From NCBI GenBank assembly GCA_965207225.1, contig CBDBLV010000005.1:1088001-1152000 (forward strand): a DNA stretch of 64,000 nucleotides. The letters are read 5' to 3'. Position 1 is the stretch's first letter; each line of letters begins with the position of its first letter. The notes beneath the pieces were generated by a model that was not told the origin of the DNA, did no database searches, and worked only from the letters and a program-made list of their open reading frames with translations. This document shows positions 1 through 64,000 of this stretch, one piece after another. The position numbers and the translations under genes are program-made. Origin of the DNA: Dehalococcoidia bacterium (GTDB taxonomy: Bacteria > Chloroflexota > Dehalococcoidia > Plut-88900).

Positions 1-360
1 GACGAGGTTGTGCGGTGGTACCGTGAGAGATGCGGGAAAGGCGAGGAGGTCCATAGTGTGCTGAAGGAGGACCTGGCGGGCGGGAGACTGCCGTCGGGAC
101 AGTTCGGAGCCAACGCAGCGTGGTGGGCGATAACGGTGCTGGCGTTCAACCTGAACTCGGCGGTCAAGCAGTTGGCGCTGGGTGATGAGTGGGTGACCAA
201 GCGGCTCAAGGCGGTGCGCTTCGCTCTGATCGACCTTGCCGGTCGAGTGGTCTACCATGCCAGGAAGCTGCTGATCCGACTGGCGCGAGGTCATCCATCG
301 TTCCCGCTGCTGGTCGGGGCACACCGGAGAATAGCGGCGCTGGCTCACGGCCCTCCCTGA
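1..360 (+). CDS. IS1380-family transposase, C-terminal part (runs in from window edge)
   Basis: YRERCGKGEEVHSVLKEDL...PSGQFGANAAW...LAFNL and LI.LAGRVVYHARKLLIRL are typical of the IS1380 DDE C-terminus. Confidence 0.8.
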   Translation, partial: DEVVRWYRERCGKGEEVHSVLKEDLAGGRLPSGQFGANAAWWAITVLAFNLNSAVKQLALGDEWVTKRLKAVRFALIDLAGRVVYHARKLLIRLARGHPSFPLLVGAHRRIAALAHGPP

Positions 361-615
361 ATCTGAGACGGTCCGCGCCACAGCCTATCGGTCAAGCGAC
401 GTGGATAACCGTCGTAGGGACGCTGCGTCCTCCTACGAGGCCAAACGGCTCAAAATCGACGCAAAACATCGTAAAGCAGCACCCCAAGACCCTCATACGT
501 CCACCATCGGCCCCGCCAAACCACTGCTAACCCTGTCAGTAGCCAATCGACGCCCCCACCGGCCCAACCGAAAGGTCAGAAAATCAGATTCCTACCTTTA
601 GGCGGTGGATTTGGG
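1..615 (+). mobile_element. Right part of IS1380-family element
   Basis: Transposase, then non-coding tail ending GGCGGTGGATTTGGG at about 615, where host amidohydrolase coding sequence abruptly begins. Confidence 0.65.
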
Positions 616-685
616 GGGGCTCCAGGTTCTCGACCCACAGGTCTGGGGGTTCGAGGATGTGGCCGTCTATGTCCACGAACTTCAT
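616..685 (-). pseudogene. 5' fragment of amidohydrolase gene interrupted by the IS1380 element
   Basis: Minus strand reads MKFVDIDGHILEPPDLWVENLEP after a GGAGG RBS; closely matches the N-termini of the amidohydrolases at 28500-32089. Confidence 0.8.
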
Positions 686-786
686 TGTTGAGCCTCCTTG
701 CGGCAGGTGCGTTGTCGGGGCGCGGTGGACATTATATCCCCGCCTACGGAAAGGAGATTAGCGGAAGGCTGGGAATGGTAGGAGGC

Positions 787-862
787 TGGTGCCCCTGGGG
801 TGACTCGAACACCCGACACGCGGTTTAGGAAACCGCTGCTCTATCCTCTGAGCTACAGGGGC
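787..862 (-). tRNA. tRNA-Arg(CCT)
   Basis: Reverse complement GCCCCTGTAGCTCAGAGGATAGAGCAGCGGTTTCCTAAACCGCGTGTCGGGTGTTCGAGTCACCCCAGGGGCACCA forms a cloverleaf with anticodon CCT and encoded CCA. Confidence 0.96.
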
Positions 863-943
863 CCGGAGGGGATTATAAATCCAAATGGCCGGTCTTGCGG
901 CCCCAACGCTGATGTGGCCGCCACCTTGACAGCGGTCTCTCCC

Positions 944-1690
944 CTAGTTCATCAAAGGCGCGACGCTGAATATGACGGAGAAGGGTTTGCAGTAGATTAT
1001 CACGCTCATCTGGGCGTCCACGTTGACGTCGGCGGGAATTTCGTAGTTCTGGTTACCGATGTTCCCTTTCAGCCTGCCCAAATCGTGGTAGCCGTTGTCC
1101 TTGATCTCGCTGACCTCCATAGGGTCTTCGTGGACAGCGAGGAGGACGTGGAGTCGGGGGCCATTAGTCACGTCCAGGTTTTCCAGCCTGAGCAGGTGAG
1201 ACCCGTCCGGGCCACGGTAGATGCTGGCCTGGCCACTGCCCCTATGGAAGCTGTCGGCGTCCCGGAAGTTGCCTTCCTTCAGCTTGACGGCCTCGCCGGT
1301 CTCCTCTTCGTCCATCATCGTCTCGGGCATGGCCTCCATCATGGGTTCGTCATCCATGGCCGCCACGACGGCCATGGTCATCTCGATGTCTTCCATCTCC
1401 ATGCCCTCGGGCACTACGGCCGTGTAGGCGAAGGGGAACTCTTCTTCGACCGTCTCGTCGATGAACAGGGGGGAGCCGAGGCCCCAGGCGAGGAACCCGA
1501 AGACTATCAGGAAGGGCGTGGCGATGATTGCGGTGAGCTTTCTGCGTCTCCACAGCGCCAAATGGACCTCGCGTCTGTAGGCGTAGTAGGTAGCCGCTGC
1601 GCCTAATACCAGGATTGCTGCCAGGATCGGCCAGCGCCACGGATACAAGTCGGCTGCGATTCTTTCGAGGGTCCCAAAAAATTCCGCCAT
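944..1690 (-). CDS. DM13 domain membrane protein
   Basis: Two N-terminal TM helices; GSG.A..., LRLENLDVTNGPRLHVLL, DLGRLKGNIGNQNYEIP, V.IYCKPFSVIF are DM13 motifs. Confidence 0.85.
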   Translation of the reverse strand: MAEFFGTLERIAADLYPWRWPILAAILVLGAAATYYAYRREVHLALWRRRKLTAIIATPFLIVFGFLAWGLGSPLFIDETVEEEFPFAYTAVVPEGMEMEDIEMTMAVVAAMDDEPMMEAMPETMMDEEETGEAVKLKEGNFRDADSFHRGSGQASIYRGPDGSHLLRLENLDVTNGPRLHVLLAVHEDPMEVSEIKDNGYHDLGRLKGNIGNQNYEIPADVNVDAQMSVIIYCKPFSVIFSVAPLMN

Positions 1691-1783
1691 GTCACCATTC
1701 CTCCCTTATGCTCATGGGCCCCGGGCCAAGGCAAGCGAGTCCCCGGTCCTAGATATTTGACGGGACTGAGTTTGTTTGAGGCT

Positions 1784-2470
1784 TTACCGGATGGCTCCCC
1801 AGGAGTTCCAGTAGATCATCTGGCGGGCCGGGAGCCGCTTGGCAGGCCGGAACCCCTCGCCGGTATAGTAGGCCACGGGTAGAAGGACGGCCTGGGTCAC
1901 GTTGTTCGGGATGCCCAGGAGGTCGGCCACTTCTTTTTCGTTGGGAAGGTGGAGGGTGGTCCATGCGGCTCCCAGGCCTCTGGCCCTCAGTGCGAGCATC
2001 AGGGACCAGGCCGCCGGCAGTATGGAGCCATACATGCTGGCCTGCGCGGTTACGCCTTCGTTCTCCACGCGGCCATCGCAGCAGGCGATGACCAGGGCAG
2101 GGGCGCGGTGCATGTTCTCAGCGAGGTACGTAGCGGAGTCCCGGATAAGGGGCGCGCGTTGGGCTCTCGGGTCGTCGGGGGCGTAAGCCGGCGGGTCCTC
2201 GTCCCTCATTTCGCGGTAGGGGAAGTAACCCCTCTTGTAGCAGTCACCGACCACCCTTTTTTTCTCAGGATCGGTGACGACCATGAAGTGCCAGTGCTGC
2301 TGGTTGGAACCCGTGGGCGCCTGCATGGCAATCTCGATACATTTTTCGAGGACATCCGGTTCAACTTCCCTGTCGAAATCCAGTCTCTTCCTTACCGTCC
2401 TGGTCGTAGTAAGCAATCGGTCCGCTGCCGCAACGTCTATGTCCAACGCTTTGCCTCCGGTTACTGTCAC
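1784..2470 (-). CDS. Nitroreductase family protein
   Basis: TTTRTVRKRLD, QAPTGSNQQHWHF, SILPAAWSLMLALRARGLGAAWTT. Confidence 0.9.
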   Translation of the reverse strand: MTVTGGKALDIDVAAADRLLTTTRTVRKRLDFDREVEPDVLEKCIEIAMQAPTGSNQQHWHFMVVTDPEKKRVVGDCYKRGYFPYREMRDEDPPAYAPDDPRAQRAPLIRDSATYLAENMHRAPALVIACCDGRVENEGVTAQASMYGSILPAAWSLMLALRARGLGAAWTTLHLPNEKEVADLLGIPNNVTQAVLLPVAYYTGEGFRPAKRLPARQMIYWNSWGAIR

Positions 2471-2568
2471 AGCTTGATTTGGGCGCGTGCCCTAAACCTA
2501 GTATAACTCGCTGCTCTGATATAATCGGGCAGTCCCCGAAGGCGGCCGTATCGTAAAGGAGGCTCACC

Positions 2569-3819
2569 TTGGCTCCCCAGGCAAAAATGCTTCACCAGAA
2601 AGACCTTGTCGGCACCCAGGTTGTGGACTTTGAGGCCAGAGTGGACGTGGGCCGGCTGCGCCAGGACCGGCTGCACAGGCTCCAGACCGAAATGGCTGCC
2701 GCAGATATCGAGGCCGTACTGCTATTCGATCCGGTGAATATACGGTATGCAATCGGGACCCGGATGAACGAGACCTTCGCCCTCAGGTTCAAGGGCACCC
2801 ACGCCCTCATCCCCCAGGAGGGCCGACCCGTATTCTTCGACTCCAATGAGGTCCAAGCACAAACGCTTGCTGATAGTAGCGAGGTGGTGCCTGCAGAAAT
2901 GGTCGAGTTCTGGCTTTTGGGGGACTACACGAGGGACAGAACCGCCCGGTGGGCGCAGTTGCTGAAAGACACGCTCACGTCTCTGGGCATCTCCTCCAAC
3001 CGGCTGGGAATCGACAGGCTGGACGCTTTCACCATCAATGCGCTTTTGGACAAGGGTTTTGCGCTGGTTGACGCGCTGGAGCCGCTGTCTCGGGCGCGGG
3101 CTATCAAGACCCCGGATGAGATCACCTTGATCCGTCAGGCATGTGCGATCGGCGACGTGGGCCTGGCGAAGGTCCAGGAGGCCATCAGGCCCGGCATCAC
3201 CGAGAACGATCTGTTCGCAGTTCTCCAGGGCTACAACCTGTCCAAGGGAGGGGAGCGGATAGATGGCAAGCTGCTTACCGCAGGGGGCAACACCAATCCG
3301 TGGATCAAGAGGGATGCCTCGGACCGGCTGGTTTTGCCGGGCAACCTGGTCGCAATAGACACGGATATGGCCGGGCCCATGGGCTACTTCGCAGATATCT
3401 CCAGGACGTACCTGTGCGGAGATGGAAACCCCAACGAAGAGCAGATGGACGCGTACAAGAGGGCCTACGACTACATCTATTCCACCATTCCCTATTTCGT
3501 TCCGGGGGCTTCATTCGTAGAGGTTGCGGAGAAGGCACCGACCATGCCGCCGGAGTACAACCGGAACCGCTATCCCCTGATGGCCCACGGAGCGGGTATG
3601 TCGGACGAATGGCCGGCGATCTACTTCAAGGACCCACGTCCCGACGAACCACGAAACTATGACGGCGAGATCAAGGAGAACATGGTCATTTGCATGGAGG
3701 CCAGCTTCGGGAGGGAGAGCGGCTCCGAACAGGTGAAGCTGGAGGAACAGCTCTTGATCAAGGCGGACGGCCCGGAGATCATCTCCCAGGCGCCCTTCGA
3801 CTGGCGTTTCATGAACTAA
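2569..3819 (+). CDS. M24 (Xaa-Pro peptidase fold) enzyme, DddP-like, copy 1
   Basis: DTDMAGPMGYFADISRT, AHGAGMSDEWP, CME...KLEEQ metal-ligand motifs; AAGGAGG RBS before TTG. Confidence 0.85.
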   Translation: MAPQAKMLHQKDLVGTQVVDFEARVDVGRLRQDRLHRLQTEMAAADIEAVLLFDPVNIRYAIGTRMNETFALRFKGTHALIPQEGRPVFFDSNEVQAQTLADSSEVVPAEMVEFWLLGDYTRDRTARWAQLLKDTLTSLGISSNRLGIDRLDAFTINALLDKGFALVDALEPLSRARAIKTPDEITLIRQACAIGDVGLAKVQEAIRPGITENDLFAVLQGYNLSKGGERIDGKLLTAGGNTNPWIKRDASDRLVLPGNLVAIDTDMAGPMGYFADISRTYLCGDGNPNEEQMDAYKRAYDYIYSTIPYFVPGASFVEVAEKAPTMPPEYNRNRYPLMAHGAGMSDEWPAIYFKDPRPDEPRNYDGEIKENMVICMEASFGRESGSEQVKLEEQLLIKADGPEIISQAPFDWRFMN

Positions 3820-3857
3820 GCAGCAGAGGTCCCGCTTCCCGATCCCGGAGGTTGAAC

Positions 3858-5111
3858 ATGGCGCCCAAGCAGTTTCACGAAAAGGACGTTACGGGTCGGC
3901 AGGTCGTCGATTTTGAGGAGAGAATCGACGTCAAGCGAATGCGCCGGGACCGCATCGCCCGGCTGCAGGCCGAAATAGCCAAGGCAGACCTCGGTGCAAT
4001 CCTGCTGTGGGACCCGGTCAATATGCGCTATGCCACAGGGACACGGCTGATGGAGAGCTTCATGCTCCGCCACAAGAACAAGTCGGTGCTCGTGCCCCGG
4101 GAGGGCAAGCCCATCATATTCCAGCCCAGCCGCCTGGATTCGGCCGTGGTTGATGATGAGATCGAGCTGCGCTGGATAAACACCTTCGAGTTCTGGCAGT
4201 TGGGCACCTACACGCCGGAAGCCACCAGGAGATGGGCTGCGGAATTCAAGACCGTGCTCGAAGAGCTGGGGATCGCGGGGGAGAAGCTGGGGATAGACCG
4301 CATGGACCCCGACAGTGTCCTTGCTCTCACGGAACTGGGGATCCGGGTGGAGGGGGCGCTTGCGCCGGTGGGCTGGGCGAGGGCGATCAAGACTCCCGAC
4401 GAAATAGCCGCCATACGCCAGGCCTGCGCCATTGCAGACGTGGCGGTGTCGAGGGTCAGGGACGCCATAGAGCCAGGTGTCACCGAGAACAAACTGTACT
4501 CCATCATGTCGGGGACCAACCTGGAATACGGGGGAGAGCGGATAGACGGCAAGCTGCTGGCCTCGGGAGGGAATACGAACCCCTGGCTGCACAGGGAGGC
4601 AACGGAAAGGGTGGTGCTTCCCGGCAATCTGGTGGCAATGGACACGGACATGGCCGGGCCACTAGGCTATTTCGCCGACATCTCCCGCACCTACCTATGC
4701 GGCGACGTGCAGCCCAACGAAGAGCAGCTTGACGCCTACAAGCGCGCCTATGAGTTTGTTCAGACGGGAATCCCCAAGTTCGTACCGGGCGCTGCATTCA
4801 AGGACATCGCCAACTCGATGCCCGAAGTGCCGGACGAGTACAAGCGCAACCGCTACGTGGTGTTGGCCCACGGGGCGGGGATGTCCGACGAATGGCCGGC
4901 CCTGTATTTCCCAGACATGGACGACACCGGATTCGGCAATGACGTGGGTGAGGTGCAGGAGAACATGGTGATCTGCATGGAGGCTAGCTTCGGTCGGGAG
5001 AACGGGACGGAACAGGTGAAGCTGGAAGAGCAGCTGCTCATCACCAAGGACGGGCCGCAGGTCATGTCCCAGGCCCCCTACGACTGGCGCCTGGTCCCCA
5101 CCGAGGTCTAA
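3858..5111 (+). CDS. M24 enzyme, DddP-like, copy 2
   Basis: Tandem paralog of 2569-3819; start placed at ATG 3858 after GGAGG. Confidence 0.85.
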   Translation: MAPKQFHEKDVTGRQVVDFEERIDVKRMRRDRIARLQAEIAKADLGAILLWDPVNMRYATGTRLMESFMLRHKNKSVLVPREGKPIIFQPSRLDSAVVDDEIELRWINTFEFWQLGTYTPEATRRWAAEFKTVLEELGIAGEKLGIDRMDPDSVLALTELGIRVEGALAPVGWARAIKTPDEIAAIRQACAIADVAVSRVRDAIEPGVTENKLYSIMSGTNLEYGGERIDGKLLASGGNTNPWLHREATERVVLPGNLVAMDTDMAGPLGYFADISRTYLCGDVQPNEEQLDAYKRAYEFVQTGIPKFVPGAAFKDIANSMPEVPDEYKRNRYVVLAHGAGMSDEWPALYFPDMDDTGFGNDVGEVQENMVICMEASFGRENGTEQVKLEEQLLITKDGPQVMSQAPYDWRLVPTEV

Positions 5112-5136
5112 CTCCCACCACCCCCAGTTACCCACC

Positions 5137-6096
5137 ATGACTAGACCCACCCTCCAGGATATCTACCGCGCACGCGACCTGCTCTCCAAGTACATGTCCC
5201 CGACTCCCCTGCACCACTACCCGGGCCTTGACGCGATACTGGGCTGTGAGACATACGTGAAGCATGAGAACCACACGAGGCTCGGGGCATTCAAGATCAG
5301 GGGATCGCTGAATATCATGTCGCTGCTCTCCCCGGAACAGAAGGAGCGGGGGGTGGTGCTTGCTTCTTCGGGGAACTTTGGCCAGGGGATGGCGTATGCG
5401 GGGCAGATATTCGGGGCCAGAGTGATAGTAGTGCTGCCGGAGAACCCCAATCCGTCGAAGATGGAGGCGATAAAGGCCTTTGGGGCGGAAGTGGTGCTGA
5501 GCGACACGGTGTATGACTCGGACCCCGCGGCCATCCGGGAGATCGTGGATGGGCGAGGCTGCCAGTACGTGAGCGACTCCACCGACGCCCGGTTCATGGC
5601 CGGCAGCGGCACCATAATGCTGGAGATCCTCGACCAGCTTCCGGACGTGGACGTGGTAATCTTTCCGGTCGGGGGTGGGGGGTTGGCGTCGGCTGTGTCC
5701 ATCGCGGCGAAGGGTCTCAAGCCGGACACCGAGGTCATCGGTGTGTGCAGCGCCCAGGCCGCTTCGCCCTACCTGTCATGGAAGAAGGGCGAACTGGTCG
5801 ACTCCACCATGACGACCTTCGCAGAGGGTATCGGGGTCAAGGTGACCGAGGAGATCCCGTTCCGGATCATGAGCGAACTGATGGACGATTTCGTAGCGGT
5901 TGAAGATGACGAGATACGCAGGGCTATAGTCCTTATGCTGGAAAAGACCCATAACCTGGCTGAGGGCGCGGGCGCCGTGCCCCTTGCAGCAGCGCTAAAG
6001 CTGAGGGACCGTCTAAAAGGGAATAAGGTCGTGCTTATTCAGTCGGGAGGCAATGCGTCATTAGAGGAACTGAAGACATCGCTTGGTGCTACTTAA
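5137..6096 (+). CDS. PLP-dependent threonine/serine dehydratase-like protein
   Basis: KHENHTRLGAFKIRG, SSGNFGQ, PVGGGG, AEGAGA, QSGGN. Confidence 0.9.
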   Translation: MTRPTLQDIYRARDLLSKYMSPTPLHHYPGLDAILGCETYVKHENHTRLGAFKIRGSLNIMSLLSPEQKERGVVLASSGNFGQGMAYAGQIFGARVIVVLPENPNPSKMEAIKAFGAEVVLSDTVYDSDPAAIREIVDGRGCQYVSDSTDARFMAGSGTIMLEILDQLPDVDVVIFPVGGGGLASAVSIAAKGLKPDTEVIGVCSAQAASPYLSWKKGELVDSTMTTFAEGIGVKVTEEIPFRIMSELMDDFVAVEDDEIRRAIVLMLEKTHNLAEGAGAVPLAAALKLRDRLKGNKVVLIQSGGNASLEELKTSLGAT

Positions 6097-7056
6097 TGAA
6101 ATACTCCACCGATATCCAGGCAATCACTAAGGCTCACGGGTTGCTGAAGAGGTATATGAGCCCGACGCCTCTGCACCACTACCCGGGGCTGGATGCTCTG
6201 CTGGGGTCAGAGACCTACGTCAAGCATGAGAACCACACGGCTATCGGGTCGTTCAAGATCAGGGGCGGCCTGAATGCCATAGCGAACCTGAGCCCCGAGC
6301 AGCTTAAGAAGGGCGTGGCCGTCGCATCCACGGGAAACTTCGGACAGTCGGTGGCGTATGCCAGCCAGCTATTCGGGTGCCATGCAACGATTGCCCTGCC
6401 TTCGAATCCGAACCCAGGCAAGGCGGAGGCGATCCGAAACTTCGGGGCGGAGCTAATGACCTATGGGGCAGACTACGATGAGGCCCGGGACCACCTGCAG
6501 ACCATAGCCGAGGAGAAGGGTTACCGGCTGTTCAATGATGCCGAGGACCATGACTTTGTGTCGGGGCTGGGGACGTGCATGGTGGAGATCCTGGAAGACC
6601 TTCCGGATGCCGAGGTGGTGATAGTGCCCATAGGCGGGGGCAGGCTTCGCGTCCAGCCTTTGCATAGCGGGCAAGGCTATCAAGCCCGAGCTGGAGATCA
6701 TCGGCGTATCCTCGGAAGCTTCCTTGTCACCGTATCTGTCATGGAAGGAAGGGCGTCTTGTCGAATCTCCAACTACCACCTTTGCGGAGGGGATCTCCGT
6801 GCGGGTGTCATTTGAGGGGTCTCAGGCCGTGATAAGGGACCTGCTGGACGACTACATACTGGTCTCGGAGGACGACATACGCCGGGCGGTGGTGCAGATG
6901 CTGGAGAAGACACACAACCTGGCGGAGGGTGCGGGGGCTGCGCCTTTAGCGGCGGCGCAGGCTTTGAGGGAAAGGATAAAGGGTCGGAAGACGGTGCTGA
7001 TACTTAGCGGGGGCAACCTCTCGCTTACGCATTTGAGGGAGTGTTTGGCGCTGTAA
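6096..7056 (+). pseudogene. Second threonine dehydratase-like gene, frameshifted at G-run 6636-6640 (real or sequencing error)
   Basis: ORFs 6096-6815 and 6724-7056 are the N- and C-halves of a paralog; removing one G restores PIGGAGFASSLCIAGKAIKPELEIIGVSSE. Confidence 0.8.
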
Positions 7057-7137
7057 GCCGTTTGCCCATCCCTTTAGGATGCCTCCGTGCGATCTGGGAC
7101 TGCCTATACAGCATCGACCTGAAGGCGCGACGCCCCT

Positions 7138-7170
7138 CCGCTCATACTTCGAGGGCCTCAGCACGAGCGG
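7138..7170 (+). repeat. Palindromic repeat family B (CCGCTC..CTTCGA..CTCAG..GAGCGG), representative copy
   Basis: Related copies at about 10110, 11828, 22290, 23461, 24771, 24924, 28410, 32915, 40572, 61518. Confidence 0.9.
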
Positions 7171-7253
7171 CCCCACTCCCCTCGGGCGCTGCCTGAGGGA
7201 CGACAACTGGATGAGCGAGAGGATTGAGGTCCGCCCACTGATATAATTCGGTC

Positions 7254-7790
7254 ATGCCCAAGACACCCCCCATGTACACGGGATTCGGAGACGGCGGCCA
7301 GACGGGGCTGCTTTACGGCGGCCGGGTATCCAAGGCCGACCCTCGATGCGAGGCGTACGGAGCGCTGGACGAGGCTGTATCGGCGATGGGGCTCGGGCGG
7401 GCGCTGTCTGCCAAGGAGGACGTGAGGGAGATACTTCTGGGGCTGCAGAAGGAGGCGTTCACGGTCGGGGGGGAGATTGCGATAGACACGGAGTTCTACC
7501 CGAAGTTCCTGCAGCACTTCCAGAAGGTCACTGCCGAAATGGTGGACAAGCTGGAGGAGACGACCGACACACTGACCGAGAAGATCGAGCCGCCGCGGGA
7601 GTTCATCATGCCAGGGGGGTCGGGTGCGGGGGCAGCGATAGACCTGGCCCGGTCGACGGTGCGCCGGGCGGAGAGGCGGACGGTCGAGCTCATGGACTCG
7701 GGGCTGCTGACGAATACGGAGATACCGCGCTACCTGAACCGGCTGAGCTCTCTGCTGTTCGTACTGGCTCGGTACGAGGAGACGACCTAG
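7254..7790 (+). CDS. pduO: PduO-type cob(I)alamin adenosyltransferase
   Basis: YTGFGDGGQT, RVSK, YGALDE, ARSTVRRAER, YLNRLSSLLFVLAR; TATAAT lies 6 nt before ATG (possibly leaderless). Confidence 0.9.
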   Translation: MPKTPPMYTGFGDGGQTGLLYGGRVSKADPRCEAYGALDEAVSAMGLGRALSAKEDVREILLGLQKEAFTVGGEIAIDTEFYPKFLQHFQKVTAEMVDKLEETTDTLTEKIEPPREFIMPGGSGAGAAIDLARSTVRRAERRTVELMDSGLLTNTEIPRYLNRLSSLLFVLARYEETT

Positions 7791-8749
7791 GCCAGCCCCC
7801 CGATCCTCGACAGGAGCATTTCGATGAAGCGCTCACCGTCCACGCCGGACGCTACCCGGCAGTTGGGCTCGATTCCCACGTTTGCCGGAGGCCGGTAGGG
7901 GACGGTCATTCCTCTTGTCAGGCCTTCCTTGACTTCAACATGGATGCGACGGGGGGCGTCGGTCATCAGGGAAGGGTCGATCACAACTGCGGTGGCCATG
8001 GGGTCGTGCATGTAGGTGCCGTCGAAGCCGCTCTGGGCCTGGGTGAAGTCCATGTAGAACTGGCAGCAGTCGAAGGCGAACCGGCCGGCCCTGCCGCCCT
8101 TGTCGACGAACCACTCCCGGGCAGCGCTTCTCATCAGGCCGATGCCGTGGGTAGCGTCGGTGGGGACGAAGGTAAGGGGGATGCCGGACTCGAGGAGGAC
8201 GTAGAGGGCTTCGGGGTCTACGTAGGTGTTGAACTCGGCGGCAAAGAGGGGCTCGATGTTGCCGGGGGCGTCGACGGCACCGCCCATGATGACGATCTCT
8301 GCGGCCTGGGACATCTTGTCGGGGAACTGCCGGATGGCCAGGGCAACGTTTGTGACGGGGCCGGTGGCGACTATGGTTACCTCGCCCGGCTTCTCGGCGG
8401 CCATGTCAGCGAGGGCTTGGACGGCGTGCGTGTCGGACAGGAGGTCCCAGTCGAGGCCAGGGTAGTAGTCGTCGCCCAAGTCGCCAAGACCATCCTCGCC
8501 GTGGACCGCGGCGGCCATGTAGAGCTCCTTGACCAGGGGCGCCGACTCACCCTTGAACACGGGAGGCCTCTTTCCTTCCTGCACGAAGGAGAGGATACGC
8601 AGGACGTTCCTGGTGCAGTTGTCAACATGGGCGTTGCCGCTGACCGTGGTGATCCCGATCACATCCACCTCGGGAGAGGCGAGGGCAAGGAGAATGGCGA
8701 GGGCGTCGTCGACGCCGGCGTCAACGTCGAGGATGATGGGTCTAGGCAT
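7787..8749 (-). CDS. Nucleoside hydrolase (IU-NH family)
   Basis: DVDAGVDDA, VHGEDGLG, TGPVTNVA, AEFN, MHDPMA. Confidence 0.92.
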   Translation of the reverse strand: MPRPIILDVDAGVDDALAILLALASPEVDVIGITTVSGNAHVDNCTRNVLRILSFVQEGKRPPVFKGESAPLVKELYMAAAVHGEDGLGDLGDDYYPGLDWDLLSDTHAVQALADMAAEKPGEVTIVATGPVTNVALAIRQFPDKMSQAAEIVIMGGAVDAPGNIEPLFAAEFNTYVDPEALYVLLESGIPLTFVPTDATHGIGLMRSAAREWFVDKGGRAGRFAFDCCQFYMDFTQAQSGFDGTYMHDPMATAVVIDPSLMTDAPRRIHVEVKEGLTRGMTVPYRPPANVGIEPNCRVASGVDGERFIEMLLSRIGGLA

Positions 8750-8835
8750 TGGAAGCACCTCCAATTGCGGGGCTATGCGGGCCTCGGTTGGGGTATATTG
8801 TGCGGGTCCGAGCCCCAGTAAAGGAGCATCTTAAC

Positions 8836-9747
8836 ATCAAGCCTATAGTCGTAGCCGGGGGCATCAACATGGACCTGATAGCCACGGCGGAGAGAATGCC
8901 CCGGCCGGGCGAGACGGTGTTCGCCTCGGGGCTGACGCGGGTGGCGGGGGGCAAGGGGCTGAACCAGGCGGTTGCAGCAAGGCGTCTCGGGTGTGCGTCA
9001 GTGTACATGCTCGGGAGCGTGGGGGAAGACCCGTTCGGTGAGGAGCTGCTGGAGTTCATGGGGGAGGAGGGCATCGGGGCGGTGGGGGTGGGTCGGGCGG
9101 ATGTTCCGACGGGGATGGCTCTCATCACGGTTGATGAGCAGGCGGAGAACACGATCGTGGTAGCGGTGGGGGCTAACTCCCGGCTGTCTGCCGGGGACGT
9201 GGACTCGCAGTCCGGCATTATCGAAGGTGCGGGTGTCGCTTTAGCACAGCTTGAAGTGCACATCGAGGCTGTACAGAGGTTCCTGTCGATTGCCAGAGGG
9301 GCAGGCGTCACGACCATCCTGAACGCTGCTCCGGCGCTGCCCCTGCCCGATGCCCTGCTATCACTGGTGGGCATACTGTGCCTGAACGAGACGGAGCTGG
9401 CGGAGATGTCGGGCCTTGCCGAGACTCCGGAGGAACGTGAGAGCATCGCGGCGGCGGCCCGCGGGCTGGTGGCGAGGGGAGCGGGATGCGCGATAGTGAC
9501 GCTGGGTAAGGGGGGCGCTCTGGTTGTCACTGCGGATGGGGACACCCTGCACCCGGGCGTCGAGGTGGAGGCGGTGGACCCGACGGGAGCCGGAGACTGC
9601 TTTCTCGGGGGGCTGGCGGCGAGGCTGAGCGAAGGGGCGTCGCTAGCGGAGGCGGTGGAATTTGCGAACAGGGCAGCGGCGGTGTCGGTGCAGAGGACGG
9701 GGGCGAGCTCTTCGATTCCGTATCGGGGTGAGGTGGGAGGGGTGTAG
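8836..9747 (+). CDS. rbsK: Ribokinase (start uncertain)
   Basis: GGINMDL, GGKGLNQAVAA, LNAAPA, NETE, DPTGAGDCF; divergent from the nucleoside hydrolase. Confidence 0.88.
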   Translation: MKPIVVAGGINMDLIATAERMPRPGETVFASGLTRVAGGKGLNQAVAARRLGCASVYMLGSVGEDPFGEELLEFMGEEGIGAVGVGRADVPTGMALITVDEQAENTIVVAVGANSRLSAGDVDSQSGIIEGAGVALAQLEVHIEAVQRFLSIARGAGVTTILNAAPALPLPDALLSLVGILCLNETELAEMSGLAETPEERESIAAAARGLVARGAGCAIVTLGKGGALVVTADGDTLHPGVEVEAVDPTGAGDCFLGGLAARLSEGASLAEAVEFANRAAAVSVQRTGASSSIPYRGEVGGV

Positions 9748-9810
9748 GATGTTCGATTGTTTTGGGGTTTCAGGCACGGCTTTGATTGTTTAAGGAGCGG
9801 GATAGGAACA

Positions 9811-9930
9811 GGAACCCTCACCCCCTTTATCCCCCTCTCCCTTAGGGCCTTTAAAGGAGAGGGGGAAAGAAGAACAGAGGCAGAGGTTGGCGCTGAAGCG
9901 CCAACCTCTGCCTCTAGTTCAATACTGGGG
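9811..9930 (+). repeat. Composite double-hairpin cassette, copy a
   Basis: GGAACCCTCACCCCC..CCCCCTCTCC..GGAGAGGGGG..AGAGGC[hairpin]GCCTCTAGTT..TACTGGGG; other copies at 32282, 35807, 49953, partial at 11443. Confidence 0.9.
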
Positions 9931-10025
9931 AGAAGGGAGGGGATGACGCATAAGGAAGGGGCGAGGATGGATTCACGCCGTGGGCGCATCTTGCAGCCGG
10001 CTCGGGGGCGGGATGACGGAGGGGG

Positions 10026-11354
10026 TCAGGGAGGGGGGCGGCCCCGGGCGATGCGGGGTGGGGGGTCTTCGTCATGGGGTGACGGGTCGGTGGTATGCGG
10101 GCCATCCCACGCTCGTACTTCGAGGGTCTCAGCATGAGCGGCACCACCGACGGGGAGGGGATCACCCTCACCCCAACCCTCTCCCCTCAAGGGAGAGGGG
10201 GTAGGACTCCTTCCCTCGGCCCTACCGTCAGGGAGGGTATCGATGTGGGTGGCGTCCAGGGTACCCACAAGGGGCACCCCTACGGGGGAGGGGAGGGTGT
10301 CGGCGTCTTCATCGTCATCAGGGTCGGGGTCATAGTCGTCGTCTTCGTCGTCATCCTCTTCGAGGTCATCAAGGAAGTCCGGGGGGATGTAGGTCCCGGC
10401 GAACCTGCGCATGGCCTGTTCATCGGCTGGCCATTCATCTTCTTCCGGGGGCCAGGGCTCGTCGGGGTCGATGAGGCCGAAGCGCCAGCGGTTATGGATG
10501 GGGATGAGGTGTCTCCAGGGCCACCACCTGTCTCCGGGCCGGGCCATGCGGACGGGGATGAGGTCGCGGAAGTCGAGGTCACCCCTGTCTACGTTGTCCT
10601 GGAAGACCTTCTTGATGAGATTGTCGATTTGCTCTTCGTCGGTGAGCTGCTTGGGGGCCTTGGCCTGGGCCGAGTATGCCCGGATGATGAGTCGGAGGCA
10701 GCGGTTGATCTGGGTGTAGTCCAGGGGGCGCGTGCTCAAGAGGCGGTTGGTCAACGAGCGGAGGAGGGCGATTTCGCCTTCGATGTCCGGGCTGTCGGTG
10801 CACAGCCGGGGCAGGGAAGGAGAAGTGTGGGACAGGGAGCGGCGACGGTTGGGGCGTCGGCCCCTGGGCCTTCGGCCGCGCCCGACGGGGCGGGAAGTCT
10901 TCCGCGGCTTGCGGCCGCGGGCATCCGTGCCCTGGTAGGTAGCCCGGGCACGGGGACTCTTCCGCGGTGCAGCACCGCAGGCATCCGCTTCTACGCCCGG
11001 TAAGGCGGAGCGGGGGTTCTTCCGCGGCGCAATGCCGCAGGCATCCGCTTCTACGCCCGGTAAGGCGGAGCGGGGGTTCTTCCGCGGCGCAGTGCCGCAT
11101 GCATCCGCTTCTACGCCCGGGGAGGCGGAGCGGGGTCTCTTCCGCGGCTCAGTGCCGCAGGCATCCGTGCCCTGGCAGGCAGCCCGGGTACGGGGGTTCT
11201 TCCGCGGTCTGCGGCCGCGGGCATCCGCGAGGGGGTCGGGCTTGAGGAGACCAACCGCCTCTTGAGCAGGCGCCCCTTTTTGGGGGCGTCGGGGGCCCGG
11301 TTTGGCGGGCCCCCTGTTTGACAAGGTCTTGTTGTGATGTTTGGGTGTAGACAT
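10026..11354 (-). CDS. Hypothetical protein of dispersed element, copy 1 (20-aa repeats, EIALLR helical domain, acidic tail)
   Basis: Paralog of 48772-49857 with shared MSTPK start, EIALLRS..NRLLS.RPLD core, WWPWR.L and RIARGRPPP end. Confidence 0.65.
   Translation of the reverse strand: MSTPKHHNKTLSNRGPAKPGPRRPQKGAPAQEAVGLLKPDPLADARGRRPRKNPRTRAACQGTDACGTEPRKRPRSASPGVEADACGTAPRKNPRSALPGVEADACGIAPRKNPRSALPGVEADACGAAPRKSPRARATYQGTDARGRKPRKTSRPVGRGRRPRGRRPNRRRSLSHTSPSLPRLCTDSPDIEGEIALLRSLTNRLLSTRPLDYTQINRCLRLIIRAYSAQAKAPKQLTDEEQIDNLIKKVFQDNVDRGDLDFRDLIPVRMARPGDRWWPWRHLIPIHNRWRFGLIDPDEPWPPEEDEWPADEQAMRRFAGTYIPPDFLDDLEEDDDEDDDYDPDPDDDEDADTLPSPVGVPLVGTLDATHIDTLPDGRAEGRSPTPSPLRGEGWGEGDPLPVGGAAHAETLEVRAWDGPHTTDPSPHDEDPPPRIARGRPPP
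10251..10283 (-). repeat. GTAG-type REP palindrome inside ORF
   Basis: Minus strand GTAG-GGGTGCCC-CTTGT-GGGTACCC; identical copy at 48892-48924. Confidence 0.8.
10891..11227. repeat. 60-bp-period tandem array (six 37-nt conserved blocks, five 23-nt linkers)
   Basis: CGGGGGTTCTTCCGCGG-N7-CCGCRGGCATCCG-like blocks start at 10891, 10951, 11011, 11071, 11131 and 11191. Confidence 0.95.
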
Positions 11355-11368
11355 TAGGTCTGAACGTT

Positions 11369-11396
11369 AGTATAGAACGTATATGGCAGAAGTCAA
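11369..11396 (-). promoter_or_regulatory. Sigma70-like promoter TTGACT-N16-TATACT
   Basis: Same architecture as TTGACA-N16-TATACT at 49872-49899 ahead of the paralog. Confidence 0.7.
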
Positions 11397-11694
11397 GAGG
11401 CAAAGGGGGTGTTTTGGGGGGATTTTCCCCCCGGCCCCTCAAGGGAACCCTCTCCGCCTTGGGCCTCTAGTTCAGTACTGGGGGGAAGGCATCCCCTCCC
11501 GGCCGCCCCGGGAGTAATATGAGTCCCGCCCGCCCGCCCTGTTTTATTGACATATCAAAAATGCGTTGCATTTTTGATATGTCTTTGCCAAGGGGGGAGG
11601 AGGGTGGGAAGGGTGTGAGCAGCTATGGACGAGGTAGGTTGGGGGAGGGGCGTTTGAGATTCCTCGCGGGGCTTCGGAATGGGAAAGGGGTGAT

Positions 11695-12006
11695 GGTGAA
11701 TGCCGAGGTGGGTTTGGGGGACCTGCACCGAACCGCCCCAGATTCCTCACTGCCGTTCGGAATGACAGTGAGGGGCGTCGGCTGACGGTGGAGGTATGCG
11801 AGGGCTTGAAGATGCGTGGGCCACCCCCCGCTCATACTTCGACGGAGCTCAGCACGAGCGGCCCCACCCCACGCCGGGGATGGATTCCCGATCAGGGTCG
11901 GGAATGACGGAGATGGGGGGAGGGGGGGTGAATGGCGAGGTGGGTTGGGAGACCTGCACCGAACCGCCCCAGATTCCTCACTGCCGTTCGGAATGACAGT
12001 GAGGGG
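11695..12006 (+). repeat. About 80-bp direct repeat (11695-11775, 11927-12006) flanking family A and B palindromes
   Basis: GACCTGCACCGAACCGCCCCAGATTCCTCACTGCCGTTCGGAATGACAGTGAGGGG occurs twice. Confidence 0.9.
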
Positions 12007-12037
12007 TGTGGATTGGGGGGGCGGCGGGGGAGTCTTG

Positions 12038-12802
12038 TTAGCGGGCCTGGTAGTTGGGTTTTCGTTTTTCGGAGAAGGCTTTGGGGCCTTCTTTGCTGTC
12101 GGCGCTTTCGTAGAGGGCTGACATGAGGGTGTGGACGAGGTGGAGACCCTCGTTGTGGGGCATGTTGGAGCCGCGGTAGGCGAGGTCCCGGGTGACGCGT
12201 ACGGAAAGGGGGGCGTTTTCGCAGATGCGCCGGGCCAGGGACTCGGCGGTGGACATGAGGGCGTCGGGGGGCACCACCTGGCTCACGAGGCCGATACGCA
12301 GGGCCTTTTCGGCGTCGATGAAGTCGCCGGTTAACAGGAGCTCCATGGCGTCGGACATGCCGATTATTTTGGGGAGGCGCAGGGCGCCATAGCCGTGGAG
12401 GAGGCCCCAGCGGGGCTCGGGGCAGCCGAAGGAGGCGGTATTCGAGGCGATCCTGATGTCGCAGGCGATGGCCAGCTCGAGGCCACCGGCGAGGCAGTAG
12501 CCGTTGATGGCGGCAATGAAGGGCTTCACGGACATGGGCTGGTCATAGTGCTTGAACATGGAGTAGGGCTGGCCCGGGCCTTCAAGCTCCCGGGTGACGT
12601 ACTCCTTGAGGTCTCCCCCGGCGCTGAATGCCCTGTCGCCCGCGCCGGTTACTATGGCGACCCAGACATTCGGGTCCCGGTCGACTTCCTCGATAGCGGT
12701 ACGGAGCCTCTGCTTAAGCTCCTCGTTGATGGCGTTCATGGCCTGGGGTCGATTCATGGTGATGTAGGCGACCCTGTCGCGGACTTCGTAGTCTAGAACC
12801 AT
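12038..12802 (-). CDS. Enoyl-CoA hydratase/isomerase
   Basis: NRPQAMNA, FSAGGDL, AAINGYCLAGGLELAIACDIR, FSEKRKP. Confidence 0.92.
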   Translation of the reverse strand: MVLDYEVRDRVAYITMNRPQAMNAINEELKQRLRTAIEEVDRDPNVWVAIVTGAGDRAFSAGGDLKEYVTRELEGPGQPYSMFKHYDQPMSVKPFIAAINGYCLAGGLELAIACDIRIASNTASFGCPEPRWGLLHGYGALRLPKIIGMSDAMELLLTGDFIDAEKALRIGLVSQVVPPDALMSTAESLARRICENAPLSVRVTRDLAYRGSNMPHNEGLHLVHTLMSALYESADSKEGPKAFSEKRKPNYQAR

Positions 12803-13554
12803 GACTTGCCTCTCTGGTAGCCACCGGTAAGCTGGACGGCAGTTCCCGACACCCACCTGGATGCGGGGCTGGCGAGGTGCCTGATCATCTCGCCGATGTC
12901 CCTGGGGGTACCGATGCCGAGGGGGTATTCGACGAGAACCTCGGCCTTGCGCTCCTCGGACCAGCCGGGCTCACGGGAGTCGATGGCGCCGGGCATGAGG
13001 GCGACGACCCTGATGCCGTAGTCGGCGCCCTGGAGGGCAAACTCCATGGTCATGCCGAGCAGCGCTGCCTTGCTGGCGTTGTAGGCCGGTGACATCCCGG
13101 GCTCCCCGACGCGAGCGGCCTGGGAGCTCATGTTGGCGATGAATCCCTTTTTCGCCTTCATCATCGGGCCCAGGGCGGCCCTGGAGCAGTAGAAGACGCC
13201 GTTGACGTTCACGTCTATAGTGCGTCGCCATTCCTCGTCGGGGAGGTCCCAGGCGTTGCCCCTGGGGGCGTCTATGCCGGCGTTGTTGACGAGGATGTCG
13301 AGCCGGCCAAATTCGTTTGTGGCCAGGTCGACGAGGGCGTCGGCTTCCCTGGGGTTGCTGGTATCCATGACCATGCCAACGGCCTCGGCACCCATGTCCT
13401 TGATCTCGGAGACGGTCCTGTCGGCGGGCTGGATGTCACCGATGACGATCTTGACCCCGGCCTCGGCGAGGACGCGGGCTATGCCGCGCCCTATGCCCTG
13501 GGCCGCGCCGGTAACTATGGCAACTTCGCCGGAAATGTCTGAACTATCGCCCAT
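12793..13554 (-). CDS. Short-chain dehydrogenase/reductase
   Basis: TGAAQGIG, NNAG, YNASK. Confidence 0.92.
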   Translation of the reverse strand: MGDSSDISGEVAIVTGAAQGIGRGIARVLAEAGVKIVIGDIQPADRTVSEIKDMGAEAVGMVMDTSNPREADALVDLATNEFGRLDILVNNAGIDAPRGNAWDLPDEEWRRTIDVNVNGVFYCSRAALGPMMKAKKGFIANMSSQAARVGEPGMSPAYNASKAALLGMTMEFALQGADYGIRVVALMPGAIDSREPGWSEERKAEVLVEYPLGIGTPRDIGEMIRHLASPASRWVSGTAVQLTGGYQRGKSWF

Positions 13555-13574
13555 GATGCAAACCTCCGCTGGCG

Positions 13575-14831
13575 CTAGTCGCCGATCAGTGGGGCCTCGG
13601 CCGATACACGCCCTTCCAACAACCGGTTGTATTCGTTCTCTCCCAGCCCGAGGACTTCGCAGAAGACCCTGCGGTTGTGCTCACCGTAGAGAGGGGCGGG
13701 GGAATGACTTCCCCCGGGCGTCTTCGACATCTTGAAGGGCATCCCGAAGTGGGGGTATTTGCCCACGGACGGATGATCCGTGATCTCGAAGAAGCCGCGC
13801 TCCTTGAAGTGGGGGTCTTCGAAGAGGTCGTTGGCCTTGCTCACGATACCACAGGGCACCCCGGCTTCCTGGAGTCGGGCCATCACCTCCCTGGCCCCCA
13901 GAGCAGAGGTCCAGGCGTTGATCGACTCATCGATCTCATCCTGGAGGCGGAAACGGGCGAGGATATGGCGATACCGGGACTCCCGGAGGAGGTCATTGCG
14001 TCCCATCGTCGTGCACAGGGCCTCCCAGTGCCTATCGCTCTCGGCTGAGATAGCCACCCATTCGTCTTCACCCTTGCAGCGGTAGGCGCCCTGGGGGGCG
14101 CGGGAGAGGTGTCGGGCGCCGAGGCGTTTCCTGATGCGGCCATTCATGGTGTAGTCGAGCACCGAGTCGCTGAGGATGCCGATGAACCCCTCCTGCTGAG
14201 ACAGGTCCATCCGGGCTCCCCGGCCCGTACGCTGTCGCCTTTGCAGGGCGGCAAGTATGGCGTAGACCCCCCACATCCCCGACCCAGGGTCCGTGTAGGC
14301 CCCGGAAGAGCGTACTGGCGGGCCGTCGGGGTGTCCGGTCATGTGGGAAAGGCCGGTCATTCCTTCGAGGGCCTCGCCGAAGCAGACGTAGTCCCTGTAG
14401 GGCCCCGACCTCCCGAAGGAGGGCATGCTAATCATAACCAGGTCGGGGCGGACCTTTACCAAGTCTTCGTATTCGAGGCGGAGGTTGCCCATGACCCGGG
14501 CGCTGTAGTTCTCGATCACCACGTCGGCAATGGACACGAGACCAAGGAGGAGGTCTCGACCCCGTTCCGTCTGAAGGTCCAGGGCTACACTGTTCTTGTT
14601 GCGGTTGCCCATGTGGAAGTAGGAGCCGCGGTTGTGGGGATCCTCGGTGTCCTCTATGCCGTCGGGGGGGAGCATGTACCGGACGGCATCGACGTATACG
14701 GTGGCCTCGACGCGTATGACTTCGGCGCCGAGGGAGGCCATGAACTGGGTGGCGTAGGGCCCGGCCCAGTAGCGGGTCAGGTCGACGATCCTGATGTTCC
14801 TGAGAGGCAGATTCTTTAACTGGACGTTCAT
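13575..14831 (-). CDS. Family III CoA transferase (CaiB/BaiF)
   Basis: DLTRYWAGP, NRNKNSVALDL, ADVVIENY. Confidence 0.92.
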   Translation of the reverse strand: MNVQLKNLPLRNIRIVDLTRYWAGPYATQFMASLGAEVIRVEATVYVDAVRYMLPPDGIEDTEDPHNRGSYFHMGNRNKNSVALDLQTERGRDLLLGLVSIADVVIENYSARVMGNLRLEYEDLVKVRPDLVMISMPSFGRSGPYRDYVCFGEALEGMTGLSHMTGHPDGPPVRSSGAYTDPGSGMWGVYAILAALQRRQRTGRGARMDLSQQEGFIGILSDSVLDYTMNGRIRKRLGARHLSRAPQGAYRCKGEDEWVAISAESDRHWEALCTTMGRNDLLRESRYRHILARFRLQDEIDESINAWTSALGAREVMARLQEAGVPCGIVSKANDLFEDPHFKERGFFEITDHPSVGKYPHFGMPFKMSKTPGGSHSPAPLYGEHNRRVFCEVLGLGENEYNRLLEGRVSAEAPLIGD

Positions 14832-14832
14832 G

Positions 14833-16041
14833 TCAGATCACTCGTCCCGAGCCAAGCATCGCCAGCTCCCGGTCGGAGATGCCCAGCCTGTGCTGATAGA
14901 TCTCCCTGTTGGCTTCGCCGAGGGTCGGGGCCGGGGCGGGGGGTGGGGCGGGTTCACCTTCGACCGTGAGGCCGGTGCCCGGCAGGCTGATTTCTCCGAA
15001 GTCGGGGTGGTCGAGCTTTTGGAAGAAGCCCCGTTCGTTGAGGTGCTTGTCGTTGAAGAGGTTTTCCGCGGTGTCGACCTTGGCGCAGGGTATTCTCAGA
15101 AGCTGGGAAAGCTCGAAGGCCTCCTCCGTGTCCTGCTCGCCCAGCCAAGCGCCGATAGAGTCCCACAGGGTCTGCTTGGCCTCCTCGGGGATGGCCCTGG
15201 ACAGAGCCGATTCGAAGGTGTCCACGAGCTCCGGGTGGCCGATCATCTCGAAGAGGGATTGGCGCTGCTGCTGGGTCAGGGAAGTCACGATCATGTAGCC
15301 GTCCCGGGTGCGGTACATGTCGCAAAGGGGGGTGGGGGGAGAGAGGGTGCTTCCGGTGCGGCCCCGGACGATTCCCTGGTAGGTGTAAAGGACGAGGGTG
15401 GTTTCGAGGTAATTGGCGGCGACCTCCAGCATTGCAAGGTCGACCATCTGCCCCTGCCCCGAGGCCTCCCTGCCGTGGAGAGCGGCAAGGGCAGCGATGA
15501 CCCCGGCCATCCCAGAAATGAACTGGGGAAGGTAGCCGCCGGAGGGCACGGGCTGCTGGTCGGGGAAGCCGGTGGGGTACATGAGCCCGCTTACGGCGTT
15601 CTGTATGAGATCGTTGGCCTGGTAGGCGGAGTAGGGGCCCCACTGGCCGAAGTCGGACACCGAGATCTGGACGAGGGCCGGGTTGGCTGCGCTGAGGGCG
15701 TCGTAGTTGAGGCCGAGGGAGTCGAGGTGGCCGGGGGGAAAGCTCTCTACGAGTACGTCAGCCTGGGCGACGAGGTGTTGGAAGATGCGGCGGCCGGCGG
15801 CGTTGGTCGGGTCAAGGGTGAGGCTACGCTTGCCACTGTTGAGGTAGAGGAAAAGGCCGCTTCTTTCGTTGTGGGGAATGTCGTTGAAGAAGGGGGCGAA
15901 GGTCCTGACGGGGTCGCCGGAGGCTGGGGGCTCGAGTTTCAGGACCTCGGCGCCGCAGCGGCCGAGGAGCCTTGAACAGAACGACCCGGCGATGCCATTG
16001 CTTGCGTCCAGGACTTTGAGGTCTTTCAGCCAGGAGTCCAT
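14833..16041 (-). CDS. Family III CoA transferase (possible partner subunit)
   Basis: GAEVLKLEPP.GDP.R, FLYLNSGKRSLTLD, APTLGEAN. Confidence 0.9.
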   Translation of the reverse strand: MDSWLKDLKVLDASNGIAGSFCSRLLGRCGAEVLKLEPPASGDPVRTFAPFFNDIPHNERSGLFLYLNSGKRSLTLDPTNAAGRRIFQHLVAQADVLVESFPPGHLDSLGLNYDALSAANPALVQISVSDFGQWGPYSAYQANDLIQNAVSGLMYPTGFPDQQPVPSGGYLPQFISGMAGVIAALAALHGREASGQGQMVDLAMLEVAANYLETTLVLYTYQGIVRGRTGSTLSPPTPLCDMYRTRDGYMIVTSLTQQQRQSLFEMIGHPELVDTFESALSRAIPEEAKQTLWDSIGAWLGEQDTEEAFELSQLLRIPCAKVDTAENLFNDKHLNERGFFQKLDHPDFGEISLPGTGLTVEGEPAPPPAPAPTLGEANREIYQHRLGISDRELAMLGSGRVI

Positions 16042-16145
16042 AAATTGCCGTGTCGTCGCCTAAAGCATGGGCGCCATATGCACCGGCCACACATGACGCC
16101 CACTTAATTCCTTATGTTTGAGGACGGGGAACTTCCGCTGTCTTC

Positions 16146-17480
16146 CTAGTAACCGACGGCGTCCAGGGAGGCGTCGACGGCGTCCACGTATGCGTCCATT
16201 TCCTCGTGGCCCATGGCGGTAGAGATGCAGGCCAGGCCCCGGCCTGCGTAGACGATCCCTCGCCCCAACATCTCGTGGGTGAACTTGTTGAAGGTCTCCT
16301 GGCCCGGGCCTGAGGCCTCGAACTCCCGGAAGTCGTTCCATTTCTTGTCTCCAAGGTGGAACCAGAAGAGGGAGCCGATGCCGGTGACCTGGGCTGGGAC
16401 TTCTTTCCTGACTATGAGGTCGTTGAGCTTGCCCCGGGCGTAGTCCCCAAGTTCGCCGATGCGGTCGTATTCCTCGGGGGTCATCATCTTCATGGCGGTG
16501 AGGCCGGCGGTCATGGTCACGGGGTTGGCGTTGAAGGTGCCGCCGTGGTGCACCTTGTGCCCGGAGCGGTGGTCGAAGACCTCCATGACGTCGTCGGTGC
16601 CGGCCACCGCGCCAACGGGGAAGCCGCCGCCGATTATCTTGGCCAGGGCGGTGAGGTCGGGGTTGATGCCGAAGTGGTCGCAGGCGCCTTTGTAGGAGAT
16701 ACGGAAGCTTATGACCTCATCGGCTATCAGGAGAATGCCGAAGTCCTGGGTAATCTTCCTGATCTGCTCCAGGAAGCCGGGGGCCGGGGGCACCCACCCG
16801 AGGGCGGCGGGGAGGGGATCGATGACTACGGCGGCAAGCTCGTCCCTGTGGCGCTCGATTATGGAGGCGCAGGCGTCGATGTTGTTCCAGGGCATGGCGA
16901 TGACTTCTTCGGTGACCCTGGGGGAGACGCTGGGCTCGGACACGCTGGTCGGGAACACGGGGTCGCCCCAGTCATTGGGGTTGGCGGCCTCGCTGACCTG
17001 GGCGTAGTCGTAGCTGCCGTGGTATGCACCTTCGATCTTGGCGATCTTGAACCTGCCGGTGCGGGCCCGGGCGGCCTTGATGCACAGCATGACCGCCTCG
17101 CTGCCCGAGTTGCAGAAGCGGAGCTTGTCTATGTAGTCGATGCGGTCTACCAGGAGGTTGGCGAGCTCGACCTCGGGCTCGGTGGGCATGGCGAAGGCGG
17201 TGCCCATTTCCAGCTGCTTGCTGACGGCTTCGACGATAGTCGGGTGGGCGTGGCCGTGGATGAGGGAGGTCATGTTGTTGATGAAGTCGAGGCGCTCCTC
17301 CCCTTCCACGTCGACGAGCTTGCAGCCGCTGGCCCTGCTGACGTAGATGGGGTAGGGGTTCATGGTAACGGAGTGGCGGCTGTTCCCGCCGGGCAGCACC
17401 CTGAGGCCCTGCTCGTAGAGCTGCTTCGAGCGGGACGTTTCTGATCTGTACGCGATAGTCTCGGGGGTGGCGCCGGCCAT
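16146..17480 (-). CDS. Class III aminotransferase, GSA-aminomutase-like
   Basis: LPGGNSR, RFCNSGSEA, GAYHG, DEVISFR, AKIIGGGFPVG, GTFNANP. Confidence 0.9.
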   Translation of the reverse strand: MAGATPETIAYRSETSRSKQLYEQGLRVLPGGNSRHSVTMNPYPIYVSRASGCKLVDVEGEERLDFINNMTSLIHGHAHPTIVEAVSKQLEMGTAFAMPTEPEVELANLLVDRIDYIDKLRFCNSGSEAVMLCIKAARARTGRFKIAKIEGAYHGSYDYAQVSEAANPNDWGDPVFPTSVSEPSVSPRVTEEVIAMPWNNIDACASIIERHRDELAAVVIDPLPAALGWVPPAPGFLEQIRKITQDFGILLIADEVISFRISYKGACDHFGINPDLTALAKIIGGGFPVGAVAGTDDVMEVFDHRSGHKVHHGGTFNANPVTMTAGLTAMKMMTPEEYDRIGELGDYARGKLNDLIVRKEVPAQVTGIGSLFWFHLGDKKWNDFREFEASGPGQETFNKFTHEMLGRGIVYAGRGLACISTAMGHEEMDAYVDAVDASLDAVGY

Positions 17481-17652
17481 GGGATACCTCCTGATGGTGA
17501 AAGCCCCGTCCAGGGGCTAGGAGAGAATATCAGAGGGGTCGGGGGTGTGCAATGGGCGTAGGGCTTCGTCACTGGCTTCTCCGTAATGGCAGAATGGTGG
17601 TAGAACTAATTGGTCGCTGGGAAAATACCTGTTTCCAACGCAGGTCCAGGGA

Positions 17653-17682
17653 TGCTATAATCTAGCCAGTTAATCTAGCCAG
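17653..17682 (+). promoter_or_regulatory. Extended -10 (TGCTATAAT) with tandem TAATCTAGCCAG repeats, likely TA autoregulatory operator
   Basis: 12-nt direct repeat at 17658-17669 and 17671-17682 overlapping the -10 box. Confidence 0.6.
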
Positions 17683-17691
17683 GTGATTATT

Positions 17692-17946
17692 ATGAATGAG
17701 TGGCCTTTACAGGACGCCAAGAATAGATTCAGTGCCCTAGTCAACGCTGCGCTAGCGGGAGAGCCGCAACGAGTAACCCGACGCGGTCAACCTGCGGTGG
17801 TGGTATTGGCCTCAGAGGAGTACGAACGCCTTCGCGGTATGGAAAAAGCCAATGCGCCTACCCTAGTCGAGTTGCTTCTACAAATGCCCCAAGACGACCA
17901 GGAATTCGAGCGGCTACCTCTTCCATTTCGACCCGTTGATCTGTGA
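17692..17946 (+). CDS. Phd/YefM antitoxin
   Basis: WPLQDAKNRFSALV...PQRVTRRGQPAVVVL..EEY. Confidence 0.92.
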   Translation: MNEWPLQDAKNRFSALVNAALAGEPQRVTRRGQPAVVVLASEEYERLRGMEKANAPTLVELLLQMPQDDQEFERLPLPFRPVDL

Positions 17947-18350
17947 TGTTACTGCTAGATACTGATGTGTTGTCGTTGGTTCGACGGCGTGAGCGCAATC
18001 CTGGGTTAGTGCGGTGGTTAGAGGCCCAAAAGTTAGCCGAGGTTTACCTTAGCGTAGTGTCGTTAGGAGAAGTAGAGCGCGGGATCGCCCAGCAACGTCG
18101 GCGCAACCCAGCATTCGCCTACTCTCTAACCCTCTGGTTGGAAAGCGTCCTAGCCTGGTGTGGGGAACGAATTTTGCCAATAGACCTCGCTATAGCAAGC
18201 CGTTGGGGTCGGCTGTCGGCAGCACTTGGTCACCCAAGCGTGGACCTCTTTATTGCCGCCACAGCCCTTGAGCACGGACTAGCCGTGGTTACTCGCAACG
18301 TTCGCCATTTCGAACCGACAGGAGTGCGGGTCGTAAATCCCTTTGCCTGA
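17943..18350 (+). CDS. vapC: VapC PIN toxin
   Basis: LLDTDVLS, GEVERG, DLFIAATALEHGL.VVTRNVRHF. Confidence 0.92.
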   Translation: MMLLLDTDVLSLVRRRERNPGLVRWLEAQKLAEVYLSVVSLGEVERGIAQQRRRNPAFAYSLTLWLESVLAWCGERILPIDLAIASRWGRLSAALGHPSVDLFIAATALEHGLAVVTRNVRHFEPTGVRVVNPFA

Positions 18351-18361
18351 AGGATTTCCCT

Positions 18362-19282
18362 CTACCTAAACCCGGGCATCACTTCTTTGGCGAAACGTTC
18401 TGCCTGGTGTATTCCTTCTTCCGGGTGGCAGACCAGGTTCATGACGAATTCGGTTACGCCGATGTCTATGAAGGACTGCAGGGTGTCCCGTATGTGGCCG
18501 GGGGCGCCGAGGAGGTGAGGGGAGTCGGGGGGGATGTTGGTCTCGCGGTTGGCGCGGATGGTGTAGACGTCGGAGGCTATATTGGCAGCCTCCTCCGTAC
18601 TGCCTGCGAAGCAGAGGAAGATGTGCATTGCCCTGGTCATGGTCGATGGATCGCGGCCCGAGTCACGGGCGGACTGCTCGGCGCCTTCGAACATGGCCCT
18701 GGCGTCGTCGGGGGTTGTGCCTACGGGAATCAGGGAGTCGGCGAAGCGACCGGCACGGCGGACGACGGTAGCTGCGCCGCCGCCCACGTGAATCCGGGGG
18801 TGGGGCTTTTGCACGGGCCTGGGGACCAGCTGGTAGCCGTCCAGGTCGAAGTGCCTGCCGTGGAAGGTCACGGAGTCCTCGGTCCAGAGCCTCTTGATGA
18901 TTGCGAGGGATTCGTCGGAGCGGGTTGCCCTTTCCCGGGCGTTGCCGCCGTAGGCTGCGAGGTCAGGGGTGTCGTTGCCCACACCCACGCCGAGGACAAC
19001 CCGGCCCCCGGACAGGATGTCGAGGCTGGCCACGGTCTGGGCCACGAGGATGGGGTTCCGGATGGGAAGGAGCGTCACGGAGGGGCCAAGGGTGAGCCTG
19101 CTGGTGTGAGCCGCAATGAAGGACAGCGCGGTGAAGCACTCCAAAGAATGGGCTCCCGAGGAGATGTTCTCCGTGACCCAAATGGAGTCGAAGCCCAGCT
19201 CTTCGATGCGTCGGGCGTAGGCGGGGAGGTCTGTGAAGTCGGGCCTTTCCGAATATGTTACTCCGAATTTGATGTCCGCCAT
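18362..19282 (-). CDS. LLM-class flavin-dependent oxidoreductase
   Basis: GFDSIWVTE, ASLDILSGGR..LGVGVG, PRPVQKPHP.I.VGG. Confidence 0.92.
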   Translation of the reverse strand: MADIKFGVTYSERPDFTDLPAYARRIEELGFDSIWVTENISSGAHSLECFTALSFIAAHTSRLTLGPSVTLLPIRNPILVAQTVASLDILSGGRVVLGVGVGNDTPDLAAYGGNARERATRSDESLAIIKRLWTEDSVTFHGRHFDLDGYQLVPRPVQKPHPRIHVGGGAATVVRRAGRFADSLIPVGTTPDDARAMFEGAEQSARDSGRDPSTMTRAMHIFLCFAGSTEEAANIASDVYTIRANRETNIPPDSPHLLGAPGHIRDTLQSFIDIGVTEFVMNLVCHPEEGIHQAERFAKEVMPGFR

Positions 19283-19297
19283 CAGAGGACTCTCCCG

Positions 19298-20218
19298 TTA
19301 TTTGAAATGGGGCATAACCTCTTGGGCGAACCTAGCCGCCTGACCTATCCCCTCCTCCGGCGGGCACACGACGTTCAGGACGAACTCCGTCACCCCGACG
19401 TCTATGAAGGACTGCACGGTGTCCCGTATTCGGTCGGCTGTGCCGAGGAGGTGGGGGGCGTCGGGGGGAACGTTGGTCTGGCTGTTGTAGCGTCGGGTGA
19501 AAACTCCGGAGGCTATGCCGGCGGCTTGTTCTGAGCTATTCGCGAAGCATAGGAAGAGGTGCATGACCCTGGTCATGGTGGATGGGTCGCGGCCGGAGTC
19601 CCGGGCGGTCTGCTCTGCGCTTTCGAACATGGCCCTGGCCTCGGCGGGGGTCTTGCTTACGGGGATTAGGGAGTCGGCGAAGCGGCCGGCCCGGCGGACG
19701 ACGGTGGCTGCGCCGCCGCCCACATGAATCCGGGGGTGGGGCTTCTGGACGGGCCTGGGGATAAGCTGGTAGTTATCCATGTCGAAATGCTTGCCGTGGA
19801 AGGTCACTGAGTCCTCGGTCCACAGTCTCTTGATGATTTCGAGGGCCTCGTTGGAGCGGCTTGCCCGTTCCCGGAAGTCGACCCCGTGGGCCGCCAGATC
19901 GGGGGTGACTTCACCCACGCCGACTCCCAGGACCACTCGTCCTCCGGACAGGATGTCGAGGCTGGCCACGGTCTGGGCCACGAGGATGGGGTTCCTGACA
20001 GGGAGGAGCATCACGGAGGGGCCGAGCATGAGCTTGTTGGTGTGGGCAGCCATGAAGGACAGGGCGGTGAAGCACTCCAGAGCGGGGGCTCCAGAGGAGA
20101 TGTTTTCGGTGACCCAGATGGAGGCGAAGCCCAGGTCCTCCACGCGTCGGGCGTAGGCGGGGAGGTCTGTGAAGTCGGGCCTTTCCGAATAGGTCACTCC
20201 GAACTTGATGTCAGCCAT
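19298..20218 (-). CDS. LLM-class oxidoreductase, recent tandem paralog
   Basis: Highly similar to 18362-19282 at the protein and DNA level. Confidence 0.92.
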   Translation of the reverse strand: MADIKFGVTYSERPDFTDLPAYARRVEDLGFASIWVTENISSGAPALECFTALSFMAAHTNKLMLGPSVMLLPVRNPILVAQTVASLDILSGGRVVLGVGVGEVTPDLAAHGVDFRERASRSNEALEIIKRLWTEDSVTFHGKHFDMDNYQLIPRPVQKPHPRIHVGGGAATVVRRAGRFADSLIPVSKTPAEARAMFESAEQTARDSGRDPSTMTRVMHLFLCFANSSEQAAGIASGVFTRRYNSQTNVPPDAPHLLGTADRIRDTVQSFIDVGVTEFVLNVVCPPEEGIGQAARFAQEVMPHFK

Positions 20219-20233
20219 GGGCACGGGTCCTCC

Positions 20234-21151
20234 TTACTTGAAATAGGGCATGACTTCCCGGGCAGCCTTCTCGACCGTTGACGGCAGCTGGTCAAAGGCG
20301 CATGCCGGGTCCAGTATGACGTGGGACACGCCTATGGCCTGGTACTCTTTCAACGCGCGTACGCACTGCTCCACCGTTCCCACCACGGAGTTGACGCCGG
20401 CATGGACGTGGGAAACGGGGTAGGTGTAGCGTTCTTCGAGGGTGGCGCGGGCGTCGGCCTGGGCCTTTTCGCCGGACTCGGCGAAGTGGACGTACAGGTA
20501 GATGGCGTTGGTGAATTCTTTGTCTTGCCGACCCCATTCGCGGCGATATTCGTCGACCTTGCGGAACATTTCCGCCGTTTCCTGGGGGTGGGTGTGGGCG
20601 GGGAAGAAGCCGTCACCCCACCTACCGGCTCTTCGGAGGACTGGCGGGGCGTCGCCGCCGAGCCAGACGGGGGGATGGGGCCTCTGGTAGGGTCGGGCGC
20701 CGAGGGCGTATTCGGAGAACTTGGAGAACTGGCCGTTGAAGGAGTAGGGTTCGCCGGTCCAGAGGTTAGTCATGATCTCCAGGGTCTCGTTGCAGCGCTT
20801 GCCGCGTTCGGCGACGGGGACTCCATAGGCCTCGTAACCTTCGACGGCGTTGCCTCCCGCCCCGACCCCGAGGATGAACCGGCCCTCGGAGAGGTGGTCG
20901 ACGGTGGCTACGGCATGGGCAAATCCGACGGGGTTCCTGAGCGGGAGCAATACGACCGCCGGGCCTATGTTGATACGCTCGGTGTAGGCGGCGAACTGGC
21001 TGAGAACCACCATGGGTTCGAGGGCCTCGGGGCCGCTGTGGACGTTCTCGGTGACCCAGAGGGAATCGTAGCCCGAGGACTCCACCAGCCGCGCCGAGTC
21101 CCGGACCTGCTTTGCGTCCTGGTAGTAGGCGTAAGATATGCCGAATTTCAT
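20234..21151 (-). CDS. LLM-class oxidoreductase
   Basis: GYDSLWVTE, ATVDHLSEGRFILGVG. Confidence 0.92.
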   Translation of the reverse strand: MKFGISYAYYQDAKQVRDSARLVESSGYDSLWVTENVHSGPEALEPMVVLSQFAAYTERINIGPAVVLLPLRNPVGFAHAVATVDHLSEGRFILGVGAGGNAVEGYEAYGVPVAERGKRCNETLEIMTNLWTGEPYSFNGQFSKFSEYALGARPYQRPHPPVWLGGDAPPVLRRAGRWGDGFFPAHTHPQETAEMFRKVDEYRREWGRQDKEFTNAIYLYVHFAESGEKAQADARATLEERYTYPVSHVHAGVNSVVGTVEQCVRALKEYQAIGVSHVILDPACAFDQLPSTVEKAAREVMPYFK

Positions 21152-21179
21152 GTACTGATCCTTGTCTGGTTTCTCGGGG

Positions 21180-22202
21180 CTAGGTCATGAGGAAGCCGTG
21201 CTTGAGGGGGTCATCGGGGTCCAGGACGAACTGGTGCATGGCTGTGATGTGGCCTGAGCCCGTGAGCTCCGGCACGATGGCCTTGTAGTTTCCGATCATT
21301 GTTTCCTCCACGGCCCGGACACGGAAGAGCGTACCGATGTAGCTTTCGTATACGAACTCCTCGCCCAAGCCGATCTTGCCATCGGCGTAGAGGGTTGCGA
21401 GTCGGGAGCAGGTGCCTGTGCCACAGGGAGAGCGGTCGATGCTGTTGGGGGGAATGACGACCACGTTCTTGGAGTGGGCGTCGGGGTGGGTGGGGGGGCC
21501 GTAGAATTGGACCTGCATGGTGCCGCCGTAGTGAGACTGTTCTCGATCGTCGAGCCCCGGGTGGACGATGTGGAGCTGTTCAAGGGCATCGTCGCGGATG
21601 CTTATGCCGGAGGTTATGATCCTGTCCAGTTCACCTTCTTTCAGGGTTAGCCCCGCCGATTCTGCGGGGACTAGCAGGTAGTACATTCCGCCGTAGGCGA
21701 TGTCGAGCACAATTTCGCCGAACTCCCTTGTATTGAGCTTGACTCCCTTTTCGTACAGGAAAGCCGGGACGTTGCGGATGGTGACCGACCTGGCGCGTCC
21801 GTTTTCGACCGAGACCCGGGCCTCTATCAGACCAGCCAGGGTTTCCAAATTGATTTTCGTAACCGGCTCCTCGACCTGCACCATTCCGGTTTCGACGAGG
21901 ACGGTGCAGGTAGCAATGGTGCAGTGGCCGCACATGGGGACGTAGCCCTGGGGTTCCAGGATGAGCATACCGAGGTCGGCGCCGGGGGCTGAGGACTCGG
22001 TGATGACGGTGGCGCACATGCCGGAGTGGCCGCGGGGCTCGAAGAGGACAGCGGTGCGAAGGTGATCCATCTCGTCGCGGAGGTACTGGGTCTTCTCGAC
22101 GACCGTGTTGCCGGGGATCACAGGAAAGCCGCCGGTTATGACCCTGAGGGGACAGCCGGCGGCGTGGGCCTCGACGCTGGAGATGACGTTGGAGAAGTTC
22201 AT
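21180..22202 (-). CDS. Proline racemase / hydroxyproline epimerase family
   Basis: EPRGH, PMCGH and DRSPCGTG give the Cys/Cys catalytic pair. Confidence 0.92.
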   Translation of the reverse strand: MNFSNVISSVEAHAAGCPLRVITGGFPVIPGNTVVEKTQYLRDEMDHLRTAVLFEPRGHSGMCATVITESSAPGADLGMLILEPQGYVPMCGHCTIATCTVLVETGMVQVEEPVTKINLETLAGLIEARVSVENGRARSVTIRNVPAFLYEKGVKLNTREFGEIVLDIAYGGMYYLLVPAESAGLTLKEGELDRIITSGISIRDDALEQLHIVHPGLDDREQSHYGGTMQVQFYGPPTHPDAHSKNVVVIPPNSIDRSPCGTGTCSRLATLYADGKIGLGEEFVYESYIGTLFRVRAVEETMIGNYKAIVPELTGSGHITAMHQFVLDPDDPLKHGFLMT

Positions 22203-22379
22203 GGATTACTAAGCCGACGCCCTTTATGGGGTCTTTGCTCAACAGAACGGTGCGTCTTTAGTACCTCCCAGATCGCTTAACCCCCTACCCCGCTCGCACT
22301 TCGAGTGCCTCAGAACGAGCGGCCCCGGGACCCCAGAGGGATATTTGGAAAGGTCTTAGAGGGCAGGAGGGAATCTTTT

Positions 22380-23357
22380 CTATAGCTGATAGGCTACATC
22401 TACCCCAGGAGTGATTTGCCAGGAGCCGTTTCGGCGGACGTAGAATTCGAGGCGGATGCCATCGGGGTCGAGGAGGAAGAAGCTGCGCTTGGCGGGGGAG
22501 TCGATGCTGACTTCCGGTTCGATGCCCCTGGCACGGACGGCGGATTCCGCGGTTTCAAGCTCCTGCTCGGACTGGAGCTCAAAGCCGACGTGGTGCATGC
22601 CGGGGGTGCGGGCCTCGGTCAGGGGAACTATCGCGAGGTCTCGTCTGCCGAGGGGGCCGGTGAATACGGTGTAGGAGCCGTCATCCGCCGAGTGCGCCAC
22701 CTCCAGCCCGGCCACGTCCTTGTAGAAGTCGACAAGGCCCTGATAGTCCTCGGCCACGATTACTCCGTATCCCACCTGCCTACTGGGGATCATGGCGCCG
22801 GGCTGGGGGATGAGTTCGGGGTCCACGGCGTAGCGGGGGTCTGTGGAACGCTCAGCGTTGTCGGGGGTCCACTTGACGGTCAGGACTTCGGTGTTGCCAT
22901 GCTGCCAGACTTCTCGCCAATCCTTCGCGGCGTCGGCGTAGAACTCGTGGTAGTTGCCCTCGGGGTCGAAGAGGTAGACGCTGTGGGAGACCTGGTGGTC
23001 GGCGGTGCGGTGGATGGGCAGTCCCGACTCGAGGGCCCGTTCGTAGGCCTCAAGGAGGACGGCTTCGTTCTCCATCTCCCAGCCGAAGTGGTTGAGGCCG
23101 GGCGTCATGCCTCGCTTCTCCGAAATCAGCGAGGACCCGTCACCCGCCTTTCGGGCCTTCCTGGAGACCTCGATCAGGGCGACGTCGTGGTGGGAGCTGC
23201 CGTTGCTGAGGAAGATGGCCTTGATGGGGGGCTCACGGAAGACCTCGGTCAACCCGCATACATTGGTGTAGAACTCCGACGAGCGCTCCAATTCACCCAC
23301 GAACAGGTTGGCGTGGCCCAGGCGTCGGGGGCTGAACATTACGTTTTGGTTGGCCAT
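22380..23357 (-). CDS. VOC-family extradiol dioxygenase-like protein
   Basis: RRLGHANL, HHDVAL, GLNHFGWE, SVYLFDPEGN.HEFY; two VOC domains. Confidence 0.85.
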   Translation of the reverse strand: MANQNVMFSPRRLGHANLFVGELERSSEFYTNVCGLTEVFREPPIKAIFLSNGSSHHDVALIEVSRKARKAGDGSSLISEKRGMTPGLNHFGWEMENEAVLLEAYERALESGLPIHRTADHQVSHSVYLFDPEGNYHEFYADAAKDWREVWQHGNTEVLTVKWTPDNAERSTDPRYAVDPELIPQPGAMIPSRQVGYGVIVAEDYQGLVDFYKDVAGLEVAHSADDGSYTVFTGPLGRRDLAIVPLTEARTPGMHHVGFELQSEQELETAESAVRARGIEPEVSIDSPAKRSFFLLDPDGIRLEFYVRRNGSWQITPGVDVAYQL

Positions 23358-23587
23358 CTCGGTTTCTCCTGTTGATTAAAAGGCGTTTTTGTTTGACGGG
23401 GCTCCTGCCTAGCTATTGATTCCGTCTGTTGTTTTGAACATCTAACCGTAATACCTCCCCCCGCTCATACCCTTCGACTAAGCTCAGGACATGCTTCGAG
23501 TGCCTCAGCATGAGCGGCCCCTGCCCCACCGGGAGACATTGTGCAATTGTCACCTGTTCGGGAGAGGACATTACGAAGGGAGTTCCT

Positions 23588-24679
23588 CTACAACCCGTGG
23601 ACTTTTGCTACGTTGCCGCCGACGAGTTTTTCCTGCTCCTCGGTGGAGAGGCCGTCGAGGATGCGCTCAAGGGACTGGTGGGCGTCGAGGCCTATGGAGC
23701 GGATGTGGGGGAAGTCGGAACCCCACATCACGCCGTCGGCGCCGATGTGCCGGACTGCGTCCCGGCCGAAGGGGTCGTCGATCATGCCGTGCCACATGCG
23801 TTTCTTGATGTAGTCGCTGGCGAGCAGGTCGAGTTTTTCCATGGGCATCCGGTGGGCGGCGGCTCCCTGGACCTGGTCCATGCGGAACATGAACATGGGC
23901 ACCCAGGAAATCTCCCACTCGGCGCAGATGAGCTTCAGCTTGGGGAAACGGTCCAGGATCTTGCCGAAGATGAAGTCGTCGGCGAGGGTGGTGGTGAGCT
24001 CAAGGAAGAGGTCGACCCAGGTGCTGGGGGCGCGCTCCATGTCCTCCCTGGTGTGGAAGTGGAGGGGGTCGGGGACCCGGCCGGTTATCGAGTGCAGGGT
24101 GATGGCTATACCGGCATCTTCGGCGGCTGCCCAGAAGGGATCGTAGTATTTGTCCCTGTAGGGTTTCGAGCCTTCGGGGGGGACTACGTTAATCATTGCG
24201 CCCTTGAGGCCCTTCTTTGAAATGCGTTCAAGCTCTGCGAGGCCCCAGTCCACATCCTCCATAGGGATGGCGCCGATGCCGATCAGGGTGCTGGGGCTGT
24301 AGGAGACGAAATCGGCGAGCCAGTCGTTGTAGGCCTGGGAGGACGCCCTGACGACTTCACGGTCCCGGCCCTGCATGGCGAGCATCATGAGGGTCGGGTT
24401 CAGGACCTCGGCTTCGACTTTCGCTTCCTCCTGGAACCGCACGCGCACGGCCGGGTCCTTGCCTGCGTCCTCCAGTTCGCCCATGTCCGACATTTCGGCC
24501 TCGGTCTCGTCGATCTTCAGATACTGGGCGCCGGTATAGAAGAAGCGGCCCTGCTTGCCCAGGTATTCGTTGACGATGCGGGGCGTCCGTTCGCCGAACC
24601 TGGAGCCGATGGCGTTCCACCAGAGGTCGGTGGGTTCGACAACGTGGGAGTCGGCCGAGATAACTCTGTCAAACTTCAA
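23588..24679 (-). CDS. Amidohydrolase_2 family
   Basis: ISADSHVVEP, AYNDW, WGSDFPH; TTG start after AGGAGG. Confidence 0.9.
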   Translation of the reverse strand: MKFDRVISADSHVVEPTDLWWNAIGSRFGERTPRIVNEYLGKQGRFFYTGAQYLKIDETEAEMSDMGELEDAGKDPAVRVRFQEEAKVEAEVLNPTLMMLAMQGRDREVVRASSQAYNDWLADFVSYSPSTLIGIGAIPMEDVDWGLAELERISKKGLKGAMINVVPPEGSKPYRDKYYDPFWAAAEDAGIAITLHSITGRVPDPLHFHTREDMERAPSTWVDLFLELTTTLADDFIFGKILDRFPKLKLICAEWEISWVPMFMFRMDQVQGAAAHRMPMEKLDLLASDYIKKRMWHGMIDDPFGRDAVRHIGADGVMWGSDFPHIRSIGLDAHQSLERILDGLSTEEQEKLVGGNVAKVHGL

Positions 24680-25062
24680 GAAATTCCTCCTGTGAGTCGC
24701 CTTTTGAGACCAGGGACTTGGGCAACCACTGATTACACCTCTTCTATTGCCCGTGTCCCCAATACACTTCCCGCTCATACTTCGAGTGCCTCAGCATGAG
24801 CGCCCTCAGCCCCACCATCCGACTCTATACAAATGTCAGTTAGTGGGAAGAGTCCAAGGTGCTTCCTGCCGCTCGATTCTACCCAAAACCGCTCGGAGCT
24901 TCAATCGGGCGCCCCGAACCATTCCGCTCTTGAGACCCTTCGAGAGCCTCAGGGCGAGCGGAATGCCCAACCCCCGGGGATGGATTCACGCCATAGGTGC
25001 ACTTGCAGCCGGCTCGGAGGCCGGAATGACGACTGCGGCAATTGGAGCGGTGGGTGGATGTG

Positions 25063-26169
25063 CTACGAGTCGAAGATGTCCAGGGGGAGGAAGGCGGAGA
25101 CGCAGACGTTGGGGAGGTCGACGACTTCGCTGACCTTGAAGTCGACGGCGACGCTGCAGATGACGTATGCCTGCTCCCGGCTGTAGCCGCGGTCCATGAG
25201 CAGGTTGACCATGTTGAGGAGGGCCTGCCGGGTGGCGAGGGTGACGTTGCCGGAGTCGTTCTTGCCGTCGGCGATGGGCATGCCGGTGGTGGCGATGAAA
25301 CGCTTGGGTGCTGCGATCTCGGGGGAGGTCCAGTAGGTGTCGGACTCGAAGATGGGGAAGCGGATGTTGCCCCTCTCGGCTGCTCCCTCCCTGATGCGGA
25401 AGCGGGCGTGGATGGCTGCGGACATCTCGATGGCGGTGCCGCAGCACTCGCTGTCTCCCTGGGCGAAGTGGGCGTCGCCTGCCGAGAAGAGACCTCCTTC
25501 GACGAACACGGGGCAGAGGAGTCGGACTCCCTTGGTCAACTGCCTGATGTCCATGTTCCCGCCGTTCTCCCTGGGGGGCATGGTCCTGAGGCCCTCTGAG
25601 GCAATGGGATCCCAGGATGGTACGGCGCCTACCTTGTTCGGGGGCAGGGCAGTACCGCCAGCCTCAGCGGCGCGGGCCTCGCGCTCCCGACACTCCTCCA
25701 GCAAAGCCCGGGAGGGGGCTACACCAATGGTGCCCATGAAGGAGGACTCGGGGACACGGACACCCGGGACCTGCTCCGAGACTGCGTGCTTCCCGTCCAT
25801 CGACCACTTGGCGAGGAAGGGCTCGGTGTAGAGGTCGGCGAGGAAGCCGAAGCCCGGCTTGATGGAGGTGAAGCCGAAGGTGCCGGGTACGATGTCTATG
25901 ATGTCGATTTCCAGCAGGTCGCCGGGCTTTGCGCCCTTGACGTAGACGGGGCCGGTGAGTGGGTGGACGACGTCACGGCTGAAGCCGAGGAGGGACTGGG
26001 AAGTGGAGTCGGGGGTGCACTGACCGTCGGAGGCGTCACGGGTCTGCATGTAGACCTCTTCATCGGGGTCTACTTCCAGGGCGGGGGGGATGTCGGGGTG
26101 CCAGCGGTTGTGGCACTTCTTGGGTTCGTCGGCGCACCTCTTGGAATAGTCGATCTCTATGGTCTTCAT
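25063..26169 (-). CDS. Acetamidase/formamidase family
   Basis: HNRWHPDIPP, HPLTGPVYV.GA.PGD, PRENGGNMD, GDAHFAQGDSE. Confidence 0.92.
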   Translation of the reverse strand: MKTIEIDYSKRCADEPKKCHNRWHPDIPPALEVDPDEEVYMQTRDASDGQCTPDSTSQSLLGFSRDVVHPLTGPVYVKGAKPGDLLEIDIIDIVPGTFGFTSIKPGFGFLADLYTEPFLAKWSMDGKHAVSEQVPGVRVPESSFMGTIGVAPSRALLEECREREARAAEAGGTALPPNKVGAVPSWDPIASEGLRTMPPRENGGNMDIRQLTKGVRLLCPVFVEGGLFSAGDAHFAQGDSECCGTAIEMSAAIHARFRIREGAAERGNIRFPIFESDTYWTSPEIAAPKRFIATTGMPIADGKNDSGNVTLATRQALLNMVNLLMDRGYSREQAYVICSVAVDFKVSEVVDLPNVCVSAFLPLDIFDS

Positions 26170-26182
26170 TTTTCGCCACTCC

Positions 26183-27289
26183 CTAACCTTCAAAGATGTC
26201 CAGGGGCAGAAAGGCGGAAACGCAGACGTTGGGGAGGTCCACGACCTCGCTGACCTTGAAGTCCACGGCCACGCTGGTGATGCAGTAGGCCTGCGCCCGG
26301 CTGAAGCCACGGCCTTCAAGGAGGTCGATCATGTTGAGCAGGGCCTGTCGGGTGGCGAGGGTGATGTTGCCCGACTCGTTGCGCCCGTTTTCGATGGGCA
26401 TGCCGGTGGTGGCGATGAAGCGTTTGGGGGCAGCCATCTCAGGGGAGGTCCAGTAGGTATCCGACTCGAATAAGGGGAAGCGGATGTTGCCTTTTTCGGC
26501 GGCGCCCTCTCTTATTCGGAACCGGGCGTGGATGGCTGCAGCCATCTCGACCGCCGTGCCACAGGTCTCGCCGTCACCCTGGGCGAAATGGCCGTCGCCG
26601 CAGGAGAACATGCCGCCGTCGACGAAGACGGGGCAGAGAAGGCGAACGCCCTTTGTAAGCTGCTTGATGTCCATGTTGCCGCCGTTCTCCCGAGGCGGGA
26701 TGGTCCTGAGGCCTTCGGAGGCGACGGGTTCCCATGTGGGGGCGGCGCCCGATTTGTCGGGGGGTTCGGCGACGCCTCCGGCCTCGGCAGCGCGGGCCTC
26801 GCGCTCCCGGCACTCTTCGAGGAGGGCCCGGGAGGGGGCAACGCCGATGGTGCCCATGAAGGAGGCCTCGGGGATGCGGACGCCGGGCAGCTGCTCCGAT
26901 ACGGCGTGCTTTCCGTCCATCGACCACTTGACGAGGAAGGGGTCGGTGAACAGGTCCGAGAGGAAGCCGAAGTGGGGCAGGATGCCAGTGAAGCCAAAGG
27001 TCCCGGGCACGATGTCTATGATGTCGATCTCGAGGAGGTCACCGGGCTTGGCGCCCTTGACGTAGACGGGCCCGGTCATGGGGTGGACAACTCCGCCGTC
27101 GATGTTGGGGACGTCTTCTAGCGTTGATTCAGGAGTAATCTGGCCGTCGAGGGCGTCGCGGGTCTGGAGGTAGACCTCCTCTTCGGGGTCGACCTCCAGG
27201 GCGGGGGGGATGTCGGGGTGCCAGCGGTTGTGAACCTTGCCATCCTCCTCCCAGCACCTCTTCGAGAAGTCCATCTCTATGGTTTTCAT
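26183..27289 (-). CDS. Acetamidase/formamidase family, tandem paralog
   Basis: Same motifs; close paralog of 25063-26169. Confidence 0.92.
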   Translation of the reverse strand: MKTIEMDFSKRCWEEDGKVHNRWHPDIPPALEVDPEEEVYLQTRDALDGQITPESTLEDVPNIDGGVVHPMTGPVYVKGAKPGDLLEIDIIDIVPGTFGFTGILPHFGFLSDLFTDPFLVKWSMDGKHAVSEQLPGVRIPEASFMGTIGVAPSRALLEECREREARAAEAGGVAEPPDKSGAAPTWEPVASEGLRTIPPRENGGNMDIKQLTKGVRLLCPVFVDGGMFSCGDGHFAQGDGETCGTAVEMAAAIHARFRIREGAAEKGNIRFPLFESDTYWTSPEMAAPKRFIATTGMPIENGRNESGNITLATRQALLNMIDLLEGRGFSRAQAYCITSVAVDFKVSEVVDLPNVCVSAFLPLDIFEG

Positions 27290-27382
27290 GGTTCCTCCTG
27301 CCAGTCTGCCCAGAGCGGCGCAATCTCTCGCCTACGACGGCTATACTACTACCTACCCCCTGCGATAGGAACCGTCAGACTC

Positions 27383-28369
27383 ATGGTCAAATTCGGGATC
27401 CAGGTCCCGGCTGGTCGGGAGGGCATCTACATGCCCTCCGGCTTCTCGGCGCCTGGACAGCTGATGTCCCTGTTCACGCTGGCCGAGGGGCTGGGGTTTC
27501 ACTCGGCGTGGGGTAACGACCACCTGAATACGCCAAGGGAGGCACGGCTCCGTTATGACCGGCCGCCCAACGTTTACGAGATACTAATTACCCTGGCCTC
27601 TGCGGCGGCGATTACTGAGCGGATCAGGCTCGGGGTGGCGGCGCTTTCGCTGCCGCTGCGGGAGCCCGTGGCCCTGGCGAAGCAGCTGGCTACGTTGGAC
27701 GTACTAAGCGGGGGTCGGGTGAACCTGGCGGCGGGCATCGGGCACTACCGGGACGAGTTCACCAACGTCCATCCCCGGCTGCGAAAGTCGCACCGGGGCG
27801 AGATGTTCGAGGAGGCGCTGGAGGTTCTCCACCTGATATTCACACAGGAGACGACAAGCCATTCAGGGAAGCACTACGAGTTCGAGGACATCTCCCTGCA
27901 CCCCAAGCCCGTCCAAGATCCCTTCCCGATCTATATCACCGGCACGGGGCCCAGGACCCCGGAGCGGGTGGTGAAGTGGGGCACGGGCTGGCTGCTTACG
28001 GCGGTGGGAGACCAGACGTTGGGGGAGCGGGTTGAAGCGGTGAAACGGCTGGCGGAGGAGGCGGGTCGGGACCCGGCAACGCTGGAGATGGCGCATACGA
28101 TCGCCATGCGGGTGGACCGAACCCATGAAAGGGCCGTAGAGAGGTTCCGGGACAGCGTGGTCATGAACTCACCGAGGGGGTTGGGGGAGAGGTCCTACAA
28201 GTTCACGAGGTGCGTCGGGAGTCCGGAAGAGGTAGCGGAGCAGATCCGGGGGCTGAGCGGGGAGGGGATTGAGCACGTGATCATACAGGACTTCGCTGTG
28301 GATGACTTCGAGGAGATGCGGGAGCAGGTGCAGTTCTTTGGGGAGGAGGTGCTGCCTCTCTTCGCGTGA
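27383..28369 (+). CDS. LLM-class (possibly F420-dependent) oxidoreductase
   Basis: GFHSAWGNDH, LAKQLATLDVLSGGR, PKPVQ. Confidence 0.9.
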   Translation: MVKFGIQVPAGREGIYMPSGFSAPGQLMSLFTLAEGLGFHSAWGNDHLNTPREARLRYDRPPNVYEILITLASAAAITERIRLGVAALSLPLREPVALAKQLATLDVLSGGRVNLAAGIGHYRDEFTNVHPRLRKSHRGEMFEEALEVLHLIFTQETTSHSGKHYEFEDISLHPKPVQDPFPIYITGTGPRTPERVVKWGTGWLLTAVGDQTLGERVEAVKRLAEEAGRDPATLEMAHTIAMRVDRTHERAVERFRDSVVMNSPRGLGERSYKFTRCVGSPEEVAEQIRGLSGEGIEHVIIQDFAVDDFEEMREQVQFFGEEVLPLFA

Positions 28370-28499
28370 GGAGGCTTTAGCCGGCGAGGGTTATGCCTCT
28401 GGTCACCCCCCGCTCATATTTCGAGGGCCTCAGCATGAGCGGCGCCCAGCCCCGCCAGCCGAGGACTTGCTAAGTCTTTAGCGGGGAACGTGTCGGCAG

Positions 28500-29645
28500 C
28501 TACAGGTTGTAGAGGGCGATGGCGTTTTCGCCCATGATCTTGCGCTGGTCGGGTTCGGGGAGGGAGCTGAGGTTTTCTTTGAGTTCGCCTACGGGGTCGG
28601 CGCTGGAGTCGCTGTGGGGGAAGTCTCCGGCCCAGAGGAAGCGGTCGGCGCCGAGGAGCTGGATGGGTCGGTGGGCTTCTTTTTCCTCGGGCTCCATGTC
28701 GATCCAGCACTGGCGCTTGAAGTAGTCGGTGGGTTTCATCTTCATGCCGGTGGTGAAGCCGAAGATCTCGTAGTACTCGTCCATGCGCTCCAGCCAGTGG
28801 GGCAGCCACCCGCTCCCCGACTCAGTTACGACCAGCTTGAAGGCTGGGAACCGTTCGAAGACGCCGCCCTGGAAGAAAGTGGTGAAGCCGAGCTTCACGT
28901 CTTCCGCCGCCCACATATAGACCCACCAGGTGACGGTGTGGTCAGCTTCGGGATATAGCTCATTGCCGAAGTACCTGGGGTTGCCCGACGCGTGGAGGGA
29001 GACGGGCAGATCCAGCTCCTGGCATACGTCCCATAGCGGATCGAAGTGGGAGTCGCCGTAGGAGCCGCCGTTGGTGGGTCGGCCGTAGATCATGAGGCCC
29101 CTGGCCCCCTGGCCCTTCACCCTGCGTACTTCTTCCACCGCACCTTCGATGTCCCTTAGCGGAATGTGGGCGACGTGGGCGAGGCGGTCGGGACTGGTGG
29201 CGCAGAACCCGGCGATCCAATCGTTGTAGACGCGGGCGTAGGCGAGGGCAAGGCCTGGGTCGGGGCAGACGGTCTCCCAAGTGAGGCCAAGGGTGGGGTA
29301 GAGGATGACGGTGTCTATGCCGCGTTGGTCGAGGACCTTGACGTGCTCGTCGGGGTCGTAGGCGCCGGGGGGCCGACCCTCGGCGTAGCCGACCTTGCCG
29401 GGGGTCAGGTAGTCCTCGATGGGATGTGGGGGGTCGGGCTGGCCGGCTCCGGCCCTGCCGAAAATGCCCCCATCCAGGAAGTAGCCGTGGTGGTGCCGGT
29501 TGTCCACGCACATGTACTCCCAGCCCTTCTCGTCTTTTTCGAAGCGGAGGGCCCGGTCCCTGTACTGCGGCTCGATGTTTTCAGTCCAGAGGTCGGGGGG
29601 TTCGAGGACGTGGCTGTCGATGTCGATGAGTCTGAGCGCGGACAC
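28500..29645 (-). CDS. Amidohydrolase_2 family
   Basis: DIDSHVLEP, YPTLGL, YNDW, WAGDFPH. Confidence 0.9.
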   Translation of the reverse strand: MSALRLIDIDSHVLEPPDLWTENIEPQYRDRALRFEKDEKGWEYMCVDNRHHHGYFLDGGIFGRAGAGQPDPPHPIEDYLTPGKVGYAEGRPPGAYDPDEHVKVLDQRGIDTVILYPTLGLTWETVCPDPGLALAYARVYNDWIAGFCATSPDRLAHVAHIPLRDIEGAVEEVRRVKGQGARGLMIYGRPTNGGSYGDSHFDPLWDVCQELDLPVSLHASGNPRYFGNELYPEADHTVTWWVYMWAAEDVKLGFTTFFQGGVFERFPAFKLVVTESGSGWLPHWLERMDEYYEIFGFTTGMKMKPTDYFKRQCWIDMEPEEKEAHRPIQLLGADRFLWAGDFPHSDSSADPVGELKENLSSLPEPDQRKIMGENAIALYNL

Positions 29646-29706
29646 GGTTGCTCACCTCCCAGTTCTTTGCGAGGGCGGACGGTCGGGGCCAGGCTGAAGT
29701 CGGGCT

Positions 29707-30837
29707 CTAGGAGGCCAGCTTGTAAAGCTCCATGGCGTTGCCGCCGAACACCCTCCGCTGGTCTTCCTCCGGCAGGTCTCCCAAGTTCTTCTCCAGCTCA
29801 TTTACGGGGTCGAGGATGGAGTCGGAGTGGGGGAAGTCATAGGCCCACATGAACCTGTCGGCACCGAGGATTTCGATGCTGAGCGGCGCGAGTCTCTCGT
29901 CGGGGTCCATGGAGATGAAGGCCTGGCGCTTAAAGTAGGTGCTGGGTATCTCCTTCATGGGGGTGGTGAAGCCGTTTATCTCGAACTTTTCGTCCATGCG
30001 GTCGAGCCACCAGACCAGCCAGCCTATGCCGGACTCGAGGATGACGACCTTCAGGTCCGGGAACCTGTCAAAGGTGCCGTGGTTGAAGTAGCTGCTGAAG
30101 TTGAGCTTCACGGTCTCGCCGCCGTAGAGGAAGAGCCACCAGGGGGTCTGGTCCTCGGGGTTCGGGTATGCTACTGCCGTAACGGAGTTTTGTCCGGTGG
30201 ACGGGTGTATGGTCATGGGCATGTCCAGGGCCACGGCCTCTTCCCACAGGGGGTCGAAGTAGGGGTGGCCGTATGGCCTGCCGGGGCTGCAGTCGGAGCC
30301 CATCATCATGGCCTTGGCCCCGAGGGCTGCGGTGCGCTTCATCTCCTTGATGGCCTCGTTTACATCGCCCATGGGGATGTGGGCGACGGGGATGAGCCGG
30401 GTGGGGGCTTCGGAGCAGAAGTCGAAGACCCAGTCGTTATAGGCCCGGCAGTTGGCTGCGGCGACCTTGACGTCGTCGCAGTCGTACTCCCACAGCAGGC
30501 CGAGGGAAGGGTAGACGAGGGTCATGTCTATGCGTTCGTCATCCATGACCTTGGCACGCTCGGAGGCGATGTAGCCGCCGGGGACCATGGCCTCGTCCCA
30601 GGAGATGCGACCGGGCTCCAGATAGGGCCTAGCGTCCTTGCCGATAGCGCCCAGGGCCCCGAGGGCCCCGCCCCGTCCGAAGAAGGACTTCTTGCCGTCC
30701 ACGTTGAGGTACTCGAGGCCGTTTTCGTCCTTTGAGATCTTAAGGGCGTGGTCCCGGTACTCGGGGTCTATGTAGTCCTGCCAAAGGTTGGCAGGCTCCA
30801 TGATGTGGCCGTCTATGTCGACGAAGGTAGCGTTCAT
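29707..30837 (-). CDS. Amidohydrolase_2 family
   Basis: DIDGHIMEP, WAYDFPH. Confidence 0.9.
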   Translation of the reverse strand: MNATFVDIDGHIMEPANLWQDYIDPEYRDHALKISKDENGLEYLNVDGKKSFFGRGGALGALGAIGKDARPYLEPGRISWDEAMVPGGYIASERAKVMDDERIDMTLVYPSLGLLWEYDCDDVKVAAANCRAYNDWVFDFCSEAPTRLIPVAHIPMGDVNEAIKEMKRTAALGAKAMMMGSDCSPGRPYGHPYFDPLWEEAVALDMPMTIHPSTGQNSVTAVAYPNPEDQTPWWLFLYGGETVKLNFSSYFNHGTFDRFPDLKVVILESGIGWLVWWLDRMDEKFEINGFTTPMKEIPSTYFKRQAFISMDPDERLAPLSIEILGADRFMWAYDFPHSDSILDPVNELEKNLGDLPEEDQRRVFGGNAMELYKLAS

Positions 30838-30958
30838 CTGCTGACTCCTTGACTAACGGGGTGTCCGATGATTGTCGGGAATGTTACTCCACATCCACGG
30901 TGGGGACAACGCAAATTTCGAAGTTCATGTAGCTTTGAAGGGGGGAAGGGGATTCTTT

Positions 30959-32089
30959 CTATATTGCCAGGTTGTACAACTCTATTGCATTCCGCCCGAA
31001 CACCTTCTGTCGGTCTTCTTCGGGGAGGTCGGCGAGGTTCTTTTCCAGCTCGTTGACGGGGTCGAGGATGGAGTCGGAGTGGGGGAAGTCATAGGCCCAC
31101 ATGAACCTGTCGGCACCGAGGATTTCTATGCTGAACTTGGCGAGGCGCTCATCGGGGTCCATGGAGATGAAGCATTGGCGCTTGAAGTAGGAACTGGGGA
31201 CTTCTTTCATGGGGGTGGTGAAACCGTTGATCTCGAACTTTTCGTCCATCCGGTCAAGCCACCAGACCAGCCAGCCTATGCCGGACTCCAGGATGACGAC
31301 CTTCAGGTCAGGGAACTTATCGAAGGTGCCGTGGTTGAAGAAGCTGCTGAAGTTCAGCTTTACGGTCTCGCCGCCGTAGAGGAAGATCCACCAGGTGGTC
31401 AGGTCCTCGATGTTGGGGTAGGCCACCGCCGAGACGGAATTGCGCCCGGTGGCAGGGTGAATGGTCATGGGCGTGTCCAGGGCCTCGGCTTCCGCCCACA
31501 GGGGGTCGAAGTAAGGGTGACCGTAGGGCCTTCCCGGTTCGCAGTCGGAGCCGAGCATCATGGCCTTGGCCCCGAGGGCCGCGGTCCTTTTCATTTCCTT
31601 GATGGCCTCGTCGACGTCGGCCATGGGGATGTGGGCCACGGGGACGAGGCGAGTCGGGGCTCCGCTGCAGAAGTCGAAGACCCAGTCGTTGTAAGCCCGG
31701 CAGTTGGCGGCGGCAACTTTCGGGTCGTCGCAGTCGTATTCCCAGACCAGGCCGAGGGAGGGGTAGACGAGGGTCATGTCGATCCGCTCTTGGTCCATGA
31801 CCTTGGCCCGTTCGGAGGCGATGTAGCCGCCAGGGACCATGGCCTCGTCCCAGGAGATGCGCCCGGGTTCCAGGTAGGGTCGCACGTCCTTGCCGATAGC
31901 GCCCAGGGCCCCAAAGGCCCCATCCCTGGCCAAGAAGGCCTTGTTGCCGTCAACGTCCACGTATTCAAGCCCGTTTTCGTCCCTGGATATCTTGATGGCG
32001 TGGTCCCGGTACTCGGGGTCGATATAGTCCTGCCAGAGGGTCGCGGGCTCCGTGATGTGGCCGTCTATGTCGATGAAGGTGGGGGTCAT
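30959..32089 (-). CDS. Amidohydrolase_2 family, recent tandem paralog
   Basis: Near-duplicate of 29707-30837; the TTGTCC..TAACAT promoter is also duplicated (about 30880-30909 and 32130-32160). Confidence 0.9.
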   Translation of the reverse strand: MTPTFIDIDGHITEPATLWQDYIDPEYRDHAIKISRDENGLEYVDVDGNKAFLARDGAFGALGAIGKDVRPYLEPGRISWDEAMVPGGYIASERAKVMDQERIDMTLVYPSLGLVWEYDCDDPKVAAANCRAYNDWVFDFCSGAPTRLVPVAHIPMADVDEAIKEMKRTAALGAKAMMLGSDCEPGRPYGHPYFDPLWAEAEALDTPMTIHPATGRNSVSAVAYPNIEDLTTWWIFLYGGETVKLNFSSFFNHGTFDKFPDLKVVILESGIGWLVWWLDRMDEKFEINGFTTPMKEVPSSYFKRQCFISMDPDERLAKFSIEILGADRFMWAYDFPHSDSILDPVNELEKNLADLPEEDRQKVFGRNAIELYNLAI

Positions 32090-32281
32090 CTCCACTCTCC
32101 TTAGCTACAATGCGGCTGACGATTGGAGGGAATGTTACCCAACATCCGGGGTAGGGACAATGAGGGGTTGGATATTTGATTGAATGTTGATTGAACTTTG
32201 ATTGAACTCGTGGCTGGTTTGATTGAATGACGCCTGAAAGGGAAAAACCTGGGGGCAGGGGGAGGCCCCCAGCCCCGCGGG

Positions 32282-32425
32282 GGAACCCTCACCCCCTTGA
32301 TCCCCCTCTCCCCCTCGAGGGACTCGGGGCAGGCTCTCAGGGCCATTGAGGGAGAGGGGGAGAGAAGAACAGGGGCAGAGGTTGGCGCTATAGCGCCAAC
32401 CTCTGCCTCTAGTTCAGTACTGGGG
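32282..32425 (+). repeat. Composite double-hairpin cassette, copy b
   Basis: Same layout as 9811-9930 with a nested CCCTCGAGGGACTCGGGGCAGGCTCT insert. Confidence 0.9.
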
Positions 32426-33009
32426 AAAGGGGAGGGGATGGGGGTGTTCGATTGTGGGGATTGGGTTTGCATTGTGTTTGTTGGGGTTTGGGTCGGCGAT
32501 GGAAGACGCCCAGAGGGACAAGGCCCCTGTTCCTATGGGAGCAGCTTTCGGGCGCCCGGGGTCGGGCGCAGGTTCAAGCGCCTTGTGCAGGGCCTTGACT
32601 GTCAATAGGGATGACGGTCCAAGGCGCTCCCAGGGAAAGGGGAAAAGGGACAGAACGGGACAAGAAGCTATGTAATGGAACGAGGACGGGTCCAGGGCGT
32701 CTATCCATCGCCTAGATGGTCAGGGAAGGGACGCGGGACCCGGTGGGGTCGGGTGGGCTTCCCTGGGTTTTTGGTTCCTCCTTGAGCTATGGAATAACAG
32801 TTCGAACACAGGAACATTTTAGCACTATTGTAATAGGAGTCAAGGGAGTTTTGGTCGGGGCTTTGGGGGCGATCAGCCAGCCATCCCTACGGGAAGGGAA
32901 CGCCCGACCCAGTTCCGTTCGGTCAACCCTTCGACTACGCTCAGGGCGAACGGAACCCCCACCCAAGGGATGGATTCCCGATCAGGGTCGGGAATGACGG
33001 AGGGGGCCG

Positions 33010-33858
33010 CTACTTCTCGAAGCCATGCTTTCGCCTGTGCCATCTGAGATACTTTTTGTCTGGTTGGAACCCCTTGATTGGCTTACCCTCATCCTTCAAA
33101 AGCATCTCGTAGAGTCGTCCGTCTTGAGAAGAAGCCAACCCTTGGCTAACCTTAAGCTTGTAGTTGTCGTCGAAGGTAATCAGCCCCCGGTCAAAAGCCT
33201 TGTCATACAAAGCATTCAACAGCAGCCCATTTTGGGGGATCAATCTTTCGTGCTCCTCTGACTCCGACCAGGGCTTGATGTGACTGGCAATCAACAGTTT
33301 CTCGTTGCTTATGCCAGTTATGCAGCACTGGGGGCCATACACTTCCAGTAGCCCATCTCGGAAAACTCCCTGGTTCACCCGGGCCTTAACGACGGCTTCT
33401 CTTTCCTTTCCTTTGATCCCTTGGCGACCCAGCAGACCTGAAAGCGCGTTAATCTTCTTCCGCTCCTCTTCTAGATCTTTCTGGGTTGGGCCGGTCTTCC
33501 TAGGCTTAGGAACCGGAGGACTTACTAAGCGTTCAATCCCCGATGGAAGGGGTACGGGGATGTCATCCCGAATTCTTCCTTTTATTCTCTTGCCACCGTA
33601 CTTTACGGGCAGCTCCACCTTATGGTTATCGATACGATACTTGAAGACCTTGCGGCCTTCCCTACCAAACTTCCTAACCAGCTTGTTCGCCAAGTCAAGC
33701 CATTCTCTCCCTCCACCTAGTCTTGTATTCTTCCATTGGTGTGTATTCTCTACAATCCTCCTAGACTGCTCGCTTTCCGCACGAACCGCACCAACGAACG
33801 ACATGGCAGCCACATATACCTTGCCATCTATCTCGAAATAAAAAGTCTTCTCTGCCAT
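33010..33858 (-). CDS. HNH endonuclease (restriction-type HNH_2)
   Basis: RVNQGVFR..L...CCITG...LIASHIKPW..S...NGLLLNALYDKAFDRGLITF; lower GC than flanks. Confidence 0.9.
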   Translation of the reverse strand: MAEKTFYFEIDGKVYVAAMSFVGAVRAESEQSRRIVENTHQWKNTRLGGGREWLDLANKLVRKFGREGRKVFKYRIDNHKVELPVKYGGKRIKGRIRDDIPVPLPSGIERLVSPPVPKPRKTGPTQKDLEEERKKINALSGLLGRQGIKGKEREAVVKARVNQGVFRDGLLEVYGPQCCITGISNEKLLIASHIKPWSESEEHERLIPQNGLLLNALYDKAFDRGLITFDDNYKLKVSQGLASSQDGRLYEMLLKDEGKPIKGFQPDKKYLRWHRRKHGFEK

Positions 33859-33897
33859 GTCTGTTCCTTAATTGCTTGTACCATAAACTACTGCTTT

Positions 33898-34824
33898 TCA
33901 AAAGACGGCGATGGGGTTGGCGGGGGAGCCGGTGGCGGCCTGGAAGCGAAGGGGGGCTATGACGAGCATGAATTCCCATCGGTTTCTTTGGGCGCAGGCC
34001 TGGGCTACTTCTTCGAGGTTCATGTTGTCTATGAGCCAGAGGCCGAGGGTGGGAATGCCGATCTCGTGGTTTGGCTCTCCGATGTTCTGGTAGCCGCTGG
34101 GGGAGACCTCGTTGTTCTGGTCTCCGCCGAGCATGGCGATGTCTCGCTCTTTGAACCAGGGGACGCAGGACACATGGGGGCCGGGCCTGGGGTCGGAGGT
34201 GTCGGTAACGTCGCCGTCATAGTAGCGGGCGAGGTGGCCGGTGCGGATGAGGAGTACGTCTCCGGATTCCACGCGGACATCTTCAGCGGACTCGGCTTCT
34301 TCGAGCATGTCGGGGGTGATGGGGAGGGGGGTCTCGATGCGGTCGACGCCCCGGAGCCGGGCGATGTCGAGGAGGACGCCCCGGGTGACGACGCCCTGGG
34401 AGAGGAGGGTTATGGACTCGGCTTCTGCGCCATTTTCGCTGTTCACGAGGTTGGCGGGATGGCCGTTGTACATCTTGCCGCCGGTGAAGACGTGGCAAAG
34501 GGCGTCGACGTGGGTGATGCAGTTTCCGTGATAGGCCAATCCCATGAAGTCGCCGGACCAGGTGGCGTTTTCGCCGGCCTCTCCGGTTGCGGTCATGTAG
34601 TGGAGGACCCGGGACATGTGCTCGCCGGGGAGGTCGGGCTTGATGGTCCAGGCGCAGGATACCGAGACGCCGTCCCTGACCAGCGAGGCCGCCTGCTTCC
34701 TCTTCTCTTCCGTAACCAAGTTTACGGTGCCGAGCTGGTCCTCGGGGCCCCAGCGGCCCCAGTTGGAGCAGGTCTCGGCGTAGGAGAGGACTTCACCTTC
34801 GGTGGGGAAGCTGAGTTGGGTCAT
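33898..34824 (-). CDS. Cyclase (kynurenine formamidase-like) family
   Basis: NWGRWGPEDQLGTVN, HG...THVDALCH, RGVLLD, GD.LLIRTG, ATGSPANP.A. Confidence 0.9.
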   Translation of the reverse strand: MTQLSFPTEGEVLSYAETCSNWGRWGPEDQLGTVNLVTEEKRKQAASLVRDGVSVSCAWTIKPDLPGEHMSRVLHYMTATGEAGENATWSGDFMGLAYHGNCITHVDALCHVFTGGKMYNGHPANLVNSENGAEAESITLLSQGVVTRGVLLDIARLRGVDRIETPLPITPDMLEEAESAEDVRVESGDVLLIRTGHLARYYDGDVTDTSDPRPGPHVSCVPWFKERDIAMLGGDQNNEVSPSGYQNIGEPNHEIGIPTLGLWLIDNMNLEEVAQACAQRNRWEFMLVIAPLRFQAATGSPANPIAVF

Positions 34825-34939
34825 GGTTACGCTCCATTCTCGGACTTCACAGGATGAACAGGGGCTGCCTCATCATAGGGTCGGGGGCAAGGGTGTCAAG
34901 TTGGGTGTCGGTGGCCGGGCCGTATAGTACACTGGCCGC

Positions 34940-35497
34940 ATGGAAGCGCCGGTGACCCGAAAGTCGGGACGAAAGATGGACGTGCATCTGCAGCAGATGG
35001 CGGAGTTCATCAGCTTCACAGAGGAGGATGCGGAGCTTATCCGGGCCACGGGGCCGACGGTCATTGCCCACGCCGACGAGGTGACGAAAGTCGTTTACGA
35101 CCACCTGCTGGAACAGCCCGGCACCTACAACTTCTTCCGCAAGGAAGACGGCACGATCGACGAGGAGCGGGTGGAGAACCGGCGGAAGGGGCTGGCGCGG
35201 TGGCTGGCGCGCACTGCGGACGCCAAGCTGGACTACTCCTTTGCCTGGCACATGGTGGCGATGGGGATTGCGCACAGCCACCGGATGCAGAAGCCGATGG
35301 GTCGGGTGCCGGGGCCGTTCATGGTGGGAACGATGAGCTTTGTCCAGACAACCGTGAGCCAGATCCTGATGGAAGACCTGGAGGACAAGGGGCTGGCGTC
35401 CCGGGCGGCGATAGCGTGGAACAAGATCCTGATGCTGGAGCTGGACCTGCTGTTGACGGGGTACTATTCGGTTACGCCGCCGCCCGATAGCCAGTGA
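34940..35497 (+). CDS. Single-domain protoglobin / sensor-globin protein
   Basis: FISFTEEDAELI, VYDHLL, L.RWL, MGIAH, AWNKILML.LDL fit the protoglobin fold. Confidence 0.8.
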   Translation: MEAPVTRKSGRKMDVHLQQMAEFISFTEEDAELIRATGPTVIAHADEVTKVVYDHLLEQPGTYNFFRKEDGTIDEERVENRRKGLARWLARTADAKLDYSFAWHMVAMGIAHSHRMQKPMGRVPGPFMVGTMSFVQTTVSQILMEDLEDKGLASRAAIAWNKILMLELDLLLTGYYSVTPPPDSQ

Positions 35498-35841
35498 CGT
35501 ACCTGGAGAACTTCAGGGAGCGGCGCAGCCAGGACCGGGGAGATGAGGGAGACCCACCGCTTTTCGCGCTCGGGGCGCGGGTGAGGGTGACGTTGTATCC
35601 CGTCGATTCGACGCTGGTTGGGGAGACAGGGTCGGTGCGGTCTGTGCGGGGGAGGTACGGGAGGCGGGGGTCGGAGGCGAGCACGGGGGCGATGCTGGCG
35701 TCTCCGGGGGAGTACCTGTATGAGGTTGCGCTGGATGAACCGCCTGCTAACAAGCCGAGGAGTATTTCGGTTAGGGAGTCGGGGTTGAGGTGGCTCCATT
35801 CACCAGGGAACCCTCACCCCCTTTATCCCCCTCTCCCTTAG
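35494..35841 (+). CDS. Hypothetical protein
   Basis: 4-bp overlap with the globin stop; the 3' end runs into repeat cassette c. Confidence 0.45.
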   Translation: MTYLENFRERRSQDRGDEGDPPLFALGARVRVTLYPVDSTLVGETGSVRSVRGRYGRRGSEASTGAMLASPGEYLYEVALDEPPANKPRSISVRESGLRWLHSPGNPHPLYPPLP

Positions 35842-35926
35842 GGCCATCAAGGGAGGGGGGGAAGAAAAAACAGAGGCATGCACCTGCGCCAAGGCGCAGG
35901 TGCATGCCTCTAGTTTGGTACTGGGG
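35807..35926 (+). repeat. Composite double-hairpin cassette, copy c
   Basis: Same flanks, different inner hairpin AGAGGCATGCACCTGCGCC-AA-GGCGCAGGTGCATGCCTCT. Confidence 0.9.
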
Positions 35927-36003
35927 GAACGGGGGGATGGATTCCGGGTCGGGGGCCGGAATGAGCGATATACGAAGGGCTATTGATGGGATAGGGAGAG
36001 CGC

Positions 36004-36759
36004 CTAACTCGGCTTTATGGCTATGAAGTCCATGTCTCGGATTGCGGGTGGGTAGCCGGCGGACTGGGTGTCTTTCATGATGCGGACTTCTGCGAATCCG
36101 GCGGATGCCAGGCGGTCCAGATATTGCTCCCTGAGGTCTGCGCCGCTGACGCAAGCTACCCACTGGGACATGTCGGACTGGATGTCGGGTGGGAGGGCTT
36201 CTGCAAGCACCATGTCGGATATGTACATGCGGCCGCCGGGCTTCAGGATGCGGAAGGCCTCGCGGAAGACGGCGTCCTTGTCGGGGGCGAGGGTGATGAC
36301 GCAGTTCGAGATTATGACGTCGGTGGTCGCGTCCTCGAGGGGGGTGTTTTCCATCTCGGCGAGGTGGAACTCGACGTTGGAGAGGCCGAGCTTGTCGCGG
36401 TTCTTGTTGGCGAGGGCGATCATGTCGGGGGTCATGTCTATGCCGATGACCCGACCTTCTGGCCCGACCTGCTGGGCGGCAAGGAAGCAGTCGATGCCGC
36501 CGCCGCTGCCGAAGTCGACCACCGTTTCACCTTCGTTGAGGGAGGCGAGGGCAGTCGGGTTTCCGCACCCGGCGGAGGCCTGTACGGCCTCGGTTGGGAG
36601 AGTACCTACTTCTTCCGCGCTGTAGAGCGTCGTCTCACAGCAGGTGTTTGCCCCACAACAGTCGGTCGCCTGGGGTAGTTCGCCGGTCGCGCCTCGGGCG
36701 AGGCTCCCGTAGTGATCCTTGACCAGCTCTTTGATTTTGCCTTCTTCTACGTTGACCAT
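36004..36759 (-). CDS. arsM: Arsenite S-adenosylmethionine methyltransferase
   Basis: N-terminal CC..CC, GCGNP, DFGSGGGIDC, ISNCVI.L.PDK, W..C.SGA. Confidence 0.88.
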   Translation of the reverse strand: MVNVEEGKIKELVKDHYGSLARGATGELPQATDCCGANTCCETTLYSAEEVGTLPTEAVQASAGCGNPTALASLNEGETVVDFGSGGGIDCFLAAQQVGPEGRVIGIDMTPDMIALANKNRDKLGLSNVEFHLAEMENTPLEDATTDVIISNCVITLAPDKDAVFREAFRILKPGGRMYISDMVLAEALPPDIQSDMSQWVACVSGADLREQYLDRLASAGFAEVRIMKDTQSAGYPPAIRDMDFIAIKPS

Positions 36760-36856
36760 TTTCGTGTACTCCTAAATGCCCTGCTCAGTCTCTGATTCCA
36801 CATGGCGCTATTGCCTAAGGTCACAGGTTGGGAATCATTGCATTTATCTCGTTTTG

Positions 36857-38230
36857 TCATTGAAGTGGAACCTCTCTTTCAAGAAGCTGAGTGGCTAGTC
36901 GCAAGTCTTTAAAGTAACCCGATGTAGGCGAAATGTTAGATTCTCTGGTAGCTCTATCTACTATCATCCGTGAGTAGTCAACTGTCACATTACCATCAGC
37001 CAATTCTTTCTCGGCCATCTCTTCATGGTAGCCATACAACTCTGATGTGGTGACCGGGAGACTGTAGAAAGGAGGGATTGTTTCCCCAGATAAAAGACAT
37101 GAAGTCTTGATTAATGTTAATTCCAGCTCCTGAGCACACGCGTTTTCATGCATTTGTCTAGGAGCACGGAGACCGTTGCAGGATCCCTTCTCAAAGACAG
37201 CGTCAGCCATCGCCTTGTCCGAGATCTCTCCTACAATAAATCGTCTGTATTCTACGGGTGCAATAGAGCGGGCGATCCACAAGTGAGTCAAAGTATAGAG
37301 TGGTGGTTGAGGATGAGAATTCACAATTGAACTGAGGTGTTGAACCGACTTGTCTACCTCCCTAAGGCTCAAACCTGATGCATTGAGAAACAGCAAGGCA
37401 CTTGAAATGTTACGTGGAATAATAGAGCCGAGCGCAGTTTCTATATATTGCAAGCGCTTTGATGTGGGTAGGGTGAAAACGTCATCAAAAAATCTTTCCA
37501 AGTAACCCTCAGCGTTAAACCCTTGTCCATAGAATGATCTGATCGAGTGTGTCAACTCAGAGAGGTTTACAGCAACAACGAATACTACATTATCAGTATG
37601 AAAAACATGTTCTAATAATTGTAGCATGTCCACGGCATATTCGGGATTACACCTGTCCAACTCGTCAATCAACACGACAGTGGGAAGATTGGACCAGCTC
37701 CTTGCTGCATCTGATAAAGCCAGGGCAAAGTCCTCAGTAGATTCCAGCTTAGGTTCTACTTTTTCGTTAGTTTTGGTGCCAATAGTATGTCTCGCTGCTT
37801 GAAGCACCAATTCAGTTGCTTGAGGGTCATGCTCAAGTTCAGGTTGAAGGAGCGACAACAACTTAACACCTTGTGAAACTAGAGGAATTGAGTTATGAAG
37901 GAAGGATATTATCCGCTGATGAGACGGCCCTCGGTTATCGAGAGAAACCTGCACCTGCCGTAGAATCTCCCTTGTAAGAATGTCGAAAGGATCTGATTGA
38001 GAGAATTTCCATGCATTGAACTCAACAACTTTCACGCACTCGCCTCGTAGAAAGGCGGCCAACAGTGCCAGAAAAGTTGACTTGCCAGTACCCCATTGGC
38101 CGTCGATAGCTACGGCTTGAGGACTTCGAGACAATAGAGCCTGAGTATGGGCAGCAATTGCTGGCTCTAGCCCTAGGCGGTCATTCTTGAATATATCGTC
38201 GCTAGGAATTTCAATTAGGGAAGAGGGCAT
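36857..38230 (-). CDS. KAP-family P-loop NTPase
   Basis: IDGQWGTGKS, FNAW, IDELDRC.P, YLERFFD; AT-rich relative to the window. Confidence 0.88.
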   Translation of the reverse strand: MPSSLIEIPSDDIFKNDRLGLEPAIAAHTQALLSRSPQAVAIDGQWGTGKSTFLALLAAFLRGECVKVVEFNAWKFSQSDPFDILTREILRQVQVSLDNRGPSHQRIISFLHNSIPLVSQGVKLLSLLQPELEHDPQATELVLQAARHTIGTKTNEKVEPKLESTEDFALALSDAARSWSNLPTVVLIDELDRCNPEYAVDMLQLLEHVFHTDNVVFVVAVNLSELTHSIRSFYGQGFNAEGYLERFFDDVFTLPTSKRLQYIETALGSIIPRNISSALLFLNASGLSLREVDKSVQHLSSIVNSHPQPPLYTLTHLWIARSIAPVEYRRFIVGEISDKAMADAVFEKGSCNGLRAPRQMHENACAQELELTLIKTSCLLSGETIPPFYSLPVTTSELYGYHEEMAEKELADGNVTVDYSRMIVDRATRESNISPTSGYFKDLRLATQLLEREVPLQ

Positions 38231-38318
38231 AACTTACGTGGATTCCTCATGTTAAGTGATTTCCGTACTGCGCATTTGATACATTCTATCTTGCATATCT
38301 CCTCGCTTCTCCGTGACA

Positions 38319-39713
38319 TTACCTGGGTGACCAGAAGGCGAGGTTGCCGGGGGCAATGACAAGCGGGGGAGCATTTCCGTCGACGGAGATGACCTGGATG
38401 GTGCTTCCTCCCGAGCCGTTGGAATCCGGGGCCCGGCCCGAGTAGACGAGGGCCTGGCTGTCGGGGGACCAGAGCTGGTTGGAGTAGGCGTACTGGTCGA
38501 AGAAGGCGAACATGACGAAGAGCTGCTCGTGGGAGGGTATGAAGTCGGTGAGCTTCCTTTCGCTGCGGCCAGTGCGGTCGTTAACGTACCAGGAGATCTT
38601 GGAGGTTGAACGGTCGACGACGACGTAGGCGATCTTCGAGCCGTCGGGAGACCAGAAGAATGCCAATACTTCGCGGGTCGTGATCTGTCTCTTATCTCCA
38701 GTATCTGCATCAAAGATCTTGAGTCCGGCGTAGGTGGGTATGCCGAGGCTGCGCCCCGGCCCCAGTTCCGTATAGGCGATTTCGCTGGCGGTGGGAGACC
38801 AGAGGAAAACCGAGAGCGCGTCGACCCTGTCCACCTCCGTCACCGATGTTCCCTGTACGCCGGATACCACAAGCTTTTCGCCACCCTGCAGATCGTTCAC
38901 GTAGGCGATACGGGTGCTGTCGGGGCTCCAGGCGGGGGTCCTGTAGGAGAAGGAGTCGGCGTTGAGGGAGGCCCTGGCAAAGTTGTTGCGGGTGTCGACG
39001 AGGTCGAGGTCCTGCACGAGGTGGTGGAGAAGGAACCGGCCATCGGGGGACCAGGCCATGTAGGAAGGGGCGCCGAAGGAAACGATATCGGGGTGGTGGG
39101 GATCTGCAGTCTCGATCATGTAGAGGACAAGAGACTCGGGGGTGGGGGCCAGGAAGGCAATCCTGTCGCTCTGAGGAGACCAGTAGACGTAGTGGGGGCT
39201 GCGCTGGGCCACGAAGCGGCCTATGGTGTCCTCGGGGTCTTCGAAGACCTTGTCGGGGAGGCCGCCGGGGATGTCGACCAGCCAGAGGGCACCGGGGAAG
39301 TCGCCGTTGGCCGAGTAGGAGGTAAAGGCGAGCTTCGAGGCATCGGGGGACCAGGTGGGCCAGTTGTAGATGGTGTGGTTGTCAAAGAAACCACCTCCGA
39401 CCAATGACGCCGTTTCCCCGGCCATGGGAATCGAAACTATCTGCTGGTCGGAGCCATCGGGGCGGATGGTGTAGATGTTGTCGTCCTGTCCGACAAAGGC
39501 GATGAGGTCCACTGCTTCCTCCGGTTGCTTGGTGGGGGTGGGCACGGGCGTTGGCTCCGGGGTTGCCGTGGGGGTTGGGGAGGGGGGAGGCGGGGGTGTG
39601 GGGGTGTCCTCCGGGGTCTCGCCAGCGCCTCCGCAGGCCAGAATTACGAGAGCCAAGGCCATGATGAGAACAATCAACACGGGCCCCAACCCCAAGCGAC
39701 GGCATCGGGTCAC
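38319..39713 (-). CDS. TolB-like beta-propeller lipoprotein
   Basis: Lipobox ILAC, PT-rich linker, repeated WSPD (PD40) motifs; GTG overlaps the pyrK stop. Confidence 0.8.
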   Translation of the reverse strand: MTRCRRLGLGPVLIVLIMALALVILACGGAGETPEDTPTPPPPPSPTPTATPEPTPVPTPTKQPEEAVDLIAFVGQDDNIYTIRPDGSDQQIVSIPMAGETASLVGGGFFDNHTIYNWPTWSPDASKLAFTSYSANGDFPGALWLVDIPGGLPDKVFEDPEDTIGRFVAQRSPHYVYWSPQSDRIAFLAPTPESLVLYMIETADPHHPDIVSFGAPSYMAWSPDGRFLLHHLVQDLDLVDTRNNFARASLNADSFSYRTPAWSPDSTRIAYVNDLQGGEKLVVSGVQGTSVTEVDRVDALSVFLWSPTASEIAYTELGPGRSLGIPTYAGLKIFDADTGDKRQITTREVLAFFWSPDGSKIAYVVVDRSTSKISWYVNDRTGRSERKLTDFIPSHEQLFVMFAFFDQYAYSNQLWSPDSQALVYSGRAPDSNGSGGSTIQVISVDGNAPPLVIAPGNLAFWSPR

Positions 39714-40528
39714 AGCTCGGTCCAATTCACTTCGTTGAGGTCGAACATCGGGCCCTGGGTGCATACCATCTTGCGTCCGGAGTGAGTAGCGACTGCGCAG
39801 CCGTAGCAGATGCCGAAGCCGCAGGCCATGCGCACCTCCAGGAGGACCTGGGTGGGGGTGGAGATGTCATGGGCGCGCCAAGTCTCCCATATCGCGCGGT
39901 ACATGGGGACGGGGCCGCAGAAGAAGGCCTGATCGGCGCCTTGCATTGCGGCGGGAAGGGCCTCGGTTATGAGGCCGGTCTCGCCGGCGGAGCCGTCCTC
40001 GGTGACTTCGATGATGGTGACGCCATCGGGGATCCAGTCGCTGGGGTAGAGGAGGGAGGCGTTGCGGGCGGCGGAGACGATGGTTACTTCCCTACCTGCT
40101 GCCATGGCCTGGTCAGCGAGGGCGATCAGGGGTGCAAGCCCCGTGCCTCCGCCGCCCATTACCAATCGCCGCGCGGAAGGTTCGATGCGGTAGCCATGGC
40201 CCAGAGGGCCGAGCATTTTAAGCTCGTCGCCCGGGGCACGGCTGGAGAGCCAGTTCCGGGCGGGGCTGCCGGCGTTGAAGAGCAGGGCCACGGAATCGGG
40301 GGTGATCCAGTCGGAGGCAAAGGTGGGGTCGGCGGCGAGGAGGTCTGGGCCGTAGCGGTGGATGCTAATGGCCCTGCGGAGATGGGGGTCGGTGGTGTCT
40401 CCGCACTCGGCCATGACGAACTCACCGGGGGTGCGGCTTTCGGCGACGGGAGGGGAGTCCACCCAGAGGCAGTGGACGCCCGGGGCGAGGGTGTGGTTGG
40501 CGAGGACTTTGGCGAAGGTGTCTTGCAT
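39710..40528 (-). CDS. pyrK: Dihydroorotate dehydrogenase electron transfer subunit
   Basis: PGEFVM, LRRAISI, GPLGHG, GGGTGLAP, MACGFGICYGC..C..GP.F. Confidence 0.9.
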   Translation of the reverse strand: MQDTFAKVLANHTLAPGVHCLWVDSPPVAESRTPGEFVMAECGDTTDPHLRRAISIHRYGPDLLAADPTFASDWITPDSVALLFNAGSPARNWLSSRAPGDELKMLGPLGHGYRIEPSARRLVMGGGGTGLAPLIALADQAMAAGREVTIVSAARNASLLYPSDWIPDGVTIIEVTEDGSAGETGLITEALPAAMQGADQAFFCGPVPMYRAIWETWRAHDISTPTQVLLEVRMACGFGICYGCAVATHSGRKMVCTQGPMFDLNEVNWTEL

Positions 40529-40670
40529 TATGTTGCCCTAGCGTAACCTGTTGCTACGGGGAGCCTCTCCCAGAATCCGCTCGACCCTTCGAGTGGCCTC
40601 AGGATGAGCGGATTCTGCCCCACCCCACGAACGGCAGGGACATTTGGTATTGGGTTGTGCAAAAGGTTCG

Positions 40671-43964
<3,294 letters not shown>

Positions 43965-43965
43965 T

Positions 43966-44682
43966 CTAACGGCGCTCCATAGCGTGCTCCGCCAGGAGCA
44001 TCAACGGTAGTTCGGACAGGGAAGTGATCACGGCAAAAGGCAGGGATTGGGGGTTGGTGGAGTTGCGGTCCAGCCAGGCGGGAACGGCGCCGGCGTCAAA
44101 TGCGCCCCAGGCGTCGTTTTCAAGGGAATCGCCGACGTGGAGAAGCCGGTGGGGCTCGCAGCCGGCCTCACGCATGGTGATTTGGAATATGCGGGGGTCG
44201 GGCTTGTCCATCGCGTCGTAGTCCTGGGAGAAGACCTCGAAGGAGACCAGGTCCTCGATGCCCAGGACCCTGGCCCGGCTGTTCCCGTTGGAGAGAAGAC
44301 CGAGTTTGTAGTGAGGGGCGAGCTGTTCGAGGGCAGGACGGACGTCGGGAAAGAGGGTGCGGGCCTCGTTGCGGCGCTGGAAGTAGAACCGGGTCAGGTG
44401 GGAGCCGAGGGCGTCGTTGGGCCTGCCAACCTCGCGGAGGGCACGGCGCATGGACTCCTCGCGGATGGCGTCGAGGTCGTTGACCGTGCCCCACAAGTCG
44501 GCGTGGGTCCGGTCGCGGATGTGGATCATCATGTCAACGGTGAGGCTGGCAGCGGCGCGGGGATCATGGTTAGGGAGTTCGGCGAGGGTTTGATGGAGGG
44601 CCTGTCGGGTGAAGGTCTCGAAGTCCCAGAGGGTGCCGTCGACATCGAAGGAGATGGCGGTGATGTGGGAGAGGTTGGTCAC
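43966..44682 (-). CDS. HAD-family hydrolase
   Basis: [28 protein letters not shown]. Confidence 0.9.
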
Positions 44683-44726
44683 GGTTGGTTGAAGTCCCTT
44701 GTTTTGTACATTACAGGTCCGGAGGT

Positions 44727-45119
44727 TCAGGTCAATGACGGTTCGTATAGCTCAAGTTCAGGTATTCGGATGAAGCCCTTGTCCAGGGTGTAGAGGGGAA
44801 CGTTGTGTCTGATGGCGGTGGCGGCGATGATAACGTCGGCATCGGTAAGGGAAAGACCTGTGCGCAGCAGTCGGTTGCTAAGTCGGCCAGCTGTCACCCA
44901 GACCATCTGGTCAGTTTCCAAATAATCGAGAGAAATGATCCGTTCGGTAAGGGTGTCCAACTCCTCAGGGCTCAGGGCCCCCTGTATATATTCCATGACA
45001 ATCGGGCCGGTCACTACGGCTTCGCCGGAGGCGAGGAGCGAGCCCAGGTGCACGGAGGCTTCGGAGTCGGGCATCCTTTGGGCCTGAATAAGTACGGAGG
45101 AGTCCAGCAGTACGGTCAA
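44727..45119 (-). CDS. vapC: VapC PIN toxin
   Basis: LLDSSVLI, DVIIAATA, LYTLDKGF. Confidence 0.9.
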   Translation of the reverse strand: MTVLLDSSVLIQAQRMPDSEASVHLGSLLASGEAVVTGPIVMEYIQGALSPEELDTLTERIISLDYLETDQMVWVTAGRLSNRLLRTGLSLTDADVIIAATAIRHNVPLYTLDKGFIRIPELELYEPSLT

Positions 45120-45379
45120 GGTGAACCGTACCTTAACGAATCGAGAAACGCTCGGCGTCTCTCGTCAGCTGCTAACTGCTTTTTCTTGTTCTCCAAGTAT
45201 TCCTGGTAGTCTTCGTCGCTCATTGGGTTATTACGCCAGTATTCGAACATCTCCTGGACGCGCTTGCGACGGATGAAATCCTTGAGAGCGGTATTGACGG
45301 CCTTGCTCTTGTTCTTCTCCCCTGTGACTTCAACCACTGATTCAAGGAGTTTGCTTTCTATGTTCAATGTGGTTCTCAT
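45116..45379 (-). CDS. vapB: VapB-type RHH antitoxin
   Basis: MRTTLNI...L......G.KNKSKAVN.AL..FIRR. Confidence 0.85.
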   Translation of the reverse strand: MRTTLNIESKLLESVVEVTGEKNKSKAVNTALKDFIRRKRVQEMFEYWRNNPMSDEDYQEYLENKKKQLAADERRRAFLDSLRYGSP

Positions 45380-45450
45380 GAATCAATGCACCTCTAATAC
45401 GCGTCTTTGGCAAGCATCATTTTAACACATCAACTATTAGTGCATCTTTT

Positions 45451-46545
45451 TTATTTATGGTCATTGACCATGCTGAGGAAGCGTTTGAAGAGGTAGACGT
45501 TGTCGAGGGGGCCGGGTGAGGCCTCGGAGTGGTACTGGATGGATACAATTGGGTATTCGCGGTGGGCCAGGCCTTCGACGGTATCGTCGTTGAGGTTGAT
45601 GTGGCTGACCTCTACGGATGAAGAAGGGAAGTCGGCGGCGAGGGCGTAGCCGTGATTCTGGGCGGTGATGTGTACGCGACCCGTGACGAGGTCCTGCACG
45701 GGGTGGTTTGCTCCCCGATGCCCGAACTTCAGCTTAAAGGTGTTGCCGCCGAAGGCCTTGCCGATCATCTGGTGTCCCAGGCATATTCCCATCATGGGTT
45801 TGACCCCGACCAGGGCGCGAACGGTGTCTGAGATCTTGCCGAGCAGGGCAGGGTCGCCGGGGCCGGGGGATAGGAGGAGGCCGTCGGGGTCCATCTGGAG
45901 GATGTCCTCGGCGTCGGTGGCGGCGGGGATGACCGTGACCCGGCATCCGAGGCTGTTGAGGATACGGAGGATGTTGTACTTCAGGCCGTAGTCCAGGGCT
46001 ACGATATCGTGGGATGGAGAGTCGGGGCCATTGGTCGGCTGCCAGGTGTAGGGGGACGGGGTGGAGACCTCTGAGACGTAGTCCACGGAGTCGTAGCTGG
46101 GAAGGTTTCTGAGTCGGGCGAGGGCGGTCTGGGGGTCGTCGCTGGTTATCATCCCCATCATGACGCCCCTGGAGCGGAGGCGGCGGGTGACGGCGCGGGT
46201 GTCTACGCCGGCGATGCCGGAGATGCCCTGCGAAGCGAGGAACTCGGCAACGGTGGCCTCGCTGTTCCAGTGGCTCGGGAGGTCACAGTCCTCGCGGACC
46301 ACAAGGCCGCTGACCTGGATTCTCTTCGATTCCACGGTCTCGGGGTTGATGCCGTAGTTGCCGATGAGGGGGTAGGTGAGCATGACTATCTGACCAGCGT
46401 AGGAGGGGTCGGTGAGGATCTCCTGGTATCCGGTCATGCTGGTGTTGAACACCACCTCGCCGTGGCCTTCTGTTAGCGCACCGATGGCGGCGCCCTGGAA
46501 GGAGCTGCCGTCTTCCAACACCAACCAGGCTGTTCCGTTGGGCAT
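45451..46545 (-). CDS. carA: Carbamoyl-phosphate synthase small subunit
   Basis: GEVVFNTSMTGYQEILTDPSY, GICLGHQ, QYHSEASPGP. Confidence 0.97.
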   Translation of the reverse strand: MPNGTAWLVLEDGSSFQGAAIGALTEGHGEVVFNTSMTGYQEILTDPSYAGQIVMLTYPLIGNYGINPETVESKRIQVSGLVVREDCDLPSHWNSEATVAEFLASQGISGIAGVDTRAVTRRLRSRGVMMGMITSDDPQTALARLRNLPSYDSVDYVSEVSTPSPYTWQPTNGPDSPSHDIVALDYGLKYNILRILNSLGCRVTVIPAATDAEDILQMDPDGLLLSPGPGDPALLGKISDTVRALVGVKPMMGICLGHQMIGKAFGGNTFKLKFGHRGANHPVQDLVTGRVHITAQNHGYALAADFPSSSVEVSHINLNDDTVEGLAHREYPIVSIQYHSEASPGPLDNVYLFKRFLSMVNDHK

Positions 46546-46573
46546 GTGGGGCGAAATGTTTGTTGTCAATTTG

Positions 46574-47980
46574 CTATTCGTTCTCCGTTTCGGCGCCCGG
46601 AACCCGGTATCCCGGACGGTACCCGAGGCTCTCCGCCTGTTCGAAAGATTCAAAGTAAACGAGGTTTCCCGTGTGGAGGCGTCGGGAGGGATGGAAGCCT
46701 GCCTTGTGGAAGACCCTGGTCCTGCGGCTGCCTGCGGCCTCGGCGGTGGTGTCCCGCTGGCAGTAGCGGCAGCGGAGGACGGCGGGCCTTTCATCTACGA
46801 GGGCGAATTCGGGGGTGATGTAGGTGCTCTCCTTGTTGGAGACGCAGGTGGGGTTGGGGCACCTGATCCCTTCCTCAGACTTATAGGGGGGATAGTCCAG
46901 GGAGTAGGCGAAGCTGCCGGGATGGGTGGAGGCCTCGGGGTTTGATACGCCCAGGAAGGATGCGAGGAGCGCCATCCTAACCGGCACGCCATAGGCGGCC
47001 TGCTTGAAGTAGATGCTCCGTTCATCCTTATCGAGGGCGTAGTCGATTTCGTCCACGCGGGGGAGGGGGTGCATGATGAGGGCATCCCTGAAGCTGGGAC
47101 GACGCATGAACTCCCTGTCGACGCGGAGGGCGTCGTCGGGGGAGGGGTCCTGGGCGTCGACCTGGCGCTCCTTCTGCGTGCGGCTGGCATACACGACGTC
47201 GAGGTTGGGCTTGACAGCCTGGGTCGTGGCACTGAACTGGGCGGCGAGGTCCATCTTGGCGTTGGGGTCGGGGAGGGGAAGCTGGGACTGGGTCAGGTAT
47301 ATGGCGTCCATTTCCCTGAAGGAAGCGGAGGCACCGCCTTTCCCCTCGGTGACGATGCCCATGTACTCGCGGTTCAGGCGGTCCTTCACATAGTCGGGGA
47401 GCTCAAGACCCTTGCTGGGCATGAACATGATGTTGGCGCCAAACCCGGCCAGGGCGTAGGTGAGGGAATGTACGGTGCGGGCATTCCTCAGGTCGCCGCA
47501 AAGGACGACGGTGAGGTCTCGGATCTCTCCCTTTTCCCGTTTGAGGGTGTAGAGGTCGCAGAGGGACTGAGTGGGGTGCTCGTGGCTGCCATCACCGGCG
47601 TTGATAACGGGGACCGAGGCGTAGTCGGCGACGACGCGTGCTGCACCTTCCCAAGGATGCCGGACGACGATGATGTCGACATAGCTACTGATGACGCGTG
47701 CGGTGTCGGCGAGGGTCTCGCCCTTGGCGATGGAGGTGGTGCTGACGTCTACGGCCGTCACGACGCTGCCTCCGAGCCGGAGCATGGCGGTCTCGAAGGA
47801 GAGGCGGGTGCGGGTGCTGGGTTCGTAGAAAAGGCTGGCCATGACCATGCCCTTGCAGAGGTTGGAGTGGCCACGGATATCGGTGTGCATCCGGTCGGCG
47901 AGGGAGAAGATAGCCTCTATCTCGTCGTTGGAGACGTCGTCGACGGTGACGAGGTTGCGGCCCTTGAGGTCTATCGCCAT
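46574..47980 (-). CDS. pyrB: Aspartate carbamoyltransferase fused to PyrI-like Zn domain and Ada-like tail
   Basis: FYEPSTRT, KGETLADT, HPTQ, MHPLPR, then CPNPTC...RCRYC. Confidence 0.92.
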   Translation of the reverse strand: MAIDLKGRNLVTVDDVSNDEIEAIFSLADRMHTDIRGHSNLCKGMVMASLFYEPSTRTRLSFETAMLRLGGSVVTAVDVSTTSIAKGETLADTARVISSYVDIIVVRHPWEGAARVVADYASVPVINAGDGSHEHPTQSLCDLYTLKREKGEIRDLTVVLCGDLRNARTVHSLTYALAGFGANIMFMPSKGLELPDYVKDRLNREYMGIVTEGKGGASASFREMDAIYLTQSQLPLPDPNAKMDLAAQFSATTQAVKPNLDVVYASRTQKERQVDAQDPSPDDALRVDREFMRRPSFRDALIMHPLPRVDEIDYALDKDERSIYFKQAAYGVPVRMALLASFLGVSNPEASTHPGSFAYSLDYPPYKSEEGIRCPNPTCVSNKESTYITPEFALVDERPAVLRCRYCQRDTTAEAAGSRRTRVFHKAGFHPSRRLHTGNLVYFESFEQAESLGYRPGYRVPGAETENE

Positions 47981-48555
47981 TTCGCACCTCCCGCTACACG
48001 TTCGGCATCCGTTGAAGGTACACCGCTCCCGAGCAGCACCACCTCGTCCCTCCCATCCATCTCCTCCAAACGGACTTTGACGGTCTGGTCGAGGGACGTC
48101 GGGATGTTCTTTCCTACGAAGTCGGCGCGGATGGGGAGCTCCCGGTGGCCCCTATCGATGAGGACGAGGAGCTGCACGGAGCGGGGGCGGCCGAGCTTGA
48201 CTATGGCATCGAGGGCGGCGCGAACGGTCCGGCCGGTGAACAGGACGTCGTCAACGAGGACCACGTTGCGGCCTGCCACGCCGCCGCGGATGGTCAGTCC
48301 TTTGCCGTTGGAGGGTTGAGGAGGCGAGGGAAGGTCATCGCGGAAGGGCCTGGTGTCCAGGGCGGCGACGGGTATGCGGCCATTGCCGTTGCCGGAGATG
48401 TTGTTGGCGATGCGCCGGGCCAGGGGTTCGCCGCGGCTGAGAATGCCGATAAGCAACAGGTCCGAAGTATCGGCGTGAGCTTCGACAAGCTCGTGGGAGA
48501 CCCTTTTGAGGGCCTTGCGGATGTCTTTGGCGGACAGGAGGACGGTGTCGGCCAA
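47971..48555 (-). CDS. pyrR: Pyrimidine operon attenuation protein / UPRTase
   Basis: GILSRG, LVDDVLFTGRTVRAA, DRGHRELPIRADFVG. Confidence 0.95.
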   Translation of the reverse strand: MADTVLLSAKDIRKALKRVSHELVEAHADTSDLLLIGILSRGEPLARRIANNISGNGNGRIPVAALDTRPFRDDLPSPPQPSNGKGLTIRGGVAGRNVVLVDDVLFTGRTVRAALDAIVKLGRPRSVQLLVLIDRGHRELPIRADFVGKNIPTSLDQTVKVRLEEMDGRDEVVLLGSGVPSTDAERVAGGAKWR

Positions 48556-48650
48556 AAAAATACCCCTGCCTGAGGGCGGCAAGGGTGTAGGCCGAAATCG
48601 GCTGCGGTAATCCTGTTTTCCTTGCCAGCCTCTCTGGACTGAATTAAAGG
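48554..48650 (-). promoter_or_regulatory. PyrR-binding attenuator (binding loop plus terminator)
   Basis: CCTTTAATTCAGTCCAGAGAGGCTGGCAAGG fits the ARUCCNGNGAGGYU consensus; downstream ACCCTTGCC..GGCAGGGGT-ATTTTTTT terminator. Confidence 0.9.
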
Positions 48651-48771
48651 TCCGTTACCGCGATTAGGTGGTTGTCGGGTGCTGGTTGCTGGGGTTTATT
48701 GTAGCGCGAACCAGGCCGGCGGGGCAAGGGAATGCGCGGTCGGGCCTTATTTGTCGGGCGGTCCTGAGGGG

Positions 48772-49857
48772 TCAGGGCGGGGGGCGGCCCCGGGCGATGC
48801 GGGGTTTGGGTGAGGGGCTGGGAAAGGGGTAGGCCCAACCGGGCGACCGGCCGGTCGCCCCTACGGCGGAGGGGAGGGTATCGGCGTGGGCGGCGTCCAG
48901 GGTACCCACAAGGGGCACCCCTACAGGGGAGAGGGATGGACCCATTTCTTCGGGGGGCGGGGCGTCATCGTCCAGGTTGTGGTTGTAGGGCGGGTAGTCG
49001 GGGTGGGAGTCTTCATCATCGGGGTCTTGGTTGTCGGAATTGGAAGAAGAATCCGGGTCATCGGGGTCATAGTCATCGTCGTCGGGGTCATCATCGAAGG
49101 TGTCAGTGTCGTCAGAAAGATCATCATCGAGCGGGTTGCCGTAGTAGCGGGCCTCGGCCTCTTTCATGGCATCCATCATGGTGGAGTCCTCTTCATCGAT
49201 GAGGCCGTCCCGGCGTCGCTCATCTATGGACACCAGCTGTCTCCAGGGCCACCACTTCTCCCCGGGCCTGGCTGTGCGGACGGGGAGGAGGTCATAGTAG
49301 GAGGTATTGCCATCATCCACCTCCTTGTGGAAGAGCTTCTTGATGAGGGAGTCGACTTCCTGTTCGTCGGTGAGCTCTCTGGGAGCTTTGGCCTGGGCGG
49401 ACTGGGCCTGTATGAGGAGTCGCATGTAGCGGGAGATGTAGGTGTGGTCCAGGGGGCGCCTGCTCAAGAGGCGGTTGATCATGGAACGAAGGAGAGCAAT
49501 CTCCTGCTCGAAGCCCCGGCCCTCGGGGGCCAGACGCGGCAACGAGCCTTCGGCTTGGCCGGCATTACCGGACCCATCGCGGTTTTGCGGGTACGGTCTT
49601 CCGCGTCGACTGCGCTCCTGACGTGCAGGGGCGGGGGTGCGGGTCTTCTTCTGCGGTAGGTTGCCGCAGGCATCCGAGGTCGTGAGGATCGCGTCGGGGG
49701 ACGCCGGGCCTCGGGGGTTCTTCCGCGGCGCAGGGCCGCGGGCATCCGGGGCCAGGTCGGGCCCCGGGGGGAGATCAACCGCCTCTTGAGCGGGCGCCCC
49801 GTTGGAGGGGTGATGGAAGATTGACAGTAATTTGTTGTGAAGTTTGGGTGTAGACAT
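48772..49857 (-). CDS. Hypothetical protein of dispersed element, copy 2
   Basis: Paralog of 10026-11354 with two repeat units instead of six. Confidence 0.65.
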   Translation of the reverse strand: MSTPKLHNKLLSIFHHPSNGAPAQEAVDLPPGPDLAPDARGPAPRKNPRGPASPDAILTTSDACGNLPQKKTRTPAPARQERSRRGRPYPQNRDGSGNAGQAEGSLPRLAPEGRGFEQEIALLRSMINRLLSRRPLDHTYISRYMRLLIQAQSAQAKAPRELTDEQEVDSLIKKLFHKEVDDGNTSYYDLLPVRTARPGEKWWPWRQLVSIDERRRDGLIDEEDSTMMDAMKEAEARYYGNPLDDDLSDDTDTFDDDPDDDDYDPDDPDSSSNSDNQDPDDEDSHPDYPPYNHNLDDDAPPPEEMGPSLSPVGVPLVGTLDAAHADTLPSAVGATGRSPGWAYPFPSPSPKPRIARGRPPP

Positions 49858-49952
49858 TCGGTCTGAACGTTAGTATAGAACGTGCAGTGCAGTTGTCAAT
49901 AGGCAGAGGGGGCAGTTTTGGGGGAGTTTCCCCCAGGGCCCCGGGGGGGGGG

Positions 49953-50094
49953 GGAACCCTCACCCCCTTGGTCCCCCTCTCCCCCTCGAGGGACTCGAGG
50001 CAGGCTCTTAGGGCCTGTAAGGGAGAGGGGGAGAAAAAACAGAGGCAGGCGCATGTGCTATGCACATGCGCCTGCCTCTAGTTTGGTACTGGGG
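49953..50094 (+). repeat. Composite double-hairpin cassette, copy d
   Basis: Inner hairpin AGAGGCAGGCGCATGTGC-TAT-GCACATGCGCCTGCCTCT. Confidence 0.9.
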
Positions 50095-50719
50095 GGAAGG
50101 AGATGGAGGGAGGTGGTCGGCTAGAGATGGGGTGGGTTGGGGGAGAGGTGCGACAGATCCCTCGCGGGGCATCGGGATGGGAAAATTGGAGCGTTGGGAC
50201 AGGATCTAGCCCTCTGCCCTCGAGAGGGCTTTGAATAACTGGTCTCTTGGCACTCGTATCACCCTCACCCCCCGACTTCTCGGGGGCAGGCTCTAGCCCT
50301 CTCCCATCGAGGGGGAGGGGACTGAAGACCCCGCCTCGCCCCGCGGGGTAGATTCCGGCTTGGGGAGCAAGATGATGGAGAATGGGAATCGAAGGGGATG
50401 GAAGGGGTGGGGGGATGTGGGGTATCTTAGGAGGCCGGATGAGACAGAATTAGGCAGGGAGGGCTTTTGGAATGGATAAGATAAGGATTATGCCGAAGGG
50501 GCATTGGTATTGGAGTATGCCGGTGCCGTTTTCGCAGGGTTGGAAGGTCGGGAAGATGGTATTCGTCGGGGGGCAGATAGCGGCGGATGAGCATGGTGTC
50601 AATACCCAGGAACATTGAGCCACAATACCCACTAACATTGAGCCAGATAACCAGGGTCTTTGAGCCACCCTGAGCGCCCCAGCTTAGACCATTGCAGCAC
50701 TTGATAAGGAGGTGCCGCG

Positions 50720-52300
50720 ATGGCCTACAAGGAGGTACTCAGAGTGGAGATAGAAGAAGTCATCCGGCGCTGGCAGGCTGGAGAGAGCCAGCGCCACATA
50801 GCGACTGGGACGGGCCTGTCCCGGAACACGGTGGTCAAATACATCTCCTCGGCGGAGAGGTTGGGGCTGTCCCGGGACGGACCGGGTCCCAGCGAGGAGC
50901 AGCTGAGCAAGCTGGCGGCCATCGGCCGTGCGGGACCGCGGCAGACCAAGATGCCCATAGAGGAGAGGCTGTCCCCCTGGGCCGACCAGATTCAGCAGTG
51001 GCTCATCGGGGACCGGCTGCAACTGACCCGCATCCGGGAGTTGCTCTTGGAGCGGGGCTGCGATGTGCCCTATTCGTCGTTACAGCGCTTCGTGGCCCGC
51101 CGCAACTGGCGAGGCCGCAGTCTTCGGACGGTGCGGATGGAGGAGAGTCCTCCGGGCGAGGTGGCGGAGCTGGACTTCGGTCGGCTGGGGCCGCTGGAGG
51201 ACCCGGAGACGGGACGCCGCCGGACGGTGTGGGCGCTGATCGTGGTGCTGGCCTACTCGCGGCACAGCTTCGTCTGGCCCACCCACGGGCAGAAGCTGGA
51301 GGACGTGGTCGCCGGACTGGAGGCGGCCTGGGCTTTCTTCGACGGCATACCCAAGTACCTGGTCATCGACAACTTCCCGGCGGCGGTGGCCGGGGCCGAC
51401 GCCCTGCACCCCAGGCTGACCAGGGGCTTCCTGGAGTACTCGCAGCGCCGGGGCTTCATCACCGACCCGGCCCGGGTGCGCCACCCCAGGGATAAGCCCA
51501 AGGTGGAGCGGGGAGTCCAGTACGTGAGAGAGCGCTTCTTCAAGGGAGCCTCCTTCAGGGACCTGCCTCACATGCGGAAGGAAGCGCTCCACTGGTGCCG
51601 TGAGGTGGCCGGACAGCGGGTGCACGGCACCACCAGGCGCAAGCCCGTGGAGGTCTTCGACACAGAGGAGCGCCAGACGTTGCTGCCCTGGGACGGCGAT
51701 CCCTACGAGGTTACCCGCTGGCGCAACGCCAAGGTGCAGCGCGACCACCACGTGACCTGCCAGCACGCCCTCTACTCGGTGCCGTCGGCCCTGTGCCCTC
51801 CGGGGCAGCAGGTGGAGATCGCGCTGGACAGCAAGCTGGTGCGCATCTACCACCGGGGCAAGCTGATCAAGGTCCATCCCCGTCAGCCCAGGGGCAAACG
51901 CTCCACCGACACCGACGACTACCCAAAGGAGTTCATCGCCTACACCCTGCGAGGGCCCGACAAGATCAAGCAGAGCGCGGCGGAGCTGGGAGAGGCGGTG
52001 GCCGCCTTCGCCGACCGGCTCTTCGAAGGCCCCACGCCTTGGGCCAAGGTGCGGCAGGGACACAAGCTGCTCCGCCTCGCCCAGCGCTACACCCCCGACC
52101 GGCTGAACGACGCCTGCCGCAAGGCCTTGGACGTGGACCTCATCGACGTGCACCGCGTCGAGCGCATCCTGGTTGAAGCCCTGGAGCAGCAGGATGCGCC
52201 GCCCCTTGCCGACCTCATACCGCCGGGGCGCTTCGCCAGGCCCGGCTCCGTCTTCGCCCTGGTCAACGGCCATCACCCAACCGAAGGAGTTACGCTATGA
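50720..52300 (+). CDS. istA: IS21 transposase
   Basis: N-terminal HTH, PGEVAELDFG, YSR, DN, P.DKPKVER, YSVP. Confidence 0.95.
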   Translation: MAYKEVLRVEIEEVIRRWQAGESQRHIATGTGLSRNTVVKYISSAERLGLSRDGPGPSEEQLSKLAAIGRAGPRQTKMPIEERLSPWADQIQQWLIGDRLQLTRIRELLLERGCDVPYSSLQRFVARRNWRGRSLRTVRMEESPPGEVAELDFGRLGPLEDPETGRRRTVWALIVVLAYSRHSFVWPTHGQKLEDVVAGLEAAWAFFDGIPKYLVIDNFPAAVAGADALHPRLTRGFLEYSQRRGFITDPARVRHPRDKPKVERGVQYVRERFFKGASFRDLPHMRKEALHWCREVAGQRVHGTTRRKPVEVFDTEERQTLLPWDGDPYEVTRWRNAKVQRDHHVTCQHALYSVPSALCPPGQQVEIALDSKLVRIYHRGKLIKVHPRQPRGKRSTDTDDYPKEFIAYTLRGPDKIKQSAAELGEAVAAFADRLFEGPTPWAKVRQGHKLLRLAQRYTPDRLNDACRKALDVDLIDVHRVERILVEALEQQDAPPLADLIPPGRFARPGSVFALVNGHHPTEGVTL

Positions 52301-53091
52301 CCCGCAACCGCAACGTCGATCTGGCCCCGCTGCTCAAGACCCTCAAGCTCAGCGGCATGCTGGACACCCTGCCCGAGCGCATCGCCCTGGCCCGAAGGGA
52401 CCAGTTGGACTATGCCGCCTTCCTGGAGATCATCCTAGCCGACGAGGTCAGCCGCAGGGAGAACCGGCGCATCGAGACCCGCCTGAACCGGGCCGGCTTC
52501 GAGGAGACCTGCCGCCTGGAGGACTTCGACTGGACGTCCGAAATCACCCTGGACCGCCGCCTCCTTGACGCCGCCTTCTCCCTGGACTTCATCCCCAGGC
52601 ACGAGCACGTCCTGCTCATGGGACCGGCGGGCGTCGGCAAGAGCTTCCTGGCCCAGGCCCTCGGCTACGCCGCCGTCAGAGCCGGATACTCCGTCCGCTT
52701 CATCCACGCATACGACTTCTTCAAAGCCATGTCCCAAGCCAGGGTGGACAACTCGGTGGACAAAGCCTTCCGCTCCTTCCTCTCCCCCGACCTGCTCATC
52801 CTCGACGACCTGGGCCTGCACCGTCTCAACGCACAACAGTCATCGGACCTCTACCAGCTCATCGTCGGCAAGCATCGGGCCTCCAGCTTCGTCATCACCT
52901 CCAACCGCGCCATCGAGGAGTGGCTCGGCCTCTTCAACGATCCCATCCTGGGCAACAGCGCCCTGGACCGTCTGGCCAACACCAGCTACCAGATCGTCAT
53001 CGAGGGCACCAGCTACCGGGAGAGGCTCTCTCCTCACCGCGCCCTACTGGGCAAAGTGGCCAAAATCCTCGGCAAGAAGGGAGGTGATTGA
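52297..53091 (+). CDS. istB: IS21 helper ATPase
   Basis: LEDFDW, GPAGVGKS, LLILDDLG, TSNR, ALDRL. Confidence 0.95.
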   Translation: MTRNRNVDLAPLLKTLKLSGMLDTLPERIALARRDQLDYAAFLEIILADEVSRRENRRIETRLNRAGFEETCRLEDFDWTSEITLDRRLLDAAFSLDFIPRHEHVLLMGPAGVGKSFLAQALGYAAVRAGYSVRFIHAYDFFKAMSQARVDNSVDKAFRSFLSPDLLILDDLGLHRLNAQQSSDLYQLIVGKHRASSFVITSNRAIEEWLGLFNDPILGNSALDRLANTSYQIVIEGTSYRERLSPHRALLGKVAKILGKKGGD

Positions 53092-53505
53092 ACCGCCGAT
53101 AGCATCCTGTCATAATCCGTATCATCGGCGTTCAGGGTGGCTCAATGTTCGTGGGTAACCTGGCTCAAAGATCTTGGGTAACGACAATGGGACACCGTTG
53201 GCGCCCTTCGACATCGAGGAGCAGACCCGAATCGTATTCGAGAACGTGCGGACTGTGCTGGGGGAGGTCGGGGCGGAGATGAAGGACATAGTGAAGCTGA
53301 ACACGTATTACGTGGACGACTCCAAGGGTGACGAGTCGAGGAAGTTCTGGGAGAAGATGACCCACGTGAGGAACAAGTACATCCCGAGCCCCGGGCCTGC
53401 GGCGACGGCAGTGAAGGTGGCGGGGCTGGCGTACGACGGCCTGGTTATCGAGGTGGAGGCGATTGCGATAGTGGATGAGTAGGCCTCGAGACACAGGGGT
53501 GAAAC

Positions 53506-54660
53506 ATGAGAAACAGCGCTGAGGCGGTGATCATCGGGGGTGGGGTTAACGGGTGCAGCATCTGCTACAACCTGGCCGAACGGGGGGTGAAGGCGCCAAT
53601 CCTGGTGGAGCGGTCCAGCCTGGGGGCGGGTTCTACGGGGAGGTCGTCGGGGGTGAGCACGGGGTTCAGCCTCCTGCTGTTCACGCAGCAGAGCGCCTTT
53701 AGCGACACCATTCCCCGGCTGGCGAAGGTGGGACAGGACATACTGCGCAACTTCGAGGAGATCATTGGGGTGGACGCGGGGTATACGGAGACGGGGGTGC
53801 TGTTTCTCGGGGGGAAAGAAGTGGAAGAGCCGGTGGAGGCGAGCTTTGCACTGATCAGAGAGCTCGGGTTTGAGGGAGGGACTATCGGTCGGGAGGAGGC
53901 AAAGGAGTTCGCGCCTTACCTGGAGCTTGACGATATCGACTGCATAGGACTGGAACCCCACGCCGGGTACGCGGACCCGCCGGCGGTGGCGCAGGGATAT
54001 GCGTCGGCGGCAGGGAGGCTGGGCGCCGAGATCGTGCTGGGGAATGCGGCGCTGGACGTGGAGATAGAGGGAGGTCGGGTGAGGGGGGTGGTGACGGAGC
54101 AGGGGAGGATAGAGACGGACACGGCGATAGTGGTCGGGGGGCCATGGGGAGGGCAGCTGATGGCGAAGCTGGGATTCCCGGTCCCATTCAGGCCAACGAG
54201 GCACGAGGTCTTCTTCCTGAAGCGCGGGCCAGGGGCGCCCTCGGGGCACGCGGTAGTCTTCGACCTTCCCAGCCTGACGTACTTCCGCCAGGAAAGCCCC
54301 GACCTGACGCTGGTGGGGGACGTGGAGCACGACGATACGGCGGAGCCGGACAACTTCGAGCAGGGTACGGATATGTCGCTGACTAGGTCGACCTGGCAGA
54401 AGGTCGCCCACCGGATGCCGTCCCTAGCGGACGCGGAGCTGTTCACGAGCTATGCGGGGATGTACACGGAGACGCCGGACGGCTACCCGGTAATCGACAG
54501 GGTGGGCGGGGTGGAGGGGTTGTACCTGGTGGGAGCGTTCAACGGGTACGGGTTCAAGATATCGCCAGCGGTGGGGATAGTGGTTGCGGAGATGGTGACG
54601 GAGGGGGAGTCGAGGACAGTGGACGTTAGCTCGCTGGGGGTGGGGAGGTTTGGGGGGTAG
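53506..54660 (+). CDS. FAD-dependent oxidoreductase (DAO / sarcosine oxidase beta family)
   Basis: IIGGGVNG, GSTGRSSG, TPDGYPVI, GYGFKISPAVG. Confidence 0.9.
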   Translation: MRNSAEAVIIGGGVNGCSICYNLAERGVKAPILVERSSLGAGSTGRSSGVSTGFSLLLFTQQSAFSDTIPRLAKVGQDILRNFEEIIGVDAGYTETGVLFLGGKEVEEPVEASFALIRELGFEGGTIGREEAKEFAPYLELDDIDCIGLEPHAGYADPPAVAQGYASAAGRLGAEIVLGNAALDVEIEGGRVRGVVTEQGRIETDTAIVVGGPWGGQLMAKLGFPVPFRPTRHEVFFLKRGPGAPSGHAVVFDLPSLTYFRQESPDLTLVGDVEHDDTAEPDNFEQGTDMSLTRSTWQKVAHRMPSLADAELFTSYAGMYTETPDGYPVIDRVGGVEGLYLVGAFNGYGFKISPAVGIVVAEMVTEGESRTVDVSSLGVGRFGG

Positions 54661-54914
54661 GGTGTAGGTGGACGACCCCTCCCCATTCCGCTCTTGAGAC
54701 TCCCTCGAGGGATTCGGGGCAGGCTGGAGTCGGGAATGACAGTTATGCAAAGGCAGCGGAGTAGTCGGGACAAGCCAAACCGGCTTTGCAGCCTTGACAT
54801 ATCCAAGATGGGATTACATCATTGTTTTACCGAGTCTCTCAGAAGGTGTGACGTAGCATCTTTGTAATCTGCACTCGATGGGGCCAACTACTACTCAAGA
54901 AGGGAGAACGGGCA

Positions 54915-55046
54915 ATGGAACTCCTGATAATCGTTGCGGCGGTGCTGATAATTCTCTTCTTGTTGTTCAGAAAGTGGTACACGTTTTCTGACGACCTGGG
55001 GATTCCGTACGTAGAGGACGAAAAGGACTCCGATCGCAAATATTGA
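54915..55046 (+). CDS. Small single-pass membrane protein (43 aa), not in the ORF track
   Basis: MELLIIVAAVLIILFLLFRKWYTFSDDLGIPYVEDEKDSDRKY with AAGGGAG RBS, upstream TTGACA and downstream terminator. Confidence 0.6.
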   Translation: MELLIIVAAVLIILFLLFRKWYTFSDDLGIPYVEDEKDSDRKY

Positions 55047-55091
55047 ATTAGTGGGGCCGGGACCAAGCTTCCGGCGCAAGGATTCGAGTAA

Positions 55092-55129
55092 AGGAGACGA
55101 GGCCAGGATGGCTCGTCTCTTTTAGTTTT
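55092..55129 (+). terminator. Putative intrinsic terminator
   Basis: GAGACGAGGCC-AGGAT-GGCTCGTCTC stem followed by TTTTAGTTTT. Confidence 0.55.
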
Positions 55130-55203
55130 GATGTCAGCCAAGTGCCCTTTCACTTTGGGTACATAAAAGAGAAAGTCGCAGCCAGCAGTAAGAGAGGTGA
55201 GTT

Positions 55204-56370
55204 ATGAGGGGCACTGCAGAAGCCGTAATAATCGGGGGTGGACTTGCAGGGACGAGCATTTGCTTCAACCTGGCGTCGCGGGGGGTCAAGGATACGGTGC
55301 TGCTGGAGAAGGAGGGGCTGGGGGCAGGGTCGACGGGGAAGTCGTCGGGGGTCAGCACGGGGTTCAGCCTTTTGCTGTTCACGCACGGCAGCGAGAGCGC
55401 ATTGCCGATATCGCTGATGGCCAAAGAAGGTCGAAAGTGGTTCAGGAATTTCAAGGAGCTGGTGGGGGCGGAGTCGGGGTGGAGGGAAGTAGGCGTGTTA
55501 TTTCTTTCGGGAGAGGAGTATGCACCGGCATTAAGGTCGGGTTTCGCCAAGGCGCGGGAACTGGGCTTCGAGAATAAGGAGTTAAGCCGAGAAGATCTGA
55601 AAGAGATAGTGCCAGACCTTGAACCCATTGACGTCGACTTCATGGGCTTCGAGCCACGATCCGGGTTTGGGGACCCGCCGGGTGTAGCGCAGGGTTTTGC
55701 CTCGGCGGCGGGGGGGATGGGGGCGGAGATATCGCTGGGGAACGGGGCGTTGGACGTGGAGATAGAGGGGGGCCGGGTGAGGGGGGTGGTAAGCGAGAAG
55801 GGTCGGATAGCCACTGATACGGTAGTCGTGGCAGGGGGGCCGTGGAATGGCGGGCTGATGAAGAAACTGGGCTACGACCTGCCCCTGCAACCCACCAGGC
55901 ATGAAGTGTTCGTCCTGAAGAAAGGGCCCAAGACACCGGTCACGCATCCGGTAATCTTCGACCTGGTAGAAATGACCTACATGCGGGAGGAGAGCCCCGA
56001 CCTGATGCTGGGAGGGGACATACAGAAGGACGAGCACGTAAACGACCCCGAGAATTTCGACCAGGGGACTACCATGGAGCAGACTCAGAGGATCTGGGGA
56101 AGGCTGAGTTCCCTAATGCCGTCGCTGGCAGATGCCGAGCTGTTTACCGGTTTCTCGGGGCTGTACACAAACACGCCGGACAATCTGCCGATCCTGGGCA
56201 AGGTGGATGGCGTGGACGGGCTGTACTTCGCCGGCGGTTTCAACGGGTACGGGTTCAAGCTGTCACCAGCCGTGGGAATCGTGATGGCCGAGCTGATCAC
56301 GGAGGGTGAGGCGAAGCTGGCGGATATCAGCTCGTTGGGGCTGGGGAGATTTGCGGGGGTGAGGGCTTAG
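55204..56370 (+). CDS. FAD-dependent oxidoreductase, tandem paralog
   Basis: Paralog of 53506-54660. Confidence 0.9.
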   Translation: MRGTAEAVIIGGGLAGTSICFNLASRGVKDTVLLEKEGLGAGSTGKSSGVSTGFSLLLFTHGSESALPISLMAKEGRKWFRNFKELVGAESGWREVGVLFLSGEEYAPALRSGFAKARELGFENKELSREDLKEIVPDLEPIDVDFMGFEPRSGFGDPPGVAQGFASAAGGMGAEISLGNGALDVEIEGGRVRGVVSEKGRIATDTVVVAGGPWNGGLMKKLGYDLPLQPTRHEVFVLKKGPKTPVTHPVIFDLVEMTYMREESPDLMLGGDIQKDEHVNDPENFDQGTTMEQTQRIWGRLSSLMPSLADAELFTGFSGLYTNTPDNLPILGKVDGVDGLYFAGGFNGYGFKLSPAVGIVMAELITEGEAKLADISSLGLGRFAGVRA

Positions 56371-56474
56371 GGGGTATTGGATTCACCCTCACCCTAGCCC
56401 TCTCCCGTCAAGGGAGAGGGGACTGGACACTTCCCCCGACCTCTCGCAGGGCCTCGGGATGACAGTTGGTGGGG

Positions 56475-57935
56475 TTACCAGTGGAGGTCGGGGTGGCGGG
56501 CGGCCTGGGCTTCGTCCAGGCGGGAGACGGGGGTGGTGTGGGGGGCGGTGTTGACGAGGTCGGGGTCGGTCTCCGACTCACGGGCGATGGCTTTCATGGC
56601 GTCGACAAAGGCGTCCAGTGTTCGCTTGCTCTCGCACTCGGTGGGTTCGATCATTAGGGCCTCGGGGACGACCTGGGGGAAATACATGGTCGGGGGGTGG
56701 AAGCCGTAGTCCATGAGGCGCTTGGAGATGTCGAGGGCGCGGACTCCGAGGGCCTTCTGCCTTGAGGCCGAGAACACGGCCTCGTGCATGCAGGTGCGTT
56801 TGTGAGGCAGCAGGTAGTCCTCCTGGAGTCGGGTGGAGAGGTAGTTGGCGTTGAGGACGGCGTTTTCGCTGATCTCCCTCATACCGGGGGCCCCGAGTAG
56901 CCGGATGTAGGCGTAGGCCCTTAGCACGACGCCGAAGTTGCAGTGGAAGGCGCTGATCTTGCCGATGGACTTGGAGGGCCGACCGAGCCTGTATTGCGGG
57001 CCAGATACGGAATCGTCCTTGTAGACGACGGGTGCTGGGAGGTAGTCGGCGAGGGAGTCGGCGGCGCAGACGGGCCCGGCGCCCGGGCCTCCGCCGCCGT
57101 GGGGTGTACTGAAGGTCTTGTGCAGGTTGGAGTGGACCACATCGAAGCCGAGGTCGCCGAAACGGACACGTCCGAGGATGGCGTTGAAGTTGGCACCGTC
57201 GCCGTAGACCAGGGCCCCGGCATCGTGGATGGCGTTGCAGATATCGAGGATGCGGGGGTTGAAGAGGCCGAGGGTGCTGGGAAGGGTGAGCATGAGGCCA
57301 GCGGTCTCGGGGCCGGCGAGCTCTTTGAGGGCTTCGACGTCGAGGTTTCCCTGGGAGTCGGAGGGGGCGGTGACGACCTCGTAGCCGCACATCTTGGCGG
57401 AGGCGGCGTTGGTGCCGTGGGCGGTGTCGGGGATGAGGACTTTCTTCCGGGTCTCCCCTTCGCCGTGTTCCTCGTGGTAGGCGCGGATCATGAGAAGACC
57501 GGCCATCTCGCCGTGCGCCCCAGCGAGGGGGGCCAGGCTGACGGCACTGGCGCCTGTGATCTCGGCGAGGAGGTCCTGGAGCCCGTGCATGATGGCAAGG
57601 GCGCCCTGCGTGGACTCGGGGGGCTGGAGGGGGTGGACCTGGGCGAAACCCGGGAGCCGGGCGACCTCCTCGTGCCACTTGGGGTTGTACTTCATGGTGC
57701 AGCTGCCCAGGGGATAGAAGCCGGTGTCGATGCCGAAGTTGAGCTTGCTGAGGCCAGTGAAGTAGCGGACGAGGCCCAATTCCCCGATTTCGGGGATGTC
57801 CAGATCGCCGCGGAGGAGGGCGTCGTCCGGCAAGTCTGAGGCGGGGACGTCAAGCTCGGGGAGGGTTGTGCCACGGGCTCCGGGGGAGTCGAGGTCCATG
57901 AGGGTGGGGCGGTTGGGTGGGGTGGGGGTGGTCAT
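56475..57935 (-). CDS. gcvPB: Glycine dehydrogenase subunit 2
   Basis: YPLGSCTMKYNP, NLHKTFSTPHGGGGPG, ALMIEPTE. Confidence 0.97.
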   Translation of the reverse strand: MTTPTPPNRPTLMDLDSPGARGTTLPELDVPASDLPDDALLRGDLDIPEIGELGLVRYFTGLSKLNFGIDTGFYPLGSCTMKYNPKWHEEVARLPGFAQVHPLQPPESTQGALAIMHGLQDLLAEITGASAVSLAPLAGAHGEMAGLLMIRAYHEEHGEGETRKKVLIPDTAHGTNAASAKMCGYEVVTAPSDSQGNLDVEALKELAGPETAGLMLTLPSTLGLFNPRILDICNAIHDAGALVYGDGANFNAILGRVRFGDLGFDVVHSNLHKTFSTPHGGGGPGAGPVCAADSLADYLPAPVVYKDDSVSGPQYRLGRPSKSIGKISAFHCNFGVVLRAYAYIRLLGAPGMREISENAVLNANYLSTRLQEDYLLPHKRTCMHEAVFSASRQKALGVRALDISKRLMDYGFHPPTMYFPQVVPEALMIEPTECESKRTLDAFVDAMKAIARESETDPDLVNTAPHTTPVSRLDEAQAARHPDLHW

Positions 57936-57937
57936 GG

Positions 57938-59245
57938 CTAGGCCAAGTCCTTGAGGGCGTCGACGAGGCGGTCTATCTGGTCTCGGGTGTTGGTTTCGGT
58001 GGTGCAGAGGAGCATTCCGTTGGGGATGGAGTCGCTGACGTCGAGGCCGCCGATGATTTGGGAGTCGAGGAGGACAGCGTTGATCTCGGAGGGGGCCCTG
58101 GGGCATTGGACGACGAATTCGCGGAAGAAGGGGCCTTCGAGAGGCAGGGAGTAGCCGGGCAGTTCGGCGATTTGGGAGGCGGCGTAGTGGGCCTTGTGGT
58201 AACAGAGCCGGGCGACGTGGGCCAGACCCTTAGGGCCAACGGCAGTGAGATATGCGGTGGATGCGAGGGCGACGAGGGCTTCGCTGGTGCAGATGTTGGA
58301 GGTGGCGGTCTGGCGTCGGATGTGCTGCTCGCGGGTCTGGAGGGTGAGGACGTAGCCCTCCCGGCCCTGGTCATCGGTGGTCTTGCCGACGATGCGTCCG
58401 GGCATCTGGCGCAGGTGTCGGGTCTTGGCGGCGAAGAGGCCGACATAAGGGCCCCCGAAGGTGGTGGGTGAGCCAATGGTCTGGCCTTCGCCGACGACGA
58501 TGTCGGCGCCGTAGTCTCCGGGGGACTTGAACATGGCGAGGGCCACGGGGTCGGCGGAGACTACGAGGAGGGCCTTGGCCTCGTGGGTGGCATCGGCGCA
58601 GGAGGAGAGGGAGTTGATACGGCCGTAGAAGTCGGGGTACTGGGCAATGACGCAGGCATCGGCGTCGGTGACAGCGAGGGAGTCGGGGGAGAGGACGGAC
58701 ATGCCGATGCCCTGGGGCCGCATGTAGTGGGCTATGACGTCACGGTAGATGGGGGACACGGTGTCTAGCACAACCACGTTGCTGCGGCGGGTGAGTCGGC
58801 AGGCCATGAGTGCGGCCTCGGCGAGGGCGGTGGAGCCGTCATACATACCGGCGTTGGCAACGTCCATGCCCGTGAGGTGGCAGACCATGGACTGGAAGTC
58901 GTAGGTGGTCTGGAGAGTGCCCTGGCTAATCTCGGCCTGGTAGGGTGTGTAGGAGGTGTAGAACTCACTGCGGCCCGTGACGTGACGGACTACACTGGGG
59001 ATGTAGTGGTTGTAAGAACCCGCACCCAAGAAGCAGGCGGAGTCTTCCAAGTTGGCGTTCTGAAGGGAGAGGGCGCGTAACTCTCGAATCAGTTCCAATT
59101 CGGAGAGGGGGGCGGGGAGGTTGAGGTCGGGGTCCCGGTGGGGCTGGGGGATTTCAAAGAACAGGTCTGCGGCGGAGGCTACGCCGGTGGCCTCCAACAT
59201 AGCCTGGCGGTCGGCGTCGGTGTTGGAGATGTAGGGAGATGACAT
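57938..59245 (-). CDS. gcvPA: Glycine dehydrogenase subunit 1
   Basis: FLGAGSY, YTPYQAEISQG, TREQHIRR..ATSNICT. Confidence 0.97.
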   Translation of the reverse strand: MSSPYISNTDADRQAMLEATGVASAADLFFEIPQPHRDPDLNLPAPLSELELIRELRALSLQNANLEDSACFLGAGSYNHYIPSVVRHVTGRSEFYTSYTPYQAEISQGTLQTTYDFQSMVCHLTGMDVANAGMYDGSTALAEAALMACRLTRRSNVVVLDTVSPIYRDVIAHYMRPQGIGMSVLSPDSLAVTDADACVIAQYPDFYGRINSLSSCADATHEAKALLVVSADPVALAMFKSPGDYGADIVVGEGQTIGSPTTFGGPYVGLFAAKTRHLRQMPGRIVGKTTDDQGREGYVLTLQTREQHIRRQTATSNICTSEALVALASTAYLTAVGPKGLAHVARLCYHKAHYAASQIAELPGYSLPLEGPFFREFVVQCPRAPSEINAVLLDSQIIGGLDVSDSIPNGMLLCTTETNTRDQIDRLVDALKDLA

Positions 59246-59265
59246 GAGGGGTAGAAGTGGGTCGG

Positions 59266-59652
59266 CTAGGCTTCCTCGGCGATCAGGGCTTCGTACTGGT
59301 CGGAGGTCATCAGGTGGTCGAGTTCTGAGGCGTCGGAGAGGCGGACTCTCAGCATCCAGCCGCCGCCGTAGGGCTCCTCGTTGACAAGCTCGGGCCGGTC
59401 CTGAAGCTCCGTGTTTATCTCCAGGACTTCGCCGCTGATGGGGGCGAAGAGCTCGGAGACGGCCTTGGGGGACTCGATTTCACCAAAGGACTTGAACTGC
59501 TCCAGGTTTGCGAGGTCGTCGGGGAAGTAGACGAAAACGATGTCGCCTAGCTGCTCCTGGGCGAAGTGGGTGATGCCGACGAGGGCCTCGTCGTCCGACT
59601 CCACCTTGACCCACTCGTGCTCTCTGGAGTACTTGAGATCATCAGGATTCAT
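59266..59652 (-). CDS. gcvH: Glycine cleavage H protein
   Basis: YSREHEW, GIT.FAQEQLGD, IESPKAVSE lipoyl site, PYGGGW. Confidence 0.96.
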   Translation of the reverse strand: MNPDDLKYSREHEWVKVESDDEALVGITHFAQEQLGDIVFVYFPDDLANLEQFKSFGEIESPKAVSELFAPISGEVLEINTELQDRPELVNEEPYGGGWMLRVRLSDASELDHLMTSDQYEALIAEEA

Positions 59653-59799
59653 CTTCACATCACCTCGACAAGCCGCGCGGAGGAGGGTACGCGGGGCATC
59701 AATGTCATTCTGCGCCAAATGGCAGGAAACATCAAGGGGCTAGGAGTCGGGGCGGGGGCGGCGGTAGAAGGGTGTGGGGATCAGCGATCTCCTCTAACT

Positions 59800-60054
59800 C
59801 TACCGGCTAATCACGCGTATGTACTCATCATGGTCACCAATCCAGAACCAAAAGAAGTCCCCCGCTTCTCTGACTGCCACCGCGCGGTAGGAAGCCCCCA
59901 CGCGAGCCGACCAGTAGCGCCCAACATTTCTGAACCGCAACGAAGGATGTTGGGGGTTCGCCTTGAGGAGATCGAAGTTCCGATGAGCAATCCGTTGAAC
60001 CGATTCGGGCAGTTCCCGGAGGAGCTGACGAAAGCGCGGGTCAGTCCGGTGCAC
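59800..60054 (-). CDS. RelE/ParE-superfamily toxin
   Basis: F..L..LP..VQ..A...F.LLK.NPQHPSLRF..V...WSARVG..YRA...WFWIG.HDEY. Confidence 0.85.
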   Translation of the reverse strand: MHRTDPRFRQLLRELPESVQRIAHRNFDLLKANPQHPSLRFRNVGRYWSARVGASYRAVAVREAGDFFWFWIGDHDEYIRVISR

Positions 60055-60252
60055 CTACAGGGCCTCAAGCTGGCCCTTAGCTTTTGCCTCCAGAGCTTTG
60101 GCTGCCATGGCGTCCAGCCTACCGGCTCGGACATCCCGATCAAACTCCTGCTCCCAACGCTCCCAGTCCTGGTCCCGAAGCCAGCGTACCAGTTCCGCGT
60201 AGTCAGTGTCGGACAGGTCCAGGATGGCTTGTTGCAGTTCCGTCACCTTCAT
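60055..60252 (-). CDS. Putative antitoxin
   Basis: MKVTELQQAI..LS..DY..L..W...DWERW...D...GRLD directly upstream of the toxin. Confidence 0.8.
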   Translation of the reverse strand: MKVTELQQAILDLSDTDYAELVRWLRDQDWERWEQEFDRDVRAGRLDAMAAKALEAKAKGQLEAL

Positions 60253-60328
60253 CGTCGTTTCCTCTGGTTGAGCACTCCAAGGCAATTGTACCGGAATCTC
60301 TGGCTCACAAACGAATTGGAACACATTA

Positions 60329-61405
60329 CTAGGGGCGGGGGCGGCGGTAGAAGGGCATGGGGGTGACGGTGGCGGGGACATGGCGGCCGCGGATGTCGAT
60401 ATCTATCTTTGTGTCCTTACGGGCAAGGGCCACGGGCACAAGGCCCATGCCGATGTCGAGGTTGAGGCTGGGGGCGCGGCCGCCGCTGGTGACCTCACCG
60501 ACAACCCGACCCTCGTGGAGGATAGCCTGGCCATGCCTGGGGATACCTCGGGCGTCCATGACGAAACCGGCGAGCCGACGCTCGGGGCCCTGCTCCTTGA
60601 CCTTGAGCAGAGCATCCTTGCCAGTGAAAGGGCCGGCGGTGAGATCTACGAAGCGGCCCAGGCCCGCCTCGAAGGGGTTGACTGTGGTGTTCATGTCGTT
60701 GCCGTAGAGTCGGAGTGCGGCTTCCAGGCGGAGGCTGTCCCGGGCCACGAGGCCACAAGGGGCGACCCCGGAATCAGCGAGGCGGTCCCACGTGGGGATG
60801 GCGGCGTCGGCGTTGACGATGATCTCGACTCCGTCCTCACCGGTGTATCCGGTACGGGCTATGAAGGTGTCGGAGGGGGCGTCTACGGTGATGGAGAAGA
60901 GGGTTGAGGAGTCGGGGTTGAAGGGGAAGAGGGATTGGACGATGGAGACGGCGGTCGGGCCCTGGACGGCGATCATGGCCGTTTCCTCGGTGCGGTCTAC
61001 CAGGTCAGCATTTGGGAACTCGGGGGCCTTGTCCCGGATGGTGTTTACGATGACCTCGCGGTTGGAGGCATTGCAGACGATGAAGACTCGCTGGTCGGGG
61101 AGGCGGTAGACGATGAGGTCGTCGAGGATACCGCCTGACTCGTTGCAGGCCATGCAGTATTTGGCATGGCCGGAAGGGATGGCCGTTACATCGGCGGTGA
61201 CCACGGAGTCGGCGAGGGACAGGGCGTCGGGGCCCTGGAGAAAGAGCCTGCCCATGTGGGAGACATCGAACATGCCGGCATGGGAGCGTACGGCGTGGTG
61301 CTCCTGGATGGCGGAGCCGTAGCGGGCGGGCATGTCCCAGCCGGCGAACTCGATCATCTGGGCGTCGAGGGTGAGGTGGGCGGGGTGGAGGGGGGTGGTT
61401 TTCAT
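60329..61405 (-). CDS. gcvT: Glycine cleavage aminomethyltransferase
   Basis: FAGWDMP, MFDVSHMG, RTGYTGEDG.E, ARDSLRLEA.L.LYG. Confidence 0.97.
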   Translation of the reverse strand: MKTTPLHPAHLTLDAQMIEFAGWDMPARYGSAIQEHHAVRSHAGMFDVSHMGRLFLQGPDALSLADSVVTADVTAIPSGHAKYCMACNESGGILDDLIVYRLPDQRVFIVCNASNREVIVNTIRDKAPEFPNADLVDRTEETAMIAVQGPTAVSIVQSLFPFNPDSSTLFSITVDAPSDTFIARTGYTGEDGVEIIVNADAAIPTWDRLADSGVAPCGLVARDSLRLEAALRLYGNDMNTTVNPFEAGLGRFVDLTAGPFTGKDALLKVKEQGPERRLAGFVMDARGIPRHGQAILHEGRVVGEVTSGGRAPSLNLDIGMGLVPVALARKDTKIDIDIRGRHVPATVTPMPFYRRPRP

Positions 61406-61664
61406 GGGTGACTTTGATTTGGGCAGGCGAGCTTATTGTCTTTCGTTTTCACCCTCACCCCAACTCTTTCCTTCGAGAGGTCTTTGCAAAGCCGTCGTGT
61501 CGTGGGGAACCCCTCCCGGAATCCGCTCGACCCTTCGAGCGGCCTCAGGATGAGCGGATTCCGCCCCACCCCAGTTTCATACCCTAGGCACATCTCCGAC
61601 CTCGGGGGGAATCCGAATGACAGTTGGGTGAGGTCTCCTATAGGGGAAGGAAATAAGGCAAGGG

Positions 61665-61994
61665 CTATTTGAGGGGGGAGTAGGAGGTGGGGCCGTAGAA
61701 GGTGTGAAACTCCCGGGTGACGATGGCACCGTGTTTCCTGCCGACCTCTTGACGCCCGGCGAGCCAGTCGGGGTGGTTGAAGAAGGCCTGCCACTTCTCC
61801 TCGCGCTCGTTGAGGGACTCCCAGGCGAGCATGTAGGAGAGGGCGTTGGTGTAGTCGCCGGCGACGGGGGTCCAGGCCCCGACCAGCCTCATGCCTACCT
61901 TTTCAAAGACGGGCACGGCAAGGTCTTCCATGACCTCGTTGAGGGCAGGCATCTTGCCGGGCGCGGCTTCGTATCTTCGCATTTCGTAGATCAC
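61665..61994 (-). CDS. NIPSNAP family protein
   Basis: IYEMRRY...PGK, VGAW, YMLAWESL.ERE..W, PTSYSPLK; GTG start after AGGAGG. Confidence 0.88.
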   Translation of the reverse strand: MIYEMRRYEAAPGKMPALNEVMEDLAVPVFEKVGMRLVGAWTPVAGDYTNALSYMLAWESLNEREEKWQAFFNHPDWLAGRQEVGRKHGAIVTREFHTFYGPTSYSPLK

Positions 61995-62331
61995 CGGAGC
62001 ACCTCCTGAGTGGTGGGGTGGGGACAGGGGAATGTTACCACAGGGGCGGGCAATTTGATTATTCAGCGGAAGATATTTGGGCTGCCCCGCTCTACAAAAA
62101 CTCAGGCCGCCTATCTTTCGATAGGCGGCCCTAGTTCGAACACTCATCCATCAAAGGAGGAAATGTTCCCCAATAAGGGGGGGTCATTCTAACACGAGGA
62201 TTTATCTCAGGTCAAGGGCTGTTTGTGCGGGGCGGATTCCGAGCAAACCACCTGCCTTTCGAGGAATCCTTGATAGGCCATGCTATGCTGATTTCAAGGG
62301 ACCGCCAGTGACATTCCGGGGGAGGTGTGCC

Positions 62332-64000
62332 ATGACTACGACCGCGGAGCGGCTTCTGTGCGCCGGAACAGTCGAGGAGGTGCGCGCCCGAGGATGCACG
62401 GTCGTCACGGGAGGCGGTCATGCGATTGCAGTCTTCCTTCTCGGGGACCGGTTTGCCGCAGTGGACAACCGGTGCCCTCACATGGGATTCCCGCTGGACA
62501 GGGGCACGGTCAGCAATGGAATTCTCACCTGTCACTGGCATCACGCCCGGTTCGATCTCTCAAGCGGCGGGACATTCGACCCCTTTGCCGACGACGTCCG
62601 GGCGTTCCCGGTTACGGTTGCGGAGGGTCGGGTGTGGGTAGACCCCAGCCCGCCGGATGCCGACCCCGTGGAAAGGTGGTCGCGGCGGCTGGAAGACGGG
62701 ATGGAGCACAACATCAGGTTGGTGATTGCGAAGTCGGTGCTGGGGCTGGAATCATCTCCCACAGATTACCGAATCCCGTTGACGATTGCGGCACGGTTCG
62801 GGACGACGTACTCGGATGTGGGGTGGGGGCAGGCGCTGACGATGATGACCTGTTCGGCGAATGCTCTCGACTGCCTCTACCCGGATGACCGGCCGCTGGC
62901 GCTGTACCAGGGCATCAGGCAGGTCGCCGCGGAGTGCGCCGGGCGACCGCCCCGCTTCATGGTAGACCCGCTTCCCACGGGAGAGACTCGACCCCACGTA
63001 TTCAAGGAATGGTTCCGCGGATTTATCGAGGTGCGCGATGAGGAGGGTGCAGAACGGTGCCTCCGCACGGCGATAGAGCTGGGCATTTCACTGGGTGAGA
63101 TAGCCGACATGGTCTTTGCCGCTGCAACTGACCGCATATACCTGGACGGGGGCCACGTCCTGGACTTCTGCAACAAAGGCTTCGAGCTACTGGACCATAT
63201 CGGCTGGGGGCACGCGGCGCAGGTGTTGACCAGCCTCGTTCACGGCATCGCCAGCGCCCGGCGCAGCGAGGAACTCAATTCGTGGAGGAACCCCATTGAT
63301 CTTTCTTCGATGGTGTGGGAGGCGCGACGTGCTCTACCCGGGCTCTGGGAGGAGGGGTCGGGGTTGCGGGGTGGGTGGGGTGGGGAGTCGGGGCTGGTGG
63401 AAAGGATGCTTGCGGACGATCCATCGGCAACGATACAGGCGCTGCAGGAAGCTGTACGCGAGGGGGCGACTGCCAAACGGCTGGGCGGCGCGGTGGCTTA
63501 TGCCGCCTTCCTGAGGATGGCCCGGTTCCACACTTCCAACGAGTTCGGGGACTGGGACACCGTGCACAACACCCTGACGGCGGGAAATGCTTTGCACCAG
63601 GCGCTGAAACGGGCCCCGTCGGTGGAATTATTGCGGGCGGTGTTCGACACGGCGATGAGCATCTACCTCGACCGATTCCTGAACATGCCGCCACGCCGCA
63701 TCCCCGAGCCCAATGGCGCAAATCCCGACGGTGATCTCGGGGCGGAGCTGCTGGATGCGATGGACTCCCAGCAGCAGGTGGAGCAGGCTGCACGAATCGT
63801 GACGGACTACGTGGCGGGGAGCCGGGACCCGGATGGCATTCTAGCGGTGCTGGGCCACGCGATGCTGCGGGAGGACTCGACGTTCCACCACTTCCAGATA
63901 GTTGACGCCGCGATGAAGCAGTACCTGGAGCGAAGGGGAACGCCCGCGGCCCGACACGTCCTGGTCGGGGCGGCGAGGTTTTTGGCTGCCCATTACCCTA
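62332..64000 (+). CDS. Rieske 2Fe-2S domain protein with long helical C-terminus (runs off window; absent from ORF track)
   Basis: ATG after GGAGG reads MTTTAERLLCAG...DNRCPHMGFPL..G....G.LTCHWHHARFDL. Confidence 0.85.
   Translation, partial: MTTTAERLLCAGTVEEVRARGCTVVTGGGHAIAVFLLGDRFAAVDNRCPHMGFPLDRGTVSNGILTCHWHHARFDLSSGGTFDPFADDVRAFPVTVAEGRVWVDPSPPDADPVERWSRRLEDGMEHNIRLVIAKSVLGLESSPTDYRIPLTIAARFGTTYSDVGWGQALTMMTCSANALDCLYPDDRPLALYQGIRQVAAECAGRPPRFMVDPLPTGETRPHVFKEWFRGFIEVRDEEGAERCLRTAIELGISLGEIADMVFAAATDRIYLDGGHVLDFCNKGFELLDHIGWGHAAQVLTSLVHGIASARRSEELNSWRNPIDLSSMVWEARRALPGLWEEGSGLRGGWGGESGLVERMLADDPSATIQALQEAVREGATAKRLGGAVAYAAFLRMARFHTSNEFGDWDTVHNTLTAGNALHQALKRAPSVELLRAVFDTAMSIYLDRFLNMPPRRIPEPNGANPDGDLGAELLDAMDSQQQVEQAARIVTDYVAGSRDPDGILAVLGHAMLREDSTFHHFQIVDAAMKQYLERRGTPAARHVLVGAARFLAAHYP

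Follow-up and report, generated by a model that had tools for sequence, protein, structure and literature searches.

What is the element that occurs twice in a 64,000-nucleotide stretch of DNA from a Dehalococcoidia bacterium (hereafter the window), and how does such a unit come to be repeated? The original prediction described a two-copy element with five ordered parts: a promoter, a hairpin array, a helical domain, an Asp-rich tail and a conserved 3' end. All five parts are real and are shared in this order by the two copies, A and B (Table 1); the list was incomplete, as it missed a 28-nt inverted repeat that encloses the array. The number of two is correct for the window, but the genome containing it (G000) has 11 copies, which belong to an orphan gene family. 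The ORFs are on the minus strand (copy A, 10026..11354, 442 aa; copy B, 48772..49857, 361 aa) and can be aligned with each other with E=2e-61. From promoter to stop, the unit is 1.2-1.6 kb long; the limits of unit A were taken from an all-vs-all comparison of 11 loci with 2.5-kb flanks and from alignments.

The predicted TTGAC-N16-TATACT promoters before an ATG lacking a Shine-Dalgarno (SD) sequence are borne out in both copies (10/12 and 11/12 matches), the expectation for shuffled sequences being 0.2-0.5. In a scored scan, sigma-70 promoter scores are at least 9/12 in 38 of 39 loci, and in 32 of 39 the distance from the end of the -10 element to the start codon is 7-14 nt. The start codon is ATG in 38 of the 39 scanned loci and ACG in copy L3. 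The transcript would start a few bases before the SD-less ATG, giving an mRNA that is predicted to be leaderless or near-leaderless. A search for sequencing runs with this sequence gave no RNA run. Short palindromic modules form a combinatorial mosaic in the upstream flank, and one of them is terminator-like and is located 5' of most copies; upstream of the copy B promoter, this module could be an insulator against read-through. Comparison of 41 loci found no recurrent gene next to the unit and no mobility gene as its partner. The earlier statement that no transposase is present needs correction for copy B, which is adjoined by an IS21-type ORF (50720..52300) that, from reading its translation, we take to be istA-like; this ORF is absent beside the other copies.

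Table 1. Positions in the window of the parts of copies A and B and of associated repeat modules
Feature	Positions	Strand	Description or basis
Unit A	10009..11465	-	Homology common to most copy pairs; from ~111 nt before ATG to ~17 nt after stop
Copy A promoter, TTGACT-16-TATACT	11369..11396	-	10/12 matches; -10 ends 14 nt before ATG
Copy A start codon ATG, without Shine-Dalgarno	11352..11354	-	ORF call and promoter scan
Copy A closing helix, 5' arm	11249..11276	-	Codons GAPAQEAVG; 28 nt, 96% complementary
Copy A double-hairpin array, 60-nt units	10866..11225	-	Five full units and a partial sixth; encodes DA[RC]G..PRK..RS 20-aa repeats
Copy A closing helix, 3' arm	10725..10752	-	Within first core helix; codons LTNRLLSTRP
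Copy A helical core, ~114-118 aa	10461..10814	-	SLPRL..EIALLRS..WWPWR..GLIDP; coding signature, dN/dS, helices in AF2 models
Copy A acidic, predicted-disordered tail	10059..10460	-	Net charge -34; partly dispersed palindromic modules, in frame
REP-like palindrome, CCCTCTCCCCTCAAGGGAGAGGGG type, inside copy A tail	10162..10200	-	Contig depth and loose ends
Copy A C-terminal PRIARGRPPP and stop	10026..10058	-	Frame survey and synonymous Arg codons
Terminator-like repeat module	9875..9916	-	19-bp stem and T-tract; ~110 nt past copy A stop
Copy B and upstream repeat mosaic	48731..50398	-	Present in G000; missing from syntenic site of G008, G007 and G001
Copy B promoter, TTGACA-16-TATACT	49872..49899	-	11/12 matches
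Copy B closing helix, 5' arm	49773..49800	-	Inverted-repeat search, 96% complementary
Copy B hairpin array, two units	49624..49746	-	Repeat blocks, fold
Copy B closing helix, 3' arm	49453..49480	-	Codons MINRLLSRRP; helix formed in both MFE and centroid folds (z = -7.87)
Copy B helical core	49186..49533	-	Alignment, structure models
Copy B acidic tail, PRIARGRPPP and stop	48772..49185	-	ORF, repeat and frame surveys
Terminator-like module, same as beyond copy A	50040..50080	-	Upstream of copy B promoter

The helix-closed array within the reading frame

In all 33 genes compared, a 28-bp helix joins leader codons to codons of the first core helix. It is located ~65-130 nt into the predicted transcript, its arms are 312-579 nt apart, and the domain that it encloses is 350-610 nt long and contains 1-7 tandem 60-nt double hairpins. 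The helix shows compensatory changes across the 33 genes: pair 28 is G-C in 23 genes and A-T in 5 genes, and a T/I amino-acid change in the core helix is mirrored, via base pairing, by one of G/D in the leader peptide. In copy A, the 5' domain folds with z = -4.16, compared with -0.56 for a core-coding control; as the antisense strand is equally stable (z = -4.49), free energy says nothing on which strand is used.

The predicted difference in array length is also seen, with six DA[RC]G repeat blocks counted in copy A and two in copy B. Constraint on the array is at the level of nucleic acid and not of codons, yet the array stays in frame. Of 99 hairpin units, 83 are distinct, and their entropy by codon position (0.65/0.545/0.658) has no wobble excess: stems do not vary, wobble positions included, and loops vary freely. 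In these units 88.7% of cells are paired, compared with 27-56% when the structure is slid, although the former figure is inflated because the hairpin consensus came from the very units tested. Double-sided cells number 59 versus 16.6 in shuffles, a count matched by none of 500 shuffles, and this control overstates the difference because the units are related copies. The leader has a dN/dS of 0.745, and its indels between subfamilies are in frame. In G000 the 60-nt double hairpin is nearly confined to the family (20 of 21 motif matches), and the 20-aa repeat that it encodes is basic and predicted to be disordered. Searches of Rfam gave no family at gathering score, only miRNA-like matches to the repeat hairpins.

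The excess of G.U over A.C in the clean hairpin helices (63 vs 15) favours the sense strand. When all pairs are counted the numbers are 79 vs 55, and the closing helix, with 17 vs 19, has no strand preference; given these two results, the repeats may have a DNA-level role.

Core domain, acidic tail and restriction to one genus

The protein consists of an N-terminus that is basic (median net charge +20.5) and predicted to be disordered, the core and the acidic tail. The EIALLRS...WWPWR core is present in both copies as originally described, and predicted order is confined to it. By its codon statistics and AF2 models, in which helices are seen, the core is a predicted 114-aa helical domain under purifying selection; entropy by codon position is 0.596/0.372/0.797 and the median dN/dS over 557 pairs is 0.455, which indicates only moderate constraint. 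In copy A, no alternative start codon is present between the array and the core.

The core resembles no described family in the resources searched. Pfam, PHROGs and NCBIfam gave no match at E<=1 save noise, PADLOC gave only noise, and a profile search of PDB sequences gave no match. Foldseek against the PDB found no specific fold (best E 1.2, for a core model with pLDDT 68), and a wide structural search with VIA found nothing more than helical hairpins of a generic kind (Z<=7 over ~48 residues). The suggested likeness to small terminases is supported by none of Pfam, PHROGs, NCBIfam, PDB sequences and the two fold searches. It has a counterpart only in the ESM Atlas, whose nearest named clusters include T5 small terminase (0.83) and DUF1804 (0.81); neither reaches 0.9, the threshold of the tool, under which a match is a lead only. 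Large terminases were sought in G000 with PF03237, PF03354 and PF17289, which find none, and none is located beside the 41 loci.

The acidic tail is predicted to be disordered and has a median net charge of -30. Both copies have the predicted Asp-rich tail with a common palindrome, which is the module of the GVPLVGT codons. The palindromic modules of the tail are read in frame, and 27 of 34 genes stay in frame as far as the C-terminal motif, whose frame is lost in the other seven; as copy L3 also has an ACG start, some copies may be decaying. The modules GVPLVGTLDA, SPLRGEGWGEG and GGAAHAEALEVRA each also have copies outside the family (8 of 14, 8 of 9 and 6 of 9 genome matches, respectively). 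Flanking and tail palindromes have dozens of matches per relative genome. In Logan contigs of runs X1 and X2, the REP-like palindrome reaches a depth of 7182-12290, compared with ~10-80 in neighbouring bins (~7,000-12,000 at 10154-10204), and loose contig ends cluster at 10161-10165 and 10199-10203.

It had been suggested that the DNA of the unit is best conserved at its two ends. This is true of the 5' end, which is conserved at the nucleotide level. The 3' end, encoding PRIARGRPPP, is conserved as protein and not as DNA, because the first Arg of the motif uses five synonymous codons across 30 loci. The sequence RGRP is visible at this C-terminus and in GRGRRPRGRRP. The AT-hook consensus is an R-G-R-P core with basic residues on either side.

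The family was found in all eight other congeneric genomes (1, 1, 1, 2, 2, 3, 9 and 12 matches), among them the relatives G001, G004, G005, G007 and G008, and 32 further genomes from the same taxonomic family or class had no match. A search of 185,579 species genomes found it only in these 8 MAGs. An exhaustive phmmer search of 1.84 billion proteins gave 24 representatives, two of them chance matches, and a profile search of proteins gave 24 proteins, solely of the family. The two chance matches of the phmmer search are giant proteins with ten or eleven matches each to core residues 85-111, where a similarity of ~30 residues is multiplied by internal repeats. The G000 assembly is a MAG, 92.3% complete with 8.33% contamination and internal redundancy, for which reasons the count of 11 copies could be inflated. 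G001 also has a sister unit, in at least four copies, with a related promoter, a different leader, a 4-unit array and no core.

Described systems with similar features

BOX and BIME elements are modular in make-up, and the upstream flank of the present unit is likewise a mosaic of short palindromic modules, as in REP/BIME, BOX and Correia elements. These elements are 35-300 bp long and non-coding, whereas the present unit encodes a conserved protein within 1.2-1.6 kb and has no terminal inverted repeats, and no RAYT was found. Large structured bacterial RNAs and rRNA intervening sequences, the latter being RNase III-processed and closed by a helix, are non-coding or lie in rRNA. The family is similar to them in that a long duplex closes a large structured domain with covariation, and differs in that the domain is in frame within the coding region of an mRNA, with one arm of the duplex additionally coding for a segment of a conserved helix in the protein.

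Correia elements and other MITEs include promoter-bearing repeats, according to section 4.1 of PMC10969869. Rickettsia palindromic elements (RPEs) insert in frame into many genes, according to its section 4.2. As in RPEs, palindromic modules that are intergenic elsewhere also occur in frame in an ORF and add peptide to it, here in the tail. Unlike RPEs, which are scattered in unrelated housekeeping genes, these modules are concentrated in one orphan family; moreover, the main repeat is tandem, nearly confined to the family and enclosed by the conserved 28-bp helix. According to PMC2996958, PARCELs are variable-number tandem repeats with DNA dyad symmetry, located in ORFs of unknown function and shuffled within genomes. 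The array shares with them the variable number of tandem repeats in an ORF and the dyad symmetry in DNA. PARCELs are set apart as 25-residue amphipathic repeats that are often membrane-targeted and have undergone patchy horizontal transfer across many phyla, whereas the present repeat is 20 aa long, basic and predicted to be disordered, in a family limited to one genus, with constraint on nucleic-acid stems.

A gene with its own promoter, of which the first third is both ORF and folded array, could be matched to no described system, and no description of such an arrangement was found in the open-access full-text literature. If this reading is true, one stretch of DNA is selected twice, as a helix-closed RNA domain and as an ORF feeding into a conserved protein, and would provide a clean natural case for conflict or co-adaptation between RNA structure and coding.

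Gain, loss and rival explanations

The ancestral copy is the one beside ffh; this locus is occupied in seven of eight relatives and is empty in G007. The site of copy B is empty in three of five relatives (G008, G007 and G001), relative to which copy B is a 1.67-kb insertion. G005 and G007 have a copy at the site of copy A, G008 has a remnant there, and in G001 and G004 this site is empty. At the L4 site, G007 has no copy and G004 a decayed one, and the L5 site is empty in some relatives. For 10 of the 11 loci in G000, the syntenic locus in relatives is also occupied, and on the tree the copies cluster within genomes. D1 and D2, at different loci, are 100% identical from ~-60 to ~30 nt before the stop; the identity ends within the unit and looks like a conversion tract. 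Relative to G008, flanks are swapped between L2 and L5 and between D1 and D2. Judged from these assemblies, copies are gained and lost at intergenic sites, homogenised by conversion, and used as substrates for inversions. Neither a genome-wide total of two at syntenic sites, nor an absence of empty alleles, nor a confident match of the domain to a known family is what was found.

The family is probably, in our view, a genus-restricted multicopy orphan gene with its own promoter, which would act both as RNA and as protein and would spread by duplication and recombination of DNA. A combined RNA and protein system had been proposed for the locus, and this fits a 5' third that is structured with covariation and a core and C-terminus that are under protein-level selection. 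The proposal of a mobile or spreading unit holds in part: the 1-12 copies per genome in the genus and the empty sites agree with it, whereas the boundaries and the surrounding genes do not. That an enzyme encoded elsewhere mobilises the unit as a non-autonomous element, with the gene as cargo and the conserved ends as recognition sites, is unlikely. The copy number within one genus, the insertion of copy B, the empty or remnant sites of A, L4 and L5, the identity of D1 and D2 and a reproducible lower bound of shared homology (~-105 to -111 through stop +17) would be explained by such an element. However, an inverted-repeat search gave no terminal inverted repeats at the boundaries of either unit or of the copy B insertion, and comparison of filled and empty sites for copy B (G008, G007 and G001), the sole clean insertion available, gave no target-site duplication. 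The upstream boundary depends on the repeat mosaic and ranges between -102 and -1079, and protein-level selection accounts for the conservation of the 3' end. PF01797 finds no Y1 (IS200/IS605-type) RAYT in the 92.3%-complete G000, and no gene recurs at the 41 loci. Most loci are syntenic with occupied ones, the identity of D1 and D2 is conversion-like, and the empty sites in G007 contain unrelated or remnant filler instead of precise excision scars. Because hallmarks of transposons are absent, we infer that the copies would spread by DNA-level duplication and ectopic recombination within the repeat-rich intergenic mosaics. If this reading is right, a gene can multiply from one copy to 12 and rearrange a chromosome through inversions, without a recognisable mobility enzyme.

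How the folded domain would act is a more tentative matter. The dual-function gene may use it in cis on its own mRNA, as a gate for translation or stability or as a processing site, and this is put forward with less than even confidence. A 28-bp perfect duplex is the type of substrate cut by RNase III, and by this resemblance the closing helix is a possible processing site. The domain may also be the platform to which the protein binds with its basic N-terminus. An extension of this, in which an RNase III-type cut frees the array RNA and the uncut mRNA yields a protein whose 20-aa repeats bind the array, would make the family a self-recognising RNA-protein particle and a new selfish or domesticated element without transposase, capsid or reverse transcriptase; the core-less sister units of G001 would make array RNA directly, and one basic 20-aa repeat would correspond to each 60-nt RNA unit. 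This extension is distinctly improbable. Very unlikely, too, is a promoter-driven structured non-coding RNA, composed of closing helix and array, with the long ORF as a tolerated by-product or decaying passenger. It would account for the nucleotide-level constraint of leader and array, for the sister units (at least four) and for copy L3 without ATG, and all three sense frames are mostly open over the GC-rich array, so that the openness of the ORF there is weak evidence for coding. It is opposed by the wobble-position excess and the dN/dS of the core, the five synonymous codons of the C-terminal Arg and the in-frame leader indels, by the 27 of 34 genes that stay in frame despite tails differing widely in length and modules, and by the absence from copy A of another start codon between array and core. 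Pac phages have the pac site inside terS, and the layout of the unit is loosely like theirs; a phage-derived packaging remnant, namely a small-terminase-like (TerS) gene with internal pac-like repeats, is nevertheless highly improbable, since its ESM Atlas scores are below threshold, the family, PDB and fold searches gave nothing specific, the three large-terminase models are empty in the genome, and no phage gene recurs at the 41 loci. An intragenic inverton, in which the 28-bp inverted repeats flip the array segment and thereby switch the gene off or recode it, is extremely unlikely. An inverted repeat does flank a 290-550-bp intragenic segment in every copy, and the pairs of the closing helix favour no RNA strand, but the segment has a single orientation in 41 of 41 assembled copies, an in-silico flip brings stop codons into 29 of 33 genes, and no invertase recurs nearby. 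In the short Logan contigs, which have low power for rare flips, strand-switch joints are seen only in the tail repeat region and none at the arms.

A further arrangement of flanks is seen at S2 and S4 relative to G008. Both of their upstream flanks match L089 and both of their downstream flanks match L088, and the flanks of S2 and S4 are mutually non-homologous.

Copy number, range and limits of the unit

The five ordered parts described in the original prediction were all found in both window copies, A and B, whose proteins align with E=2e-61 (table). These include arrays of six repeat blocks in A and two in B, as had been stated, the core EIALLRS...WWPWR, an Asp-rich tail with a common palindromic module and the end PRIARGRPPP. 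The predicted count of two holds inside the window only: the source genome, a MAG (G000, GCA_965207225.1), has 11 open copies over four contigs by both genome-wide protein search and core tblastn, a number that may be inflated because this assembly (92.3% completeness, 8.33% contamination, internal redundancy) may mix two related strains. The promoter-leader, ATG-leader and 3'-end motifs occur exactly 11 times each in G000, all at these loci. The copies form three subfamilies, L (five copies, ~6 repeat units), S (four copies, two units) and D (two copies, divergent core). Matches to contig C5 of 1.5 kb or longer, at 90-94% identity, cover 10%-21% of each of the small contigs C1-C4, and the G000 assembly is 4.03 Mb in size (2.9-3.7 Mb in congeners).

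Among 40 related genomes searched, the core is present in all eight relatives of the same genus (1, 1, 1, 2, 2, 3, 9 and 12 matches), and in none of three other genera of the family or 29 other families of the class. The core searches across G000 and its relatives replace the two copies by a copy number of 1-12 within the genus, which with the empty sites bears out part of the proposed dispersal. A scan of 185,579 species, one genome each, located 30 loci, all in the same eight MAGs titled Dehalococcoidia bacterium. Searching 1.84 billion representative proteins exhaustively gave 24 matches, two of which, internally repetitive giant proteins, were rejected as chance matches. The profile search returned 24 proteins, all unnamed and devoid of Pfam domains.

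Homology common to most copy pairs extends from ~105-111 nt before the ATG to at most ~17 nt past the stop codon, and the ends of the unit showed no terminal repeats in an inverted-repeat search. At 38 of 39 loci, a promoter matching at least 9/12 positions is found no more than 75 nt from the start codon, and the -10 element ends 7-14 nt ahead of the start codon at 32 of 39. This proximity suggests that the mRNA would be leaderless or near-leaderless, consistent with the absent Shine-Dalgarno sequence. Upstream of the shared unit is a mosaic of short palindromic modules, combined differently from copy to copy; one module is terminator-like on the gene strand (19-bp stem and T-tract) and lies 3' of the copy A stop and 5' of the copy B promoter.

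In A, L3 and L4, the promoter is preceded at ~200 nt by an operator-like AT-rich palindrome, unusual for a 60% GC genome; a variant precedes S2, D1 and D2. A composite module of ~130 nt, GGAACCCTCACCCCC...CAGAGGC-hairpin-GCCTCTAGTT..GTACTGGGG, includes the terminator-like hairpin; its flanks are conserved and the stem sequence varies among copies. This module has many sites in the congeners G001, G007 and G008, with dozens of matches per relative genome.

Features of copies A and B and their surroundings, and sites of flank exchange (window coordinates unless prefixed)
Feature	Position	Strand	Basis or remark
Copy A ORF, 442 aa	10026..11354	-	ORF translation
Copy A promoter, sigma-70-type, spacer 16, 10/12 matches	11396..11369	-	scored scan, 0.2-0.5 expected in shuffles
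Copy A closing helix arms	10725-10752 with 11249-11276	-	inverted-repeat search, 28 nt, 96% complementary
Copy B ORF, 361 aa	48772..49857	-	ORF translation
Copy B promoter, sigma-70-type, spacer 16, 11/12 matches	49899..49872	-	scored scan, 0.2-0.5 expected in shuffles
Copy B closing helix arms	49453-49480 with 49773-49800	-	inverted-repeat search, 28 nt, 96% complementary
AT-rich near-perfect palindrome, then AATAAAACAGGGCGGGCGGG	11549-11583		16-nt arms, 3-nt centre
Composite repeat module	9811-9942 and 49950-50095		
pyrR-like gene	47971..48582		named from translation
Terminator-like hairpin with T-tract, and promoter-like site	48562-48586 and 48698-48727	-	directly upstream of pyrR-like gene
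istA-like ORF, 526 aa	50720-52300	+	reading of translation
Flank-exchange sites, D1/D2	G000 C5:805096-806289 and C5:940569-941762 vs G008 L087 and L097		inverted copies
Flank-exchange sites, L2/L5	G000 L2/L5 vs G008 copies at 2.11 and 2.42 Mb		inverted copies

Predicted folding of the array and the closing helix

In 99 in-register 60-nt array units (83 distinct) from 34 genes, variability at the three codon positions is 0.65/0.545/0.658, and there is therefore no wobble excess; stem bases are invariant, third positions included, and loops are free to vary. The corresponding values for the leader are 0.438/0.504/0.507, with a dN/dS of 0.745. Judged from such substitution patterns, constraint on the repeat array is at the nucleic-acid level, and the leader behaves likewise. 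In a two-hairpin structure, 88.7% of cells are paired, compared with 27-56% when partners are slid (66 distinct units, from which the structure itself was derived), and compensatory changes occur in eight of its 17 pairs. Cells changed on both sides number 59, compared with 16.6 in shuffles, a value reached by none of 500, although the units are interrelated. The second hairpin has three sequence types, every one paired; type II has an alternative stem, with Watson-Crick pairs in 47 of 48 cells. Folding of the array as the sense strand would be favoured because G.U cells exceed A.C cells (63 vs 15 in well-defined helices, 79 vs 55 across all pairs). Rfam contained no family matching at threshold.

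The original list of parts was incomplete, as it overlooked a 28-nt inverted repeat in both A and B. In the sense RNA, leader codons GAPAQEAV(G/D) would pair with core codons (T/I)NRLLS.RP, enclosing the whole array. This closing helix is found in all 33 genes having the 5' end, in all subfamilies and species, at an arm spacing of 312-579 nt. It includes compensatory changes, at pair 28 (23 G-C, five A-T) and pair 16 (32 A-T, one G-C); T/I variation in the core helix thus has its counterpart in G/D of the leader peptide. When the first 426 nt of copy B are folded, the helix appears in both minimum-energy and centroid structures (z = -7.87; 0/100 shuffles as stable). For the 5' region of copy A without the 3' arm, z is -4.16, compared with -0.56 for a core-coding control.

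The encoded protein

The core has a normal coding pattern (variability 0.596/0.372/0.797 by codon position; median dN/dS 0.455 over 557 pairs). The frame is unbroken from the ATG through leader, array and core in all 34 genes, and indels in the leader between subfamilies preserve it. The C-terminal motif is in frame in 27 of the 34 despite tails of 92 to 215 aa with differing module content. Five codons, CGA, CGG, CGC, AGA and AGG, encode the initial Arg of the A-R-G-R motif among loci, indicating a protein-level signature. By these coding features, the protein is probably real. AlphaFold predicts order in the core only (core alone, pLDDT 68); in full-length B, residues 1-108 and 243-342 are below pLDDT 50 and helices are predicted across 116-238. 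Net charge is +6 to +32 (median +20.5) N-terminal to the core and -12 to -48 (median -30) C-terminal to it.

The palindromic modules of the tail also occur outside the family (8/14, 8/9 and 6/9 genome matches), and the module at ~10162-10200 has a depth of 7,182-12,290 in the public sequencing runs X1 and X2, compared with ~10-80 in neighbouring bins. At 10058-10293, variant public-run contigs jump forward by 113-219 nt or back by 36-45 nt in the tail repeats, which fits module gain or loss in related copies or strains.

Turnover of copies and interpretation

Copy B and its upstream mosaic (48731 to ~50398) are absent at the syntenic site in G008, G007 and G001, which have 70, 185 and 211 nt instead, and no target duplication is visible in these comparisons. 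The other ten G000 loci have flanks in common with occupied loci in relatives. G005 and G007 have a copy at the copy A site, G001 and G004 have none, and G008 keeps only the last ~135 nt of the ORF; the L4 site has a copy in G008 and in G005, none in G007 (~151 nt vs 2,437) and a decayed one in G004 (locus L063). As L5, the copy at the ffh locus, is syntenic in seven of eight relatives, including all three single-copy genomes, this locus is taken to be ancestral; in G007 it lacks a copy and retains a promoter-like remnant. D1 and D2, assigned to conversion, are 100% identical from ~-60 to ~30 nt ahead of the stop and divergent outside this tract. The flanks of D1/D2 and L2/L5 are exchanged relative to G008, indicating inversions through recombination between inverted copies; these reciprocal exchanges make the family a substrate for chromosomal inversions. 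The copy tree mixes old subfamilies spanning species with within-genome clusters (all seven G005 L-copies together; pairs in G000, G004, G007 and G008). The segments concerned in the reciprocal exchanges are ~135 kb in G000 and ~308 kb in G008, and one partner of an exchanged pair in G000 has in addition changed by conversion from S to D type.

We favour, with moderate confidence, a genus-specific gene that acts as RNA and protein and whose spread is by duplication at the DNA level, conversion and ectopic recombination within intergenic DNA rich in repeats. Mobilisation of the element in trans, which would also create occupied and empty sites, is rather unlikely; no Y1/RAYT transposase was found in G000 and no recurrent neighbour gene lies beside the 41 loci. 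It is improbable that the unit is a non-coding RNA with a passenger ORF, given the coding pattern of the core. In G001, a unit lacking the core is present in at least four copies (loci L059-L062); it combines a related promoter, GTGACAC..CCCCTTGAC, with a distinct leader of ~250 nt and a four-unit hairpin array. One of these copies occupies the syntenic position of G000 copy L2. Persistence of the array therefore does not require the protein.

The suggested likeness to small terminases fades on searching: Pfam, PHROGs, NCBIfam and PADLOC gave noise only, and a profile search of PDB gave no match. Foldseek on the core reached a best E of 1.2 with no specific fold, and a wide structural search returned generic helical hairpins only (Z <=7 over ~48 residues). 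The nearest neighbours in the ESM Atlas are unnamed Chloroflexota clusters (0.94), and the nearest named ones, T5 small terminase (0.83) and DUF1804 (0.81), are weak. With no large terminase found in G000 either, a terminase-derived cassette is quite improbable. An intragenic inverton is the least credible reading, as 29 of 33 genes would gain stop codons on flipping in silico and the 41 assembled copies are all in one orientation. Full-text searches of open-access papers yielded no description of such a unit. For a gene acting as RNA and protein, the folded domain might gate translation or stability in cis, or serve as a binding platform for the basic N-terminus of the protein. It might also be a processing site, because 28-bp duplexes are RNase III substrates.

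No transposase had been seen in the original prediction, but just past the upstream mosaic of copy B lies an ORF resembling IS21-family istA transposases; this ORF is not a repeated neighbour of the other copies. On its other side, copy B is inserted just upstream of the terminator-like and promoter-like sites of a pyrR-like gene, which together look like a pyr attenuator.

Follow-up and report, generated by a model that had tools for sequence, protein, structure and literature searches.

Within the coding sequence of a multi-copy gene of Dehalococcoidia, we observed an inverted repeat whose arms lie several hundred nucleotides apart, and a comparison of the gene copies shows that the complementarity of the arms is under purifying selection. 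Since the repeat is real and its complementarity is kept by selection, the most likely explanation is that the arms form a long-range helix in the gene's own mRNA. Judging from sequence comparison and predicted folding, we give a probability of about one half to the reading that this selected helix closes a folded domain in the sense mRNA and governs the fate of the message.

The inverted repeat lies in a protein-coding gene

We analysed a stretch of DNA of 64 kb, in the following termed the window. Five inverted repeats of at least 20 nt with partners at most 1 kb apart were found in the window. Three of these are local hairpins with loops of 0–3 nt, and the remaining two, which are the only long-range inverted repeats, belong to two copies of the same gene. 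The ORFs and arms of both copies are as follows.

10026..11354, minus strand: ORF of copy 1, 442 aa
11249..11276, minus strand: 5' arm of copy 1 (gene orientation), GGGGCGCCTGCTCAAGAGGCGGTTGGTC, which encodes G-A-P-A-Q-E-A-V-G
10725..10752, minus strand: 3' arm of copy 1 (gene orientation), which encodes T-N-R-L-L-S-x-R-P at the start of the conserved core domain
48772..49857, minus strand: ORF of copy 2 (B-type subfamily), 361 aa, with two hairpin units
49773..49800, minus strand: 5' arm of copy 2, from the repeat search
49453..49480, minus strand: 3' arm of copy 2, from the repeat search

In both copies the arms are 28 nt long and complementary at 27 of 28 positions (96%), with 496 nt between them in copy 1 and 292 nt in copy 2. 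By our own arithmetic for 60% GC, a 27/28 match within 1 kb is expected by chance about 2e-7 times anywhere in 64 kb. A first-pass annotation of this DNA had reported the same pairing in two 'elements', together with inner arm ends that read GGTC/GACC in copy 1 and GATC/GATC in copy 2, and both observations were exactly reproduced. The elements themselves are copies of a minus-strand protein-coding gene. Both arms are coding and share the frame of a single minus-strand ORF, in which the 5' arm specifies the peptide GAPAQEAVG and the 3' arm the peptide TNRLLSxRP; the annotation had correctly read NRLLS.RP from the latter. The codons of the two arms face each other in an antiparallel register, so that, as read from the sequence, no base pair is synonymous on both sides. 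In the protein of copy 1, the conserved N-terminal peptide MSTPKxHNKxLS is followed by the peptide of the 5' arm and by Arg-rich repeats of 20 aa. The repeats lead into the conserved core EIALLRSLTNRLLSxRPLD...WWPWR, beyond which the protein has an acidic tail and, last, a tail that is read from REP-like DNA.

Directly upstream of both ORFs we detected a near-consensus promoter.

11369..11396, minus strand: promoter of copy 1, TTGACT, 16-nt spacer, TATACT, 10 of 12 consensus positions
49872..49899, minus strand: promoter of copy 2, TTGACA, 16-nt spacer, TATACT, 11 of 12 consensus positions

The promoter of copy 1 is the sole promoter-like site in the region 9900–11700. Its end lies about 15 nt before the ATG, so that a leader of only about 8 nt would result. 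Together with the bases downstream of it, the −10 motif is confined to the 11 gene copies in this genome. The repeated unit reaches from about 85 nt upstream of the ATG through the end of one ORF, and no recombinase is encoded within it.

The gene family appears to be undescribed. No relative of the ORF was found in Pfam, PHROG, NCBIfam, PADLOC, PDB or Rfam; the sequence search of the PDB with the protein gave no match below E 0.1, and the four Rfam matches (E 0.12–0.92) are far under the gathering scores, with none on the helix or the array. When JGI metagenome contigs were scanned with the family profile, 0 of 124 pattern matches were confirmed, and no relative was thus found. A phage small terminase was considered but is not supported by sequence comparison: an Atlas score of 0.82 does not rise above noise, Pfam and PHROGs returned no terminase family for any of 62 members at E ≤1, tblastn against 50,697 phage records gave no match at E ≤1, the PDB gave none below E 0.1 and the protein search recovered nothing beyond the family itself.

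The gene is gained and lost within one genus

The gene is restricted to one genus of Dehalococcoidia metagenome-assembled genomes, with 1 to about 14 copies per genome. Our copy set comprises 42 copies from nine genomes of this genus, including 11 from the genome of the window. The first-pass annotation had proposed collecting further copies and looking for arms that diverge or are lost; both arms are present in 41 of the 42 copies, and the exception is a 5'-truncated copy that has lost its whole 5' part. In 40 of 41 copies the ORF has retained its frame, and the arm spacing likewise equals 1 modulo 3 in 40 of 41. Including the arms, the span from arm to arm ranges from about 340 to 610 bp. 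When the arm motif was searched with at most one mismatch, all 22 matches in the genome fell inside the 11 gene copies.

At orthologous loci the gene is present in some genomes and absent from others (empty loci in G008 and G001), and comparison of the filled with the empty loci shows an indel of about 1.3–1.5 kb. As regards a possible transposon, these loci revealed no clean target duplication or terminal repeat, and the junctions are blurred by flanking REP-like repeats. Gain and loss at orthologous loci imply some mobility at the DNA level. Genomes that are closely related differ by gain and loss of this family, which has no known relatives. Furthermore, copies recombine with one another. 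In genome G005, about 7 of 12 copies are co-oriented with replication as judged from dnaA positions; the cumulative GC skew of contig C5 has no clean origin.

The complementarity of the arms is under selection

Both arms are more conserved than their coding function would suggest. In the 3' arm, the mean entropy at third codon positions is 0.12 bits (seven codons), whereas 35 codons of equal conservation beyond the arm have 0.70 bits (Mann–Whitney p=0.0018), and the only synonymous changes are from C to T, each of which keeps a G·U pair on the sense strand. In the 5' arm, none of 27 sites varies among eight ungapped A-type copies, compared to 22 of 78 sites in the adjoining N-terminal stretch.

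When the arms of all copies are aligned as a helix, 93.7% of 1092 cells are paired. Four pairs have changed on both sides, a number that was reached by 2 of 500 shuffles, and slid controls gave 0–2 such pairs; the double-sided changes amount to 10 cells, which was reached by 0 of 500 shuffles. By our reading, three of the four pairs are truly compensatory, i.e. those at positions 14, 19 and 26. The change at position 26 follows the two subfamilies, whereas those at positions 14 and 19 are compensations in single copies. For two of the three, the G·U intermediate is present in sister copies: copy L076 of genome G004 has G·U where L081 has A-U, and the B-type copies L060–L063 and L066 have G·U where c6–c9 and L057–L059 have A-U. 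One mismatch is retained in nearly all copies, at position 8 in the A-type and at position 9 in the B-type. As variation in the arms is low, the covariation rests on three events, and their independence is weakened because copies recombine. The annotation had noticed that both arms changed together and had suggested a selected fold; covariation over the whole copy set, conservation of the arms beyond coding need and the chain of conserved hairpins between them (see below) agree with both statements. The arms thus offer a natural case of three simultaneous constraints, namely two overlapping peptide codes on opposite arms and the base pairing between them.

The similarity of the arms might also be a functionless relic of an inverted duplication, in which gene conversion or template switching keeps the arms alike and each arm is under a separate peptide constraint. 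Both arms are indeed translated in frame, both of their peptides are conserved, the codon register leaves each base pair with at least one non-synonymous partner, and the copies demonstrably recombine. However, 28 bp is at the lower length limit for homologous recombination, and an exchange between inverted arms should yield inversions, of which there are none in 41 copies. Moreover, conversion alone would permit the arms to drift jointly, yet both are frozen, including their synonymous sites, and the conserved hairpins around them argue for a structural role of the whole region. We thus consider a relic to be quite improbable.

Across all 82 arms, the 16 nt at the centre (GCTCAAGAGGCGGTTG) show almost no variation, a constancy beyond what pairing alone needs. 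This near-invariance could reflect sequence-specific recognition. Accordingly, the arms might act at the DNA level, either as recognition sites of a DNA-binding protein, possibly the basic and helical product of the gene itself that loops or marks its own gene, or as a single-stranded DNA fold in replication or transfer. In the former case, the gene would hold its own cis site within its coding sequence. Besides the invariant centre, this explanation is favoured by the occurrence of the motif in gene copies only, by the gain and loss at orthologous loci, and by the difference at position 26, since co-evolution with a protein predicts that it tracks the two subfamilies. However, neither the compensations seen in single copies (positions 14 and 19) nor the G·U intermediates would be expected of binding sites, and profile and PDB sequence searches place the protein in no recognisable DNA-binding family. 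Furthermore, to our knowledge, arms 300–580 bp apart do not extrude as a cruciform in duplex DNA. We regard action at the DNA level as unlikely; the wobble pairs and the enclosed hairpins, described next, also bear on it.

The enclosed region evolves like a structured nucleic acid

The first-pass annotation had described the stem as enclosing a hairpin array, and a repeat array was found between the arms of copy 1, next to a local hairpin that we term P0.

11271..11288, minus strand: local hairpin P0, CGCCCC, 6-nt loop, GGGGCG
10891..11227, minus strand: tandem array of 60-nt units, 20 codons per unit; every unit has two hairpins, the conserved H1 and the variable H2

The 3' strand of P0 coincides with the outermost 6 nt of the 5' arm, so P0 would compete or stack with the long-range helix. 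P0 is found in 41 of 41 copies with five differing stem sequences, as read by eye with register shifts between subfamilies; the other stems are CACCCC/GGGGTG, CCCGGC/GCCGGG, TCCCGA/TCGGGA and CCCCGAC/GTCGGGG. The array is translated as Arg-rich repeats (DACGxAPRKNPR...), and 39 of 42 genome matches to the hairpin unit lie within gene copies. Only 21% of sites are variable in the array compared to 42% in the core domain, with little bias towards a codon position. At pair 8/24 of H1, the 159 units contain 64 C-G, 79 U·G and 16 U-A pairs and no C·A. These comparisons show that the enclosed region evolves like a structured nucleic acid and not like ordinary coding sequence. For binding sites on DNA, it is unexplained that the structure of P0 and the enclosed hairpins is kept despite changes in sequence.

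In agreement with the helix in mRNA that we favour, folding predictions recover the pairing of the arms. The inner 20 bp have a predicted pairing probability of at least 0.5 in 41 of 41 copies (mean 0.92), and the predicted helix comprises 17–28 contiguous or near-contiguous pairs in all of these, i.e. at least about two helical turns. Folding had been proposed as a check of the repeat, and the helix is present in the predicted minimum-energy folds of both window copies; it is also the outermost helix in the RNAalifold prediction.

The antisense strand is predicted to fold at least as stably. Some one-sided changes break the pairing in the sense strand yet give G·U in the antisense strand, namely C·A at helix positions 9, 12 and 23 in many copies. 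The same applies to A·C in several H2 variants and to C·A at pair 13/19 of H1, which occurs in 30 units; both would be G·U only in the antisense strand. The wobble data thus do not clearly prefer one strand, which is compatible with the arms acting as DNA.

Inversion, excision and reverse transcription

The annotation had further suggested that the repeats bound an invertible or excisable segment. The geometry would fit recombination sites of an intragenic segment that inverts in phase variation, with inverton-like repeats that flank 290–550 bp inside a gene, and intragenic invertons have been described (10.1101/2023.03.11.532203). As in those invertons, the inverted repeats lie in coding sequence. 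However, the orientation is not polymorphic here: the enclosed segment has one orientation in 41 of 41 copies from nine assemblies. Inversion would also open no alternative frame: in both copies of the window, reading of the inverted form would terminate within the array, as the frames that cross the arms on the plus strand reach a stop codon at 11003 (about 85 codons, copy 1) and at 49659 (about 70 codons, copy 2). Neither a recombinase nor an invertase is encoded in the repeated unit. The annotation had also named a search for inversions as a check, and among contigs from four sequencing runs aligned to 10300–11700 no joint at the arms changes strand, which argues weakly against inversion as these contigs are short and drop rare variants. 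Since all 41 copies are co-oriented and inversion truncates the ORF, an inversion switch is very improbable. The same holds for the borders of an excisable segment, as inverted repeats do not give excision. In the contigs of the four runs, skips occur in the REP-rich upstream flank only. A dif- or Xer-like site was rejected for the 28-bp arms, in which no dif-type internal dyad was seen by eye and which are both coding.

Two arms around a structured segment downstream of a promoter also recall the a1/a2 arms of a retron, i.e. of a template RNA for reverse transcription, an analogy that the annotation had drawn. The likeness is in geometry alone. The unit consists of one ORF without a reverse transcriptase, and none of the 62 family members matches an RVT or any other Pfam profile. 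Furthermore, the arms and the enclosed segment are part of a translated ORF that has stayed in frame in nearly all copies, and Rfam returned no match beyond chance level. With no reverse transcriptase present, we give hardly any credence to a retron.

A possible role of the helix in the mRNA

We propose the following for the helix in sense mRNA. In the transcript of this multi-copy orphan gene, which has its own promoter and would have almost no leader, the arms would form an intramolecular helix of 22–28 bp. This helix would join codons at about 27–36 to the first codons of the conserved domain, 300–580 nt downstream, and so close a domain made of P0 and the array of 60-nt hairpin units, the whole of which is in frame and translated. 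The fold would act in RNA and not in single-stranded DNA, and P0, by competing, suggests two alternative states. A near-perfect duplex of such length is the kind of substrate that bacterial RNase III cuts, and the genome encodes a homologue of RNase III (rnc). As the duplex resembles an RNase III substrate and the first ribosome must unwind the helix, the helix may be a processing or stability site, or else a brake on the translation of a gene with many copies. We infer its role as an RNase III target, translation brake or scaffold from these features only. The annotation had stated that the fold could sequester its own coding region. This is literally true because one arm is the coding core; the start codon, in turn, lies outside the helix. 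We also rejected translation from an internal start, the NTG codon that immediately precedes the 3' arm, as the nearest Shine–Dalgarno-like motif lies more than 20 nt upstream and the codon is CTT in some copies.

If the helix controls the mRNA, it would represent a regulatory fold of a type new to bacteria, long-range and contained in one gene, and would help to explain how a multi-copy orphan gene is restrained. Whether the arms act in RNA or as protein recognition sites, the family lends itself to study, as it offers 42 natural variants and its arms are of a length that permits compensatory mutagenesis.

More speculatively, and with only a small chance of being correct, the array may be read twice: as an RNA scaffold of identical hairpins that is clamped by the 28-bp helix, and as Arg-rich repeats of 20 residues that bind the same hairpins. 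In this case, the protein would bind the message while being made from it and so form a self-encoded ribonucleoprotein. Together with its promoter, the gene would represent a new, selfish kind of 'coding structured-RNA cassette' that spreads among the REP-rich intergenic sites of these Dehalococcoidia.

Comparison with known systems

Pairing between distant segments of an mRNA controls translation or stability in the fbi elements of the hok type and in the fold-back inhibition of IS10. These structures hide the ribosome-binding region, whereas in our gene the two pairing segments are both read as codons, in frame, and leave the start codon free.

Rickettsia palindromic elements (RPE) and MITEs can be inserted in frame in ORFs, where their inverted repeat is translated and gives a predicted long stem in the transcript (PMC2229807). 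The repeat described here is alike in being in frame and in its predicted transcript stem. However, RPEs and MITEs measure 100–200 bp and are dispersed in many unrelated genes and intergenic sites, whereas our arms lie 300–580 nt apart around a tandem array, are confined to one gene family and include one arm that belongs to a conserved domain. The Correia repeat-enclosed elements (NEMIS) of Neisseria carry inverted repeats of about 24–26 bp that are co-transcribed with genes, and their duplex is bound and cleaved by RNase III, or protected, which alters the fate of the mRNA (PMC2649163; PMC2229807). Correia elements are small mobile units that lie mostly in untranslated regions. The duplex predicted here is long enough, with about two turns or more, and given this length and the rnc homologue it may be cleaved by RNase III.

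Lastly, the wider domain resembles large structured RNAs such as OLE, GOLLD and ROOL: it is driven by a promoter, extends over several hundred nucleotides with many helices and is conserved across copies. Those RNAs are non-coding, whereas the domain described here is translated as an in-frame ORF that is fused to a conserved protein domain.

The inverted repeat and its gene

The window carries two copies of an orphan gene, each with a near-consensus promoter directly upstream and a pair of complementary arms inside the reading frame.

10026-11354, minus strand: copy 1 ORF, 442 aa
11396-11369, minus strand: copy 1 promoter, TTGACT-16-TATACT
10725-10752 and 11249-11276: copy 1 arms, 28 nt, 27/28 complementary, 496 nt apart
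48772-49857, minus strand: copy 2 ORF, 361 aa
49899-49872, minus strand: copy 2 promoter, TTGACA-16-TATACT
49453-49480 and 49773-49800: copy 2 arms, 27/28 complementary, 292 nt apart

An inverted-repeat search of the window reproduced exactly the arm coordinates and complementarity that the first-pass annotation had reported for both copies. Window-wide, just five inverted repeats of at least 20 nt have partners within 1 kb, the remaining three being local hairpins with loop lengths of 0-3 nt. By our own arithmetic, the chance expectation of one 27/28 arm match is about 2e-7. In gene orientation, the upstream (5') arm encodes G-A-P-A-Q-E-A-V-G. The downstream (3') arm encodes T-N-R-L-L-S-x-R-P, the beginning of the sole well conserved protein block (the core), as expected from the earlier reading that one arm codes for NRLLS.RP of a conserved domain. 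The arms share one frame and face each other codon against codon in antiparallel register. Since each promoter ends about 15 nt before the ATG, both copies would be expected to produce a nearly leaderless message.

Identity between the two proteins is about 65% in the core and far lower elsewhere. Neither has a family match in Pfam, PHROGs, NCBIfam or PADLOC, and no family was found when 62 aligned relatives were each scanned against Pfam and PHROGs. A profile search of PDB sequences with the family gave nothing below E 0.1, and comparison of the family DNA with Rfam gave no meaningful match. A small-terminase origin was not reproduced: the Atlas score for T5 small terminase clusters, 0.82, does not rise above noise, and Pfam, PHROGs, PDB sequences, a tblastn search against 50,697 phage records and a longer-protein search lend it no support.

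The genome of the window (4.03 Mb, 5 contigs) contains 11 gene copies. The family is present in 8/8 other genomes of the genus, whereas 32 genomes of other genera yielded just two matches, both weak and partial. In the protein universe searched, we found 134 close matches (22 representatives at 50% identity), none with a name. A literature search under some of the possible names returned comparison systems and nothing on this family, which appears to be undescribed. The following analyses use 42 copies, of which the own genome supplied 11 and its relatives 31.

Selection on arm complementarity

Both arms occur in 41 of the 42 copies. The first-pass annotation had named, as evidence against its proposal, copies losing the upstream arm with no other change; the sole arm-lacking copy (L065, in the relative G005) has lost promoter, start, upstream arm and first hairpins together.

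Third positions of the downstream arm are nearly frozen. Mean third-position entropy is 0.12 bits for its seven well conserved degenerate codons (41 copies), compared to 0.70 bits for 35 equally conserved codons outside the arm (Mann-Whitney, one-sided p=0.0018). Synonymous variants are limited to CGC to CGT (two codons) and AAC to AAT, C-to-T changes that preserve pairing as G·U in the sense strand. Across eight copies with a gap-free alignment, the upstream arm varies at 0/27 sites and the adjoining N-terminal stretch at 22/78. With the codons in antiparallel register, each synonymous site of one arm faces a first-codon position of the other, and selection on pairing would predict that such sites are frozen, as observed. 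We consider it quite unlikely that the repeat is a functionless relic whose arms are kept alike by conversion and double coding constraint, as this would leave unexplained both the frozen synonymous sites and the absence of inverted copies.

Covariation was assessed in an alignment of the inter-arm regions of 41 copies, where 93.7% of 1092 cells hold standard pairs. Changes on both sides affect four pairs (reached by 2/500 shuffles) and ten cells (reached by 0/500), with the limit that related sequences can beat shuffles even without structure. Sliding the partners by 1-3 columns gave 0-2 such pairs. One of the four, a U-G pair in the divergent outer part, was discounted. The others are position 26, where the G-C to A-U compensation proposed earlier for the inner end was recovered in 7 distinct rows, position 19 (one copy in the relative G004) and position 14 (one copy in G001). 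For two of these three compensations, the core-domain tree places a G·U intermediate in sister copies, the path that compensation in the sense strand would be expected to take. Variant 5' ends are scattered over the same tree, so copies exchange segments. Because copies recombine and related sequences can beat shuffles, we read the covariation as three events and not as strong statistics.

The helix is also imperfect. One mismatch persists in nearly all copies, located at position 8 in A-type genes and at position 9 in B-type genes (the two subfamilies; copy 2 is B-type), and a further C·A, at position 23, occurs in six copies. Four copies have the outer third of the upstream arm replaced, which leaves 17-19 pairs, and in four the inner end has diverged. 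Taken from two copies to 41, the observation supports the earlier proposal of a selected fold.

Two further readings from that annotation did not hold. An inversion switch is very unlikely, as all 41/41 copies have the same orientation and the inverted frame runs into stops. A retron, suggested by analogy to paired retron arms, is less likely still: the gene comes without a reverse transcriptase and the arms lie in the coding frame.

The enclosed hairpin domain

As proposed before, the stem surrounds a hairpin array; the enclosed segment consists of successive hairpins. A local hairpin (P0) directly precedes the upstream arm and shares the arm's first 4-7 nt; it is present in 41/41 copies, and its stem occurs in five or more different sequences. 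Its GGGGCG has two possible partners, a nearby CGCCCC and the CGCCCC in the distant arm. Four copies with a variant 5' end (L060, L064, L066 and L067), in which N-terminal codons differ and the outer third of the arm is replaced, have the P0 stem CCCGGC/GCCGGG or TCCCGA/TCGGGA.

The array consists of 60-nt units (20 codons), two in B-type and up to about eight in A-type genes. Each unit contains a conserved hairpin (H1) and a variable one (H2). Of 159 units, many of which descend from one another, 64 have C-G at H1 pair 8/24, 79 have U·G, 16 have U-A and none has C·A. H2 comes in three or four unrelated sequence types, all of which fold. In array and linker, 21% of sites vary, with only a slight bias among codon positions 1/2/3 (26/37/41 variable sites of 163), whereas in the core 42% vary with the usual third-position excess (51/39/74). 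Nevertheless the frame is kept: arm spacing is 1 mod 3 in 40/41 copies, including spacing differences of 3, 6, 15 and 24 nt, none of them a multiple of the unit length. The ORF is intact in 40/41, and 40/41 have a Met in the conserved N-terminal motif. This structure-like variation within a kept frame indicates that the region evolves as a structured nucleic acid obliged to remain translatable. Copy L070 (G005:C1:413644-418185) has an extra segment of about 65 nt right after the upstream arm (alignment A1 columns 53-120), which shifts the frame and cuts the ORF to 52 codons; its arm spacing of 582 is the sole one that is not 1 mod 3.

In thermodynamic folding, a check suggested in the first pass, the minimum-energy structure of both window copies contains the long-range helix. 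The inner 20 pairs have a predicted mean probability of 0.92, and of at least 0.5 in 41/41 copies. The RNAalifold consensus recovers the helix as the outermost one.

Sense transcript or DNA

The strand evidence is mixed, and we thus put the probability that the helix acts in the sense transcript at about 0.5. Several observations point to sense RNA: the promoter directly upstream, the G·U intermediates on the sense strand, the restriction of downstream-arm changes to C-to-T, the 79 U·G against 0 C·A at H1 pair 8/24, and U·G variants in P0. Other observations stand in the way of a firm verdict: C·A mismatches of the sense strand, which equal G·U on the antisense strand, occur at helix positions 9, 12 and 23, in several H2 variants and beside the H1 loop, and the antisense strand, which is G-rich, is at least as stable when folded as the sense strand. 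A rough count of single changes in the helix gives about 11-12 that keep sense pairing and 6-7 that keep antisense pairing, a difference that is not significant. Sequence alone cannot tell single-stranded DNA from RNA. The arms could instead be DNA-level recognition sites or form a single-stranded DNA fold; the near-invariant central 16 nt and the unsettled strand would suit this, whereas compensations in single copies and the structure-preserving changes in P0 and H2 do not fit, and we regard it as unlikely.

Possible roles and known parallels

A near-perfect duplex of 22-28 bp is a textbook substrate of bacterial RNase III, and the own genome encodes an RNase III homologue. If the helix forms in the sense transcript, the first ribosome would load on the unstructured, CA-rich 5' end and would have to melt it, while P0 would provide an alternative state. 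The simplest roles would be a site that governs processing or stability, or a translational brake.

The closest parallels described are Correia elements, which are RNase III-sensitive inverted repeats (PMC2649163; PMC2229807), and the in-frame protein-coding palindromes of Rickettsia (PMC2229807). Unlike these elements, the present repeat is confined to one gene family, with 22/22 arm motifs of the own genome lying within the 11 gene copies. It is also much larger, encloses a tandem array and uses codons of a conserved domain as one arm. The helix may be viewed as a variant of in-frame coding palindromes and long-range mRNA helices, with a putative mechanism.

Gene gain and loss and neighbouring repeats

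Within one subfamily, the conserved unit begins about 85 nt before the ATG, ends with the acidic tail and does not include a second gene. At the copy 1 locus, the gene is present in two relatives (G005 and G007) and absent, with flanks preserved, in six others. Judging from these filled and empty loci, gain or loss of the gene involves a single block of about 1.3-1.5 kb. Their comparison revealed no clean target duplication, and the junctions are blurred by REP-like repeats on either side. The C-terminal tail of the ORF is partly read from a REP-like repeat that also occurs at the empty site. Such units (GGGTACCCACAAGGGGCACCCCTACGGGG type, plus a GEGWGEG-type palindrome) occur at 10160-10300 and at L093, the empty site of G008; they flank the gene and are read through as the C-terminal tail, and one sits at the truncation point of L065.

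Two identical copies in the own genome (G000:C5:805108-806286, plus strand, and 940572-941750, minus strand) lie about 134 kb apart in opposite orientation, which may reflect a large inverted duplication or an assembly effect. This 4.03 Mb genome has 8.3% contamination, and its relatives measure 2.9-3.7 Mb. In another copy (c5, G000:C5:1272911 region), ACG replaces the otherwise conserved ATG start and the remaining 469-codon frame is intact.

Adjoining copy 2, a 526-aa plus-strand ORF (50720-52300) resembles an IS21-type transposase by eye, and many AAA-type partial matches elsewhere in the genome may represent its helper gene. Near-perfect palindromes of 23-24 bp at 35867-35916 and 50036-50084 have common ends (AAAACAGAGGCA...TGCCTCTAGTTT) and different middles; the latter, which lies upstream of the copy 2 promoter, is scored as a minus-strand terminator-like hairpin of 19 bp. 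Upstream of copy 1 (about 11547-11583) lies another, AT-rich perfect hairpin that differs from these palindromes. Just downstream of copy 1, 9811-9945 is a dispersed repeat of about 130 bp, with dozens of further occurrences (about 85-94% identity) in the own genome and in every one of the 8 relatives from the genus; more than 60 of the matches listed cover query positions 1112-1246.
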